51,360 bases of DNA. It comes from a virus (lineage: Duplodnaviria; Heunggongvirae; Uroviricota; Caudoviricetes). Each line of letters opens with the position of its first letter. The first letter of the stretch is position 1. Below are positions 1 to 51,360 of this stretch, piece after piece. The DNA is taken from IMG/VR virus record IMGVR_UViG_3300032103_000073; one strand, 5' to 3'. The translations under genes were made by a program, and so were the position numbers. The notes beneath the pieces were generated by a model. The model had not been told where the DNA came from, ran no database searches, and worked only from the letters and a program-made list of their open reading frames with translations.

Positions 1-1
1 A

Positions 2-583
2 TTCGAGTATCACGCTGACATGGCTCGTTATATGGGCTATGGGCAAGAGTTCCAGGATTTTAAAATCAACGTGCATATCTCAGGTAAGCAAGGCCCAGAA
101 GGTATCCGACGAGCTTACCAAAAACTCAGCACAGAAGCACGTAATTGTATTACTATTGAAAACGACGAGATTTCTTGGGGCATTGAGAGTAGTTTAGAAT
201 TAGCAGATATTTGTGCATTGGTCCTAGACATCCATCATCACAATATATACGCCGGCGAATACATTGAAGCAAATGACGATCGGATTAAAAGGATTATTGA
301 TAGCTGGCACGGTGTTAGGCCTGTTATACATTACTCCATGTCTCGTGAAGACTATCTTATCGGGCACTCCTGTGATGAACGTCCCTCCTATCACACGCTA
401 ATCGAATCGGGTTATAAGCGCGGCAAGCTCAGAGCACATAGTGATTTTATGTGGAATCACGCATTGAATACATGGGCATATACACATAATGAATGGGCCG
501 ACGTGATGGTAGAAAGCAAAGGAAAAAATCTTGCTAGTTTTAAATTAGCAGAGTTCTGGAAAAGCCTCGAAAATCATGTGTGA
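2..583 (+). CDS. uvsE: UV-damage endonuclease (UvsE/UVDE), 5'-truncated by window edge
   Basis: Motifs ITIENDE, LVLDIHHH, P-V-I-H-Y-S, RAHSD and DVMVESKGK are typical of the UVDE TIM barrel; the frame is open to the window start. Confidence 0.85.
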   Translation, partial: FEYHADMARYMGYGQEFQDFKINVHISGKQGPEGIRRAYQKLSTEARNCITIENDEISWGIESSLELADICALVLDIHHHNIYAGEYIEANDDRIKRIIDSWHGVRPVIHYSMSREDYLIGHSCDERPSYHTLIESGYKRGKLRAHSDFMWNHALNTWAYTHNEWADVMVESKGKNLASFKLAEFWKSLENHV

Positions 584-635
584 TTTATTTTTAAGTCTAA
601 AACATACTCCCCATCTAATAAAGTAAAATAACTAA

Positions 636-794
636 ATGAATCAAGCAACACTCGAGCAAGCGGCTGCTGAGTTGATCGAAATGTTTGGCGACAAGTTGCC
701 TGACCCCGATCATTGCCCAAAAGAGTTCGAATATTACTTTCGACTTTACCTATATGAGAAAAAACTAAATGAGTCTGCTGACAAATCTGTTTGA
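636..794 (+). CDS. small hypothetical protein (52 aa, MNQATLEQ...LPDPDHCPKEFEYYFRLY)
   Basis: Manually translated ATG636-TGA794; fills the gap between uvsE and the next gene; below the ORF-track cutoff. Confidence 0.6.
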   Translation: MNQATLEQAAAELIEMFGDKLPDPDHCPKEFEYYFRLYLYEKKLNESADKSV

Positions 795-1398
795 AGCATT
801 GTCTGATTTTGGAGCTAGTACATCAAGTGAAAAATCCGATCGCAGTCCAAAGCTAGAACCAACTTTAAAAAATATCGTTCATGTTATCTATCAACAGACT
901 ACCGAACGGTCAGGCCCGTGGATTGCAGGCGGCATGGGTAGGCAAATTGCCATTGGGGAATCTAACTTTAACGACATTGACGTTTGGTTTAAGGATCGCC
1001 AACAACACGACGAACTAGCCAACAAACTACATGACACGTTTGGCTATGAAATGTATGAAAAGTTTGCCAGCGATAATGCTACAACTTTTCGAGTAGGCGA
1101 TTTTACCGTGCAACTTATCAAGCGCAAGTGGTATCCTAGTTTAGAAGCAGTGTTTGCAGATTTTGACTTTACCTGTTGTCAAGTTGCAGTCAATGATGAT
1201 TTAACTGCCTACGGTCCGGGATTAAAGGATGCTGCTGATAAGATTTTAAAACTTAATCGATTTGATGAACGAGCATTTCTTGCACGTTATGCCAAATACG
1301 TGGGCTATGGCTATGCTATGGATCCAGATGAATTTATCCAAATCATCGAAAATAATACTATGAATTATGAATTCGACGGTACAACTCTCGGATACTGA
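769..1398 (+). CDS. nucleotidyltransferase, CCA-adding/poly(A) polymerase head-like
   Basis: WIAGG-x-x-R...DID motif plus FDFTCCQ, which resembles the RDFTIN motif of class II NTases. Confidence 0.6.
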   Translation: MSLLTNLFEALSDFGASTSSEKSDRSPKLEPTLKNIVHVIYQQTTERSGPWIAGGMGRQIAIGESNFNDIDVWFKDRQQHDELANKLHDTFGYEMYEKFASDNATTFRVGDFTVQLIKRKWYPSLEAVFADFDFTCCQVAVNDDLTAYGPGLKDAADKILKLNRFDERAFLARYAKYVGYGYAMDPDEFIQIIENNTMNYEFDGTTLGY

Positions 1399-1756
1399 AA
1401 TACTAGAAGCCAAGCTGGTAGCAAAATTAAGCGGACGCCCTGTACATGTAAAAGGCGATGTATTTGTTTGGCACGATCATTTAATTGACCGCGCAACTGC
1501 TATCGTAGCCCTGTTAAAATCTAACAATCAAGTGCCAGTTAGCGATCATGTTAAGATGCAAATGCATGAAAACTTTTATCGAAAGTTTAAACAATTCGAA
1601 GAAACCGAAGATCTAGTGTTTAATGATATAGATAAAGATCCGCCTGCTAGTGCTAGAATTTGGTTTAACTTTGTCTGTAGGAAAATCAAAACAACTCAGG
1701 ACATTTTACCAAGTGAGCAGGTCAAACAGATCTTGCTCGACCTGCATAAAAATTAG
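1367..1756 (+). CDS. hypothetical protein
   Basis: 129-aa ORF overlapping the upstream gene, co-oriented. Confidence 0.6.
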   Translation: MNSTVQLSDTEILEAKLVAKLSGRPVHVKGDVFVWHDHLIDRATAIVALLKSNNQVPVSDHVKMQMHENFYRKFKQFEETEDLVFNDIDKDPPASARIWFNFVCRKIKTTQDILPSEQVKQILLDLHKN

Positions 1757-1785
1757 TATCAACTCACTAATTTTTCTTGCTAAAA

Positions 1786-1817
1786 ATGTTGCATCGCAAC
1801 ATAAATAATAGTATAAT
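1786..1817 (+). promoter_or_regulatory. sigma70-like promoter (TTGCAT-17bp-TATAAT) overlapped by palindrome ATGTTGC-ATC-GCAACAT and a TAAATA late-type box
   Basis: -35 at 1789-1794, -10 at 1812-1817, perfect 7-bp inverted repeat at 1786-1802, TAAATA at 1802-1807. Confidence 0.6.
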
Positions 1818-1874
1818 AGAAACATACAACGCTCAATAGAGGTTGTAGTAAACTTGCTTAATAAGGAGAAAACT

Positions 1875-2144
1875 ATGTTTACAATCGATCAAACCGTTGA
1901 TACAATCCAAGGTGCTAAGAAGCAGTTCGTTAAGACTTTCGTCACTAACGAAGCAGTAGCAGGCGCACTAAATTCTTTCGTAGATGCACAAGCCGACTAT
2001 ACAAAGAAGGCTGCAAAAGTTGGTATGGATACTTTTACTACTCTTGCTAGCGAAGCAACTAAAAGCGTTCAGAACGCAATGAAATTTGACTATGTCAAAT
2101 TTGGTGAAGGTGTAATGAAAGCCTACACTAATTTAAGCAAATAA
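1875..2144 (+). CDS. phasin-like amphipathic helical protein
   Basis: AAGGAG RBS before ATG1875; small Ala/Lys/Thr-rich helical protein (FVDAQADYTK); the family call is pattern-based. Confidence 0.5.
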   Translation: MFTIDQTVDTIQGAKKQFVKTFVTNEAVAGALNSFVDAQADYTKKAAKVGMDTFTTLASEATKSVQNAMKFDYVKFGEGVMKAYTNLSK

Positions 2145-2164
2145 TAAAAACTTAACTTAACTTT

Positions 2165-2203
2165 AACCCCGGCTAAATATACTATTAGTCGGGGTTTTTT
2201 TAT
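2165..2203 (+). terminator. intrinsic terminator hairpin containing a TAAATA late-promoter box
   Basis: AACCCCGGCTAA...TTAGTCGGGGTT stem followed by a T-run; TAAATA at 2174-2179. Confidence 0.7.
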
Positions 2204-2204
2204 T

Positions 2205-3305
2205 ATGCGTTTATTTGAATTAGAACAGCCAGCAGTTGGCGATATCCTAGAAATAGAACTAGGTGATGAAATTGTCGAAGCCGTTATTACTGCTATAGAA
2301 GATGGCGAAATCGTTGCCGAAACAGACAATCGTCAAGGTGCTAGGCTATTAGCAGAAAGCTATGGCCGTTATTATTGCAGTACTGATAAAAAGTGGAAAG
2401 AGCGAAAAGGTCCTAAGCAGACTAGAGAAGGTGTGGCGGAAGCCTCGAGAGGCACTGGCAATCCAGGTATGCCAACCCCATACGACCAAGGTCGTGATGA
2501 CGCTAAAAAAGGCAGGGCATATGATAATCCATATGACCAGCCAGGTGAAGAACAAGAGCATAGCCAATATAAGAAAGGTTATGAACAGGGTAAGAAACCA
2601 GGTGTGGCGGAAGGCTCCAATAACATAGAAGTTGGTGATAAGATTACTTGGTGGTATAACAAGTTTCATCCCAACTATGAAGGTATTGTTCGTAGAGTAA
2701 GCGGCAACACCGTTGATGTATATGCTCCCGGATCTGGTTCTATGTATCGCTTGTCTAAAGAGGATATTAGAAGCCACGAAAAGAAAGGTGTGGCGGAAGG
2801 CGGTCCTTTCAGTTATGGTGCTAAAAAACCACGCCAAGGTAGTGTAGCAGACCTAGCAGCAAAGAAACGCAAAGAACAAGATAAAAACTATAAGCCAACT
2901 GAACCACGAGATCAACGGGTTGGTGTTGCTAAGGTCACGAAAGGCGTGGCAGAAGCACATCCTAACAGCAAAATCTACGACAAGTGCTGGGATGGTTATG
3001 AAAAGGTTCCAGGTAAAAAGCGTGGCGAAGCAGGTAGTTGCGTTAAAGAAGATGAAATAAATGAAGCCGAATATCAAGGCCGCGAAGTTAAGTTAGGCAA
3101 ACCTGTTAGAGGAGGAACTAAAAAATTTCACGTTTATGTTAAAGATCCTAAAACAGGAAATGTTAAAAAGGTAAACTTCGGCGACCCAAATATGTCTATT
3201 AAGAAGTCTAACCCTAAACGACGAAAGAGCTTTAGGGCAAGACATAATTGTAGCAATCCGGGACCCAGAACAAAAGCACGTTATTGGTCGTGCAGAAAAT
3301 GGTGA
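2205..3305 (+). CDS. modular putative internal virion protein with four GVAE junctions and a basic C-terminal domain
   Basis: MRLFELE leader; GVAE at nt 2430, 2601, 2787 and 2943; C-terminal ...KKVNFGDPNM...RKSFRARHNC...ARYWSCRKW. Confidence 0.7.
   Translation: MRLFELEQPAVGDILEIELGDEIVEAVITAIEDGEIVAETDNRQGARLLAESYGRYYCSTDKKWKERKGPKQTREGVAEASRGTGNPGMPTPYDQGRDDAKKGRAYDNPYDQPGEEQEHSQYKKGYEQGKKPGVAEGSNNIEVGDKITWWYNKFHPNYEGIVRRVSGNTVDVYAPGSGSMYRLSKEDIRSHEKKGVAEGGPFSYGAKKPRQGSVADLAAKKRKEQDKNYKPTEPRDQRVGVAKVTKGVAEAHPNSKIYDKCWDGYEKVPGKKRGEAGSCVKEDEINEAEYQGREVKLGKPVRGGTKKFHVYVKDPKTGNVKKVNFGDPNMSIKKSNPKRRKSFRARHNCSNPGPRTKARYWSCRKW
2430..2955 (+). repeat. in-frame dispersed repeat GGTGTGGCGGAAG (4 copies, unique 156-186 bp periods)
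   Basis: Exact copies at 2430, 2601 and 2787; variant GGCGTGGCAGAAG at 2943. Confidence 0.9.
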
Positions 3306-3937
3306 TTAAACTAACAGACAATAGGTTCAATCCTGAACCTTATTGGACGCAGCCAGTTGCTAAGTTAGTCTACTTGCCTACCGCAGAAGATGTTGCACTG
3401 TTTGATCAAAACGGCTACGACCTTACACAAATAGAACAGCACTTTGCCTACGGCAATTACATTAAACCAAAAAAGCATAGAGAACATATACGCTGCCTTA
3501 AAGAAGATTGGTTTACACAAGACTATAAGATAGAAGGTGCAGTGTTAAATCACAGCAACTTATTTGAGCGTAAAGGCTATGCAGGACAGGCTCTAACACA
3601 GTTAAAAGAATGGGCTCGTGATCTCCCTTTGCTTAACAAAGTTATTGCACTAAGGCCCAAGTGGGGATTAGATTTTAGTATGGACTATGTCGACCGTCAA
3701 GGTAATGCATTCGAAGTTCTGCACTGGGAATACGATGGTTTCGATTACGAAGAAGTGCAAGTGCGTAAACTGCAAGTACAGGCCAAGTTCGCTACAATAG
3801 ACTGGGATGATGCAGCAGTACACATACTTAAAAGAAAAGACCAATGGCATCATTTAGACTTCTTCGACCAAAGCCGTTGGAAGTGTGATTATTTTGGGAT
3901 ACCAAACGAACGATTTAAAATGGTTGCTTGGCAATAA
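3299..3937 (+). CDS. hypothetical protein
   Basis: Long ORF with typical codon usage, overlapping the upstream stop. Confidence 0.7.
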   Translation: MVIKLTDNRFNPEPYWTQPVAKLVYLPTAEDVALFDQNGYDLTQIEQHFAYGNYIKPKKHREHIRCLKEDWFTQDYKIEGAVLNHSNLFERKGYAGQALTQLKEWARDLPLLNKVIALRPKWGLDFSMDYVDRQGNAFEVLHWEYDGFDYEEVQVRKLQVQAKFATIDWDDAAVHILKRKDQWHHLDFFDQSRWKCDYFGIPNERFKMVAWQ

Positions 3938-3945
3938 ATAACATT

Positions 3946-4386
3946 ATGAAAAAACTACTCACTTTACTACTATTAGTGCCAGCACTAGCTATGGCACAAG
4001 CACCTAAACAAAAACCCGGTGTTGTTTACGACTGGAAAATCAACCGCGTTGTCGACGGAGACACTGTTGAAATTGCTACTCCGTGGACACCCGATCCATT
4101 ACCAAAGAAGATGAGCATTCGTGTTTTTGGTGTTGACACTCCTGAAAAAGGTTTCCGTGCAAAATGCCCTCAAGAAGATCAACGCGGACAAGCAGCAAGT
4201 GCATTTACTAAAAAAGTCATTACAGAAAGCAAAGTAGCTCAAGTTATGATTATGGACTGGGACAAATATGGCGGACGTATGCTGGGCGATATTTTACTAG
4301 ACGGCAAGAGTCTACGCAGTATGCTAATTGCCAACGGATTTGCTCGTGAGTATTATGGCGAAGCAAAAACCAGCTGGTGTAACTGA
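3946..4386 (+). CDS. thermonuclease (SNase-like) with signal peptide
   Basis: RVVDGDT, IRVFGVDTPE and DKYGGRML motifs; N-terminal MKKLLTLLLLVPALAMA; TAAATA at 3935. Confidence 0.9.
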   Translation: MKKLLTLLLLVPALAMAQAPKQKPGVVYDWKINRVVDGDTVEIATPWTPDPLPKKMSIRVFGVDTPEKGFRAKCPQEDQRGQAASAFTKKVITESKVAQVMIMDWDKYGGRMLGDILLDGKSLRSMLIANGFAREYYGEAKTSWCN

Positions 4387-4525
4387 TAAAGATTTACCCA
4401 GGTGGTTTGAATTATACCACACTGCATGGTTTTTACTATTAATTGCAGTGTGGTATTTCTTTGGCTTTACCGGTGTGCTTTTATTTTTATTAGTAGCAGG
4501 CGCTGGATTCTTAACCTTTGGTTAA
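4355..4525 (+). CDS. small membrane protein
   Basis: Hydrophobic C-terminal half; fills the gap before the convergent gene; start uncertain. Confidence 0.45.
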   Translation: MAKQKPAGVTDKDLPRWFELYHTAWFLLLIAVWYFFGFTGVLLFLLVAGAGFLTFG

Positions 4526-5241
4526 AGTTTTTCGTAGACAAAATACAATCTATCATTAGCGTCCTTTTTAAACTCTAACAATTTTAAATTGTACGTGTCT
4601 GCAAATTCTTTAACTACTTCAAACGACCAAGGAAATATATCAACATACGGACCTGTTTTATGTGCGATGCCGGGATTAGCTCGCAGATAGAAACGCCCTT
4701 TTGCATTCAATACAGCAACACATTTAGCAAAACGAGCTTCAATTTCATCTTTACTATTAAAGTTAATGCTTCCTAAAGCAATAACAATATCATGATTGCC
4801 TACATAATCTAAAATATCCACCATGTAGTCTGCTGCATCGTTGTATGGATCAATACCGACAATATTATTAATACGCCCTTTAAAAGGATGATATCCGCAG
4901 CCCACGTCTAATACGCTACGTGGATTTAAGTTGTTGACTTCTTCAGCTAACTCCCAGCCTGTGTAGTCATAGTCGCCCGTACGAGGACGCCATATCTCTC
5001 CAAAGAACCTATTAATATAACGTTCGCTTAAATCAGCAGTAATATCTTTTAATGTACCAATGTAATCACAAGGTAAACTTAGTTCAGCTTCTACGGCATC
5101 TTTAAACTTTCTATAGCGTGCTGGCGTCCAGGGCAAGCCCTGGACTATAGTATTTTCATCTATAGAAATTTTTGCATACTTGGATAAATTAAATGCAAGT
5201 TGTAGATTTTTTTGTAAAAGAGCGAAAATTTTTGTGTTCAT
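4522..5241 (-). CDS. class I SAM-dependent methyltransferase with N-terminal extension
   Basis: VLDVGCG and GIDP motifs; likely start MNTKIF at 5241, because the longer ORF overlaps the Bug gene. Confidence 0.8.
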   Translation of the reverse strand: MNTKIFALLQKNLQLAFNLSKYAKISIDENTIVQGLPWTPARYRKFKDAVEAELSLPCDYIGTLKDITADLSERYINRFFGEIWRPRTGDYDYTGWELAEEVNNLNPRSVLDVGCGYHPFKGRINNIVGIDPYNDAADYMVDILDYVGNHDIVIALGSINFNSKDEIEARFAKCVAVLNAKGRFYLRANPGIAHKTGPYVDIFPWSFEVVKEFADTYNLKLLEFKKDANDRLYFVYEKL

Positions 5242-5314
5242 AGTAAAAATTTTGAATGATTGGATAAATATTTTTATAAAACTACTTATTAGTTTAATCC
5301 ACAAAAGAGAGATT

Positions 5315-6277
5315 ATGAAAAAATTATTATTAGCAGCACTAATAACACTCAGTACTAGTGCTATAGCGTTTACAGCACCAAAAACAGTTAACGTAACAGT
5401 CGGATATGCTCCAGGCAGCGGCAACGAAACTAGCTTTAGAGGAATTGCTGCAATTGTAGAGAAAAACAATCCCGCTACTAATTTTATTATAACAAATAAA
5501 CCCGGAGCCGATGAAGTCATAGCATTGAATTATTTTATGAAACTACCCGGCGACGGACATAACTTGTACATAACAAGTCAGCAGGGAGTCTTTACAACTA
5601 TAGAGCAATGGTATCCAAATCAAATGCAATTTAATCCCATGGACATGGAACTAGTTACAACTATTGCTAAAAGTCCGTTGGCAGTTATTGCAAACATAAA
5701 CAGCCCTACTAATACTCCGCAGGAATTATTAGAGCGTCTTAAAAATACAGACAAGCCTATTTCTTTTGGTCTAGGTGCAAGTGCCCATAACTTGGTATTT
5801 GAATATTTAATGGACAAGGGTGATGGAAATAGAGATCAAGTAAAAAGTATAAAATACAAAGGTCCGGCGCAAGCTGCACAAGATGTAGCTGGTAATCAAG
5901 TTGAATTTGGTATAATGCCCACTGCTGTTGCCTATGGGTTATACAAAGCAGGGAAAATCAAATATATTGCGCTAGCAAGTGAATATAAATTGTCTCAATT
6001 GCCTAACGTTCCTATTTGGAAAGACTCTGGCATGCCTGGGCTAAACATCTACGGTGCTTGGATGATTGCGTTACCTCCAGGAACTCCTAAAGAAATAGTT
6101 AAGCATTATCAAGATGTTTTTGTACCTGCAATTAAAAGTAAAGAAGCTAAAGAATTTTTTGACAATAATTTAATGATTCCAGTAGCAGCAGAGCAAAGTC
6201 CAGAAGGTGCTAGAAAATTTATTTTAGAAATTCGAAAGCAATGGATTCCTTACGTTAAGAAAATGAAATTAGACTAA
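5315..6277 (+). CDS. Bug/TctC tripartite tricarboxylate transporter substrate-binding protein
   Basis: Signal peptide; VGYAPGSG, NKPGA, YKGPAQAAQDVAG, LPNVP and PPGTPKEIV motifs. Confidence 0.85.
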   Translation: MKKLLLAALITLSTSAIAFTAPKTVNVTVGYAPGSGNETSFRGIAAIVEKNNPATNFIITNKPGADEVIALNYFMKLPGDGHNLYITSQQGVFTTIEQWYPNQMQFNPMDMELVTTIAKSPLAVIANINSPTNTPQELLERLKNTDKPISFGLGASAHNLVFEYLMDKGDGNRDQVKSIKYKGPAQAAQDVAGNQVEFGIMPTAVAYGLYKAGKIKYIALASEYKLSQLPNVPIWKDSGMPGLNIYGAWMIALPPGTPKEIVKHYQDVFVPAIKSKEAKEFFDNNLMIPVAAEQSPEGARKFILEIRKQWIPYVKKMKLD

Positions 6278-6903
6278 TGAAATATATATTCGTAGCCGGT
6301 GCTCCTGGCAGTAAATGGAGCAGCGTAGCAAAAAACATTTATTACAGTCCTGATGTTGATCGCAGTGACTACAGCGATGAAAGAACATACTATCACGATG
6401 CTGGTGGTGAAATGCAACTTATGCACTTAGGTGCATATTTTGACCCTGGTATGGAGTTCGAGTTACCTGATAATCTTTCTTCTCTAACTAAAGAACAAGC
6501 AGAAGAATTATTCGACAAACCATTCACAGGCCAAGGAGTTAGAATTGTTAAAAGTCATATCTTCTCATATAAAGAAAATTTGGAATTTCTTAAACAGCAC
6601 TGGCCTGATTGCTTTATTGTTTTGGTTAACCGCAGTGACGATAGTTGCCTTGGTTGGTGGGTAAAGTGCGGGCATTTTAATATTACGTACCCAAGCTACA
6701 GTAAATATTACAAAGATTTGCCTACTATGGCAAAAATAATACAAAAACAAAATGATGGTATTTTATATTATGTTGTAAGTGCTGATGAAACGCAATTACC
6801 CCTTGATAATTTAGAATTATGTGACTTATTAAATATCGCACATCCTCCTGCAGAGTACACACAAACTTATCCGTTATCTGACATAAAGGTAGTAGTAATA
6901 TGA
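6277..6903 (+). CDS. P-loop/sulfotransferase-like protein
   Basis: N-terminal IFVAGAPGSKWS, IVKSH and LVNR pattern resemble the sulfotransferase fold. Confidence 0.45.
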   Translation: MKYIFVAGAPGSKWSSVAKNIYYSPDVDRSDYSDERTYYHDAGGEMQLMHLGAYFDPGMEFELPDNLSSLTKEQAEELFDKPFTGQGVRIVKSHIFSYKENLEFLKQHWPDCFIVLVNRSDDSCLGWWVKCGHFNITYPSYSKYYKDLPTMAKIIQKQNDGILYYVVSADETQLPLDNLELCDLLNIAHPPAEYTQTYPLSDIKVVVI

Positions 6904-7547
6904 AATCCAGCTGGGAAGCAACAAAACAATCAAGCAATTATCATTTTGATAATTTTAAAAATGATCCCGAACAGGATCGTATTATTAAATTAGGACATAT
7001 AGAACCTATATGGGCAGAAGATGTTGCTGGTATAATCAAGCAGTCCAGGCCGTCTACTTGGAAAACTCGAGGCTATAAAGGCCAAGGTGTAGAGGCACCA
7101 AGAGAAGATCAAGTTGCAGAGGAAAATGATTTAGAAGCACAAGGCTACGGCAAAGACTATGTTATTACACACATCAATTGGCAGTTGCCAGATAGTCTAA
7201 AAGCAGTTGTTGATAACTTTGCACTCAAAGATTGCATGTCACGATTGCACATACAAAAGCCAGGAGAAGTATGGAACCTGCATATCGATAAGTTACAAAA
7301 ATGGGCACCGGAGAATCCTGAAACTATCCTACGAGTTATGATTCACTTAACAGACTGGGAACAAGGGCATTTCTGGAGTTATGGTAACTACGTACATACA
7401 CAATGGCATGCTGGTGATGTGACTACTTTTGATTGGGCAAACTTACCTCACAGTACAGCAAATGCCGGGCATAGTCCTCGAGTTACGTTGCAGTTAACAG
7501 GTGTTCGTACAGAAGCAACCGAACAATATCTAGCTAGCATTCGATGA
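6900..7547 (+). CDS. 2OG-Fe(II) oxygenase-like protein
   Basis: H-x-D (LHID) ... distal His (PHSTAN) ... RVTLQLTG cupin strand. Confidence 0.7.
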   Translation: MKSSWEATKQSSNYHFDNFKNDPEQDRIIKLGHIEPIWAEDVAGIIKQSRPSTWKTRGYKGQGVEAPREDQVAEENDLEAQGYGKDYVITHINWQLPDSLKAVVDNFALKDCMSRLHIQKPGEVWNLHIDKLQKWAPENPETILRVMIHLTDWEQGHFWSYGNYVHTQWHAGDVTTFDWANLPHSTANAGHSPRVTLQLTGVRTEATEQYLASIR

Positions 7548-8170
7548 AAACAATGTTAATACTAACAGGGCCACAAGGCTCTGGTAATCATATGTGGAGT
7601 AAAGTTTTTAGTTTACATAAAGATGTATATGGCTGGGACGAATTAAATTCTACTTATTGGATTGGGCACGACCGAGAACCTTTTAATGAATACTGGAAAG
7701 ACCCTACTAAACTTAAAGAGTTCGATTGGTCATTGTCTGATTACTATATAACAAGTATAAGTGTACCTTACATAGAGAATGGTGTTACTACAGTTCCTGC
7801 GTTTGATAAATTTATCAGTCAATTAGAGCAATTAGGTATTAAAGTAATCATCGGCGTTATCGGTAGAGATAAAAACATTTTAGCCATGCAAGAACAACGA
7901 CTACGCGGCGGTCTAACTTATACAACAGCTTTAGAATGTTTTCGACGATTGCCTTTAGATCAAATTTATTTCTTAAGTCATGAACTATTAATTTTATACA
8001 GACAACAATATTTAAATAAGATTAGCAACGATTTAAAGTTTCCTATAGATACTAACAACATAAAAATAGAAGAAATTTTAAAAGACAATGCAAATAAAAA
8101 ATATCTCAAACCGATTTCGGAATATTGGGTAGACAATTTAGCAAAAAACAGTTCAAGGAAATGGCGATGA
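7544..8170 (+). CDS. P-loop/sulfotransferase-like protein
   Basis: LILTGPQGSGNH; IGRD; SHE. Confidence 0.45.
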   Translation: MKTMLILTGPQGSGNHMWSKVFSLHKDVYGWDELNSTYWIGHDREPFNEYWKDPTKLKEFDWSLSDYYITSISVPYIENGVTTVPAFDKFISQLEQLGIKVIIGVIGRDKNILAMQEQRLRGGLTYTTALECFRRLPLDQIYFLSHELLILYRQQYLNKISNDLKFPIDTNNIKIEEILKDNANKKYLKPISEYWVDNLAKNSSRKWR

Positions 8171-8964
8171 AACAAGCACAACGAATTCTTATAATGGGCT
8201 TACCAGGCTCAGGTAAAACTTATCTGGCAGAACAGTTAAAGAAACGATTAAACGAATGTAATAAAACTGTAGGCTGGCTTAATGCAGATGCCATCCGTAG
8301 TCATTACAACGATTGGGACTTTAGTCGAGAAGGTCGTATTAGACAAAGTTTGCGTATGCGGGAATTAGCAGACGAATCTAACACAGATTATTGTATTGTT
8401 GATTTTGTCGCACCTTTAGTAGAGATGCGAAATAATTTTAAAGCAGACTGGACGATTTGGGTAGACACAATTAAAGAAGGTCGCTACGAAGACACTAATA
8501 AAATGTTTGTTGAGCCTGAAGTTTATGATTTCCGTATAACAGAACAAGATGCCGAAAAATGGGCAGATTTTATTGCAGAACATATTGTAGATAATCGTCG
8601 TAGACCTCGTTTTGATTGGCAAAAAGAAACTGTACAAATGTTAGGGCGTTGGCAACCATGGCACGCAGGCCATAGAGCATTATTCGAACGTGCAATTGCA
8701 AAAACTGGTCAAGTATGTATTATGATTAGAGATTGTCAAGGCTGGAACGGCAGCAATCCGTTTGCTATTAAACAGGTTAAAAATTATATTAAACGAGATT
8801 TGGACCCGTTATATCAAGGGCAATATGAAATACAAGTGGTTCCTAATATAACAAACATAACCTATGGCAGAGATGTAGGCTATACAATCACACAAGAAAC
8901 ATTTGACGAAACTATCACTAGCATAAGTGCAACTAAGATTCGTAAGGAAATGGGTATTGAGTGA
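8167..8964 (+). CDS. adenylylsulfate kinase-like domain fused to an HxGH nucleotidyltransferase domain
   Basis: MGLPGSGKT, LNADAIR and FSREGR (CysC-like); C-terminal GRWQPWHAGH...ISATKIR. Confidence 0.8.
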   Translation: MKQAQRILIMGLPGSGKTYLAEQLKKRLNECNKTVGWLNADAIRSHYNDWDFSREGRIRQSLRMRELADESNTDYCIVDFVAPLVEMRNNFKADWTIWVDTIKEGRYEDTNKMFVEPEVYDFRITEQDAEKWADFIAEHIVDNRRRPRFDWQKETVQMLGRWQPWHAGHRALFERAIAKTGQVCIMIRDCQGWNGSNPFAIKQVKNYIKRDLDPLYQGQYEIQVVPNITNITYGRDVGYTITQETFDETITSISATKIRKEMGIE

Positions 8965-9163
8965 TAGCACTGGCAGAAGTATTGCAAAAACTGTAAGCTG
9001 GAGAATAACTGGCAGTAGTGCTACGTTTGCAATTAGTTACTTAATATTAGGCGATGTAAGCGTATCCGGAACTATTGCTATAATACAATTAACATTTAAT
9101 ACTGTACTATATTTTATACACGAACGGCTTTGGGATAAAGTTTCGTGGGGCAGGAATAAATAA
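8957..9163 (+). CDS. DUF2061-like small membrane protein
   Basis: RSIAKTVSWRI...YFIHERLW..V.WG; probable TTG start. Confidence 0.75.
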   Translation: MSDSTGRSIAKTVSWRITGSSATFAISYLILGDVSVSGTIAIIQLTFNTVLYFIHERLWDKVSWGRNK

Positions 9164-9167
9164 TAAA

Positions 9168-9283
9168 AACAACCTACCTTAGGTTCCGTTGTCGCTAACG
9201 GTTATCTGCGTAAGCAGAAGGCGTCAAACAGGCGGCTGCTGCCTGGACTAGCATTACGCCAGATGCTACTTAAAGTGAGCTTT
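9168..9283 (+). ncRNA. candidate structured ncRNA (unknown family)
   Basis: Five consecutive hairpins including a GTAA tetraloop, possible pseudoknots, directly downstream of TAAATA at 9157. Confidence 0.55.
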
Positions 9284-9297
9284 AAATATTTTATACC

Positions 9298-9717
9298 ATG
9301 AAGATCAATGATATAATCACCGAAGCCACTTATGGTATAGATACCAGATATTCTGCTGAAGATTTAAATTTACTGTTCCAAGCTGCAAATGATATATCAA
9401 GAGTCGCTTTAAAAAATCTAGGCATAACAATACAAATAACTAGCCATTTTAAAGACCAAATACAACAAAAGAGAAATCGCGGACCTGAACTTTTACCAAA
9501 AATAACTCCCGTAGAACTAATAGATGCGTTTTCTCGTATTCTTAATCGTGGTCTAAAGTTTTTTAAAAACAAAGATGAAGGCACTAACTATGTTTTCTTC
9601 GACCAACAAACACTGTTAAATATCCCTTTAATTAAAAAGGCTGAGACTAGATATGCTGTTCCTACTATTTTAAAATCTAGAAAATACTACGGCCGGGATC
9701 AAAAAATTACCTTATGA
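9298..9717 (+). CDS. hypothetical protein with capsid-targeting-like leader
   Basis: MKINDIITEA start; TAAATA at 9283. Confidence 0.65.
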   Translation: MKINDIITEATYGIDTRYSAEDLNLLFQAANDISRVALKNLGITIQITSHFKDQIQQKRNRGPELLPKITPVELIDAFSRILNRGLKFFKNKDEGTNYVFFDQQTLLNIPLIKKAETRYAVPTILKSRKYYGRDQKITL

Positions 9718-10250
9718 AAACTGTTATCCTAGTAGCACTACCAGAAGAGTTAGATGCCAAGTTAGTCGATTGCCCTGTAGTTTATACCGGAGTTGGACTT
9801 AGTAACGCTGCTATGATGACCTACGATGCTATCATCGAACATAGCCCAGATCGTATTATTAACTACGGATCAGCCGGTGCCCTTAAACAACATACAGGCC
9901 TGTTAAGCATTGCCGCAGTTTGCCAGCGTGATGCAGATTGCAGCCCATTGCGAGAGCGTGGATTTATGCTAGGTGAAAACATACTTTACTATCAAAGCGG
10001 CAACACAGGCATTCGCTGCGGCAGTGGCAATAACTTTGTTACCAATCCGGACCAATGGACCCAAGATCACTGCGACATAGTAGACATGGAACTTTGGGCT
10101 ATTGCTAAGGTATGCGATTTACACAAAATCCCATGGACCAGCATGAAATGGATCAGCGACAATGCTGACGGCGAAGCAGGCACAACCTGGGAATCAGCAT
10201 TAAAGGCTGGTGAAACTGCGTTTGTCAAGTGGCTAAACAACCAAAAATAA
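9714..10250 (+). CDS. mtnN: MTA/SAH nucleosidase (PNP/UDP phosphorylase family)
   Basis: TGVG..NAA, INYGSAG, VDMEL.AIAKVC and KWISDNAD motifs. Confidence 0.8.
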   Translation: MKTVILVALPEELDAKLVDCPVVYTGVGLSNAAMMTYDAIIEHSPDRIINYGSAGALKQHTGLLSIAAVCQRDADCSPLRERGFMLGENILYYQSGNTGIRCGSGNNFVTNPDQWTQDHCDIVDMELWAIAKVCDLHKIPWTSMKWISDNADGEAGTTWESALKAGETAFVKWLNNQK

Positions 10251-10299
10251 TCGTTGATCTATTTTGGTAAAGATCATAAAATACAAAACTATTCGCTTG

Positions 10300-10750
10300 T
10301 TTGATTAGTGTAGGCTAATCCCCATTGAGATTGTACAGGTTGTGCTGTGCCGTCGGAGTCTTGGGTCGAATACGTAAGGGATTAACGAAAGATCCTAAAA
10401 GATGCGGCAATGTGAAAAAGATACAACCGCAAGCTGGTATAGTTTCGCTGTATGGGACTATACTGCTACCGCTGACAGTCAAATCTTAAGTAAGGGGTAC
10501 AGGTCAACCGCCTCTGTTATCAGCCTCATGTTGATAAATCTTATTAATACAGTGTGAAAGCAGAACTCACGAAATGTTTTTACTTTTTGCCGGTTAACGG
10601 CAAATTGTGACCGAATCTACGAAATATTAAGCACTGTTAATACCAAAGTTTCCAGCATATAAAAGAATAGAAATTTTAAGCCGAATACGAAGTATGAAGG
10701 CTTAAATGTGCGTGAGCACATAAAATACCGCTAGTACAAATGCCTAGCTA
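10300..10750 (+). ncRNA. candidate large structured ncRNA (alternatively a replication origin)
   Basis: 544-bp gap with no ORF >=60 aa, packed with hairpins (e.g. 10303-10320, 10437-10463, 10517-10537, 10586-10604, 10675-10706, 10706-10721). Confidence 0.55.
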
Positions 10751-10794
10751 TGACTGGACTTTTTAATAAATAAAAGAAACAAATTGGAGTTCTC

Positions 10795-11538
10795 ATGATT
10801 TTATTAGAGGGTGGAAATGTATTTGATACCGCTGTACCTTTTGACCATAAAGATGTCCCTGCTATACTAAAAACAGTTAATGCGGCATTACAAGGCACTG
10901 GAATTACAGTTATTCCTGTTGGTAGTGCAGCTAGTCCAACACCCGGTAAACAAAGCGGCGATATGGATGTATTAGCCGATGAAGCAGCAGTTATGAGTTA
11001 TTTTAACGCTAAAGATGCCAAAACGGCACGTAAGGCATTAAACGATTACATAGCCGGAAAAGGTCTAGCTACAGCACAAACAGGTATTAACGTTCACGTA
11101 AATGTTCCGGTTGGTACAGAATATCACCAAGTTGATATTATGGTCACTGCTAATGCAGACAGGATCGCTAAATTCCATACACATAGTATTCCAAAAGGTA
11201 GTCCTTACAAAGGCGTAAACAAACAATTACTCATGGCTTTTCTAGCCAAAGACAAAGGCTATATGTGGAGTGCATGGCAAGGCTTATTCAGCAGAACTCC
11301 TGAAGGTAAAAAAGGTGAATTTGTTACTGACGACTTATCTAAGATTGCAGAGATTTTAACCGGGCGTGCTGATGCTACAGTATTAGGTAGCGTGGAAAGT
11401 ATCTTAGCTGCATTACCGCAGCAACAGGCGGCTGAACTATTAGCTCGCGGTCGGGCTGATCCTAATTGGAAAGAAGTTAAACAAGAAAGCCGAGTTGGTA
11501 CTAACGAATGGTTCCGTAATATGTTAAACAGACTATGA
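10795..11538 (+). CDS. Pol-beta-superfamily nucleotidyltransferase-like protein
   Basis: VGSA...SGDMDVL...QVDIM catalytic pattern; MILLEGG leader; TAAATA at 10767 and GGAG RBS. Confidence 0.65.
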   Translation: MILLEGGNVFDTAVPFDHKDVPAILKTVNAALQGTGITVIPVGSAASPTPGKQSGDMDVLADEAAVMSYFNAKDAKTARKALNDYIAGKGLATAQTGINVHVNVPVGTEYHQVDIMVTANADRIAKFHTHSIPKGSPYKGVNKQLLMAFLAKDKGYMWSAWQGLFSRTPEGKKGEFVTDDLSKIAEILTGRADATVLGSVESILAALPQQQAAELLARGRADPNWKEVKQESRVGTNEWFRNMLNRL

Positions 11539-12404
11539 AAATAAACGAATTCCAATTAGACGAAATAGAACGCTTAAGCCCTAGTGGCTTTTCGGGCGGC
11601 AAGTCATATTTAGACAGCTACGGTAGAGAAAAAACTGTTCGTAAACTACCAGGTGGTAGCGGTTTGTTATATTCTATAACAAAACAAGGCAGTGAGTTTA
11701 TTGTTAAACTTTGGGATAAGGCTAGCAAGGGAGAATATAAAGAACCTCCAATGAACCCCGAACGTCCTAGTTATTATACTAGACGTGAATGGGCCAGTCG
11801 ATTAGAATATATAAAACAAAGAAACGCTAGACGAAAAGCAGAATTTGATAACGCACCGGGCAAACTGGTAGGACAACTTACATTGAACAATGTTGGTCCT
11901 TATTTCCCACTTAACGGTGCAGTCCAAGTCGGAACAATCACCGTTGATGAAGACTATCGTGGCGTGGGTTTAGCCAAAGCGTTATATGGTATTGTCTTAA
12001 CTATTATGAAGCGTCCGCTACTGGCTGGCTCTAGTCAAACACCTGGTGGCCGTAGAAACTGGCTGAGCTTGAGTCAGATCCCTGGTGTTGAAATGAAGGG
12101 CTATTTCAAGGTTGATAACTGGGACTTAGAAACTGATGATCCTGCTGATGCAAGCAGAGCAAGTGATAAAAGGTATATTGCTAGCAAAAACAAAGCTGCT
12201 GAAAAACGAATAGATACAATTATGGGTAAGCTAGGTGGGCAATATATCGGCAAAGGTCGCGAAGGCTATCACTACTTTGCCTTTGATGTGCAACCTAACA
12301 CTACTAAGCAAGAACTACAGGCCTACGTAGATACAAACCTAAACAAGGTATACGGCAACTATAATTCCGATACGGGATTGTATGCAGTTTGGACAGGACA
12401 ATGA
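11535..12404 (+). CDS. GNAT-family acetyltransferase-like protein
   Basis: Acetyl-CoA motif A: ITVDEDYRGVGLAKALY; MKINEF leader. Confidence 0.65.
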   Translation: MKINEFQLDEIERLSPSGFSGGKSYLDSYGREKTVRKLPGGSGLLYSITKQGSEFIVKLWDKASKGEYKEPPMNPERPSYYTRREWASRLEYIKQRNARRKAEFDNAPGKLVGQLTLNNVGPYFPLNGAVQVGTITVDEDYRGVGLAKALYGIVLTIMKRPLLAGSSQTPGGRRNWLSLSQIPGVEMKGYFKVDNWDLETDDPADASRASDKRYIASKNKAAEKRIDTIMGKLGGQYIGKGREGYHYFAFDVQPNTTKQELQAYVDTNLNKVYGNYNSDTGLYAVWTGQ

Positions 12405-12943
12405 AAATAAACGAACTGGTCTTATCAAAAAATGCATGGGAGTTGTTAATCTCCAACGCCGATAAAGAAGAAGTTGGAGATGATCTTATAAGTCTTGTTC
12501 AAACAGCGTATACTAACACATCTGATGGTAGTTTTATAAACAGTTTAAAAGATGTTATACCTAGCGATTGGAATGTAATCGACTGGGATCAAGATCCTGA
12601 TGTTGATGCCTGTGTATTTTATAGGGAAGCTCGTACTAACGAAGCATGGGTAGGATATAAGATACAAGGCATTGGACATGATGGCACTAGAACAAGTAAA
12701 GACAAAGCCATACAAAAGATACAAGCATTGCTAACTAAACCAGGTATATGGTTAGAGTCAAGTGATGCTATGCGAGCAGTATTAAAGAAACTTAATGTGC
12801 CTGCCGTAGAAGATGTTAGAATTTTACAAGCATTGTTTAACGATCCCTATTTGGAAATGTTTGACAATGACACTTATGATCGTAGACTGCCTACAGGTCG
12901 AGTCATAAGAGAAACAGTATTCGGAAACCCTAAACTAAAATGA
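12401..12943 (+). CDS. hypothetical protein with capsid-targeting-like leader
   Basis: MKINELV start; translationally coupled to its neighbours. Confidence 0.7.
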   Translation: MKINELVLSKNAWELLISNADKEEVGDDLISLVQTAYTNTSDGSFINSLKDVIPSDWNVIDWDQDPDVDACVFYREARTNEAWVGYKIQGIGHDGTRTSKDKAIQKIQALLTKPGIWLESSDAMRAVLKKLNVPAVEDVRILQALFNDPYLEMFDNDTYDRRLPTGRVIRETVFGNPKLK

Positions 12944-14514
12944 GATTACTAGAATTAAAAGAAACTTATATAAACCTAATCACTGAATTGAACGGTGTAA
13001 AAGACTACGGATTATTTTTAAGTTTGGCTGAAGCAGATTCAGCTAACAAGAAAATAGTAGAATCTTTAGATGAAAATTCTTTAGCACAATTAAAAAGTTT
13101 AGTTAAATTTAGTTCTAAACCTGTAGTCGGCGAAAGTTATAGAGCTGTATTGCTATTTTTCACAGGGGATAAATCAGTTAGACTAATTGGAAAAAAACAA
13201 TTTAGAAAATTAACTAAATTTGAGCAAGGAAATTTAACTTTCGATGATGGTGAAGTATTTCCTGATAAACGCATAACAGACTTGTCATACTCTAAAACAT
13301 TTTTATTTGACAATGAAGAGTCTTTTAAAAAATTTATGATGATGCTGTCATTAGGTTTTAATGTTAAAACTAATATAAGCGAAACATACTTAAAAGAAGC
13401 CGTAGATCCTAAACTAGGTCGAGCATTTAATCACTTAGAAGACCTAGTGTTTTTCTACGGCAGCAAAGGCACGATAGAAGCGCTAGAACACCTTAAGGAC
13501 ATGAACACAGAGCAAGGCAGCGGTAGTGTTCGTATGAAGTGGGACGGTAATCCTCAAATCTATTGGGGTAGAGAAAACGGGCAAATCATCCCGCCGCACG
13601 GGCATGCACAATGGGGTCGTGCTAACTTACCTGCAACCGGTAAAGATGTTGCAGATTATATCATGTCAACTGGTAAAGCATCTACTCCAGAAGAGATTGC
13701 AAGTCGACAAGAGTTTGCTAACAAGTTTGCTAGTTTAGCACCGTTGTTTGCCGCAGCAACACCCGACAAAGTAGAAGGCAACAGTACATATTATGTCTAT
13801 GCAGACGCTTTGTTCCTAAGCCCTCCAGAATTAAAAGATGGAGTGTATACGTTCTGCCCTAATCCTAAAAGCCAAACCTGTTATCACGTTCGTGCTGACA
13901 GTGAACTAGGCAAGCGTATAGCACAGGCAGAAGTTATGGTTGTTGGTCATGCTTATTTTACAGCACACGGACAAGCAGATTCTGCACAAATACCAATTAA
14001 AGACTTCAGTCATTTTAACACTAACCCTCGACTGATTGTCCTCGGTCCTATCTATAACGTAGCACCGGTTAAGGTCGATACATCAATGATAGATCAAGTC
14101 GAGAACCATATTAAACAACATAGCAAACAAGTAGATACATTCCTTGCAGGTGCTGCTGGTATGAGTGATTTAAAACAAGTTATCTACACGTATGTAAATC
14201 AAACGGCCAAGGCAAAACAGTTAGATAGTTTAAGCACTGAGCACTTTTTTGCTTGGGCAGCTACAAAAGTTTCTGCTCCAAAGCAAGAGAAAATAAAACA
14301 GTTAAATACAAGTAATAATGATGCATTGGCTGAAATATTTAAAATTGTAAGAGCAATACAAATGTTAAAAGACAACGTAATAGATCAAATCGAGTCGGGT
14401 CCTAAGGCAGATATTTGGGATACTAACGGAGAAGGTCGAGTGCGTTATGCGGATCAAAATAAACAATTCGGCAACGTCAAGTTCGTACCGAGAAAGCGTT
14501 GGACACCACAATGA
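12940..14514 (+). CDS. conserved phage protein (DUF6267-like, KxDG ligase-type motif) with an extra N-terminal module
   Basis: HLEDLVF...KWDGNPQIYWGR...EG-R-V...VKFVPR. Confidence 0.55.
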   Translation: MRLLELKETYINLITELNGVKDYGLFLSLAEADSANKKIVESLDENSLAQLKSLVKFSSKPVVGESYRAVLLFFTGDKSVRLIGKKQFRKLTKFEQGNLTFDDGEVFPDKRITDLSYSKTFLFDNEESFKKFMMMLSLGFNVKTNISETYLKEAVDPKLGRAFNHLEDLVFFYGSKGTIEALEHLKDMNTEQGSGSVRMKWDGNPQIYWGRENGQIIPPHGHAQWGRANLPATGKDVADYIMSTGKASTPEEIASRQEFANKFASLAPLFAAATPDKVEGNSTYYVYADALFLSPPELKDGVYTFCPNPKSQTCYHVRADSELGKRIAQAEVMVVGHAYFTAHGQADSAQIPIKDFSHFNTNPRLIVLGPIYNVAPVKVDTSMIDQVENHIKQHSKQVDTFLAGAAGMSDLKQVIYTYVNQTAKAKQLDSLSTEHFFAWAATKVSAPKQEKIKQLNTSNNDALAEIFKIVRAIQMLKDNVIDQIESGPKADIWDTNGEGRVRYADQNKQFGNVKFVPRKRWTPQ

Positions 14515-15332
14515 CAAATAAGTTTTATGTTTATCAGTATATTCACCCTGTGACACTACTTCCTTTTTATATCGGAAAAGGTACAAATAACAGGATGATG
14601 CATCATCTTAGAGAAACTTTTGATAATACAGAAAACAAGAAAAAATATGCAGTTATACAAGGGTTAAAAAATAAAGGTCTCTTGCCAATCGTAGAAAAAA
14701 TACAAGAAAATATAGATGAATCTGCGGCTTATGAGTTGGAAGAGACTTTAATAAAAAAATATGGGAGACGTGATTTAGACGAAAATGGTATTCTAACTAA
14801 CATATGCCAAAACAATAGACCGCCGAGCGCGAAAGGCAAACAGCGAATAGTTTCTCAAGAAGTTAAAGATAAACATGCTCGCCTAAATCAAGAACGTTGT
14901 TTGGGTAAATCTTATGAAGAAATATACGGTATTACTAGAGCTAAAGAAATTAAAGAAAAGTTGCCAAACGTAGTAGGAGAAAATAATCCTTTTTATGGAA
15001 AAACTCATTCTGCTAATACCAAGTCTATTATGTCTGAAAAAGCTAAAAGCAGAAAAGTTCCTAGTAGGCTGGGTATTCCTTTTACAGAAGAAGCTAAAAT
15101 ATTAATTGGTTTAAATAACCCTAATAGACGAGCAATACATACCCCATATGGAAAATTTACAAGTGCCGAAGAGTTTGTAAATAAAATAGGGTTAATTAGT
15201 TCTAATGGGTTGAGAAGAATTTTAAAAAATTGCGAAGATATAATTACGAAAAGACATGTCGTAAATAACAAATTACTTACAGAACAAGATATTGGTAAAT
15301 CTTTTAAAGATATAGGGTATTATTTTTTATGA
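14511..15332 (+). mobile_element. free-standing GIY-YIG-type homing endonuclease with NUMOD3 motif
   Basis: FYVYQY...PFYIGKG..NR, E..LIKKYGR...LTN; GENNPFYGKTHS. Confidence 0.85.
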
Positions 15333-16999
15333 AAATTAGACAAATATTAAAAGAAGCAGCGGGTGTTACGGCGGCATTTGCATACGGCAGATGGAATCCT
15401 TGTCACATGGGCCATATTGCAGTATGGAAAACTGTACAGAACGCTGGAGTAAAATGGTACATTGGTACAAACCCAAGCACATTAGGACCCAATGATCCTT
15501 TAACATTTGAACAAAAGTCTGCATGGATGGAAGCTATCTATCCTGCTATTGCCGGACATATTGCAGCAGAACAAAGCGTAGTCACGTTAGCAGCAAAAAT
15601 TTATAAAGACCTGGGCAATAAGGAAGATGCTACTATTGCCTATATCACAGACGAAACAGACTGGGCTTGGAGTGGTAAGTTATTAAATCAATACAACGGC
15701 GTAGAAGGTCGCCATGGCTATTACAAGTTTGCACAAATTGTTCACGTACCTAGTCCCCGCGTAAGCAGTGCAACAGCATTACGTGATGCAGCTCGTGCTG
15801 GAGATAAAGTTGCTTTCTATCATGCAAGTGGTACAGATCCTAAATTAAAAGTTGCAGGTAAAACTTATTTTGATACTGTAAAAGAAGCTTGTGAGAAATT
15901 TCCATTGCCTGTTAAGCGGGCAAAGAAAACTGAAAGTATAGAAGCAGGCCTACGTTGGAGTGATTTACCAGAATCAATTAGCGTTAATGGTAAGATTGCA
16001 ATTCTCGAAGAATTTTACATTAAGGGAAATTTAACAGAATCTAACAATGACAACACAATCGAATCGTTTAACAATTTATACCAAAACATACAACTTAAAA
16101 AAGGTAAGAGATATATTGTTGTTCCTTTAATGCTACTTAATAATCGAATCATATCGTTAGATTCTCCTGCACTAGCAACATTCGTAGAACAAAATAGTCA
16201 AGGTAGTAAATTTAAAGTTAAAGAAGCAGTTGTAAGTTATCCTCCTGCTTCTTTAACAGATAAATCTACAACAAACACTTTCGTCTTCGAAACATCATCT
16301 AGCTACAACGAATTTAGGACTATGTTAAAATTAAAGTTTAACACAGACTTACCTAGCGTATCTTTAGATGAGGCAAGTCTTGCCACTATGAGAGCTTATT
16401 TTGCAGGCGATAAAGATGCACAGGACGAAATGGAAATAACTAAACAAAGAAAACATTACGAAAACGAAAAACGTAAAGAATTCAGAAGTCCGTGGGAATA
16501 CGAACAATGGCTTAAAAAGTATAAGCAAACACTTATCGGTGGAAAAATTAAAGAAGATGATGAAACAGGCGAAATAGAACGTCAAGGTAATTTAATACCT
16601 TTCCCACAAGGAACTACTTTAGTTAAAGTAAGTGACGTTTATGACTGGTATAAACTAGGACAAGTTATAAGTGATTTAGATGATGCCGATCCTAAACTAT
16701 TCGGTCAAGGTGCACCTGAAACTATTTTAGCTTTTGGCAGCGAAGAAGAAGAACATAAGCTATTACCTTTATTGCAAAAGTTAGGTTTAAAGTTAAAAGA
16801 TGTTGACCAGCCAGTTAGTGAAGCATATAGAGCAACTGACTTATTTGAGTATCTACGTAAAATACACAAGCGTTGGGCTATAGTAAGTAAGCGAGAAGGA
16901 CGTCCTTTAGTTTATTTTAAAGGCGAAGGCAAGCCTAGTAAAGAATGGGTCAAGAAGCAAGAGCGTCGAATAGAATATTTTAAGCATAAGAAAAAATGA
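15329..16999 (+). CDS. HxGH cytidylyltransferase-like domain plus C-terminal modules
   Basis: YGRWNPCHMGH...NDPL...SSATALR; MKIRQILKEA leader. Confidence 0.7.
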   Translation: MKIRQILKEAAGVTAAFAYGRWNPCHMGHIAVWKTVQNAGVKWYIGTNPSTLGPNDPLTFEQKSAWMEAIYPAIAGHIAAEQSVVTLAAKIYKDLGNKEDATIAYITDETDWAWSGKLLNQYNGVEGRHGYYKFAQIVHVPSPRVSSATALRDAARAGDKVAFYHASGTDPKLKVAGKTYFDTVKEACEKFPLPVKRAKKTESIEAGLRWSDLPESISVNGKIAILEEFYIKGNLTESNNDNTIESFNNLYQNIQLKKGKRYIVVPLMLLNNRIISLDSPALATFVEQNSQGSKFKVKEAVVSYPPASLTDKSTTNTFVFETSSSYNEFRTMLKLKFNTDLPSVSLDEASLATMRAYFAGDKDAQDEMEITKQRKHYENEKRKEFRSPWEYEQWLKKYKQTLIGGKIKEDDETGEIERQGNLIPFPQGTTLVKVSDVYDWYKLGQVISDLDDADPKLFGQGAPETILAFGSEEEEHKLLPLLQKLGLKLKDVDQPVSEAYRATDLFEYLRKIHKRWAIVSKREGRPLVYFKGEGKPSKEWVKKQERRIEYFKHKKK

Positions 17000-19407
17000 A
17001 ATACACTGAAATTTTAGAACAACTAATCAATGAAGTCAATATGAGTCCCGGCATATTGCGTAAACTAGCAGCAAATATAGATGCTCGAGCTGGTATGGAA
17101 TTTGAAATGATCGTTCCTGAAATCGGAGATATGGACGGATCGGATTACTTCGAAAGCGAACCTGATTACGATCAAGACGAAAGTATAGGAGACTTTGATG
17201 ACATTAGAAGGTTTTTCCATGACGGAGATCATAACAGTCGTCAAGCAGTTGCTAGTCTTATGGATGAGATCATGGAAGCGTATTATGACAGTGACTTTTT
17301 AAGCGAAAAGAAACGAGAAGAATGGGCGGATGCATCATACGATATTATTAAAGAACTAGTTGATAGAGATTATAGCGATGCACTGTATGATCAAGCTGTA
17401 GAAGAAATAGAAAAAGCTAATCCAGAATTTGGTGTAGGCACAGAAGAGTTTAGGAAATCAGTTGATCAATTACACAGTGAAAAAATTAAAGAAAAAGTTG
17501 ATGAAATTTTAGCAGACATGGGCAGCGACTATGACGAAGCCTACGATGAATGGGAAAATAACGACTGGCAAAATATAATGTCCGACACTGATACGCAAAG
17601 TGAATGGCTAGAATTTGAAGGTCATACTGCCATGAGTGATATTTCCAGAAACTATGATATTGAATGGCCCTACTGGACTGAATATGATGGCAGCGGCGGC
17701 GGTGAAGAAAATGCAGAGCGTATTGCTGACGACTTTAGCAATCACATGGGCAAGCGAGTAAATTTTAGCACTAGTTATCACGGAGCACGACGAGAGCCTA
17801 ACGCTTATGTAGTTGAACCCGACGGCAGTTTAGAAGGCGATGAGCCCGGCGATGCAGGACTAGAGTTTGTTAGCCCGCCGATGCCTATCAACGAACTACT
17901 TGCAGATCTAGCATCTGTAAAAGAATGGGCCGATAAAAATGGCTGCTATACCAATGACAGCACAGGCTTGCACATCAACGTTAGTGTTCCTGACTTTAGT
18001 ATGGAAAAACTAGACTATGTTAAGTTAGCAGTATTATTAGGCGATGAAAGAGTGTTAAACGAATTTGGCCGTATGGGTAATACCTACGCTAAAAGTGCTT
18101 TACAAATTGTCAAGCAAAACATTAAACAACGCCCAGAAGATGCAGCAGCATTGCTAAACAAAATGAAAGAACATTTAAGCACCGCAGCAGCAAAAGTTAT
18201 ACACAGCGGCACAACTAGCAAGTTTACAAGTATCAATACTAAAAGCGGTTATATAGAATTCCGCAGTCCGGGCGGCGATTGGTTAAATGCTAACTTTAGC
18301 CTAATTGAACCAACACTGCTACGTTTTGTTGTTGCACTAGATGCAGCATTAGACGAAACAAAATACAAACAAGAATATGCTAAGAAATTGTACAAGTTAT
18401 TAGCACCTAGTAGCAATGAGCCCGGCATCGTAGAATTATTTGCAAATTTTAGTGCTGGTGAGTTAGATAAGGAAGCATTAATTAGACAAGTTCGTGCTGC
18501 ACAATTAAGTCGAGATATTTCAAAAGGTAAAAATCCACTAGGTAAGAAATATTGGTGGAACGTAGAATGGAGTAACGGTCGCCGCATGGAAGTTGTTGCG
18601 CCAAACGAAAAAGTAGCCAAAGACGTTGCAGCCGAAGAATGGGGCGTACATCATGAAAGCGAAGCAGCATTGAGCTTTAAAGCTAGTGTCTTACGTCCTT
18701 ATGAAGAAACTCCTACAACTGCAACTCCTGCACAACAGACAGCACCGGCAGCACCACAAAGTTCTGTAAATACCCCGCCTGCAAGCGGAGAAGGTATGTC
18801 AGGCAACTGGGGTCTGTGGCTAACCAATGCTGAACGATTTGCAAAATGGGGCGGAACAGAAGATTTAAGAAGATTTACAACTCGAGCAGCAGCAGAACAA
18901 TACTTGGCAGATTTGCGTCAGTCTAATCCTACGGTACGAAGCGATATCGAAATTCGTGAGATTGAACCTACACAAGCCGACCAGTTTCAAGAACCTAATG
19001 CTAATCGCGGTGATTTAACACCACGCGGCCCGGGCCCATGGGAAATTTACAGAATAAGCGATGGAAGCCGTGTTCGAGTCCTAGACCATACCAATCGCAT
19101 GGCAGCAGAGCAAGAAGCACGCACCGCACTAGGCTTGCGTGCAGAAGCACCTGAACTATACGGTGTTAGAACTCGCCAACAAGCTGATACTGCTCTTGCA
19201 CGTACAGCAACAGTTCCTGGACAAGCACAACAACGTTTTACAGGATACTGGGACGTTAAGATCGGCGATGAAGTTGTATTTAGAGTACAAGCAGAAACTC
19301 AAGGCGAAGCAAACCAAAAAGCTCGTGCTTGGATATTACAACGTAGTCCGGAATTTATTAGACAACACGAAGGCGGTGAAGTTACAGTGACACCGAGATA
19401 CGAATAA
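16996..19407 (+). CDS. putative amidoligase (COOH-NH2 ligase type 2) with acidic insert and C-terminal repeats
   Basis: GMEFE, EPDGSL, LEFVSPP, TNDSTGLHINV, KFTSIN and IEFR motifs. Confidence 0.75.
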   Translation: MKYTEILEQLINEVNMSPGILRKLAANIDARAGMEFEMIVPEIGDMDGSDYFESEPDYDQDESIGDFDDIRRFFHDGDHNSRQAVASLMDEIMEAYYDSDFLSEKKREEWADASYDIIKELVDRDYSDALYDQAVEEIEKANPEFGVGTEEFRKSVDQLHSEKIKEKVDEILADMGSDYDEAYDEWENNDWQNIMSDTDTQSEWLEFEGHTAMSDISRNYDIEWPYWTEYDGSGGGEENAERIADDFSNHMGKRVNFSTSYHGARREPNAYVVEPDGSLEGDEPGDAGLEFVSPPMPINELLADLASVKEWADKNGCYTNDSTGLHINVSVPDFSMEKLDYVKLAVLLGDERVLNEFGRMGNTYAKSALQIVKQNIKQRPEDAAALLNKMKEHLSTAAAKVIHSGTTSKFTSINTKSGYIEFRSPGGDWLNANFSLIEPTLLRFVVALDAALDETKYKQEYAKKLYKLLAPSSNEPGIVELFANFSAGELDKEALIRQVRAAQLSRDISKGKNPLGKKYWWNVEWSNGRRMEVVAPNEKVAKDVAAEEWGVHHESEAALSFKASVLRPYEETPTTATPAQQTAPAAPQSSVNTPPASGEGMSGNWGLWLTNAERFAKWGGTEDLRRFTTRAAAEQYLADLRQSNPTVRSDIEIREIEPTQADQFQEPNANRGDLTPRGPGPWEIYRISDGSRVRVLDHTNRMAAEQEARTALGLRAEAPELYGVRTRQQADTALARTATVPGQAQQRFTGYWDVKIGDEVVFRVQAETQGEANQKARAWILQRSPEFIRQHEGGEVTVTPRYE

Positions 19408-20090
19408 TGCGAGTTGATGATATCGTTTCTACTGAACTAGACGAAGGATGGAAGGATTGGGTAGCTGGTGCCGCTATGGGTGCAGCAGCCCTTTCTGCAC
19501 AACCAGCACAAGCTAAACAGTTACCGTCGACACCTCCTGCTGCAACAGCACAAGCATTAAGTTATGACCAAACAACACAACTAGTTTTAAAACCAGCCGC
19601 CAAAATACTAATACAAACTGCTCAAGCGGCAGGTATAAAAGGAAACGAGCTAGCACAGCTAGTAGCTCAGTGTGCTCATGAAACCGCTAACTTTACACGT
19701 CTAACAGAATTCGGCGGTCGGTTAGATTTTAGAAAATACGATCCAAAACACAATCCACGCAAGGCAAAGATGCTAGGTAATAAACAGGCGGGCGACGGGG
19801 AGCGTTATAAAGGGCGAGGTTATATACAACTAACTGGCAGAGACAATTATAAACGTGCAGGACAAGCACTAGGATTGCCATTAGAACAACGCCCTGAACT
19901 AGTCGAGCGTCCTGACGTAGCTGCTAAAGTAGCAGTTTGGTTTTGGCAACAGCAAGTTGCTCCTCGTGTAAATAACTTTAATGATACTGCACAAGTAACT
20001 AAACCAATCAACAGCGGCTTAAAAGGTTTAGAAGATAGACACAGCAAGTTTGCAGGTATAATGAACTTAATCAAAGGTAAGAAATCATGA
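19407..20090 (+). CDS. glycoside hydrolase family 19 (chitinase/lysozyme-type) peptidoglycan hydrolase
   Basis: AQCAHET, GDGERYKGRGYIQLTGRDNY and INSGLKGLEDR motifs. Confidence 0.9.
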   Translation: MRVDDIVSTELDEGWKDWVAGAAMGAAALSAQPAQAKQLPSTPPAATAQALSYDQTTQLVLKPAAKILIQTAQAAGIKGNELAQLVAQCAHETANFTRLTEFGGRLDFRKYDPKHNPRKAKMLGNKQAGDGERYKGRGYIQLTGRDNYKRAGQALGLPLEQRPELVERPDVAAKVAVWFWQQQVAPRVNNFNDTAQVTKPINSGLKGLEDRHSKFAGIMNLIKGKKS

Positions 20091-20287
20091 GAATAAATGA
20101 ACTAACGGAAAGCATGGATGACGGTCGTGCATTTATTAAACAGACTAGACGTAATCGTGCTGATGGCAGCATGGAAGTTCGTTATCATGTGCTAGATGGT
20201 GATGGCGTTACTAGAAAAATATTCGATGACAGTAAAGCCGCACGAGCATGGTTAAGTGCTAACAGGGATATTTTAGACAAAGACTAA
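20087..20287 (+). CDS. small hypothetical protein with capsid-targeting-like leader
   Basis: MRINELTES start. Confidence 0.65.
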   Translation: MRINELTESMDDGRAFIKQTRRNRADGSMEVRYHVLDGDGVTRKIFDDSKAARAWLSANRDILDKD

Positions 20288-20302
20288 AATAAATAATATA
20301 TT

Positions 20303-21661
20303 ATGAAACTATTAGAACTTAAACAAGCTATTTTAAATGAAAAGGGACTAGATGCTGCTGGCATTTTAGATCGGACCGGACGAAAAGAAACTTTCTTAAA
20401 TAAAATTCGAACAGGTAGCCCTTTTGAAACAACAACCGGCGACACTGTAGAAATAGACCCAGACGAAGCAGATAGATTAGAACAACTAATGGATGCTGGA
20501 AAGTTTTCCGGAAGAATAGTTTTAGCACTCACAGATGGTGGTAAAATATCATTAGGTAGCTTACAAAAAACTCCAGAATTTAAAGATGAAAAAGGCGGCG
20601 ACGGTAGCAACAAGATTTCTAATAGAGGTGATGTTGCAGAAGGTATTTTAGCAGCAGCTATGTTTGCTAAACTTAAGGCTCGCGTTAATAAAAACATTGC
20701 AGAAATTACAGTACAAGACATTTGGTCGGTAGTTGATTCTTTAACACAAACAAGTGCAGATACTTATTCTGTAAGCGTTAAAGATGGTCGTTCTATGGTT
20801 AACGACAAAATTGTTTTTACACTAGTCCTTCCTCCAGAGCCATATCAAGACTTTATCAATCCAGCTAAACGTGCTCTTTTAACTAACGAAGCAGATAGTG
20901 CTGCAAGTTTTGCCAACAGCGATGATAACGTTGAATTTAGTAAGTATTACTATCTAAACGGTCGTCCTGATATTATTAATATTATATGCGATGGTGGCAA
21001 CCCAGAAAAGCAAAAAATTAGTAAAGTAGATATTGAAGTTGTAGTAACTGACAAGCTAACAGGCAAAGTTGACCGCAAACGTTTAGACATTAGCTTAAAA
21101 GCAGATGCTGCACAGTTTGGGCAAGTGGGTATGGGCAGCGATAGACTATACGACTTCTTTGAAAAGCAAACAGAGTTATGGGGAAAGTTTGGGGTAGATA
21201 TTAAAGGAACAGAACCTGAATTTGATGCAATCTTTAAGAAGAAAGGTCTAATCCCAGCAGTACAATACATATACGAGTTTGCTGCGGATGTTATGGCAAC
21301 ATTATTGTCTTATAACAATGACGAAGACGAGTATATGTTTATTACAGACTTAGCTAAAGGTATTAACTATTTTGCAACACTAAACAATCCAAATGTCCTT
21401 TTAATTGACTTTGTTAGCGGTGGTTACAAAATGATGAAGTTTGACGATATGGAATCAAAGTTAGCCGCTGTTAAGTTAAACGCAGCGTACAATAGAAAAG
21501 TTGGCTTACCTCAAGTTGACGTATATGATGAACTAACAGGTAAGTTATTTTTAAAGTTTAGAGTTAAAGTGACAAAGAGCGGGGAACGAAGAAACTACGT
21601 TGAAAAAGGTCCTTTAATGGTTGAATTACTTGGTACTAAAGTAAAACGTCTTAAAAAATAA
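20303..21661 (+). CDS. hypothetical protein, possible PD-(D/E)xK nuclease fold
   Basis: GDVAEG...KVDI...ISLK pattern; MKLLELK leader; TAAATA at 20290. Confidence 0.55.
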   Translation: MKLLELKQAILNEKGLDAAGILDRTGRKETFLNKIRTGSPFETTTGDTVEIDPDEADRLEQLMDAGKFSGRIVLALTDGGKISLGSLQKTPEFKDEKGGDGSNKISNRGDVAEGILAAAMFAKLKARVNKNIAEITVQDIWSVVDSLTQTSADTYSVSVKDGRSMVNDKIVFTLVLPPEPYQDFINPAKRALLTNEADSAASFANSDDNVEFSKYYYLNGRPDIINIICDGGNPEKQKISKVDIEVVVTDKLTGKVDRKRLDISLKADAAQFGQVGMGSDRLYDFFEKQTELWGKFGVDIKGTEPEFDAIFKKKGLIPAVQYIYEFAADVMATLLSYNNDEDEYMFITDLAKGINYFATLNNPNVLLIDFVSGGYKMMKFDDMESKLAAVKLNAAYNRKVGLPQVDVYDELTGKLFLKFRVKVTKSGERRNYVEKGPLMVELLGTKVKRLKK

Positions 21662-21688
21662 TTCGACACAAATTGACTAAATAACATT

Positions 21689-21883
21689 ATGAAGATTAAA
21701 GAACTCATCGAAGACGCAGGCGGTATAGGAGCAGGCAGTTTTGCTAGTGTTTCTATGCCTATGATGCGTATGCATCGCAGACGTAAAGCTCGTGGCATGC
21801 GTAAAGAGTCCGGCCAAGAAATTGCAAGCCGTAGATCTTATGCTAATATAGCAGAAGAAAAGGACACTAAGAAAAATGGATAA
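21689..21883 (+). CDS. small basic hypothetical protein with capsid-targeting-like leader
   Basis: MKIKELIED start; TAAATA at 21678. Confidence 0.6.
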   Translation: MKIKELIEDAGGIGAGSFASVSMPMMRMHRRRKARGMRKESGQEIASRRSYANIAEEKDTKKNG

Positions 21884-23213
21884 ACAAAAACTAAAAGAGT
21901 TTATTAGTAAATTATTAGCTGTAGATGTTAGCAGTCTAAATGAGCAACAATTAGCTGAACACATGGCTATGGTTAAACAAGCTCGTAGTTTAGCGGAAGG
22001 TTATACTGTTACACGCGGTATTGATAAAGAACGTTATCAAGAACGTCAAGGTTTAGAAGGTCCTTTTAGTACTAAAAGCGGCAAAGTTGTTTATTATGAT
22101 AAGGTAGAAGGAAAGTATTACGACCCCGATACTGATATGTATATCGAATACGAAGACTGGCAAGCAATGAACGAAGGCAATTTAGAGCGTAAAGAGTTAG
22201 GCAACGGTCGCACACAATATATTCGCAAATCTAGCTCTTATACTGATGACGGCGGAAGCAGTATTCCTAGTTATTCTGTTAATGCACCAAAAAGAGGTGT
22301 CGAAGACGATAATGAACGTGAATTTAATTTCCGTGATGATGACGATTTAGATGAAGCACAAGAAGACACTTTTGTCTCTGCTCTTAAAGGCTTAAAGACC
22401 TGGCAGGTAGTTATTTTTAACAACTACTATGCAGGCAAGTATAGTGATTACCGTGGCAAATATTACACTGTACTAGCATCAAGTGCAGAAGAAGCCCGTC
22501 AAGTCGTGTTAGACAATGCAGATGCTATCCTACAAGATTTACTTGCATTGAAGGACCGCAATGGTCGGAAGACACTACCACGTAGTAGCGCGGTTCGTAT
22601 TACCCCTGACCGTATTGGTAAGATTGAAGATGGTACAGTTACTAGCCGTATAAGCACCGCCGGCTACAAAAAGTTGTATAGTCCACAAGGCGTTATGATG
22701 GTTAAACTATCTAACGGTGCTATTGTTGATGTACAAGGTCAAGAACAAGGTGTGGCGGAAGGCTCCATTAGTGATAAGATCAAAGGTGCCGCGAAGTCTG
22801 TTAAACGTGCTACACAAGGTTGGGGGATAGGTGCTGCGCCTGATATGGTTACGCCGGCAGGCGCAGTGTCTGCGTTTAAGAATATGGACGGACAACGCCT
22901 TGCGAATTTTGTCGCATCAAGAAAAGACCAATCAAAGCCAAGAAAAAATTCAGCGAGAGCATTTGTTGATAAAGTAATCGACCGTGAAATGAAACAGCGC
23001 GGCTATGGCCGAGTAGCAAATAAAGACGAGCAAGGTGTAGTGGAAGGCTACGATGACGAAGAACATCCGATTCGTGACGACGGTAATGAAGGTCGTCCTG
23101 GCCGACAACGCTATCCGGGCAAGTTAAAGACAAAAGGTGTGAACGAAGAAATAAGTACAGAAGCGTACAACAGATTAAAAAGAGTTTTTGATTTCAGCGA
23201 TTATAAAGGTTAA
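21876..23213 (+). CDS. modular putative internal virion protein with GVAE/GVVE/GVNE junctions
   Basis: QGVAEG at nt 22749, QGVVEG at 23034 and KGVNEE near the end; modules also bounded by LAEG, MNEG and LDEA. Confidence 0.7.
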   Translation: MDKQKLKEFISKLLAVDVSSLNEQQLAEHMAMVKQARSLAEGYTVTRGIDKERYQERQGLEGPFSTKSGKVVYYDKVEGKYYDPDTDMYIEYEDWQAMNEGNLERKELGNGRTQYIRKSSSYTDDGGSSIPSYSVNAPKRGVEDDNEREFNFRDDDDLDEAQEDTFVSALKGLKTWQVVIFNNYYAGKYSDYRGKYYTVLASSAEEARQVVLDNADAILQDLLALKDRNGRKTLPRSSAVRITPDRIGKIEDGTVTSRISTAGYKKLYSPQGVMMVKLSNGAIVDVQGQEQGVAEGSISDKIKGAAKSVKRATQGWGIGAAPDMVTPAGAVSAFKNMDGQRLANFVASRKDQSKPRKNSARAFVDKVIDREMKQRGYGRVANKDEQGVVEGYDDEEHPIRDDGNEGRPGRQRYPGKLKTKGVNEEISTEAYNRLKRVFDFSDYKG

Positions 23214-26200
23214 ACAATATGAAACTATTTGAACTATACGAAAGCCCAGTTATTGCTGGAGCAAACAACTTAAAAGCTATTGCAAACGCTGCAACAAGCG
23301 GAAGTAATGCAACTATTACACTAGGCGGTGAACCCGTTACACTAGAGCACCCAGAAGCTCGTTATGTATATGGCTTATACAAGAAAGCCTTGCAAAATGG
23401 ACAACAAGAGCAGTTTATGCAAATGTTATCTAATCCTGCAACTTTTGATAACATCATGAAGCCAATGCGTAATATGTTATATAGAGATCGCAGCGGTGAA
23501 ATGGCACAGGCAGCAGCACAGCGTATCGGAACAATCTCGCAGCACGGTATGCAAGAAGATGCGCCAGCAGTTGGACTACCAGATAATACTAATACGCTAA
23601 AACATATCGTACAGCGTTTCCCTAAAGAAGTTAAAGACTTTGTAGCCGGCGAAGAATTGGATACAGATTTGTATCACACATTATTTGACTACTACTCTAT
23701 GCACGGTGAAATGCCATACGGAACAGTTAAAGCTCGCGATGGTGATCCGTTTGAATGGGTAACACAACGATTCGACCGTGACGTACATGATTATATTACT
23801 GAAGCTAAACGTGCATATAAACGCCTAATTACAGAAGGCAAGAAAGCGGTTGTTGCTGAGCGTTACGACGACGAAGATGACGATTGGTATGGCTTTAACG
23901 ACAAATCTCATAAAACTGGTATGGGTACTACTGTTACTAAAACTAGCAGCGGCGTTGTCCATAAAGGCAAGTATGGTAGTGAGTTCCAAGGTGATGACGG
24001 AGATGAAGACGATTTTGACTCTTGGGGTAACAAAAAGCCCGCAGCTAAAAAACGTGATGCCGAAGCTAAAGCAGCAGCAAAACTAAATCCAGAAACACCT
24101 CGCCGTGGTCGCGGTCGTCCTAGTGCAGCAGTACAATCTTCTGATAGCGGTACTAGTGTAAATGATTATGCTGCATGGTATAGAAAAGTTAAGCGTAGCC
24201 ATGAAGGTGCAAAAGTTGTTGGTAGCAGAGAAAATGCTGTAGCAGTTGTACAAAAAGGCAACAAATTCTACGTAGCAGGAGAATGGGGCGGAACTAAAGG
24301 TGACATTGCATCTAAGTTAGCAAAAACTATTAGTTCGTCAAACTTAACAGGCTATAAGAGTGCAAGAGGACGTCCAAAGAAAGTTCGCGAGTTTATCGAA
24401 AATCTACGTCATGTTGTAGAAGCTAAGAACCATATAGGCGAAACAGAATACAACACTTATAGCGGTTGGCGTGCAGCTTGCAAACGTGCAGGCGCTACTG
24501 AATTTGATGGTGATCGTGATATTTGCCAAGCTATGGCCAACGGTAAAGGCATCGGCGAATGGGACGGAGCAACAGGTTCTGTCTATGATGATGCACACAA
24601 AAAGGCAGCAAAATGAGATTAGAAGACTTAGGCAACGATAAAAAGTTAGATGAAGTTAGCTTAGGCGACTATAGAACAAAAGCCGCCAAACAAAAAGCAC
24701 TTAGCCAAATGGGTGCTATGTTTGGTCGCGATGCAGAACAAAAAGCCAAAGACTTAGACACTTATCGTCGTAGAGAAGCAGGACTTAACCGTGTTAAGAA
24801 TCGCGACGAAGCTGCTCGGCAAGCTGCTCAGAAAAAACAAATGGATGATAATATCGCTCGTTTGCCTGAACTACGTGCTGAGTATGAAGACATGAAAAAG
24901 AAATATAAGAGTCTAGGTGGTAGCAATTGGCAGTATGCAGATAGAGAACAGAACCTAACAGACTACGAACGTAAAGCTCGTGATATGGAAGGACCTATGA
25001 ATAATCTATGGCGTACTATACAAGCCGCTGAACGAGCACAACGAGAGCAGGGCGTAAATGAAATGGATAGTCAAGGTTATCGTGGCAGTCGATATGACGA
25101 TGAAGCTAATCAAGGCGAAGAGGGTATCGGTCAAGTAGCCAAGCCGGCTGATGTTGTTAAGCACGGTGCCGATATTCTTAATCGAGCAATGGATAAGTCT
25201 CGTCAGGTGCAGGATCGTAAAACAGGTAAGTGGTATGATCCTGACGAAGAGTTTGACAAGCTAAAGAACAGTCCAGACTTTATGGGCGTTATGAAGCGCG
25301 TGTCTACTAGAGAGGGTGCAGAGGCTGAAAAGAATCCTCACACTAGTGCATTAGGTAAGGCATTATATCGTGATCTAAGCAAAGAAAAGAAAGCAAGCCC
25401 TGCACAACAACAGCGCAACGCATTGCGTTGGGCCCAGCGCCAGAAAGCAAAAGCAGAGCAACCACCAACAAAAGGTATGAGCAATGCTGAGAAAGTAGAC
25501 AAAGGTTGGCGCAATCCTAACTTAAAAGAGTCTAATACCATCGATTTTATCAGAGGCTTGATTAGCGAGTTCAACACTCAAATGAGCGGTAGCCCATACT
25601 ATCCAATGGATTACAAGAATCCAGGTATGAGAATGTGGACTCGCGGTGATGGCTCACGTTACAAAGATCCTGGTTATATTTTTATCGAGCGTGATTTGAA
25701 GCCAGAAGATCAACCTAAATGGCACAAGGCCAAAGCTGTAGAAAAGTTTTGGAAATTCTTAGAGTCTAAGGGTGCTCGTAAGATCGGAGATGTTTCCGGT
25801 GAGTTTGGTTCAGACCCACATAGCCCTGCTGTTGTATTAAACAAGCAAGTGTTTGTGTTCAACGGTCGTAGTATTGCCTGGGGCTCAACAGGCAGACTAA
25901 AGAACTCTAGCGTATGGCGTCAGAAGCAACAAGGTGTGGCGGAAGAAGCAAACACATCCCACCAGCATCATGTTGTATCAAAATTAGATGGTAATGTCTT
26001 GGCTTCGTATAAAACAAAACAAGAGGCACATAAAAATGCTCATGGCAATCCAGTTGTTTCAGGTTCTCTAGAAACTATTGGTGATAAACAGTATGTCAAA
26101 GAGCAAGGTGTGGCCGAAGGCTCAGAAGAAAGAAGTCAGAATCGCTTATGGCAAATGATTACTGATTACGAACAAAGAGCAAAAGCAACCAAGAATGATA

Positions 26201-26431
26201 TAAAGAAGGCCCACTACATAAAGATGGCAAGTGAGTTGCGAGGCAAGCTAAAGACAAGCGACGAGCAAGATGTTAGAGATGCGTTAGATAACGGTGACGA
26301 TTACACAGCAAAACAATATGCTAAAATGGCACCGACGCCAGACGCCAAAAAGTATCTACTAAACATCATCAAGCAAGCAATGTATATTGATGATTTAGGT
26401 GGCGAAACTGATTGGAAAGGTGTAGCGGAAG
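22746..26431 (+). repeat. dispersed GGTGTGGCGGAAG-family repeats (5 copies)
   Basis: Exact copies at 22749 and 25933; variants at 23034, 26107 and 26419; all in frame. Confidence 0.85.
23219..24616 (+). CDS. modular putative internal virion protein with AT-hook-like motifs
   Basis: MKLFELYES leader; PRRGRGRPS and RGRPKK. Confidence 0.65.
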   Translation: MKLFELYESPVIAGANNLKAIANAATSGSNATITLGGEPVTLEHPEARYVYGLYKKALQNGQQEQFMQMLSNPATFDNIMKPMRNMLYRDRSGEMAQAAAQRIGTISQHGMQEDAPAVGLPDNTNTLKHIVQRFPKEVKDFVAGEELDTDLYHTLFDYYSMHGEMPYGTVKARDGDPFEWVTQRFDRDVHDYITEAKRAYKRLITEGKKAVVAERYDDEDDDWYGFNDKSHKTGMGTTVTKTSSGVVHKGKYGSEFQGDDGDEDDFDSWGNKKPAAKKRDAEAKAAAKLNPETPRRGRGRPSAAVQSSDSGTSVNDYAAWYRKVKRSHEGAKVVGSRENAVAVVQKGNKFYVAGEWGGTKGDIASKLAKTISSSNLTGYKSARGRPKKVREFIENLRHVVEAKNHIGETEYNTYSGWRAACKRAGATEFDGDRDICQAMANGKGIGEWDGATGSVYDDAHKKAAK

Positions 26432-26940
26432 CTAGCCGCCAAACAGATGACCCTTTCGATGATATGGTCGAAGACTATTTAGACTATTTAGATTCTATCG
26501 GCGAGTTAAGAAAAGATAGAGAACAAGAAAAATCTGACCTAATAGCAGACTTAGAAGCAGGCTATGTCCATCCTAGTGAAATTGAGTATGCATTGTCTGG
26601 TACAAAATGGGATCCATTAGGTGAAGCTAGTGTCACTGATTACAATCCAAAAAGCCAAGGCGGTACACGTAAAGAGCTATTAGCCAAATATACAGAAACA
26701 GGCGATAACGACTATCTAACACGAGCAAGACGTGCTGGTGCAAGTCAAAGCGAATTGCAAGCTGCATTAAATAGTCGCAAAGGAACTAGCGCTATTAGAC
26801 AAGCAATGGAAGCAGTTGATGCTGACCAACGTAGAGCAAAACAAGTTCCGGCAGAAGAAATGCCAAAGAAAACAAGCCCTGTATTAGGCAAAAAAGAAAA
26901 GCAACATCCTTTTAAAGGTCGTGCAGTAGGAGGTCAATAA
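24613..26940 (+). CDS. large modular polyprotein-like putative internal virion protein
   Basis: MRLEDL leader; QGVNE, then GVAE at nt 25933, 26107 and 26419. Confidence 0.7.
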   Translation: MRLEDLGNDKKLDEVSLGDYRTKAAKQKALSQMGAMFGRDAEQKAKDLDTYRRREAGLNRVKNRDEAARQAAQKKQMDDNIARLPELRAEYEDMKKKYKSLGGSNWQYADREQNLTDYERKARDMEGPMNNLWRTIQAAERAQREQGVNEMDSQGYRGSRYDDEANQGEEGIGQVAKPADVVKHGADILNRAMDKSRQVQDRKTGKWYDPDEEFDKLKNSPDFMGVMKRVSTREGAEAEKNPHTSALGKALYRDLSKEKKASPAQQQRNALRWAQRQKAKAEQPPTKGMSNAEKVDKGWRNPNLKESNTIDFIRGLISEFNTQMSGSPYYPMDYKNPGMRMWTRGDGSRYKDPGYIFIERDLKPEDQPKWHKAKAVEKFWKFLESKGARKIGDVSGEFGSDPHSPAVVLNKQVFVFNGRSIAWGSTGRLKNSSVWRQKQQGVAEEANTSHQHHVVSKLDGNVLASYKTKQEAHKNAHGNPVVSGSLETIGDKQYVKEQGVAEGSEERSQNRLWQMITDYEQRAKATKNDIKKAHYIKMASELRGKLKTSDEQDVRDALDNGDDYTAKQYAKMAPTPDAKKYLLNIIKQAMYIDDLGGETDWKGVAEASRQTDDPFDDMVEDYLDYLDSIGELRKDREQEKSDLIADLEAGYVHPSEIEYALSGTKWDPLGEASVTDYNPKSQGGTRKELLAKYTETGDNDYLTRARRAGASQSELQAALNSRKGTSAIRQAMEAVDADQRRAKQVPAEEMPKKTSPVLGKKEKQHPFKGRAVGGQ

Positions 26941-27381
26941 ATGGATGAACTTAGTCAATCGCTTAAGTTAGTATTAGCCAATCACTATGCATACAGCTTA
27001 AAAGCACAAAACTTTCACTGGAACGTAGAAGGTGCAGACTTTTATCAATATCACGGTCTGTTTGAAACAATCTACAGCGAAGTCTATGCTAGTATAGATA
27101 CTATTGCAGAACGCATTAGAACCATTGGCGCTTATGCTCCGGGTAGTTTTGGTCGTTATGCAGAACTTAGCCAAATAGAAGATCAAGTTGAGATACCAAC
27201 AAGTCATGACATGTTGCAAAAGTTATTAGCAGATATAGATATTGTCCAAAGCAGTATTAAAGTTTGTTATGATCTTGCAGAACAAAATGGCCTGCACGGA
27301 CTAAGTAATTTGATGGCAGAAAGACAAGATGCATTTGCTAAACATGCATGGATGCTTGCTGCTACTTTAAAAAATAGATAA
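26941..27381 (+). CDS. dps: Dps/ferritin-like DNA-protecting protein
   Basis: HWNVEG..F...H.LFE, DTIAERIRTIG and KHAWML motifs. Confidence 0.9.
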   Translation: MDELSQSLKLVLANHYAYSLKAQNFHWNVEGADFYQYHGLFETIYSEVYASIDTIAERIRTIGAYAPGSFGRYAELSQIEDQVEIPTSHDMLQKLLADIDIVQSSIKVCYDLAEQNGLHGLSNLMAERQDAFAKHAWMLAATLKNR

Positions 27382-27638
27382 TGCAAATCAAACGTCAAAT
27401 AGAAGAATTGGTTAGAGTAGAACTAACCAATTCGCAATTCACAGCATTAGAGTCTTTTGTATCAAGTCAAGGTATTGCTATATTTAGAAACAGCACTTTA
27501 CTCAAGGCAATAAACAGAAATGATATGCCAACAGCAGTTGCAGAATTCCGTAAATGGATTTTACAATCCGGTCGTCCTTCAGTTGAACTGGCAGATCTTC
27601 GAGAAAAAGAAATCGCCCTCTTTACCAAACAATCTTGA
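27381..27638 (+). CDS. GH24 phage-lysozyme C-terminal lobe only (no catalytic N-lobe)
   Basis: V.LTNSQFTALESF...G...FRNSTLLK.IN....A..EF.KW...R..E..LF. Confidence 0.6.
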   Translation: MQIKRQIEELVRVELTNSQFTALESFVSSQGIAIFRNSTLLKAINRNDMPTAVAEFRKWILQSGRPSVELADLREKEIALFTKQS

Positions 27639-27664
27639 CCTTTAGTTATAGTTGCTGCTATAAT
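27635..27664 (+). promoter_or_regulatory. sigma70-type promoter for the replication genes
   Basis: TTGACC-18bp-TATAAT with extended -10 TGn; AGGAG RBS downstream. Confidence 0.65.
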
Positions 27665-27687
27665 AACACTTTACTTTAGGAGTTATT

Positions 27688-27945
27688 ATGGATCCACGTA
27701 TGTTCAGTGCCGATGAAAAGGCCAAAATCAAAAAACTATTTGCCGAAGGCATGCAAGTGATGAGCGAAGTCGCTGCACTTAACGAAGGTCTCACCGATAC
27801 TATTAAAGGTATTGCAGAAGAACTTGATATGAAGCCCGGCGTGCTAAAAAAAGCACTCAAGATCGCTTATAAAAACGAGTTTGAAAAAGAACAAAATGCC
27901 TTTACAGAAGTTGAAGAAGTTCTTGAAGTTGCAGGTCACCGTTGA
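27688..27945 (+). CDS. small dsDNA-binding protein (T4 DsbA/GapR-like)
   Basis: 85-aa helical protein, IKGIAEELDMKPGVLKKALKIAYK; located before the polymerase gene. Confidence 0.55.
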   Translation: MDPRMFSADEKAKIKKLFAEGMQVMSEVAALNEGLTDTIKGIAEELDMKPGVLKKALKIAYKNEFEKEQNAFTEVEEVLEVAGHR

Positions 27946-28223
27946 TATCTGATACTATTGCATGGATTAAGCGTGACTGGCACGAACATCCATTAAGAAT
28001 GGCAGGTGAGTGCTATAACTGGTTTGCCAGCATAGCATGCAGCATTATACTTGCTATAACTGTAAATGATCCTGCACTTTATCTACTATACCCGTTATGG
28101 TTAAGTGGTTGTAGTATTGCAGCCGTATGTGCATGGAGTAGAGGCAGCTTTGGACAAACAAGTATGTATGTCATGCTGACCTGCATTGACATTTACGGCT
28201 TTACAAAATACATACTTACATGA
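27942..28223 (+). CDS. small membrane protein
   Basis: Three hydrophobic segments; overlaps both neighbours. Confidence 0.6.
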   Translation: MISDTIAWIKRDWHEHPLRMAGECYNWFASIACSIILAITVNDPALYLLYPLWLSGCSIAAVCAWSRGSFGQTSMYVMLTCIDIYGFTKYILT

Positions 28224-30868
28224 GTTATATTGACGCGATTTATATAAAAGACAAAGACATTGTCAAGGTAGTTGAACGAGTAGATGGAGTTAGGAAAGAG
28301 CGACAATATCCTGCTCATTATCTGTTCTACTATGCCGATCCAAAAGGTCAATATACTGGTATCGACGGAGAAAGATTAAGTAAGGTTGCAGTTGCAACTC
28401 GCAAGGCGTTTGACAAAGAGAAAAAAATATTTGGTCATAAGAGGCTTTATGAAAGTGACATTAAGCCGCTTAACCGTTGCTTGGAAACTAACTATCTAAA
28501 CAGCGAAGCACCTGAACTTAACAAGGCATTCTTCGACATTGAAGTTGCATATGATAAGGTAAGAGGGTATGCTGACCCAAGCGATCCTTTTAATCCTATT
28601 ACTGCTATCTCCGTTCATTTAGGCTGGTTAAACAAGCTAATTACACTAGTTATTAAACCAAAGAGTATGGATCAAGCACTAGCAGAAGCTATTGTTGCTC
28701 GTTTTGATGATACAATACTTTGCGATACTGAAGCAGAGATGTTGGACTACTTTTTAAGTTTACTACAAGATGCTGATACACTTAGTGGATGGAATAGCGA
28801 AGGCTATGACGTACCTTACACCGTCAACCGAATCTCACGAATATTGGGTGCTGATCATACAAGACGCTTCTGTCTTTGGGATATAAAGCCTACACGTCGC
28901 GAGTATGAAAAATACGGCAAGGTTGCAGAAACATTTGACTTTGTTGGTCGTGTTCACCTGGACTATCTCGAACTTTATCGCAAGTATACCTATCACGAAC
29001 TTCACACATATCGACTGGACTATGTTGGGGAGATTGAGCTAGGCGAAACTAAAGTTCACTATGAAGGTACGCTAGATCAACTTTACAATAATGACTTTGA
29101 AAAGTTTATCTTGTATAACAGACAAGATACTGCATTGTTAGTCAAACTAGATGCTAAACTACAATATATCGATCTAGTAAACGTTCTGGCTCATGCTAAT
29201 ACTGTTACCTTGCGAACTACGCTGGGCGCAGTAGCTATGACCGACCAAGCTATTATCAACGAAGCTCACAGTCGTGGACTAATAGTAAGGGATAGAAATA
29301 GATCAGCCGATGGTGAAACACAGGCCGCAGGTGCTTATGTTGCTTATCCTAAAAAAGGTGTGCATAACTGGATTGGCTCAATGGACTTGAACAGTCTGTA
29401 TCCAAGTTTGCTTCGTGCTCTTAATATGAGCCCCGAAACTATTATTGGACAAGTTAGACAGCGACAGACTAAAGCTGAATTAAAAGAGTGGCTAGCCGAA
29501 GGAAAAGCATTTGCTGACTTCTGGGATGGCAAGTTCTGCGTTTACGAATATGATGAAATCATGAATCGTAATCGTGGATATGACTTAGTTATCGACTGGG
29601 AAGATGGACGCAGCACAGAACTAAGTGCAGCCGAAGCATATGACTTGATTTACCTAAGTGGGAATCCTTGGATGCTAACCGCAAACGGTACAATCTTTAC
29701 TTATGAGAAACAAGGCGTTATTCCTGGATTACTAGCACGTTGGTACAGTGAACGTAAAGAGCTACAAAAGAAAGCCAAGTCTTGTATTGATAACGAGAAA
29801 GAATTTGAGTTCTGGGACAAGCGACAGTTGGTGAAAAAGATTAATTTGAACAGTCTATATGGTGCGTTGCTTAACGCAGGTAGTAGATTCTTTGATCAAC
29901 GACTTGGACAATCAACTACCTTAACCGGTCGTTGTGTTGCTCGACATATGGCTAGTGAAACAAATAAATTATTTACAGGTGATTACAATCACGTGGGTAA
30001 GACTATTATCTACGGCGATACTGACAGTTGCTATTTCAGTGCCGAGCCTGTTTATCAAGAGCAAATAGCCAAAGGCGAGATCAACTGGACTAAAGATACT
30101 GTTGTTGAACTGTATGACACTGTTGCCGAAGAAGTCAATGCCAGCTTTACTCCCTTTATGAATCAAGCCTTTAACTGCCCTACTACATTTGGCGATGTTA
30201 TTAAAGCAGGTCGAGAAGTTGTTGCTAGCAAAGGTTTGTTTATTACTAAAAAGCGTTATGCAGTTCTTATCTATGACAAAGAAGGCAAGCGCAAGGATGT
30301 AGACGGCAGCGACGGCGAGATTAAAGCTATGGGTCTTGACCTTAAGCGAGCAGATACTCCAGAATTCATGCAAAAGTTTTTGGAGAAGATTCTACTCATG
30401 GTCTTACGAGGTCAAGATAAGCAAGACGTTATTGATGCTATAAATGAATTTAGAACTGCATTTAAGGAACGCCCAGGTTGGGAAAAAGGAACTCCCAAAC
30501 GTGTCAACAACTTGACCAAGCATACAGAGCACTTCCAAAAGACTGGTAAGTGCGGAGTCGGTCATGCGATGGCAGCTATCAATTGGAATAGATTTAAGCG
30601 AGCCAACAGCGATTCTCGCAGTATGGATATTACAGACGGTATGAAGGTTATTGTTTGCAAACTTAAATCCAATCCAATGGGCATTACAAGTATGGCGTAC
30701 CCAATTGACGAAATGAGATTGCCTGATTGGTTTAAAGAATTAGCATTTGATCATGCGGCTATGGAATCAACTATTATTGACAACAAGGTAGATAACTTGA
30801 TTGGTGTGCTAAATTGGGACATTAGTGCAAGCGATCAAAAGACAAGTTTTGATCAATTGTTTGGTTGA
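28220..30868 (+). CDS. family B DNA polymerase (T4 gp43-like)
   Basis: Exonuclease motifs FFDIE, GWNSEGYD and YNRQD; polymerase motifs DLNSLYPS, KINLNSLYG, YGDTDS and KKRY. Confidence 0.97.
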   Translation: MSYIDAIYIKDKDIVKVVERVDGVRKERQYPAHYLFYYADPKGQYTGIDGERLSKVAVATRKAFDKEKKIFGHKRLYESDIKPLNRCLETNYLNSEAPELNKAFFDIEVAYDKVRGYADPSDPFNPITAISVHLGWLNKLITLVIKPKSMDQALAEAIVARFDDTILCDTEAEMLDYFLSLLQDADTLSGWNSEGYDVPYTVNRISRILGADHTRRFCLWDIKPTRREYEKYGKVAETFDFVGRVHLDYLELYRKYTYHELHTYRLDYVGEIELGETKVHYEGTLDQLYNNDFEKFILYNRQDTALLVKLDAKLQYIDLVNVLAHANTVTLRTTLGAVAMTDQAIINEAHSRGLIVRDRNRSADGETQAAGAYVAYPKKGVHNWIGSMDLNSLYPSLLRALNMSPETIIGQVRQRQTKAELKEWLAEGKAFADFWDGKFCVYEYDEIMNRNRGYDLVIDWEDGRSTELSAAEAYDLIYLSGNPWMLTANGTIFTYEKQGVIPGLLARWYSERKELQKKAKSCIDNEKEFEFWDKRQLVKKINLNSLYGALLNAGSRFFDQRLGQSTTLTGRCVARHMASETNKLFTGDYNHVGKTIIYGDTDSCYFSAEPVYQEQIAKGEINWTKDTVVELYDTVAEEVNASFTPFMNQAFNCPTTFGDVIKAGREVVASKGLFITKKRYAVLIYDKEGKRKDVDGSDGEIKAMGLDLKRADTPEFMQKFLEKILLMVLRGQDKQDVIDAINEFRTAFKERPGWEKGTPKRVNNLTKHTEHFQKTGKCGVGHAMAAINWNRFKRANSDSRSMDITDGMKVIVCKLKSNPMGITSMAYPIDEMRLPDWFKELAFDHAAMESTIIDNKVDNLIGVLNWDISASDQKTSFDQLFG

Positions 30869-30913
30869 TTATCTAACTATATTACTTGGTTCGGGTAAAG
30901 AGTAAATAAGTAT

Positions 30914-31303
30914 GTGGCATCATTCGAAATTACCTTTTCCCTAATCACCTTTGCGATATTGTTAAACCTAAAGCATTTTATATGCGAGTATGTTTTACAA
31001 ACGCAAGACATGGCCGTGAGCAAATTGCGATACGGCTCTATAAATAGTTTTATACACGTATTACATCATGCGTTTGGCACGCTGATGGCAGGCCTAATAG
31101 TAGATTTTAGTTTAGGCCTAACACTAGGATTAGTAGTTCTCGAATCAATAATTCATTATCACATAGATTGGATACATATGCGTTTTGGCGCACGTTCTTA
31201 TCGTGATAAGACTTATTGGCAATGGCTTGGCGCCGAACAGTTCGCACATCACCAAACTTTTATCGTAATGATAATATTGGCAAGATACGTGTTGATTTCC
31301 TAA
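30914..31303 (+). CDS. DUF3307-like membrane protein
   Basis: KHFICEYVLQ, H..HH, HYHIDW and G.EQFAH; TAAATA at 30903. Confidence 0.7.
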   Translation: MASFEITFSLITFAILLNLKHFICEYVLQTQDMAVSKLRYGSINSFIHVLHHAFGTLMAGLIVDFSLGLTLGLVVLESIIHYHIDWIHMRFGARSYRDKTYWQWLGAEQFAHHQTFIVMIILARYVLIS

Positions 31304-31320
31304 TCCTTTTCCCTTATAAT
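31292..31320 (+). promoter_or_regulatory. sigma70-type promoter
   Basis: TTGATT-17bp-TATAAT, followed by AGGAG RBS and ATG31342. Confidence 0.55.
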
Positions 31321-31341
31321 CTCATAATAGGAGATAACTTA

Positions 31342-32079
31342 ATGAAAAACGAAATTTTAGATATCGTGCGGCACACTGCCAGCCTTGGTTTCTTTGACCT
31401 GGCAAAAATTACCGGAACAGACACTGACACAGAAGTTTGGACCTGCGATGAAAAGAAAACAGTTGTGCTTGATGCAAAACTAAAATCACCAAACGGTGAT
31501 TTGATTGGTGAAGTCGGCCTTGGCAACCTTGGCTTTCTAAACGGTCTCAGCGGTCTTTACAATAAAGAAGGCAGCGAAGTAGAAGTTCTTACTACTACTA
31601 AAAACGGTGCAATCATTCCTGATTACATCCAGTTTAAAGACAACGATGGCAACAGCGACAAGTATCGCTTGATGAGTAAAGAAATCATCGACGAGCAGTT
31701 GCAACAAAGCAAATTTAAAGGCGTCAAATGGGACGTAGAATTTGAACCGCTAAAAAGCAAAGTAAGTGAGATGAGCCAAAAGGCTGGTATTTACAGCGGC
31801 ATCGAACCAACCTTTACTGTTAAAACAGAAAACGGCAACTTGGTCTTTATCTTTGGTAGCGATACGGGTGGTAGTCACTTTGGTCGTATGACATTTGCAA
31901 CAAATGTTGCAGGCACTATGAAAGAAGGCTATGCTTGGCCTATTGACAAGTTCCTTTCTATTCTCAAGTTGGGTATGAACGGTGAATGTCGTGTTCATTT
32001 TAGCCAAGTTGCTTGTATGATTACTATCGATAGCGGCATCGGTGTGTATAACTACATTCTCCCAGGACACACACGATAA
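31342..32079 (+). CDS. putative sliding clamp-like replication protein
   Basis: 245 aa with a beta-rich two-domain pattern ending in YNYILP; near the DNA polymerase; the call is from context and pattern. Confidence 0.5.
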   Translation: MKNEILDIVRHTASLGFFDLAKITGTDTDTEVWTCDEKKTVVLDAKLKSPNGDLIGEVGLGNLGFLNGLSGLYNKEGSEVEVLTTTKNGAIIPDYIQFKDNDGNSDKYRLMSKEIIDEQLQQSKFKGVKWDVEFEPLKSKVSEMSQKAGIYSGIEPTFTVKTENGNLVFIFGSDTGGSHFGRMTFATNVAGTMKEGYAWPIDKFLSILKLGMNGECRVHFSQVACMITIDSGIGVYNYILPGHTR

Positions 32080-32291
32080 TGGCTACTAAAAAACTAACAC
32101 CTGTTTCTCCTAATGTGGAAACAAAAGCAACCAAGCCTGACGTTCATCAACAGATCCTTGACGAACTTAAAAAGCAAACAGAATACATGCATCGAACAGA
32201 TTGGAAACTTTGGATGTTGATGAATGTGGTAAATAATATTGCAGAAGAAAACGGTTATACTATAACTATTAAGGAAGATAATTATGAATGA
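32079..32291 (+). CDS. hypothetical protein (DWKLW motif)
   Basis: Coupled ORF; shares a motif with the next gene. Confidence 0.65.
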   Translation: MATKKLTPVSPNVETKATKPDVHQQILDELKKQTEYMHRTDWKLWMLMNVVNNIAEENGYTITIKEDNYE

Positions 32292-32538
32292 CGATACTAA
32301 CGAACAAATACTAAAAACACTCAAGCGCATTGAGCAATTTTTAGAAGCAATCGACTGGAAAATTTGGAATTTTCATGAGTATCTACTTGGAAGTAAAAGC
32401 AGCCATGCTGAAACAGTTAGCGCAACTGAAGATGAAGAAACTGCCGAATTAGCCGCAGTGATTGAATCTCCAAAGATCGCAGAAAAACCAGCTGAAGTAA
32501 AAAAGCCAACGTATCCTAGCATCGAAAAGTGGAGTTAA
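32284..32538 (+). CDS. hypothetical protein (DWKIW motif)
   Basis: Coupled ORF with AAGGA RBS. Confidence 0.65.
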   Translation: MNDDTNEQILKTLKRIEQFLEAIDWKIWNFHEYLLGSKSSHAETVSATEDEETAELAAVIESPKIAEKPAEVKKPTYPSIEKWS

Positions 32539-32540
32539 GC

Positions 32541-32915
32541 ATGCAAAAAATGATTTGGGTTCGCTTTCAACGTGAAGGCATTCACAAATATCCCGCAGCC
32601 TTAACAGACCCTAAGTTGGCAACCGGTGATGAATATGATGTTAGCTTTTTAGGCTACCCACATCGTCATATTTTTCACTTTAAGATTGCCATCGAAGTGT
32701 TTCACGATGACAGGGATATTGAGTTTATTCAGTTTAAACGCTGGTTGGAAAATCTCTACAAAGATGCTACACTAGCACTAGACTATAAGAGTTGCGAAAT
32801 GATCGCCGATGATCTATACGCACAAATTAAAGCCAAGCATCCGGGTCGTGATGTTTGGATTGACGTAAGTGAGGATAATGAAAATGGATGCCACATTCAA
32901 TACAACAAGAGCTAA
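32541..32915 (+). CDS. queD: QueD-like (6-carboxytetrahydropterin synthase, T-fold) protein
   Basis: EGIH...HRHIFH metal-binding His cluster; SCEMIA resembles TAENLA; VSED; deazaguanine-gene context. Confidence 0.55.
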   Translation: MQKMIWVRFQREGIHKYPAALTDPKLATGDEYDVSFLGYPHRHIFHFKIAIEVFHDDRDIEFIQFKRWLENLYKDATLALDYKSCEMIADDLYAQIKAKHPGRDVWIDVSEDNENGCHIQYNKS

Positions 32916-32925
32916 GGTTCGTACT

Positions 32926-33282
32926 ATGAACCAATATCATAATAGCGTTAGCCGTGCTATGATTCATATCAATGATATCAAGTATGACTTGCTAAAAATT
33001 GCCGAAATGTATGACGGCATACTACAAGACGGTTTAGGTCATATGGCTGCTGATATGTTCCAAAACTATCTCAGCGACCTACGTGCAGATCGTTGGATTC
33101 ACGACTATGAAATTACAGAAGTCGTGCTTAAAGAGCAAAGCTATACATATGATGTTAGCATTCAGATCACAAATGATCGCACACCAAAAAAGCTAAAGAT
33201 CCATGTGGGTCTTTATAAGAGTGCTTGGCCAGATCTGGCCGCAAGTATGCAATATACTGGCACCGGCTACGTTGCAAAATAA
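32926..33282 (+). CDS. hypothetical protein
   Basis: ORF between the queD-like and dpdA-like genes. Confidence 0.6.
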   Translation: MNQYHNSVSRAMIHINDIKYDLLKIAEMYDGILQDGLGHMAADMFQNYLSDLRADRWIHDYEITEVVLKEQSYTYDVSIQITNDRTPKKLKIHVGLYKSAWPDLAASMQYTGTGYVAK

Positions 33283-33293
33283 TTTTCAAAACC

Positions 33294-33332
33294 TAAATAT
33301 ACCGTGTGATAAAAAGCACGGTATATAAGGAG
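33294..33332 (+). promoter_or_regulatory. late-promoter box within a 10-bp inverted repeat abutting the RBS
   Basis: TAAATA at 33294; ATATACCGTG-N10-CACGGTATAT at 33297-33326; AAGGAG at 33327. Confidence 0.6.
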
Positions 33333-33341
33333 ACTTATTTA

Positions 33342-34862
33342 ATGACAAGTAAAAAAACAAAGGTAAATCTTTGGGATAGAAACAAAGGTTATGCTGTATT
33401 CTTACCTAGTATTAGCGGATTTTATAATACACACGTGAGCAAACAGCAGCATGCAGAATTTGTTCCTGCAAGTAGAATACCTAAAGAATTTGAAAATGGT
33501 ATAGAAGGCTTTAACTTTCTAAATAAAGAGCAGGCCTACTATTACTATCCTTGGGCACTATATTCTGCAGGGCATGCACAATTAGATATACAAAAAAGTC
33601 TAGTTGAAGAATCTATGATTCACGGTAGAGATAAAAAGGAAACTTTTATCCTAGGCGACTCTGGCGGATTCCAAATTGGTAAAGGTGTTATCAAGTTTGA
33701 CTGGGATCGGTTCTTTGAAAAGAAGGGTGATGCTGACTACAAAGGTTCCGCTGATGGTGTTCGCAATGCCATTCTTAACTGGTTGGAAGAAACTGCTGAC
33801 TACTCGATGATTCTTGATATCCCAACATGGGCTGCTGATCCTGTAAATCGAGAGAGAACAAAACTAAACGGTTTTAGTGATGCACTAAAAGGAACGTTGT
33901 TTAACAATGATTACTTTCTTGCTAACCGTAAGGGTAAAACTAAATTCCTGAACGTTCTACAAGGCGGCAATGGTGCAGATGCTGACATTTGGTATAACAC
34001 TGTAAAACATTATCCATTCGAGGGTTGGGCCTTTGGGGGTCAAAACATGCGAGATGCATATTTAATGCTACGCAGGATGATCACTCTTCGAGACGAAAAA
34101 CTATTAGAGCCCGGGCGTGATGTTATCCACTTCCTGGGTACTAGTAAGTTAGAATGGGCAGTTATGCTAACAGCAGTGCAGCGTAATTTGCGAGAGCACG
34201 TAAATCCCAACATGACTATCACGTATGATTGTGCAAGCCCGTTTATTGCAACAGCTAAAGGCCAGTTGTATACACAACATAGACACGAAAATAATTCGTT
34301 TAGATACGTAATGACTAAAGCTCTAGATGATCGTAGATTTGCCGGTAATGAAACTCCGTTTGCATGGGGTAGCCCTATAAGTGAGCGTATGTCTATAGGT
34401 GATGTTTGCTACTATAAGCCAGGGCAAGAAAACAAGTTGGGCAAGGTCAGTAAAACAAGTTGGGATAGTTTTAGTTATTTCCTGATGATGAGTCATAACG
34501 TTTATCAACACATTGATAGCGTACAACGTGCAAATGCACTTGCCGACCAAGCATGCTTGTTGAGCAAACCTGATCCTGCTCACTGGCGTAAGGTTAAAGC
34601 AGGCATTGACGAGCCAAGTCAATGGGTACCTCGTAATGTAGTTTACATGGTAGAACTTATCAATCGAGTGTTTACTAGCGAAACACCTATGACCGAACTA
34701 GATCGTGCTGCTAATTTGCTTAATGCTGTAAATGTCAATGCCAATAGCGTTAGCACTGGTGCTGCTTTTAATAACTTGTTTGATTCGGATACTCCTGTTA
34801 TTGAAACTGAAGACGACTGGGGTGATATTGACCCCGATGAATTACTAAAGGATATAGAATGA
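33342..34862 (+). CDS. dpdA: DpdA/TGT-like guanine transglycosylase
   Basis: LGDSGGFQ, MILDIP, LNVLQG, GWAFGG, HFLGTS and YDCASP are TGT-fold motifs. Confidence 0.75.
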   Translation: MTSKKTKVNLWDRNKGYAVFLPSISGFYNTHVSKQQHAEFVPASRIPKEFENGIEGFNFLNKEQAYYYYPWALYSAGHAQLDIQKSLVEESMIHGRDKKETFILGDSGGFQIGKGVIKFDWDRFFEKKGDADYKGSADGVRNAILNWLEETADYSMILDIPTWAADPVNRERTKLNGFSDALKGTLFNNDYFLANRKGKTKFLNVLQGGNGADADIWYNTVKHYPFEGWAFGGQNMRDAYLMLRRMITLRDEKLLEPGRDVIHFLGTSKLEWAVMLTAVQRNLREHVNPNMTITYDCASPFIATAKGQLYTQHRHENNSFRYVMTKALDDRRFAGNETPFAWGSPISERMSIGDVCYYKPGQENKLGKVSKTSWDSFSYFLMMSHNVYQHIDSVQRANALADQACLLSKPDPAHWRKVKAGIDEPSQWVPRNVVYMVELINRVFTSETPMTELDRAANLLNAVNVNANSVSTGAAFNNLFDSDTPVIETEDDWGDIDPDELLKDIE

Positions 34863-35368
34863 ACCGAGACTATGATACTGGCACTGCTGAAGATGTAGTT
34901 TTCTTTTCCGGCAAGGAAGTAGAGCACACTCCTGCATTTGGTATGCAAACTTTATTTGTAGTTGGTATACAACCAACTGACGAAATTGCAAAAAGATTAA
35001 ATGGTGCTAACCATATATTCTTTGGTGCCAATCATAGTTTTAGTCCAAAAAATAATAAAGATTGGGTAGATTGGGAGAGAATGATTACATTCTTTCTCGA
35101 TCGAGACTTTCTTTGCAGTTTGGATATTCCTATTAGTGCTGTTGAAGAATTTAACGAAGGCGGTTTGAACGAACGCGATAACTTTATTCCGCAAATTCGG
35201 GTGCCTATACCGTATATTAAATTATGGAATTATAATACAATGTTAAAAATAGACGATAAAGATTTTAAAGCAACAAACCCCGGTGTATGGAGCCATAGTT
35301 TGCATGACTTAAAAGATCGTTCTAAATTTACCAGCTGGGACAAATATAAAGGCGATAGCATATTGTGA
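34859..35368 (+). CDS. hypothetical protein in the DNA-modification cluster
   Basis: Coupled to the dpdA-like gene; HIFFGANHSF, KIDDKDFKATNPGVW. Confidence 0.7.
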   Translation: MNRDYDTGTAEDVVFFSGKEVEHTPAFGMQTLFVVGIQPTDEIAKRLNGANHIFFGANHSFSPKNNKDWVDWERMITFFLDRDFLCSLDIPISAVEEFNEGGLNERDNFIPQIRVPIPYIKLWNYNTMLKIDDKDFKATNPGVWSHSLHDLKDRSKFTSWDKYKGDSIL

Positions 35369-36465
35369 GTAAAATATTTTTAGTTGATTTAGAAGCAGTA
35401 GAAACCCGTTATACGGGAGAATGGAAACATCATGTACCCGAACTTCTCAAGCAAGCAGGACATCAAGTTCAAGTTATCAGTGGTCCTACGGACATTCCTA
35501 GTGCCACTACTCCTGGTGCCTTTCTTAATTTTGGCGGCACTAATATCTATAAGTCTAGCCAAGTTGAGCAAATGGGTAGGCTTTTTACATCCGGAGCAGT
35601 TAAGTCTGGGGATCACTTTATCTTTACTGATGCTTGGCACCCTGGTATCATAAACTTAAAGTACATGAGCGAACTACTTAACATTCCTGTGAAGATTCAT
35701 GCTCTGTGGCATGCTGGTAGTTATGACCCACAAGACTTCCTAGGACGTCTTGTTGGAGATAAACCCTGGGTAAGACATGCAGAGAAAAGTTTCTTCCATG
35801 CTATCGATTACAACTACTTTGCTACAGACTTTCATATCGAATTGTTTTTCACTAACCTGCTTAACAACGGTATTCAATCTAGTACCCCTGTGCTAGAACG
35901 TGCAGATGTTAAGGACTGGTTATCTAATGGAAAAATAGTTCGCACTGGCTGGCCAATGGAGTATATGGATGCAACTCTAGCACCTTATAAAAATTTACCC
36001 AAGCGTGATTTAATTTTATTCCCCCATCGTATCGCTCCGGAAAAGCAGTTAGCTATCTTTAAAGACCTAGCACATTGGTTGCCTCAATACGAGTTTGTTG
36101 TTTGCCAAGAGCAGCAACTGACCAAGCACGAGTATCACACACTGCTAGGGCAGGCTAAGATGGTATTTAGTGCTAACTTACAAGAAACACTAGGCATTAG
36201 TATGTACGAAGGTGCATTAGTTGGCGCAATTCCATTAGTGCCGGATCGTCTAAGCTACACTGAAATGTTTAGCGATACATTCAAGTACCCAAGTACTTGG
36301 ACATCGGATTACGACACTTATACAGCATACCGGCCGGATCTAGTTAGAACTATTATTACCCATATGGACAATTATTCCACTAGGGTAAAACAAATTGAAC
36401 AACAGGCACAAGACTTGACCGAGTATTTCTTTAGTGCTGATCGGTTGTTGGATGTTATTAAATGA
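35365..36465 (+). CDS. GT-B glycosyltransferase
   Basis: FPHRIAPEKQ and ETLGISMYEG (E-x7-E) motifs; PLVPDRLSY.E. Confidence 0.8.
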   Translation: MSKIFLVDLEAVETRYTGEWKHHVPELLKQAGHQVQVISGPTDIPSATTPGAFLNFGGTNIYKSSQVEQMGRLFTSGAVKSGDHFIFTDAWHPGIINLKYMSELLNIPVKIHALWHAGSYDPQDFLGRLVGDKPWVRHAEKSFFHAIDYNYFATDFHIELFFTNLLNNGIQSSTPVLERADVKDWLSNGKIVRTGWPMEYMDATLAPYKNLPKRDLILFPHRIAPEKQLAIFKDLAHWLPQYEFVVCQEQQLTKHEYHTLLGQAKMVFSANLQETLGISMYEGALVGAIPLVPDRLSYTEMFSDTFKYPSTWTSDYDTYTAYRPDLVRTIITHMDNYSTRVKQIEQQAQDLTEYFFSADRLLDVIK

Positions 36466-36896
36466 GTATTATATATTTTTTTATTTGGACTTTTGTTTTA
36501 TATTGGATACATCGCATCGGACATAGAGTATCTTTTATAAAACAATATCATTTAGATCATCATGGATTTATTTTAAAAAATGGAAACCCAGGTTGGTCAT
36601 GGAATAACTTATTTCTTTTTAATGATACATGGCTTAGTACTATCGACTTGTGGATAACTGAGGTTATACCTACTTTAGTTTTTAGTTGGCTCACAGACCA
36701 ATGGTGGATATTTACCTTTTATTACATTTGGGCTGCGCTAGTTCAAGAAGTTATAGAACATAATACTAATTTTAATATGCCATTGCTTACATCAGGCAAA
36801 TGGCATGTTCTACATCACTATCAGCCTAACAAAAATTTTAGTTTATTTTTTCCATTGTGGGATATATTATTTGGGACACATGCACATGTGGACTAG
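36462..36896 (+). CDS. fatty acid hydroxylase/sterol desaturase-family membrane protein
   Basis: His boxes YWIHRIGH, HLDHH, EH and HVLHH; NF..FFPLWDILFGT. Confidence 0.8.
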   Translation: MSIIYFFIWTFVLYWIHRIGHRVSFIKQYHLDHHGFILKNGNPGWSWNNLFLFNDTWLSTIDLWITEVIPTLVFSWLTDQWWIFTFYYIWAALVQEVIEHNTNFNMPLLTSGKWHVLHHYQPNKNFSLFFPLWDILFGTHAHVD

Positions 36897-37791
36897 TGAA
36901 AATAATTGGTACACTTGGAGATATGGTGATCACCCATTGTTTAGTAGGCAAACGGGCAGCTTAACATGGCACACATATTATAATGCCAAGATATCGAGAG
37001 TGGGTACATTTAAAGAAGAAATGCTCGATGCTGCTCGTAGTACATTGGATCATTACAGCGGCTTACAGCCTTGCATATTCTTCAGTGGTGGCACAGAGAG
37101 TGAGCTAGTATTACGTGCTTACTTAGATGTTGGTGCAAAGCCTATTGTAAACATATTCAGGTTCGAAGACCACATAAACGAGTATGACGTTGCCTATGCT
37201 ATTGTTATATGTAACCAACTAGGCGTTGACTACAATATTATCAACTTTAACTTAAAACGTTTCTTTGAGAACGATGCCGAACAAATAAGCGAGATCGCAC
37301 AAGTCGATAGACCGCGTGGCTTGCCGCAGTTAAAGTTTCTTGACTATACAGAAGGCTTTGCAGTTTTAGGTATTGGCGATCCGCGATGGAGTCGTAGCAT
37401 TAAAGACAATACACCATGGGTATTATTAGACCAAGAACATGACACAGGATGGGACAAGTACATCCTGTGTCGGGGAGAACCTGCTATTGCTCAATGGTTT
37501 AAATGGACACCAGGTCTTGTATTATCTTACACTGAGCTACAATGGTTTAAAGATTTAATCATAAAAAACCGCTGGACAGGTAGAGAAGGTGTGACCTCCA
37601 CAAAACTAATAGGTTATAGAGAAGCGTATCCTGACATGCTGGAGAGAACCAAAAAGACGGGCATGGAACCAATTGACACTCTAATTGATGAATTTGAACA
37701 GTTCCTTGAAAAGAAGTATAGTGGCTTACCTTTTAGGCAAGTGGTACCAAGGTCACTAGAGCAACTAAGAAAAGAGATATTAAATGATTAA
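36886..37791 (+). CDS. PP-loop-like (adenine nucleotide alpha-hydrolase) protein
   Basis: IFFSGGTESE (variant of SGGxDS); K.TG.E near the C-terminus. Confidence 0.55.
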   Translation: MWTSENNWYTWRYGDHPLFSRQTGSLTWHTYYNAKISRVGTFKEEMLDAARSTLDHYSGLQPCIFFSGGTESELVLRAYLDVGAKPIVNIFRFEDHINEYDVAYAIVICNQLGVDYNIINFNLKRFFENDAEQISEIAQVDRPRGLPQLKFLDYTEGFAVLGIGDPRWSRSIKDNTPWVLLDQEHDTGWDKYILCRGEPAIAQWFKWTPGLVLSYTELQWFKDLIIKNRWTGREGVTSTKLIGYREAYPDMLERTKKTGMEPIDTLIDEFEQFLEKKYSGLPFRQVVPRSLEQLRKEILND

Positions 37792-38128
37792 AGTACAATT
37801 TACAGGCGGTAGCCCAAACATGTATCAAGTTGATCGTGGCTACAACCAACCCGGCATCACTGGTGCAGTTCAATGGAACGGCGCAATGAAATGTTTCGAA
37901 GTCAGCACCGGAAGTGCTTGGCAACGTATTGATAACACACTAGAGTTCAATGTAGCTGGTGGACCTGACGTTTGGGCAATGCACATGTGGATAGAAGAAC
38001 AAAAAGCAGCACAGGCTAAAGAAAAGGAATTACGCAGTAAATATCCTACACTAGACCAAGCATACAAAGAGCTTGAATTTTTAAAAGCGGTAATAGCAGA
38101 TGATATTCAACAAAGTAAGACAACTTAA
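37784..38128 (+). CDS. hypothetical protein
   Basis: Coupled ORF. Confidence 0.65.
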   Translation: MIKVQFTGGSPNMYQVDRGYNQPGITGAVQWNGAMKCFEVSTGSAWQRIDNTLEFNVAGGPDVWAMHMWIEEQKAAQAKEKELRSKYPTLDQAYKELEFLKAVIADDIQQSKTT

Positions 38129-38567
38129 AGAACAAGGTAAGAAAATTGGAATCACATTTTCTTCTTTCGATTTACTACACGCTGGGCACGTTGCTATGCT
38201 GGCAGAAGCCAAAAATCACTGTGACTACCTTATATGCGGACTCCAGACAGATCCAACTATTGATCGCCCAGGTACTAAAAACAAGCCAATACAATCTGTC
38301 GTGGAACGGCAGATCCAGTTGGCGTCGTGCCGCTATGTTGATGAAGTTGTTGTGTACACAACCGAACAAGATCTAGTCGACTTGCTCCTCATACTCCCAG
38401 TGGATGTTAGAATACTTGGCGTCGAGTATGCCGATAAAGAGTTCACAGGTAAAAGTGAATGCCAGCTCAGATCCATCGACATTATCTTTAACGGTAGAGA
38501 TCACTCCTTTAGTTCCAGTAGCCTACGTAAACGTGTCTATGATAGTGAAGCCAACAAGCGAGAATAA
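38100..38567 (+). CDS. cytidylyltransferase (TagD-like)
   Basis: FDLLHAGH, ER..QL..CRYVDEV and R.HSFSSS.LR motifs. Confidence 0.9.
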   Translation: MIFNKVRQLKEQGKKIGITFSSFDLLHAGHVAMLAEAKNHCDYLICGLQTDPTIDRPGTKNKPIQSVVERQIQLASCRYVDEVVVYTTEQDLVDLLLILPVDVRILGVEYADKEFTGKSECQLRSIDIIFNGRDHSFSSSSLRKRVYDSEANKRE

Positions 38568-38570
38568 CAA

Positions 38571-39380
38571 ATGAAAACAAAAATAGCAGTAATAGGCCTG
38601 GGGTTTGTAGGCGGAACGATATTCAAATCGTTTGTAGAAGATCAAGCAGTTTATTGTGACACCGTAGGTATAGATCCTGCAAAAGGAACATCTGCAACTA
38701 TCAAAGACATTGCCGACTTTGATGCAGTCTTTGTCTGTGTACCTAGCCCACAAGGTGCTGACGGTAAGGCAGACACGAGCATACTAGAAGCAGTGTTAAA
38801 GGATCTAGCAGCAGTAAACTTTAAAGGTGTAATTATCAGCAAAGTGACTGCACCTCCTGATGTGTATACGCGACTACAAGAAACATATATCAATCTTGTG
38901 CATGCACCTGAGTTCCTAACAGCCGCAAATGCTTTTGATGACTACATCCATGGTAGGTTTGCTATTATCGGAGGTGCAGTCACTGCTTATAGAAACGAAG
39001 CAGAGCGTATTATACGTATGAGCCAAACTGGATTAAACAGTGTTGTTCATTGTACAATAGGTGAAGCTGCTCTCGCAAAATATACTATCAATTCATTCCT
39101 TGCTACCAAAGTAATCTTTATGAATGAAATGGAAAAGCTAGCGACCAACTCAGGAATGGATTGGTCTAAAGTTGTCAGTGCAATAAGGCAGGATAAGAGA
39201 ATTGGTACAAGTCATATGCAAGTGCCTGGTCCAGATGGGCAATATGGTTTTGGCGGAATGTGTTTTCCAAAAGATACCAGTGCCTTACTCAAATATGCAG
39301 AGCAGCAAGGAAATCAATTAAATGTTTTGGATGCAGCAGTGCAAAAAAATCTAATAATTCGCTTGACTGAACCTAAATAA
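38571..39380 (+). CDS. UDP-glucose/GDP-mannose dehydrogenase-family protein
   Basis: IGLGFVG, FVCVPSP, PEFL, KYTINSFLATK and GFGGMCFPKD motifs. Confidence 0.9.
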   Translation: MKTKIAVIGLGFVGGTIFKSFVEDQAVYCDTVGIDPAKGTSATIKDIADFDAVFVCVPSPQGADGKADTSILEAVLKDLAAVNFKGVIISKVTAPPDVYTRLQETYINLVHAPEFLTAANAFDDYIHGRFAIIGGAVTAYRNEAERIIRMSQTGLNSVVHCTIGEAALAKYTINSFLATKVIFMNEMEKLATNSGMDWSKVVSAIRQDKRIGTSHMQVPGPDGQYGFGGMCFPKDTSALLKYAEQQGNQLNVLDAAVQKNLIIRLTEPK

Positions 39381-39392
39381 CAAGTGTATAAT
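39363..39392 (+). promoter_or_regulatory. dual promoter: sigma70 (TTGACT-18bp-TATAAT) with an internal TAAATA
   Basis: -35 at 39363, TAAATA at 39374, -10 at 39387; upstream of folE. Confidence 0.6.
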
Positions 39393-39431
39393 CAATACAC
39401 AGGTGACCCACCACTTTAACTCGGAGAAAAA

Positions 39432-40148
39432 ATGACACAACTTAAATATAGAGAAGAAGACGGACGACTACTTAGTCAAGTGATCCGTGATAGACTTAAA
39501 AACGATAACAAACGTTTTTGGGCAGGCGACAACATTAGCGAATACATCAGTGATGTTGAAAAAGATCAACTAATCAATGAAGCAACAGGGGCTTTTGAAC
39601 AAGTACTAGATGCATTGATTATCGATCGCGAAAACGATCCAAACTCAAAAGGTACTGCAAGACGACTTGCCAAGATGTACTACAATGAAATTATGGCAGG
39701 TAGATATGATCCAGCACCAGACGCAACAGCATTTCCAAACGACTCGCAGGACCGTTACGAAGGTATGCTGGTTGTTCGTAGTGAGCTTCGCAGTATGTGT
39801 AGCCATCATCACCAACCCGTTAGTGGCGTTGCTTATATTGGTATTATTGCCGCTGAAAAGCTCATTGGACTCTCAAAGTATACAAGAATCGCCCAGTGGT
39901 GTGCAAGGCGAGGTACTCTCCAGGAGGAACTTTGTAATGACATTGCTAGGGAAATCGAAAAGGCAACAGGAGCAAGCGACTTAGGCGTTTATATGAGAAT
40001 GACTCACGGTTGCTGTGAAAATAGGGGTGTAATGGCTCACGACAGCTCGACTACTACAACCGTACTTAAAGGTGCTTTTAATAGCGATCAAGGTACGAAA
40101 AAAGAGTTCTTCGACACACTAAGTCTTCAGGAATCTAATAAGCGATAA
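39432..40148 (+). CDS. folE: GTP cyclohydrolase I
   Basis: TARRLAKMY, SMCSHH, IGLSKYTRI, LQEEL and HGCCENRG motifs. Confidence 0.95.
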   Translation: MTQLKYREEDGRLLSQVIRDRLKNDNKRFWAGDNISEYISDVEKDQLINEATGAFEQVLDALIIDRENDPNSKGTARRLAKMYYNEIMAGRYDPAPDATAFPNDSQDRYEGMLVVRSELRSMCSHHHQPVSGVAYIGIIAAEKLIGLSKYTRIAQWCARRGTLQEELCNDIAREIEKATGASDLGVYMRMTHGCCENRGVMAHDSSTTTTVLKGAFNSDQGTKKEFFDTLSLQESNKR

Positions 40149-40732
40149 TTATATCGCTTCTTTAGCAGGTACGGGGAAATACCGAAATATCGTGCAGCAG
40201 CTCCTATAGTAGGAAAAGTTATTCCTTCAACTACTATAGGGCGAACATTGGGGTTATTATTTCTTAAACTCATACGCTGTCGTTGTTCAGGAGCTTTCAT
40301 TGGATTGTTATTGATCATACGCTGCCTGACTTGTTCTACTATTTCTGGTTTAGAGAAATTATTATCTTTACCTGTTTTATAAGAGCCGCGAGATTTGCGA
40401 GTTTCTACCATTTTAGCATACGACTCGGGTTTGTATTCGCGAAATGGTAGAATCCAGGAAATGTCATATTCCTTGTTAAAAAGTTTATAAGCATACATCA
40501 TCCTATAACGAGAATCAGATTCTGTCATATTAATTAATAACCTATGACAAACTCTATGCTCTTTATAAGTTAGTACAACCAAGTTAGTGGTATCGTTTGT
40601 GCCGCCGAAACACCGTGGAATAATATGATGCGTTTGATACCCGTCATATTTTTGTTTAATGTGATTTCTTTGTTTTGCTCGTTCTATTATTTTGTAATAG
40701 ATGATGGTGTATTTGTTATCAATAAATAACAT
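40127..40732 (-). mobile_element. free-standing HNH homing endonuclease
   Basis: HHIIPRCFGG.N...NLVVLT..EH...H.LL; C-terminal NNPM motif and HTH-like F.TIGAAARYFG; oriented antisense. Confidence 0.85.
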
Positions 40733-40802
40733 TGCTGATAGTTCCTTTTCAACTGTTAGAGCCGGTGGTATTGTCCAGATACGCGATCGGCACTTTTATT
40801 TA
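40733..40802 (-). promoter_or_regulatory. late promoter and structured 5' leader of the HNH gene
   Basis: Minus strand reads TAAATA, then a GCCGAT..GTAT-loop-ATAC..ACCGGC stem, then an AGTT-GAAAAGG-AACT stem over the RBS. Confidence 0.55.
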
Positions 40803-40811
40803 TCAAAATAG

Positions 40812-40840
40812 TTGACAATCTAATATAAACAGTATAATAT
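40812..40840 (+). promoter_or_regulatory. sigma70-type promoter
   Basis: TTGACA at 40812; TATAAT at 40833 (15-bp spacer) or TAATAT at 17 bp. Confidence 0.5.
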
Positions 40841-40857
40841 ATGTATAAGGAAATGAG

Positions 40858-41049
40858 ATGAAAGATCCAAAGATCGAAGAGCTAGTAGCTCAGTTAAAGT
40901 CTTCCGTGGACAATGTAAATGTTGTAATGCAACTATTGCAGGAACTTGATGTCGATGTTAGAATTAGCTACATTGAGAGAAATATATCCAAAGAAATAGA
41001 CCAAAGCATTAGCGTTTGGCGAATAGAAGAACATAACAATTATCTATGA
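40858..41049 (+). CDS. hypothetical protein
   Basis: AAGGA RBS; coupled to the next ORF. Confidence 0.6.
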   Translation: MKDPKIEELVAQLKSSVDNVNVVMQLLQELDVDVRISYIERNISKEIDQSISVWRIEEHNNYL

Positions 41050-41336
41050 GTTATTCTTCTTGGTCAATGGCAGGATTTAATGGAACTTCGATGCAATCTA
41101 AAGTTGTAAATCCTGCTATTGAAATTAAACAAGGAGAAGATTCTGTTGTTGCTTTTAACACAGACGGCACTATTTCTTCTCCCGACGGAACAATAACTGT
41201 ATCTGACTGGATAGAAACAGTTCAGCTAATGAAGCAATTGATGATCGACATCGCACAAGATCCAGAATTGGCAGACAGGTTTCCTACTATAAAAGAAGCT
41301 GCACACAAATGGATGATAACAACATTAAGGAAATAA
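41046..41336 (+). CDS. hypothetical protein
   Basis: ATGA-coupled ORF. Confidence 0.6.
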   Translation: MSYSSWSMAGFNGTSMQSKVVNPAIEIKQGEDSVVAFNTDGTISSPDGTITVSDWIETVQLMKQLMIDIAQDPELADRFPTIKEAAHKWMITTLRK

Positions 41337-41337
41337 A

Positions 41338-41547
41338 ATGGCAACTAAAAAGAAAAAAGTAAGCGATAATGATGATTGTGTAATCACAAAAGGCACGCAT
41401 TTAACCGTGGCAACTTATAAAGATGGCTCTACTGTCTTAACTTGGGATGATGAACAATTATTAAAAGAAGTACGCGAAGCAATTGCAAGTGTAAAAATTG
41501 TTAAGCCCGCAGTCAAAGCACCTCACAAGAGGAAAGCTGCTAAATGA
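41338..41547 (+). CDS. hypothetical protein
   Basis: RBS present; coupled ORF. Confidence 0.6.
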   Translation: MATKKKKVSDNDDCVITKGTHLTVATYKDGSTVLTWDDEQLLKEVREAIASVKIVKPAVKAPHKRKAAK

Positions 41548-41714
41548 TTCCTACATTACTGGCTATACTAGGGTTTGTAATTTGTATGGGCTTGTTAAGT
41601 TTTACAATAAATCAAACTTTGCTTAAACGTGCCACTAGTTGTGGTGGCGACTGCCAACAAGGAAGACTTGAATGCAATTGCCGTAAATCAAACGATGAGT
41701 CAATTACTGGTTAA
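41544..41714 (+). CDS. small membrane-anchored Cys-rich protein (C-x3-C-QQGR-x2-C-x-C)
   Basis: Manually translated 56-aa ORF, ATGA-coupled. Confidence 0.55.
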   Translation: MIPTLLAILGFVICMGLLSFTINQTLLKRATSCGGDCQQGRLECNCRKSNDESITG

Positions 41715-41931
41715 TTTAAACTTTTGGGAAAGCAAGCAACTAGAGTACTGGTTGACAGACAACTATCCTGATTGTACAATACGTAGCTTATACGATAACT
41801 TTACTGCACCTGAACAAGACGAAGTCTACGCCATAGAAGGTGCATTAGATGATAACATGGTTTGTTATTTAAAATTAAAATACGGCGAGAAGATTAAAAG
41901 CGGAGTAAGATTTGGAAAACCTAAAGATTAG
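41695..41931 (+). CDS. hypothetical protein
   Basis: Likely start MSQLLV. Confidence 0.55.
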   Translation: MSQLLVNLNFWESKQLEYWLTDNYPDCTIRSLYDNFTAPEQDEVYAIEGALDDNMVCYLKLKYGEKIKSGVRFGKPKD

Positions 41932-42772
41932 TGAGATTTTTTACAGCGCACAAGGCGAGGGCAGATTTATTGGCGTGCCTAGTGTTTTTTTACGAACATT
42001 CGGTTGCAACTTTAAATGTGCAGGATTTGGTTTGCCTCGAGGTTCTAAAACAACAGAGCCAGACGAGATAGGACAAAAAGTACACTTATATAAAACATTT
42101 AATGACTTGCCGTTGGCTAATAGCGGTTGCGATAGCTATGCAAGCTGGCATCCTGCATTTAAACACTTAAGCCCTAGTTATAGTGTAGAGCAGGCTATCG
42201 ATGCTATGCTGGCACTAACACCAAATAATCACTGGCAACAGGCAAACGGAAATGATGTGCATTTGGTTATTACAGGTGGCGAGCCACTTTTGGGCTGGCA
42301 GGCATTGTATCCGCAGTTGCTATCTAACAAACGAATGTTAGACTTGCGTAATATTACATTTGAAACAAACGGTACTCAGAAGTTGCATGCAGACTTTAAG
42401 TACTTCTTGATGGATCAGTATCATATTACACGCGATGGAATAACATTTAGTGTTAGCCCGAAACTAAGTGCTAGCGGTGAGCGATGGGAAGATGCTGTTT
42501 GTCCGGATGTTGTCAGAGAATATCAACAAGTAGGGTATACATATCTAAAGTTTGTTGTTGATAGCATAGAAGATTTTGCAGAAGTAGATCGAGCAGTAGC
42601 AGAATATAGGCAAGCCGGCTTTAGTGGTCCTGTTTATGTTATGCCTGTAGGCGGAACAGATACAGCATATTTTGCCAATACTAAACACATCGCCGATGAA
42701 GCCCTGGCTCGTGGCTATCGTTATAGTCCTCGTCTGCACGTCGATATATGGTCCAATGGTTGGGGTAAGTAA
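41912..42772 (+). CDS. queE: 7-carboxy-7-deazaguanine synthase (radical SAM)
   Basis: SEIFYSAQGEG, FLRTFGCNFKC...CDS, ITGGEP, ETNGT, SPKL and RLH motifs. Confidence 0.9.
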   Translation: MENLKISEIFYSAQGEGRFIGVPSVFLRTFGCNFKCAGFGLPRGSKTTEPDEIGQKVHLYKTFNDLPLANSGCDSYASWHPAFKHLSPSYSVEQAIDAMLALTPNNHWQQANGNDVHLVITGGEPLLGWQALYPQLLSNKRMLDLRNITFETNGTQKLHADFKYFLMDQYHITRDGITFSVSPKLSASGERWEDAVCPDVVREYQQVGYTYLKFVVDSIEDFAEVDRAVAEYRQAGFSGPVYVMPVGGTDTAYFANTKHIADEALARGYRYSPRLHVDIWSNGWGK

Positions 42773-42972
42773 TGGAAACACATAAACGAACTATAGCAAG
42801 AATGTTAAGCTATAGGATAACTGCTTGGTTGTTTACTATATTGTGGACTTACTTGTTTACAGGAGACCTAGGAGAAGCAACTGGGTTTGCGACTGTATTG
42901 CATATTTTATTAAGTGTAGACTATTATATACACGAAAGAATTTGGTTAAAAATAGAATGGGGTAAACAATGA
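42772..42972 (+). CDS. DUF2061-like small membrane protein
   Basis: ETHKRTIARMLSYRI...YYIHERIWLKIEWG. Confidence 0.75.
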   Translation: METHKRTIARMLSYRITAWLFTILWTYLFTGDLGEATGFATVLHILLSVDYYIHERIWLKIEWGKQ

Positions 42973-43148
42973 AACTTATTATTACACGAAATCAATTTGA
43001 AAAGTTAAAAGAAATATTTGAAATGTATGAAGTCGACCGAGTTGTTTGGTCTGAAGAAAATACATCCGGAATAGGTCCGAATATTTCGTTAGAGTTTGAC
43101 CCCAAGTCTACTATTAAAGTGGATATAACAGACGTGGAGAATTGGTAA
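42969..43148 (+). CDS. hypothetical protein (59 aa, ends DITDVENW)
   Basis: Manually translated; overlaps both neighbours. Confidence 0.65.
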   Translation: MKLIITRNQFEKLKEIFEMYEVDRVVWSEENTSGIGPNISLEFDPKSTIKVDITDVENW

Positions 43149-43492
43149 TGAAAGCACAAAAACCAGCACAAGGCATTATGTTACAAAGTGACTTTGGTAA
43201 CAGTAAGAATTTTAAAGTAGAATGTGATTGTTCTAGTGATGATCACTCTGTATACATGTGGATTGAAGTACAACGTGATGCTGATGTGCCTGATGTGGAA
43301 GTAAGTTTTTACGTAACAACATGGACCCGAGAGTTTTGGCGTAACTGGCCTGCTCGTCTACGTGCCGTCTACGACATTTTAGTTAAAGGTGTACACAAGC
43401 AAGAGCACCATATGATCCTAAATAAACAGGCAGCATTGAACTTTGCAGATGCTATAAAAAGAACAGTTAAAGAAATGGAAGAAAAGAAATGA
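43148..43492 (+). CDS. hypothetical protein
   Basis: Coupled ORF with a CxC...H motif. Confidence 0.65.
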   Translation: MKAQKPAQGIMLQSDFGNSKNFKVECDCSSDDHSVYMWIEVQRDADVPDVEVSFYVTTWTREFWRNWPARLRAVYDILVKGVHKQEHHMILNKQAALNFADAIKRTVKEMEEKK

Positions 43493-44589
43493 CATATTTG
43501 TTTACAAGTGAATCAGTATCCGAAGGACATCCTGACAAAGTAGCCGATGCAATCAGCGATGCAGTACTTGATTTAGTAATGGCTAAAGAAGATCCATCAC
43601 TTCGTTGCGCATGTGAAACCTTAGTAACTACTAATCGAGTTGTACTAGCAGGTGAATACAGAGGTGTATTGCATAACGAAGAAGTAGAAAGTGCCGTTAG
43701 AAAAACTATTAAAAACATCGGTTATGAACAAGCAGGATTTGATTGGCGTACAGTCGAAATCACAAACTTGCTACACGGACAAAGTGCTGACATTGCGCTA
43801 GGTACTGATAACTTTGGCGCTGGTGATCAGGGTTTAATGTTTGGTTATGCTTGTAACGAAACTGCCGCATATATGCCTAGTGCAATTTACTGGAGTCATC
43901 GTATCGTAGAAGAACTAACTCGTCTACGCAAAAATGGTATGATGGAGTGGTTGGGCCCGGATGCTAAAAGCCAAGTAACTTTTGAATACAATGATAATGG
44001 CACGCCAAAACGTATTGCTAAAGTTGTTTGCAGTAGTCAACATAGTGCATCTGTAGGTATTGCAGATGTTAGAGCTGCAATTACTAATGTTATTAAACAA
44101 ATTTTACCGCAGGAGTATATAGACAATGGTACCGAGTTTTATATCAATCCTACTGGGCGTTTCGTTGTTGGTGGTCCTGATGGCGATACTGGCCTCACTG
44201 GAAGAAAAATTATTGTGGATACCTACGGTGGTTATAGTCCTCATGGTGGTGGCGCTTTTAGCGGCAAAGATCCTACTAAAGTAGATCGCAGTGCTGCTTA
44301 CATGATGCGCTACATTGCTAAAAATATTGTAGCAACAGGACGAGCACCTTGGGCTACTTGCCAAATCAGTTATGCTATCGGTATGGCAGAGCCAATGAGT
44401 TTTTACGTTGAGTGTGATGATACTGCACTAGCCAGGGACTTGACTATGCTTATTCCGAAAGTGTTGGACCTTACTCCAAAAGGTATTATTGAGCGATTTG
44501 ATTTGTTTAAACCAATATACGCATCAACAACAAACTATGGACACTTTGGCAAAGATTATTTGCCATGGGAAAAACTGGATCTATTTTAA
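43489..44589 (+). CDS. metK: S-adenosylmethionine synthetase
   Basis: FTSESVSEGHPDK, GAGDQG, GLTGRKIIVDTYGG and GGGAFSGKDPTKVDRS motifs. Confidence 0.98.
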   Translation: MTYLFTSESVSEGHPDKVADAISDAVLDLVMAKEDPSLRCACETLVTTNRVVLAGEYRGVLHNEEVESAVRKTIKNIGYEQAGFDWRTVEITNLLHGQSADIALGTDNFGAGDQGLMFGYACNETAAYMPSAIYWSHRIVEELTRLRKNGMMEWLGPDAKSQVTFEYNDNGTPKRIAKVVCSSQHSASVGIADVRAAITNVIKQILPQEYIDNGTEFYINPTGRFVVGGPDGDTGLTGRKIIVDTYGGYSPHGGGAFSGKDPTKVDRSAAYMMRYIAKNIVATGRAPWATCQISYAIGMAEPMSFYVECDDTALARDLTMLIPKVLDLTPKGIIERFDLFKPIYASTTNYGHFGKDYLPWEKLDLF

Positions 44590-44909
44590 TGTTAACCAAA
44601 CTAAAAAACTTATTTGGCAAAAAGCCTGCTAACCCAAAAGAAAGCAACGAACCTTGGGTAAACGTTGTTAGCACCAACTTTGATGAAGGAAGCCCTACAC
44701 AGGGCTTTATGGAATTAGAGTGGAATTCGGCATTTATTCAATTTCTAAAAGACAACGGCTACCAAGGCAATTCCGATGAAGAACTAGTTGACCAATGGTT
44801 TACTGCCCTTTGTAAGAATATTGGCGCCCAAATGGACGAAGAAAACAAATTTGTTGCCAATGCAGATGTGCTACCAAAACGCCGTAAGAAAACCATTGAC
44901 ACAAAGTAA
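44589..44909 (+). CDS. hypothetical protein
   Basis: Coupled ORF. Confidence 0.65.
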   Translation: MLTKLKNLFGKKPANPKESNEPWVNVVSTNFDEGSPTQGFMELEWNSAFIQFLKDNGYQGNSDEELVDQWFTALCKNIGAQMDEENKFVANADVLPKRRKKTIDTK

Positions 44910-44924
44910 TTTACCCTATATAAT
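44896..44924 (+). promoter_or_regulatory. consensus sigma70 promoter
   Basis: TTGACA-17bp-TATAAT; next ATG at 44930, possibly leaderless. Confidence 0.75.
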
Positions 44925-44929
44925 AAGCT

Positions 44930-45139
44930 ATGTCTAAATTAAATTGGGATTTTAAGGTTAAATTTGTTGGCAGCGAGCACATCTTAATTTCGATGAAAAA
45001 ACAAGACAGCGAAGCGTGGAGTGACATGCTTCTCGGCGTTCGTGAGTATGCAGAGTTTATGCAGTTGATGCAGGAATTTAATATTGCATTTCGCGAACAA
45101 ATTGATCGTAAATTAGTCGAGTCATATTTTAATGAGTAA
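44930..45139 (+). CDS. hypothetical protein
   Basis: ORF after the promoter, overlapping the rnh start. Confidence 0.6.
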   Translation: MSKLNWDFKVKFVGSEHILISMKKQDSEAWSDMLLGVREYAEFMQLMQEFNIAFREQIDRKLVESYFNE

Positions 45140-46121
45140 TACGTATATTTTAGTAGATACGTCTAATCTTTTTTTCCGCGCCCGGCATGTAGTGCGTGGA
45201 GAAGATGCAGAAACAAAAGCAGGCATGGCCTACCATATTATGTTTAACAGCATCAATAAGGTATGGAAAGATTTTAAAGGCACACACGTTGTATTCGCGT
45301 TCGAAGGTCGAAGCTGGCGTAAGGATGAAGATCCTACTTACAAGGCAAACCGTGCTGCTGCTCGAGCGGCACTTACACCAGCAGAAGCAGAAGAAGATAA
45401 GATGTTCTGGACAGCGTTTGACGAGCTAAAATCGTTTCTAGAAACAAAGACAAACTGCACTACTCTCAGACACGAACGATGTGAAGCCGACGATTTTATT
45501 GCACGTTGGATTCAGAATCATCCTAATGATGAGCATGTTATTGTTAGCAGTGATAGTGATTTCTTCCAACTACTTGCACCAAATGTTCGACAGTTCAACG
45601 GTATTAGTAAAGAGCTAACAACCATCGAAGGAATCTTCAACGAAAAAGGCACTAGGGTTCTAGATAAGAAAACTAAAGAGCCAAAGCCTGCTCCTGATCC
45701 CAAATGGTTGCTTTTTGAGAAATGTATGCGCGGCGATACTAGCGATAACATCTTTAGTGCTTATCCTGGTGTGCGCGAAAAAGGCACTAAAAACAAAGTC
45801 GGACTTCGTGAGGCATTTGCAGACAAGGATACCAAAGGCTACAATTGGAACAATCTCATGCTTCAGCGTTGGACTGATCATAATGAAGTTGAGCACAGAG
45901 TTCGTGATCGTTATTTGCACAATAAAAAGCTGATTGACTTAACCGAACAGCCTGACGATATTAAACAATCACTAGATGAAGTTATCAACACAGCGGCTGC
46001 AAAAAACAGAATGTCCCAAGTTGGCTTGCATTTTGTTAAGTTTTGCAGTAAGTGGAATTTGGTTGCAATCGCAGACCGAATGACCGAGCACGGAGATTAC
46101 CTAGGAGCAGCATACAAATGA
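45132..46121 (+). CDS. rnh: RNase H / 5'-3' exonuclease (T4 Rnh/FEN family)
   Basis: LVDTSN, YKANR, EADD.I, SSDSDF.QL and GDTSDNI motifs. Confidence 0.9.
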   Translation: MSNTYILVDTSNLFFRARHVVRGEDAETKAGMAYHIMFNSINKVWKDFKGTHVVFAFEGRSWRKDEDPTYKANRAAARAALTPAEAEEDKMFWTAFDELKSFLETKTNCTTLRHERCEADDFIARWIQNHPNDEHVIVSSDSDFFQLLAPNVRQFNGISKELTTIEGIFNEKGTRVLDKKTKEPKPAPDPKWLLFEKCMRGDTSDNIFSAYPGVREKGTKNKVGLREAFADKDTKGYNWNNLMLQRWTDHNEVEHRVRDRYLHNKKLIDLTEQPDDIKQSLDEVINTAAAKNRMSQVGLHFVKFCSKWNLVAIADRMTEHGDYLGAAYK

Positions 46122-46585
46122 TTTTAGCAAAAAGTGTTATTAAAGATAGGTTTTGGATTCTTGAAGAAAATGCCAAGCGGGTTGGCATGATGAATTTTAA
46201 GGACGATAACTATGTTATCAACTTGAATAGAAAAGACTATGTTGCCCATGACAATAATGAATTAAAAACACTAGGTATCGAGTTTGTAAAACGAGACTAT
46301 ACACATGGCGGGCACTTAGAAGTAATGGGCTATCCTACTGATCAAGAAGAAGTTTATAATGTTAAGGAAGTAGAAGGTTTTCCTACTTTTACTAAAAAAG
46401 CCGCCAGCAAAAGCACACACGTAGCTGGCTGGTATGGTATTAAATTTAAAAATGGTTGGGTATGCACATTGTGTCCTCGTTTAACTACCGTGCAAACCAA
46501 CACCTTTGTAGGCCCATATCGAACCAAAATGGATCTAAAAGTGGTGCTAGGACAGCAAAAAGTCGAGGACTACGAAGAAGATTAA
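46118..46585 (+). CDS. hypothetical protein
   Basis: ATGA-coupled to rnh. Confidence 0.7.
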   Translation: MILAKSVIKDRFWILEENAKRVGMMNFKDDNYVINLNRKDYVAHDNNELKTLGIEFVKRDYTHGGHLEVMGYPTDQEEVYNVKEVEGFPTFTKKAASKSTHVAGWYGIKFKNGWVCTLCPRLTTVQTNTFVGPYRTKMDLKVVLGQQKVEDYEED

Positions 46586-46635
46586 GTTATCACATAATTG
46601 CTTTTTTGATAAATAAACGTATCGGAGAAGCAATT

Positions 46636-46953
46636 ATGGCGAGGCCAAAACCAACTATACTTTTATCACACGTAGATCCAAAAAATTTTAAAAGCGAAGA
46701 AATACTAGAAGCTGAAGCCATCTATGCAGTATTTTACCAAGGTAAACCCTTTAACCTGCGTAGTCATTTGAATAGTCTCCAAGACTACCCTGGACCAAAA
46801 TATAAAAAGGTATCTTTTAGTAATTCAGGACATGCATTTAATTTAATGGAAAAATTAAACAAACTTTTTAAGTGTAATGATTTTACAGTAGTAGAGCTTC
46901 GTCAAGGCGTAGAGGTAAATGAGCAAGACCTTAACAAAAGAGCAACTAAGTAA
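46636..46953 (+). CDS. hypothetical protein (MARPKP...)
   Basis: TAAATA at 46610; GGAG RBS. Confidence 0.7.
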   Translation: MARPKPTILLSHVDPKNFKSEEILEAEAIYAVFYQGKPFNLRSHLNSLQDYPGPKYKKVSFSNSGHAFNLMEKLNKLFKCNDFTVVELRQGVEVNEQDLNKRATK

Positions 46954-47257
46954 GCTGGTCTTTTCTACCATACAAGAAAGTGTTGACCATCCTTTAACTT
47001 TTTTTAAAGTCTTTAAAAATAACAAAGGGACTAGATTTACCGGCTTAGGTTTTGACTTGGCCGGTTTTTTATGGAAATCATATACGGTTAAGCTGCCGGA
47101 CAATTATAAGATTGCTAACAAAACCCTACTCATGTTAGATGCTAAAATGGAATGGCCTTATTATTTAAGTAAGAAAAAGCTCGTGCTGTTCAGCGAAATG
47201 GACGCATTTGAATTTAGCCTTTATCAAGGCGATATTAACTTATGGGCTAACAAATGA
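46919..47257 (+). CDS. hypothetical protein
   Basis: Coupled ORF. Confidence 0.65.
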   Translation: MSKTLTKEQLSKLVFSTIQESVDHPLTFFKVFKNNKGTRFTGLGFDLAGFLWKSYTVKLPDNYKIANKTLLMLDAKMEWPYYLSKKKLVLFSEMDAFEFSLYQGDINLWANK

Positions 47258-47949
47258 CATTAAATGGATTTAACATAATACGTAATTACATTCCTGCAGA
47301 AACTATAAAAAAATTAAATAACAAAGTCCCATTGTTAGTACCTCACCGAGGTCATGCTACGGATCACAAATACTACCCAGCAGATAAGATACACGAGTGC
47401 ATAGATCTAGCAGTATGGTGGAGCCAAGAGCTTAGTAGTTGGCCCGAAGTGCAGGTTATAACTCGTCAACTAATTGCATTAGTCGGACACTTATTTGATG
47501 AGCCAGATTGCTATATCGCCGATATCATAACCAACGAGCCAGGTAATACTCACATCAAGCCACATATAGATAGTCCTTATCGTTTTCCTAAATGGTGGGA
47601 TGAAGATGAATTACTAGGAGTTCAATGTATTATACCATTGTGTAAATTTACTCCTGAAAACGGCGGAACGGGTTTATTACCTGATAGCCATAACACTCGT
47701 TGGGTTGTTAAGGACAGCTATGCTGGAAAATATAACGAAGAATTTCTAGCAGGTGTTGTCCAACCAGAAATGGACATAGGCGATGTGCTTGTTTACCATC
47801 CTCGCACACTTCACAGCACTATGCCAAACAATACTAATTTGCCGCGCAGGGCGTTGTTAATTCATATCACTAGCAAAGAAATGGTAAGATTGCTCAAGCT
47901 AGAAGATACAATTTGGCAAGAAGAATCTAGAAAAAGTCAACGCACTTAA
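47254..47949 (+). CDS. phytanoyl-CoA dioxygenase (PhyH)-family 2OG-Fe(II) oxygenase
   Basis: PHIDSPY, ENGGTGLLPDSH and GDVLVYHPRTLHSTMPN...R motifs. Confidence 0.85.
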   Translation: MTLNGFNIIRNYIPAETIKKLNNKVPLLVPHRGHATDHKYYPADKIHECIDLAVWWSQELSSWPEVQVITRQLIALVGHLFDEPDCYIADIITNEPGNTHIKPHIDSPYRFPKWWDEDELLGVQCIIPLCKFTPENGGTGLLPDSHNTRWVVKDSYAGKYNEEFLAGVVQPEMDIGDVLVYHPRTLHSTMPNNTNLPRRALLIHITSKEMVRLLKLEDTIWQEESRKSQRT

Positions 47950-48012
47950 GGTCTAAGGCGTTATATATGTAAGCAAGAAAAATTGCTTAGATTTCTAAAA
48001 AAGGAGAAACTT

Positions 48013-48240
48013 ATGAAATCAATTATCGCTATTATCGCAACCGCTTTTGCATTTACAGCATTTGCCGCAGAGCCTGCCAAGACAGAAGCCGTTAAGGCGC
48101 CTGCTGCCACAGCTAGCGCGCCTGCTACACCAAAGGCTATGCCCAAAGTCGAAAAGCCAGCTAAAAAGCACGACAAAAAGGCTGATGCCACCAAAAGCGA
48201 ACCAGCTAAGGATCAAAAAGCCGAAGCTGCTAAGAAGTAA
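48013..48240 (+). CDS. small exported Ala/Lys-rich low-complexity protein
   Basis: AAGGAG RBS; signal peptide MKSIIAIIATAFAFTAFA. Confidence 0.75.
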   Translation: MKSIIAIIATAFAFTAFAAEPAKTEAVKAPAATASAPATPKAMPKVEKPAKKHDKKADATKSEPAKDQKAEAAKK

Positions 48241-48431
48241 TCCTTATAGACTTTCTTCTATAAAGTTCCTCGATATTGATCCGTCGGACTTACCAGATGA
48301 CGAAGACATTTTAGTAAGCATACATAGACCTACTAAGTTTCGATTCAAGCCAATATTTGACGACGATGTCGAGGACCATATAGCTAAAAGACTGGAACAG
48401 GCTCGTATGCTGGCAATGAAAGCATACAGAG

Positions 48432-48457
48432 AAAAGCGGGCGCAAAGTCCGCTTTTT
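48432..48457 (+). terminator. intrinsic terminator, possibly bidirectional
   Basis: AAAAGCGGGC-GCAAA-GTCCGCTTTTT. Confidence 0.65.
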
Positions 48458-48458
48458 A

Positions 48459-48487
48459 TTGACACAAATTCACCAAAGTGTTATTAT
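48459..48487 (+). promoter_or_regulatory. early sigma70-type promoter
   Basis: TTGACA-17bp-TATTAT with TG extension; AAGGAG RBS downstream. Confidence 0.65.
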
Positions 48488-48526
48488 AACTATACCAGCT
48501 AGCCAATCACAGAAAAGGAGCACACA

Positions 48527-48721
48527 ATGTCCAAAGTTTATTTGGTTTATGTTGTAGACACTACTCCCCATGGTTTTAGCAGTGATTGGCAAGACCATCG
48601 TGAATATAAGTTAGTGCGTACTTACCTGGACCAGGATCTGGCAGAAGCGTACAAAGAGCTCCGTATGGCTCGTGGCAATTGCAGTGTTCGCATCGAAGCA
48701 CACGACATTTCAGAAGATTGA
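48527..48721 (+). CDS. hypothetical early protein
   Basis: Strong RBS after the promoter. Confidence 0.7.
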   Translation: MSKVYLVYVVDTTPHGFSSDWQDHREYKLVRTYLDQDLAEAYKELRMARGNCSVRIEAHDISED

Positions 48722-48730
48722 GAGGACGAT

Positions 48731-48925
48731 ATGGCAGAAGTTAAACTAACTGGCCTGTACAAAGTTACAGTCACCGAGTATGAAGCAGGTTGGGGTCAAC
48801 GTGTTGATCCTAACGACACTAAGTTTTTTACAACATTAGAAGAAGCAGAAAAATATAAGGCACACTGGGAACAAGGCGGTAGCTACGAATGCTTCTGGCG
48901 GGCAGAGATCGAAAGAGTAAACTAA
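48731..48925 (+). CDS. hypothetical early protein
   Basis: GAGGA RBS. Confidence 0.7.
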   Translation: MAEVKLTGLYKVTVTEYEAGWGQRVDPNDTKFFTTLEEAEKYKAHWEQGGSYECFWRAEIERVN

Positions 48926-48934
48926 AGTATACAA

Positions 48935-49237
48935 ATGAAGTTAGTAGTTAAGTTAAACCGTAGACATAAATTGTTCAATGAGTTGCGTATGACTCATGCC
49001 TGGCGCTTTGAAGATTACAGTAAGAATGTCAAGGACATTCATGCAGTAGAGGCGTTTCTAAAGGAAAAGTACGGGCAACAAGAATGGGGATGGGCATATA
49101 GTTCCATTTACGGCGGCACAAAAAAGTGGGCTACACATTGGGGCAAGCCACGCAGAGACCGACCACGAGTTTACTGGATTGGTGTTAAAGATGAAGAAAT
49201 GATCTTCGTCGCAGGTCTTTGCGGGGTCAAAGTCTAA
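48935..49237 (+). CDS. hypothetical early protein
   Basis: Co-oriented ORF. Confidence 0.65.
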   Translation: MKLVVKLNRRHKLFNELRMTHAWRFEDYSKNVKDIHAVEAFLKEKYGQQEWGWAYSSIYGGTKKWATHWGKPRRDRPRVYWIGVKDEEMIFVAGLCGVKV

Positions 49238-49266
49238 TTGACACAAATTGGGTTTGGGCATACAAT
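49238..49266 (+). promoter_or_regulatory. early sigma70-type promoter
   Basis: TTGACA-17bp-TACAAT. Confidence 0.7.
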
Positions 49267-49272
49267 ACAAGT

Positions 49273-49497
49273 ATGCAAAAAACTAATGATTTGATTCAAT
49301 GGGCGGGTACAATCTGTATACTTTCTATGTATGCAGTTATGTCCTTCCGCAAAGACCTGTTTCCTTTAAACTTAATACTTGGGTTTGCAGGAAGTTGTTT
49401 GTTCCTTACTTGGGCAGTTCGCACAAAGAACCTGCCACAGGCTTGTGTTAATTTTGTAAGCCTTCTGATTTGTGGGATTGGCGTTTATTCTGCTTAA
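49273..49497 (+). CDS. small membrane protein
   Basis: Three hydrophobic segments. Confidence 0.65.
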   Translation: MQKTNDLIQWAGTICILSMYAVMSFRKDLFPLNLILGFAGSCLFLTWAVRTKNLPQACVNFVSLLICGIGVYSA

Positions 49498-49498
49498 A

Positions 49499-49527
49499 TT
49501 GGCACAAATTGGTTTTGGCGTTATAAT
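49499..49527 (+). promoter_or_regulatory. early sigma70-type promoter
   Basis: TTGGCA-17bp-TATAAT; near-copy of the promoter at 49238. Confidence 0.65.
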
Positions 49528-49559
49528 ACATACATAGCAAAACAAAACAGGAGTTAGAA

Positions 49560-49784
49560 ATGTCAAAAGATTTTGTTTACACCTCATTGATTATTGAATG
49601 CAATGGGGAAATCACGAACTCAGACGATGTTGTTGACCTCAATAAGGACCTGGATTACAACATCAATGAACTGTATATTAACAGATTTGATCCGGAAGAT
49701 ATTGTGGAAGTCTTGAACATCACTTTGTTCAGAGTTGCACAATGTCTTGCACCATTGGGCTTGGATTTTCCAGAATTCAATTAA
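49560..49784 (+). CDS. hypothetical acidic protein
   Basis: AGGAG RBS. Confidence 0.65.
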   Translation: MSKDFVYTSLIIECNGEITNSDDVVDLNKDLDYNINELYINRFDPEDIVEVLNITLFRVAQCLAPLGLDFPEFN

Positions 49785-49875
49785 AAAATAAATTTTAGTT
49801 GACTTGTTTATAGACAACAGGAGTCTGGTCGCCCTTGGCAAGCCTGGTCAATTTGGCACAATGTGAGGAATCAAA

Positions 49876-50169
49876 ATGAACATCCAAACCGTAGCACAAA
49901 ATCTGCGTAACACAATCGCCAGCAAGGAGGCTATGCTGGATAAGTTAATCCAGCGCAAGGATGTAAAGCGTGAGTTCCATGATGAAGTAGCGTATTTCGC
50001 AACCAAAGAGTTCCTGGAAATCAACATTGCCGAACTCAAGCGTATCCTGGCTGATGTGGAAGTGTGCGCCAAACAAGCATCTGATGACAGTTGGATTACT
50101 AATCCAGATCGTCAAGGCGGTGGTGGTTGGACCGCAGAAGAACTTGATCCTAATAGGGGTTGGAAATGA
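49876..50169 (+). CDS. hypothetical protein
   Basis: GAGGA RBS; C-terminal SW.TNPDR.GG. Confidence 0.7.
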   Translation: MNIQTVAQNLRNTIASKEAMLDKLIQRKDVKREFHDEVAYFATKEFLEINIAELKRILADVEVCAKQASDDSWITNPDRQGGGGWTAEELDPNRGWK

Positions 50170-50405
50170 AAGCAAAATACATTATCATCAAGCAAGGTTC
50201 TTTTGAAGTTCCTTTCTTGTTCAGTGATTTGAACCAGCACGCCGATGTTGCCAGAAGCCTCGGCGGTGTTGATAAAGTAGTCGGTGCCGGTTTCGATGGC
50301 GACAGATACTTTTGCTATGGCGAAAGCATCAGTTGTAAAGTTAAGAGCCGTGGCCACGTAGATGAAGCAATTCTTAATCGTTTGCTGGGAGTTGATTATG
50401 ATTGA
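50166..50405 (+). CDS. hypothetical protein
   Basis: ATGA-coupled. Confidence 0.65.
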   Translation: MKAKYIIIKQGSFEVPFLFSDLNQHADVARSLGGVDKVVGAGFDGDRYFCYGESISCKVKSRGHVDEAILNRLLGVDYD

Positions 50406-50592
50406 CCCGAAACAAAAGTACAGCACTATCACATTCCGGTGGCGTACTCGCAACAGTGAAGATCAATGCACCCTGCACGATCGCACATACGATGAAGCAT
50501 TGAAGGTTGCAAAAGTATTTGGTTATGTTGAACCCGTGTGGTACAAGCCCTGGTCTTGGGCTAACTATCTGTTTGTCCAAGCTGACTATTGA
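50398..50592 (+). CDS. hypothetical protein
   Basis: GGAG RBS; coupled. Confidence 0.55.
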   Translation: MIDPKQKYSTITFRWRTRNSEDQCTLHDRTYDEALKVAKVFGYVEPVWYKPWSWANYLFVQADY

Positions 50593-50600
50593 GGTGTAAA

Positions 50601-50852
50601 ATGAACGAACAAATTCGAGAACTCAGAGCAAAATCTATGGTTCCTATCCAAACAGACGGCTACACCTCTTGGGTATTTGACGAGGAAAAATTCGCCGAGT
50701 TGATTGTTCGGGAATGTTTGAACCAATTACAAGAATTAACGCCACTGAAAATTTCCAATGAAGAACACCAGAAATTAGTTGATGCTACACATATAGCGGC
50801 AGTGAGTATCGGTGTTGCTAAGATTAAACATCATTTCGGAGTTGAAAAATGA
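50601..50852 (+). CDS. hypothetical protein, MNE.I...KFAELIVREC family (copy 1)
   Basis: GAGG RBS; paralogous to the ORF at 51180. Confidence 0.7.
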   Translation: MNEQIRELRAKSMVPIQTDGYTSWVFDEEKFAELIVRECLNQLQELTPLKISNEEHQKLVDATHIAAVSIGVAKIKHHFGVEK

Positions 50853-51332
50853 TCACTGCTAAAGAAGCTAAAGAATTGTATGACAAGAGTGGTCAAGAGG
50901 TTGCTGATTACCTTAGCCATCACGTCGAAGGTTATGTAAGGTCCGCAGCCGAGTCTGGCAAGCGTTTTGTTTTTATTCACGTAGGCACAGTCGATCCGTA
51001 TGAACACGTTGATCAAAAACTTACTCCTCAGAACAAAGCGGTTGTAGAAAAACTTCAAGAACTTGGTTATCGTGCTCGTTTTGTTCTCGACGGCGATAAG
51101 TATGTGCCACGTGGACTGCAAGACGACAACGGCAATGGTCCAAGTCATCAAAACTATGGAATCCAGATTGGGTGGTAATATGAACGAACGAATTCGAAAA
51201 CTTTTGAATGAAGCATGCCGTTATGCTTATGAACAAAATCCAGGAGAAAACTCCTATGGACGTCCGGTAGATGAAAACAAGTATAATCAAGACCGTGACT
51301 CAAAGTTCGCCGAGTTGATTGTTCGGGAATGT
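50691..51332 (+). repeat. 27-bp exact direct repeat TTCGCCGAGTTGATTGTTCGGGAATGT
   Basis: Copies at 50691-50717 and 51306-51332; a partial third copy at the window end. Confidence 0.9.
50849..51178 (+). CDS. hypothetical protein
   Basis: ATGA-coupled. Confidence 0.65.
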   Translation: MITAKEAKELYDKSGQEVADYLSHHVEGYVRSAAESGKRFVFIHVGTVDPYEHVDQKLTPQNKAVVEKLQELGYRARFVLDGDKYVPRGLQDDNGNGPSHQNYGIQIGW

Positions 51333-51360
51333 GCTGATTGGGTAGATGCAAGTTCGCCGA
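51180..51360 (+). CDS. hypothetical protein, MNE.I...KFAELIVREC family (copy 2), 3'-truncated
   Basis: MNERIRKLLNEA...DSKFAELIVRECADW; runs off the window end. Confidence 0.65.
   Translation, partial: MNERIRKLLNEACRYAYEQNPGENSYGRPVDENKYNQDRDSKFAELIVRECADWVDASSP

Follow-up and report, generated by a model that had tools for sequence, protein, structure and literature searches.

It is rare for a large RNA of intricate fold to have no known function, and several such RNAs have proved to be new machines. GOLLD, ROOL, HEARO, OLE and raiA resemble the RNA described here in size class, in their many helices and pseudoknots, in their association with phages or mobile elements and in having been discovered by comparative genomics. 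To our knowledge, none of them has two identical co-varying boxes, and their Rfam models match neither the window nor 26 related loci. CsrB-type sponges and the IS110 bridge RNA carry repeated or paired short recognition segments on a conserved scaffold; this is a resemblance only. The words of the present RNA are identical and do not form two different guides, and its scaffold is unrelated. The catalogued relative is Polynucleobacter-1 (RF01718), which in the literature searched appears only in Weinberg et al. (2010, Genome Biol 11:R31, PMC2864571), as an orphan motif of 141 nt. According to these authors the 3' half is not always detected, the RNAs lie 3' of a gene resembling PSSM2_218 of cyanophage P-SSM2, phage genes are suspected nearby, and the motif is possibly cis-regulatory; the flanks of the alignment were printed but never modelled (PMC2864571).

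The window, that is, the whole stretch of 51,360 nt analysed (IMG/VR record IMGVR_UViG_3300032103_000073), contains at 10251-10794 an ORF-poor gap of 544 bp. The initial annotation had called it the longest intergenic gap, which stands: the only rival stretch checked, 27382-27941, is occupied by two coupled ORFs of 85 aa. The gap and its neighbours are organized as follows.

9714-10250 (+): PNP_UDP_1-type phosphorylase-like gene, upstream neighbour of the RNA
10254-10282 (+): sigma-70-like promoter, TTGATC-17-nt spacer-TAAAAT, scoring 9/12 in a consensus scan
10290-10722 (+): RNA gene, a window-type member of the twin-box (extended Polynucleobacter-1) family, from conservation and covariation
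10739-10759 (+): conserved 3' tail AAATGCCTAGCTATGACTGGA, possibly part of the RNA, which it accompanies where the next gene differs
10762-10794 (+): TAAATA-type late-promoter-like box and ribosome-binding site of the 247-aa gene, outside the cassette and present at the empty site of relative L013
10795-11538 (+): 247-aa gene without family match, downstream neighbour of the RNA

Positions 10290-10722 (+) are neither protein-coding nor a leader or origin; they encode a structured RNA. The RNA gene is real: it is a relocated and divergent paralogue belonging to a phage RNA family that is widespread and for the most part uncatalogued.

Fold and conservation of the RNA

The large structured phage ncRNA proposed for the + strand is borne out by the folding of that strand, by its G-U pairs and by covariation. 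The folding z-score of the whole gap was -3.1 for the + strand and -1.4 for the - strand, and that of the 436-nt core alone was -1.8. The thermodynamic signal is modest on its own, and the case therefore rests on comparative evidence. RNAalifold on 39 sequences yielded 41 pairs, 26 of which have changes on both sides; compensatory changes are visible in the alignments for nearly every hairpin, and G-U pairs are conserved at many positions, on the + strand only. The central domain (window 10484-10631) was described by a covariance model, R1. In the R1 alignment of 70 distinct sequences 92.3% of the cells were paired, compared with 44-53% when the partners were slid, and double changes occurred in 13 pairs (162 cells), a level reached by 0/500 shuffles. 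The elements of the fold are listed below.

10303-10320 (+): hairpin Pa, GATTAG/CTAATC; each of the four inner pairs is changed on both sides in 10-17 sequences
10321-10365 (+): helix Pb, CCCA/TGGG, enclosing Pc; versions CGCA/TGTG, CCCG/CGGG, CGTCA/TGACG and ATCCA/TGGAT, read, like those of Pc, from alignments whose MAFFT columns are here partly out of register
10333-10338 / 10345-10350 (+): hairpin Pc, GTACAG/CTGTGC; versions AATTGG/CCAATT and GGACTGG/CCAGTCC
10379-10395 (+): hairpin Pd with the conserved loop (T)AACGAAA(G); covarying pairs 10380/10394, 10381/10393 and 10382/10392 (types UA/AU, GC/AU, CG/UG)
10404-10430 (+): hairpin Pe, GCGG/CCGC, with the conserved loop ..TGTGAAAAAGATACAA, nearly invariant family-wide; GC/TA changes at 10406/10428
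10434-10466 (+): hairpin Pf, CTGGTATAGT / ACTATACTGC region; 13 pairs by RNAalifold, most with 13-17 double changes
10446-10453 (+): 5' strand of pseudoknot Pi, CGCTGTAT, in the Pf loop; partner 10547-10554
10470-10476 / 10503-10510 (+): tentative pseudoknot Px, CGCTGAC with GTCAACCG, seen by eye only
10487-10490 / 10540-10543 (+): helix Ph (10487-10543; helix 1), TAAG/CTTA, enclosing the core and Pg; five Watson-Crick versions (AGAG/CTCT, TGAG/CTCA, GGAG/CTCC, AAAG/CTTT, TAAG/CTTA), 98.9% paired
10491-10516 (+): invariant core TAAGGGGTACAGGTCAACCGCCTCTG with the 21-mer, stem AGGGG/CCTCT and a loop of 11-13 nt; one compensatory change in the stem, GC to AU, in locus L149 (pair 12-32)
10517-10538 (+): variable hairpin Pg (helix 4), TTATCAGC / GTTGATAA; pairing kept while length and sequence vary
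10547-10554 (+): 3' strand of pseudoknot Pi, ATACAGTG, just after Ph, covarying with the Pf loop
10562-10580 (+): hairpin Pk (helix 5), 9-nt loop TC + ACGAAAT; the weakest helix, 66% paired
10569-10575 (+): twin box 1, ACGAAAT, after CTC, in the Pk loop
10586-10604 (+): GC-rich hairpin Pl (helix 6), TTTGCCG/CGGCAAA; 100% paired, double changes in 4/7 pairs
10619-10625 (+): twin box 2, ACGAAAT, after TCT, in a stretch without conserved local fold
within 10675-10721 (+): 3' hairpin Pm, TTTAAGCC / GGCTTAAA, inner TACG/GTAT; AAGCC/GGCTT, GTTTC/GAAAC and GATTC/GAATC in the alignments
within 10675-10721 (+): 3' hairpin Pn, ATGTGC/GCACAT; pair types UA, GC, CG and AU

Box 2 and the 3' hairpins Pm and Pn are connected by an A-rich linker. 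All the stems that had been read from the single sequence are present where they were placed, and on comparison with homologous regions the helices keep pairing through many compensatory changes; most of the listed stems, namely those of Pa, Pe, Pg, Pl, Pm and Pn together with the GTATAGT/ACTATAC hairpin, are kept in this way. A proposed pairing of the loop CACTGT with ACAGTG (10549-10554) did not survive, as it is not kept in relatives. ACAGTG pairs instead with the loop of the GTATAGT hairpin, forming the covarying pseudoknot Pi, for which more than 15 different complementary word pairs were found across 84 sequences. A second pseudoknot, Px, is suggested by compensating versions seen by eye in two distant lineages. 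Its pairing in the window has one bulged C and one C-A mismatch, and the compensating versions are GUUGAU/GUCAAC in the main type and GCGUUA/UAAC(C)GC in L149; the version GCGUUUU/GAAAC(C)GC occurs in the Polynucleobacter sequence printed in the alignment of PMC2864571. The RNA thus has at least one pseudoknot and probably two.

The RNA family, the cassette and its second copy

Three features mark the twin-box family, and the window RNA has them all: the core AAGGGGTACNGGTCAACCGCC inside Ph, two identical 7-nt words and the Pf-loop pseudoknot. The core 21-mer (window 10492-10512) was found in more than 120 IMG/VR contigs among the matches listed, mostly from T4-like phages, and in the species genomes it gave 1 match among ~185,000. 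In the main lineage the order is a gp46/SbcC-like gene, a 142-aa SegE-type GIY-YIG gene, the RNA and then a convergent baseplate hub gene, and this context identifies the carriers as T4-like phages. The window RNA shares with the uncatalogued main-lineage RNA the exact 21-nt core, helices Pa-Pn, Pi and the twin-box layout; it differs in its word (ACGAAAU), its genomic place, its occurrence as a second copy and its longer Pc and Pg. The subfamilies are alignable by BLAST over 28-120 nt only. A BLASTN search of 50,697 GenBank phage records with the window copy and with a main-lineage copy gave no match, and to judge from these records cultured phages lack the RNA at detectable similarity. The family has a wide distribution among uncultured T4-like phages, in lakes as well as seas.

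No Rfam model matched the RNA, either at the gathering threshold (whole window) or at E up to 10 (10100-10900), and on 26 related loci only chance hits were obtained (for example a snoRNA, the PyrG leader and mir-338). ARAGORN found nothing. These searches agree with the initial annotation, which had recognized no tmRNA, RNase P or group I/II intron signature and had called for an Infernal/Rfam check. Its further claim that the RNA is undescribed needs qualification: no Rfam model matches the window, but a related 5' third was catalogued in 2010 as Polynucleobacter-1.

Identity of the window RNA with RF01718 itself was rejected, as there was no match at the 37-bit gathering cut-off or at E up to 10; fifteen main-lineage IMG/VR records gave no RF01718 match either. 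The positive control, L149:1962-2103 in the 235-kb relative G016 (IMGVR_UViG_3300042889_001272), behind a small GIY-YIG gene, scored 77.2 bits. About 100 nt 3' of this match R1 matched as well (L149:2202-2346, 43 bits, E 2e-6 to 1.5e-5). The flanks of the 2010 alignment (supplement file 101, PMC2864571) contain the AACCGCC core hairpin, the Pf-loop pseudoknot, the Pl GC hairpin and two identical boxes (GAACUCAGCGAAAGU / GAAUCUAGCGAAAGU), so that RF01718 has the downstream extension of the present family. From the tandem RF01718 and R1 matches and the published flanks it follows that RF01718 is the 5' third of a sister lineage. The two belong to the same superfamily by architecture and share the fresh water or estuary habitat and the same kind of host record; the RF01718 model, however, is confined to 141 positions of the 5' part, and the 5' third of the window RNA has a different hairpin order. 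Since RF01718 has no match in the window, homology of the 5' third is argued only from position and rough hairpin order. The genomic context differs too: the gene upstream of the window RNA is PNP_UDP_1-like, and not the small GOS11034/PSSM2_218-like gene, of the 142-aa GIY-YIG type, found 5' of RF01718.

The RNA is an insertable cassette between the PNP_UDP_1-type gene and the 247-aa gene. Of 22 IMG/VR loci recovered with the 247-aa protein, 10 have the RNA element, at a nucleotide identity of 78-85%. L013 is without the RNA: 24 nt separate its two flanking genes, and the TAAATA box and ribosome-binding site of the 247-aa gene are still there, right after the upstream stop codon. In L006, L007, L011, L023 and L031 other genes follow the RNA; unrelated ORFs stand before or after it in other relatives, and the locus is an insertion hotspot. 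The earlier proposal that the RNA heads a 'virion-cargo operon' finds no support here: L013 retains the gene's own signals without the cassette, and other relatives have other downstream genes.

In one 235-kb relative, G016, the window-type RNA is an extra copy beside the canonical one behind the small GIY-YIG gene. This genome has both RNA types, at 92695-92831 and 217237-217381, 124 kb apart. The words of the window type (92.7 kb) are ACGAAAU and those of the RF01718 type (217.2 kb) are CGACAGG/UGACAAG, the latter boxes differing at two positions, both by transitions. Only the RF01718-type copy is adjoined by a small GIY-YIG gene. Each of five large main-lineage records, among them one that is 89% complete, has just one RNA copy. 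The exact 21-mer of the window type recurs in the main lineage and not in the resident RF01718-type copy, which hints at acquisition from another phage rather than local duplication. The window adds three things: the RNA need not accompany the small GIY-YIG nuclease gene, it is mobile as a cassette, and two versions with different twin words are possible in one phage. Taken together, they favour a modular RNA that bears an address over the partner of one neighbouring gene.

The twin boxes and alternative explanations

The near-duplicate GAACTCACGAAAT / GAATCTACGAAAT that had been noticed earlier is real and turned out to be the hallmark of the family. Boxes 1 and 2, about 50 nt apart, are identical in 85/85 distinct sequences, which together use 10 different words; within the window subfamily the word ACGAAAU is invariant. 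By mutual information, the columns of box 1 are coupled to those of box 2 only. Neither mutual information nor a complement search in the RNA revealed an internal partner of the boxes that holds for all word classes. The Pf loop was considered as a partner and rejected as a general rule: all window-type sequences and many of the main type do have a 6-nt complement there if G-U pairs are counted, but it is absent in three word classes, and AU-rich similarity to the Pi strand explains it. Complements of the words were then counted in ~0.8 Mb of flanking phage DNA, comparing own loci with other loci and with permuted words, and were neither enriched nor consistently depleted. With no internal partner and no enrichment nearby, the reader of the boxes lies outside the RNA. 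As a separate observation, ATTTCGT occurred once on the RNA-sense strand of the window-type loci (114 kb), compared with a mean of 7.8 for permuted words (4th percentile); this dearth may be a CpG effect, and the other word classes have no such trend.

Taken as a whole, the account that we consider likely is a stand-alone gene for a ncRNA of ~430 nt at 10290-10722 (+), a divergent paralogue of the twin-box RNA that is carried as a cassette. Its fold holds the invariant core hairpin (...GGGGUACAGGUCAACCGCC...) and displays the 7-nt word ACGAAAU twice. As to mechanism, we infer a reader that base-pairs with the boxes; the RNA would act in trans, and both words would pair with one pyrimidine-rich partner, here 5'-AUUUCGU-3'. 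As both words would read the same partner, the scaffold would hold two copies or two sites of it, and different paralogues and phages would have different partners. We put forward tentatively, as plausible but short of probable, that the two words of a trans-acting RNA are equivalent and exchangeable sites for base-pairing with the same pyrimidine-rich partner. A bolder extension, which we think rather unlikely, is that the twin boxes serve an RNA-guided activity as recognition segments that can be programmed. Each T4-like phage genome would then carry one or more versions, each with its own 7-nt address aimed at host or rival-phage nucleic acid, and the window cassette would be a horizontally acquired second address.

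A dimeric protein reader would explain the identical boxes equally well and is a serious alternative to the base-pairing partner. The RNA would then be a scaffold or decoy without a nucleic-acid partner, its words being sites for the halves of a dimeric RNA-binding protein of phage or host that is sequestered or assembled. Identical direct repeats, as opposed to complementary ones, suit a symmetric protein, and so does the complement that was neither found inside the RNA nor enriched nearby. However, 10 words occur among close relatives and two in one phage, so that the specificity of the protein would have to change equally fast, and no conserved partner gene accompanies the RNA, whose neighbours vary by lineage; this explanation is possible but doubtful. 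Short words that change fast and in strict step with each other, on a scaffold that is conserved, also resemble the segments of a guide RNA whose twin words would select the target of an RNA-directed nuclease or recombinase, for example a minimal GIY-YIG protein, and most family members do lie directly 3' of a GIY-YIG gene encoding the catalytic domain only. We regard this as unlikely, because the window RNA follows a nucleoside-phosphorylase-like gene, in G016 124 kb lie between the window-type copy and the only small GIY-YIG gene, itself followed by an RNA of its own, 7 nt is short for a guide, and the complement is neither consistently avoided nor enriched in phage DNA.

Alternatively, the RNA could be a cis leader or 5' UTR of the 247-aa gene, or the processing signals of a polycistronic mRNA, given that it is on the same strand as both neighbours, that no terminator stands 3' of the fold and that Polynucleobacter-1 was marked as possibly cis-regulatory. 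We hold this to be very unlikely in view of the cassette-free L013, whose 247-aa gene retains its signals, the five relatives with other downstream genes, the convergent next gene of the main lineage and a length of 430 nt with pseudoknots that far exceeds known leaders. At the DNA level, a long non-coding stretch with many inverted repeats at a gene-insertion hotspot might be a replication origin (the alternative named in the initial annotation, with GC skew as its check), a packaging site or a recombination hotspot. Yet the cumulative GC skew rises steadily and monotonically through the site, no iterons or tandem repeats were found, G-U pairs are kept on the + strand only and the - strand folds no better than its shuffles, which makes such an element exceedingly improbable. 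We give equally little credence to a degenerate group I-like intron or other mobile ribozyme and to a small protein gene. The size is in the group I range, the core is pseudoknotted, presence is polymorphic and GIY-YIG genes are nearby in the family; but no Rfam intron or ribozyme model was hit at E up to 10, RF00028 included, and the RNA lies between complete genes, none of which is interrupted by it or joined at the empty site. Short ORFs of 51-55 aa do overlap the region, but codon periodicity is absent: differences between the RNA and 9 relatives fall on the three codon phases as 138/190/197, compared with 280/165/715 and 234/166/743 in the flanking genes, a coding signature. Divergence is ~14% in the RNA region versus 24% and 17% in the flanking genes.

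Promoter, ends and surrounding genes

The RNA gene probably has its own sigma-70-type promoter at 10254-10282. Its score of 9/12 is within chance for the region taken alone; relatives have TATAAT at the same position, and in L011 and L023 TTGACA-17-TATAAT directly follows a terminator hairpin. In some relatives the upstream stop codon is so close to the RNA that co-transcription is as likely. Expression, transcript ends and processing are predicted from the DNA: the 5' end is taken from the promoter, and the conserved fold ends at hairpin Pn. No intrinsic terminator was found 3' of the fold, and read-through into the 247-aa gene would therefore be possible. No convincing helix was found that would close the RNA by joining the 5' leader to the conserved 3' tail, and the inverted repeats of 10 nt shared by the upstream coding region and the RNA were at chance level only. 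Two perfect copies of the 10-nt sequence CATAAAATAC, in direct orientation and 444 nt apart, flank the RNA at 10275-10284 and 10719-10728. They resemble a target-site duplication, but are not conserved in relatives, and this interpretation was rejected.

Several observations concern the surroundings of the RNA. Four relatives (L006:2438-2965, L007:2399-2965, L011:2438-2965 and L008:158-724) have an ORF of 175-188 aa without family match, placed after the RNA and before the 247-aa gene; it is absent from the window. L011 also has, at 621-1871, a 416-aa ORF with an N-terminal Mtd_N (major tropism determinant) domain, between the phosphorylase-like gene and the RNA. In the window the RNA is surrounded by an accessory enzyme region (8125-8964, 11535-19407 and 19407-20090), which encodes an APS-kinase-like protein fused to a cytidylyltransferase-like part, GNAT, DUF6267, a LEM-3-type GIY-YIG protein with NUMOD3, a cytidylyltransferase-like protein, Amidoligase_2 and a class I chitinase-like protein. 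The sole match of the 21-mer in a species genome is L148 (JBBALV010000052.1), a 6-kb contig binned with a Flavobacterium MAG; it carries the phosphorylase-like gene, the RNA and the 247-aa gene and is a syntenic piece of a window-type phage, so that the binning is either a hint at the host or an error. The short non-coding gap at 9172-9295 in the window, before a 139-aa gene, is conserved in this contig, with 79% identity to L148:2105-2229.
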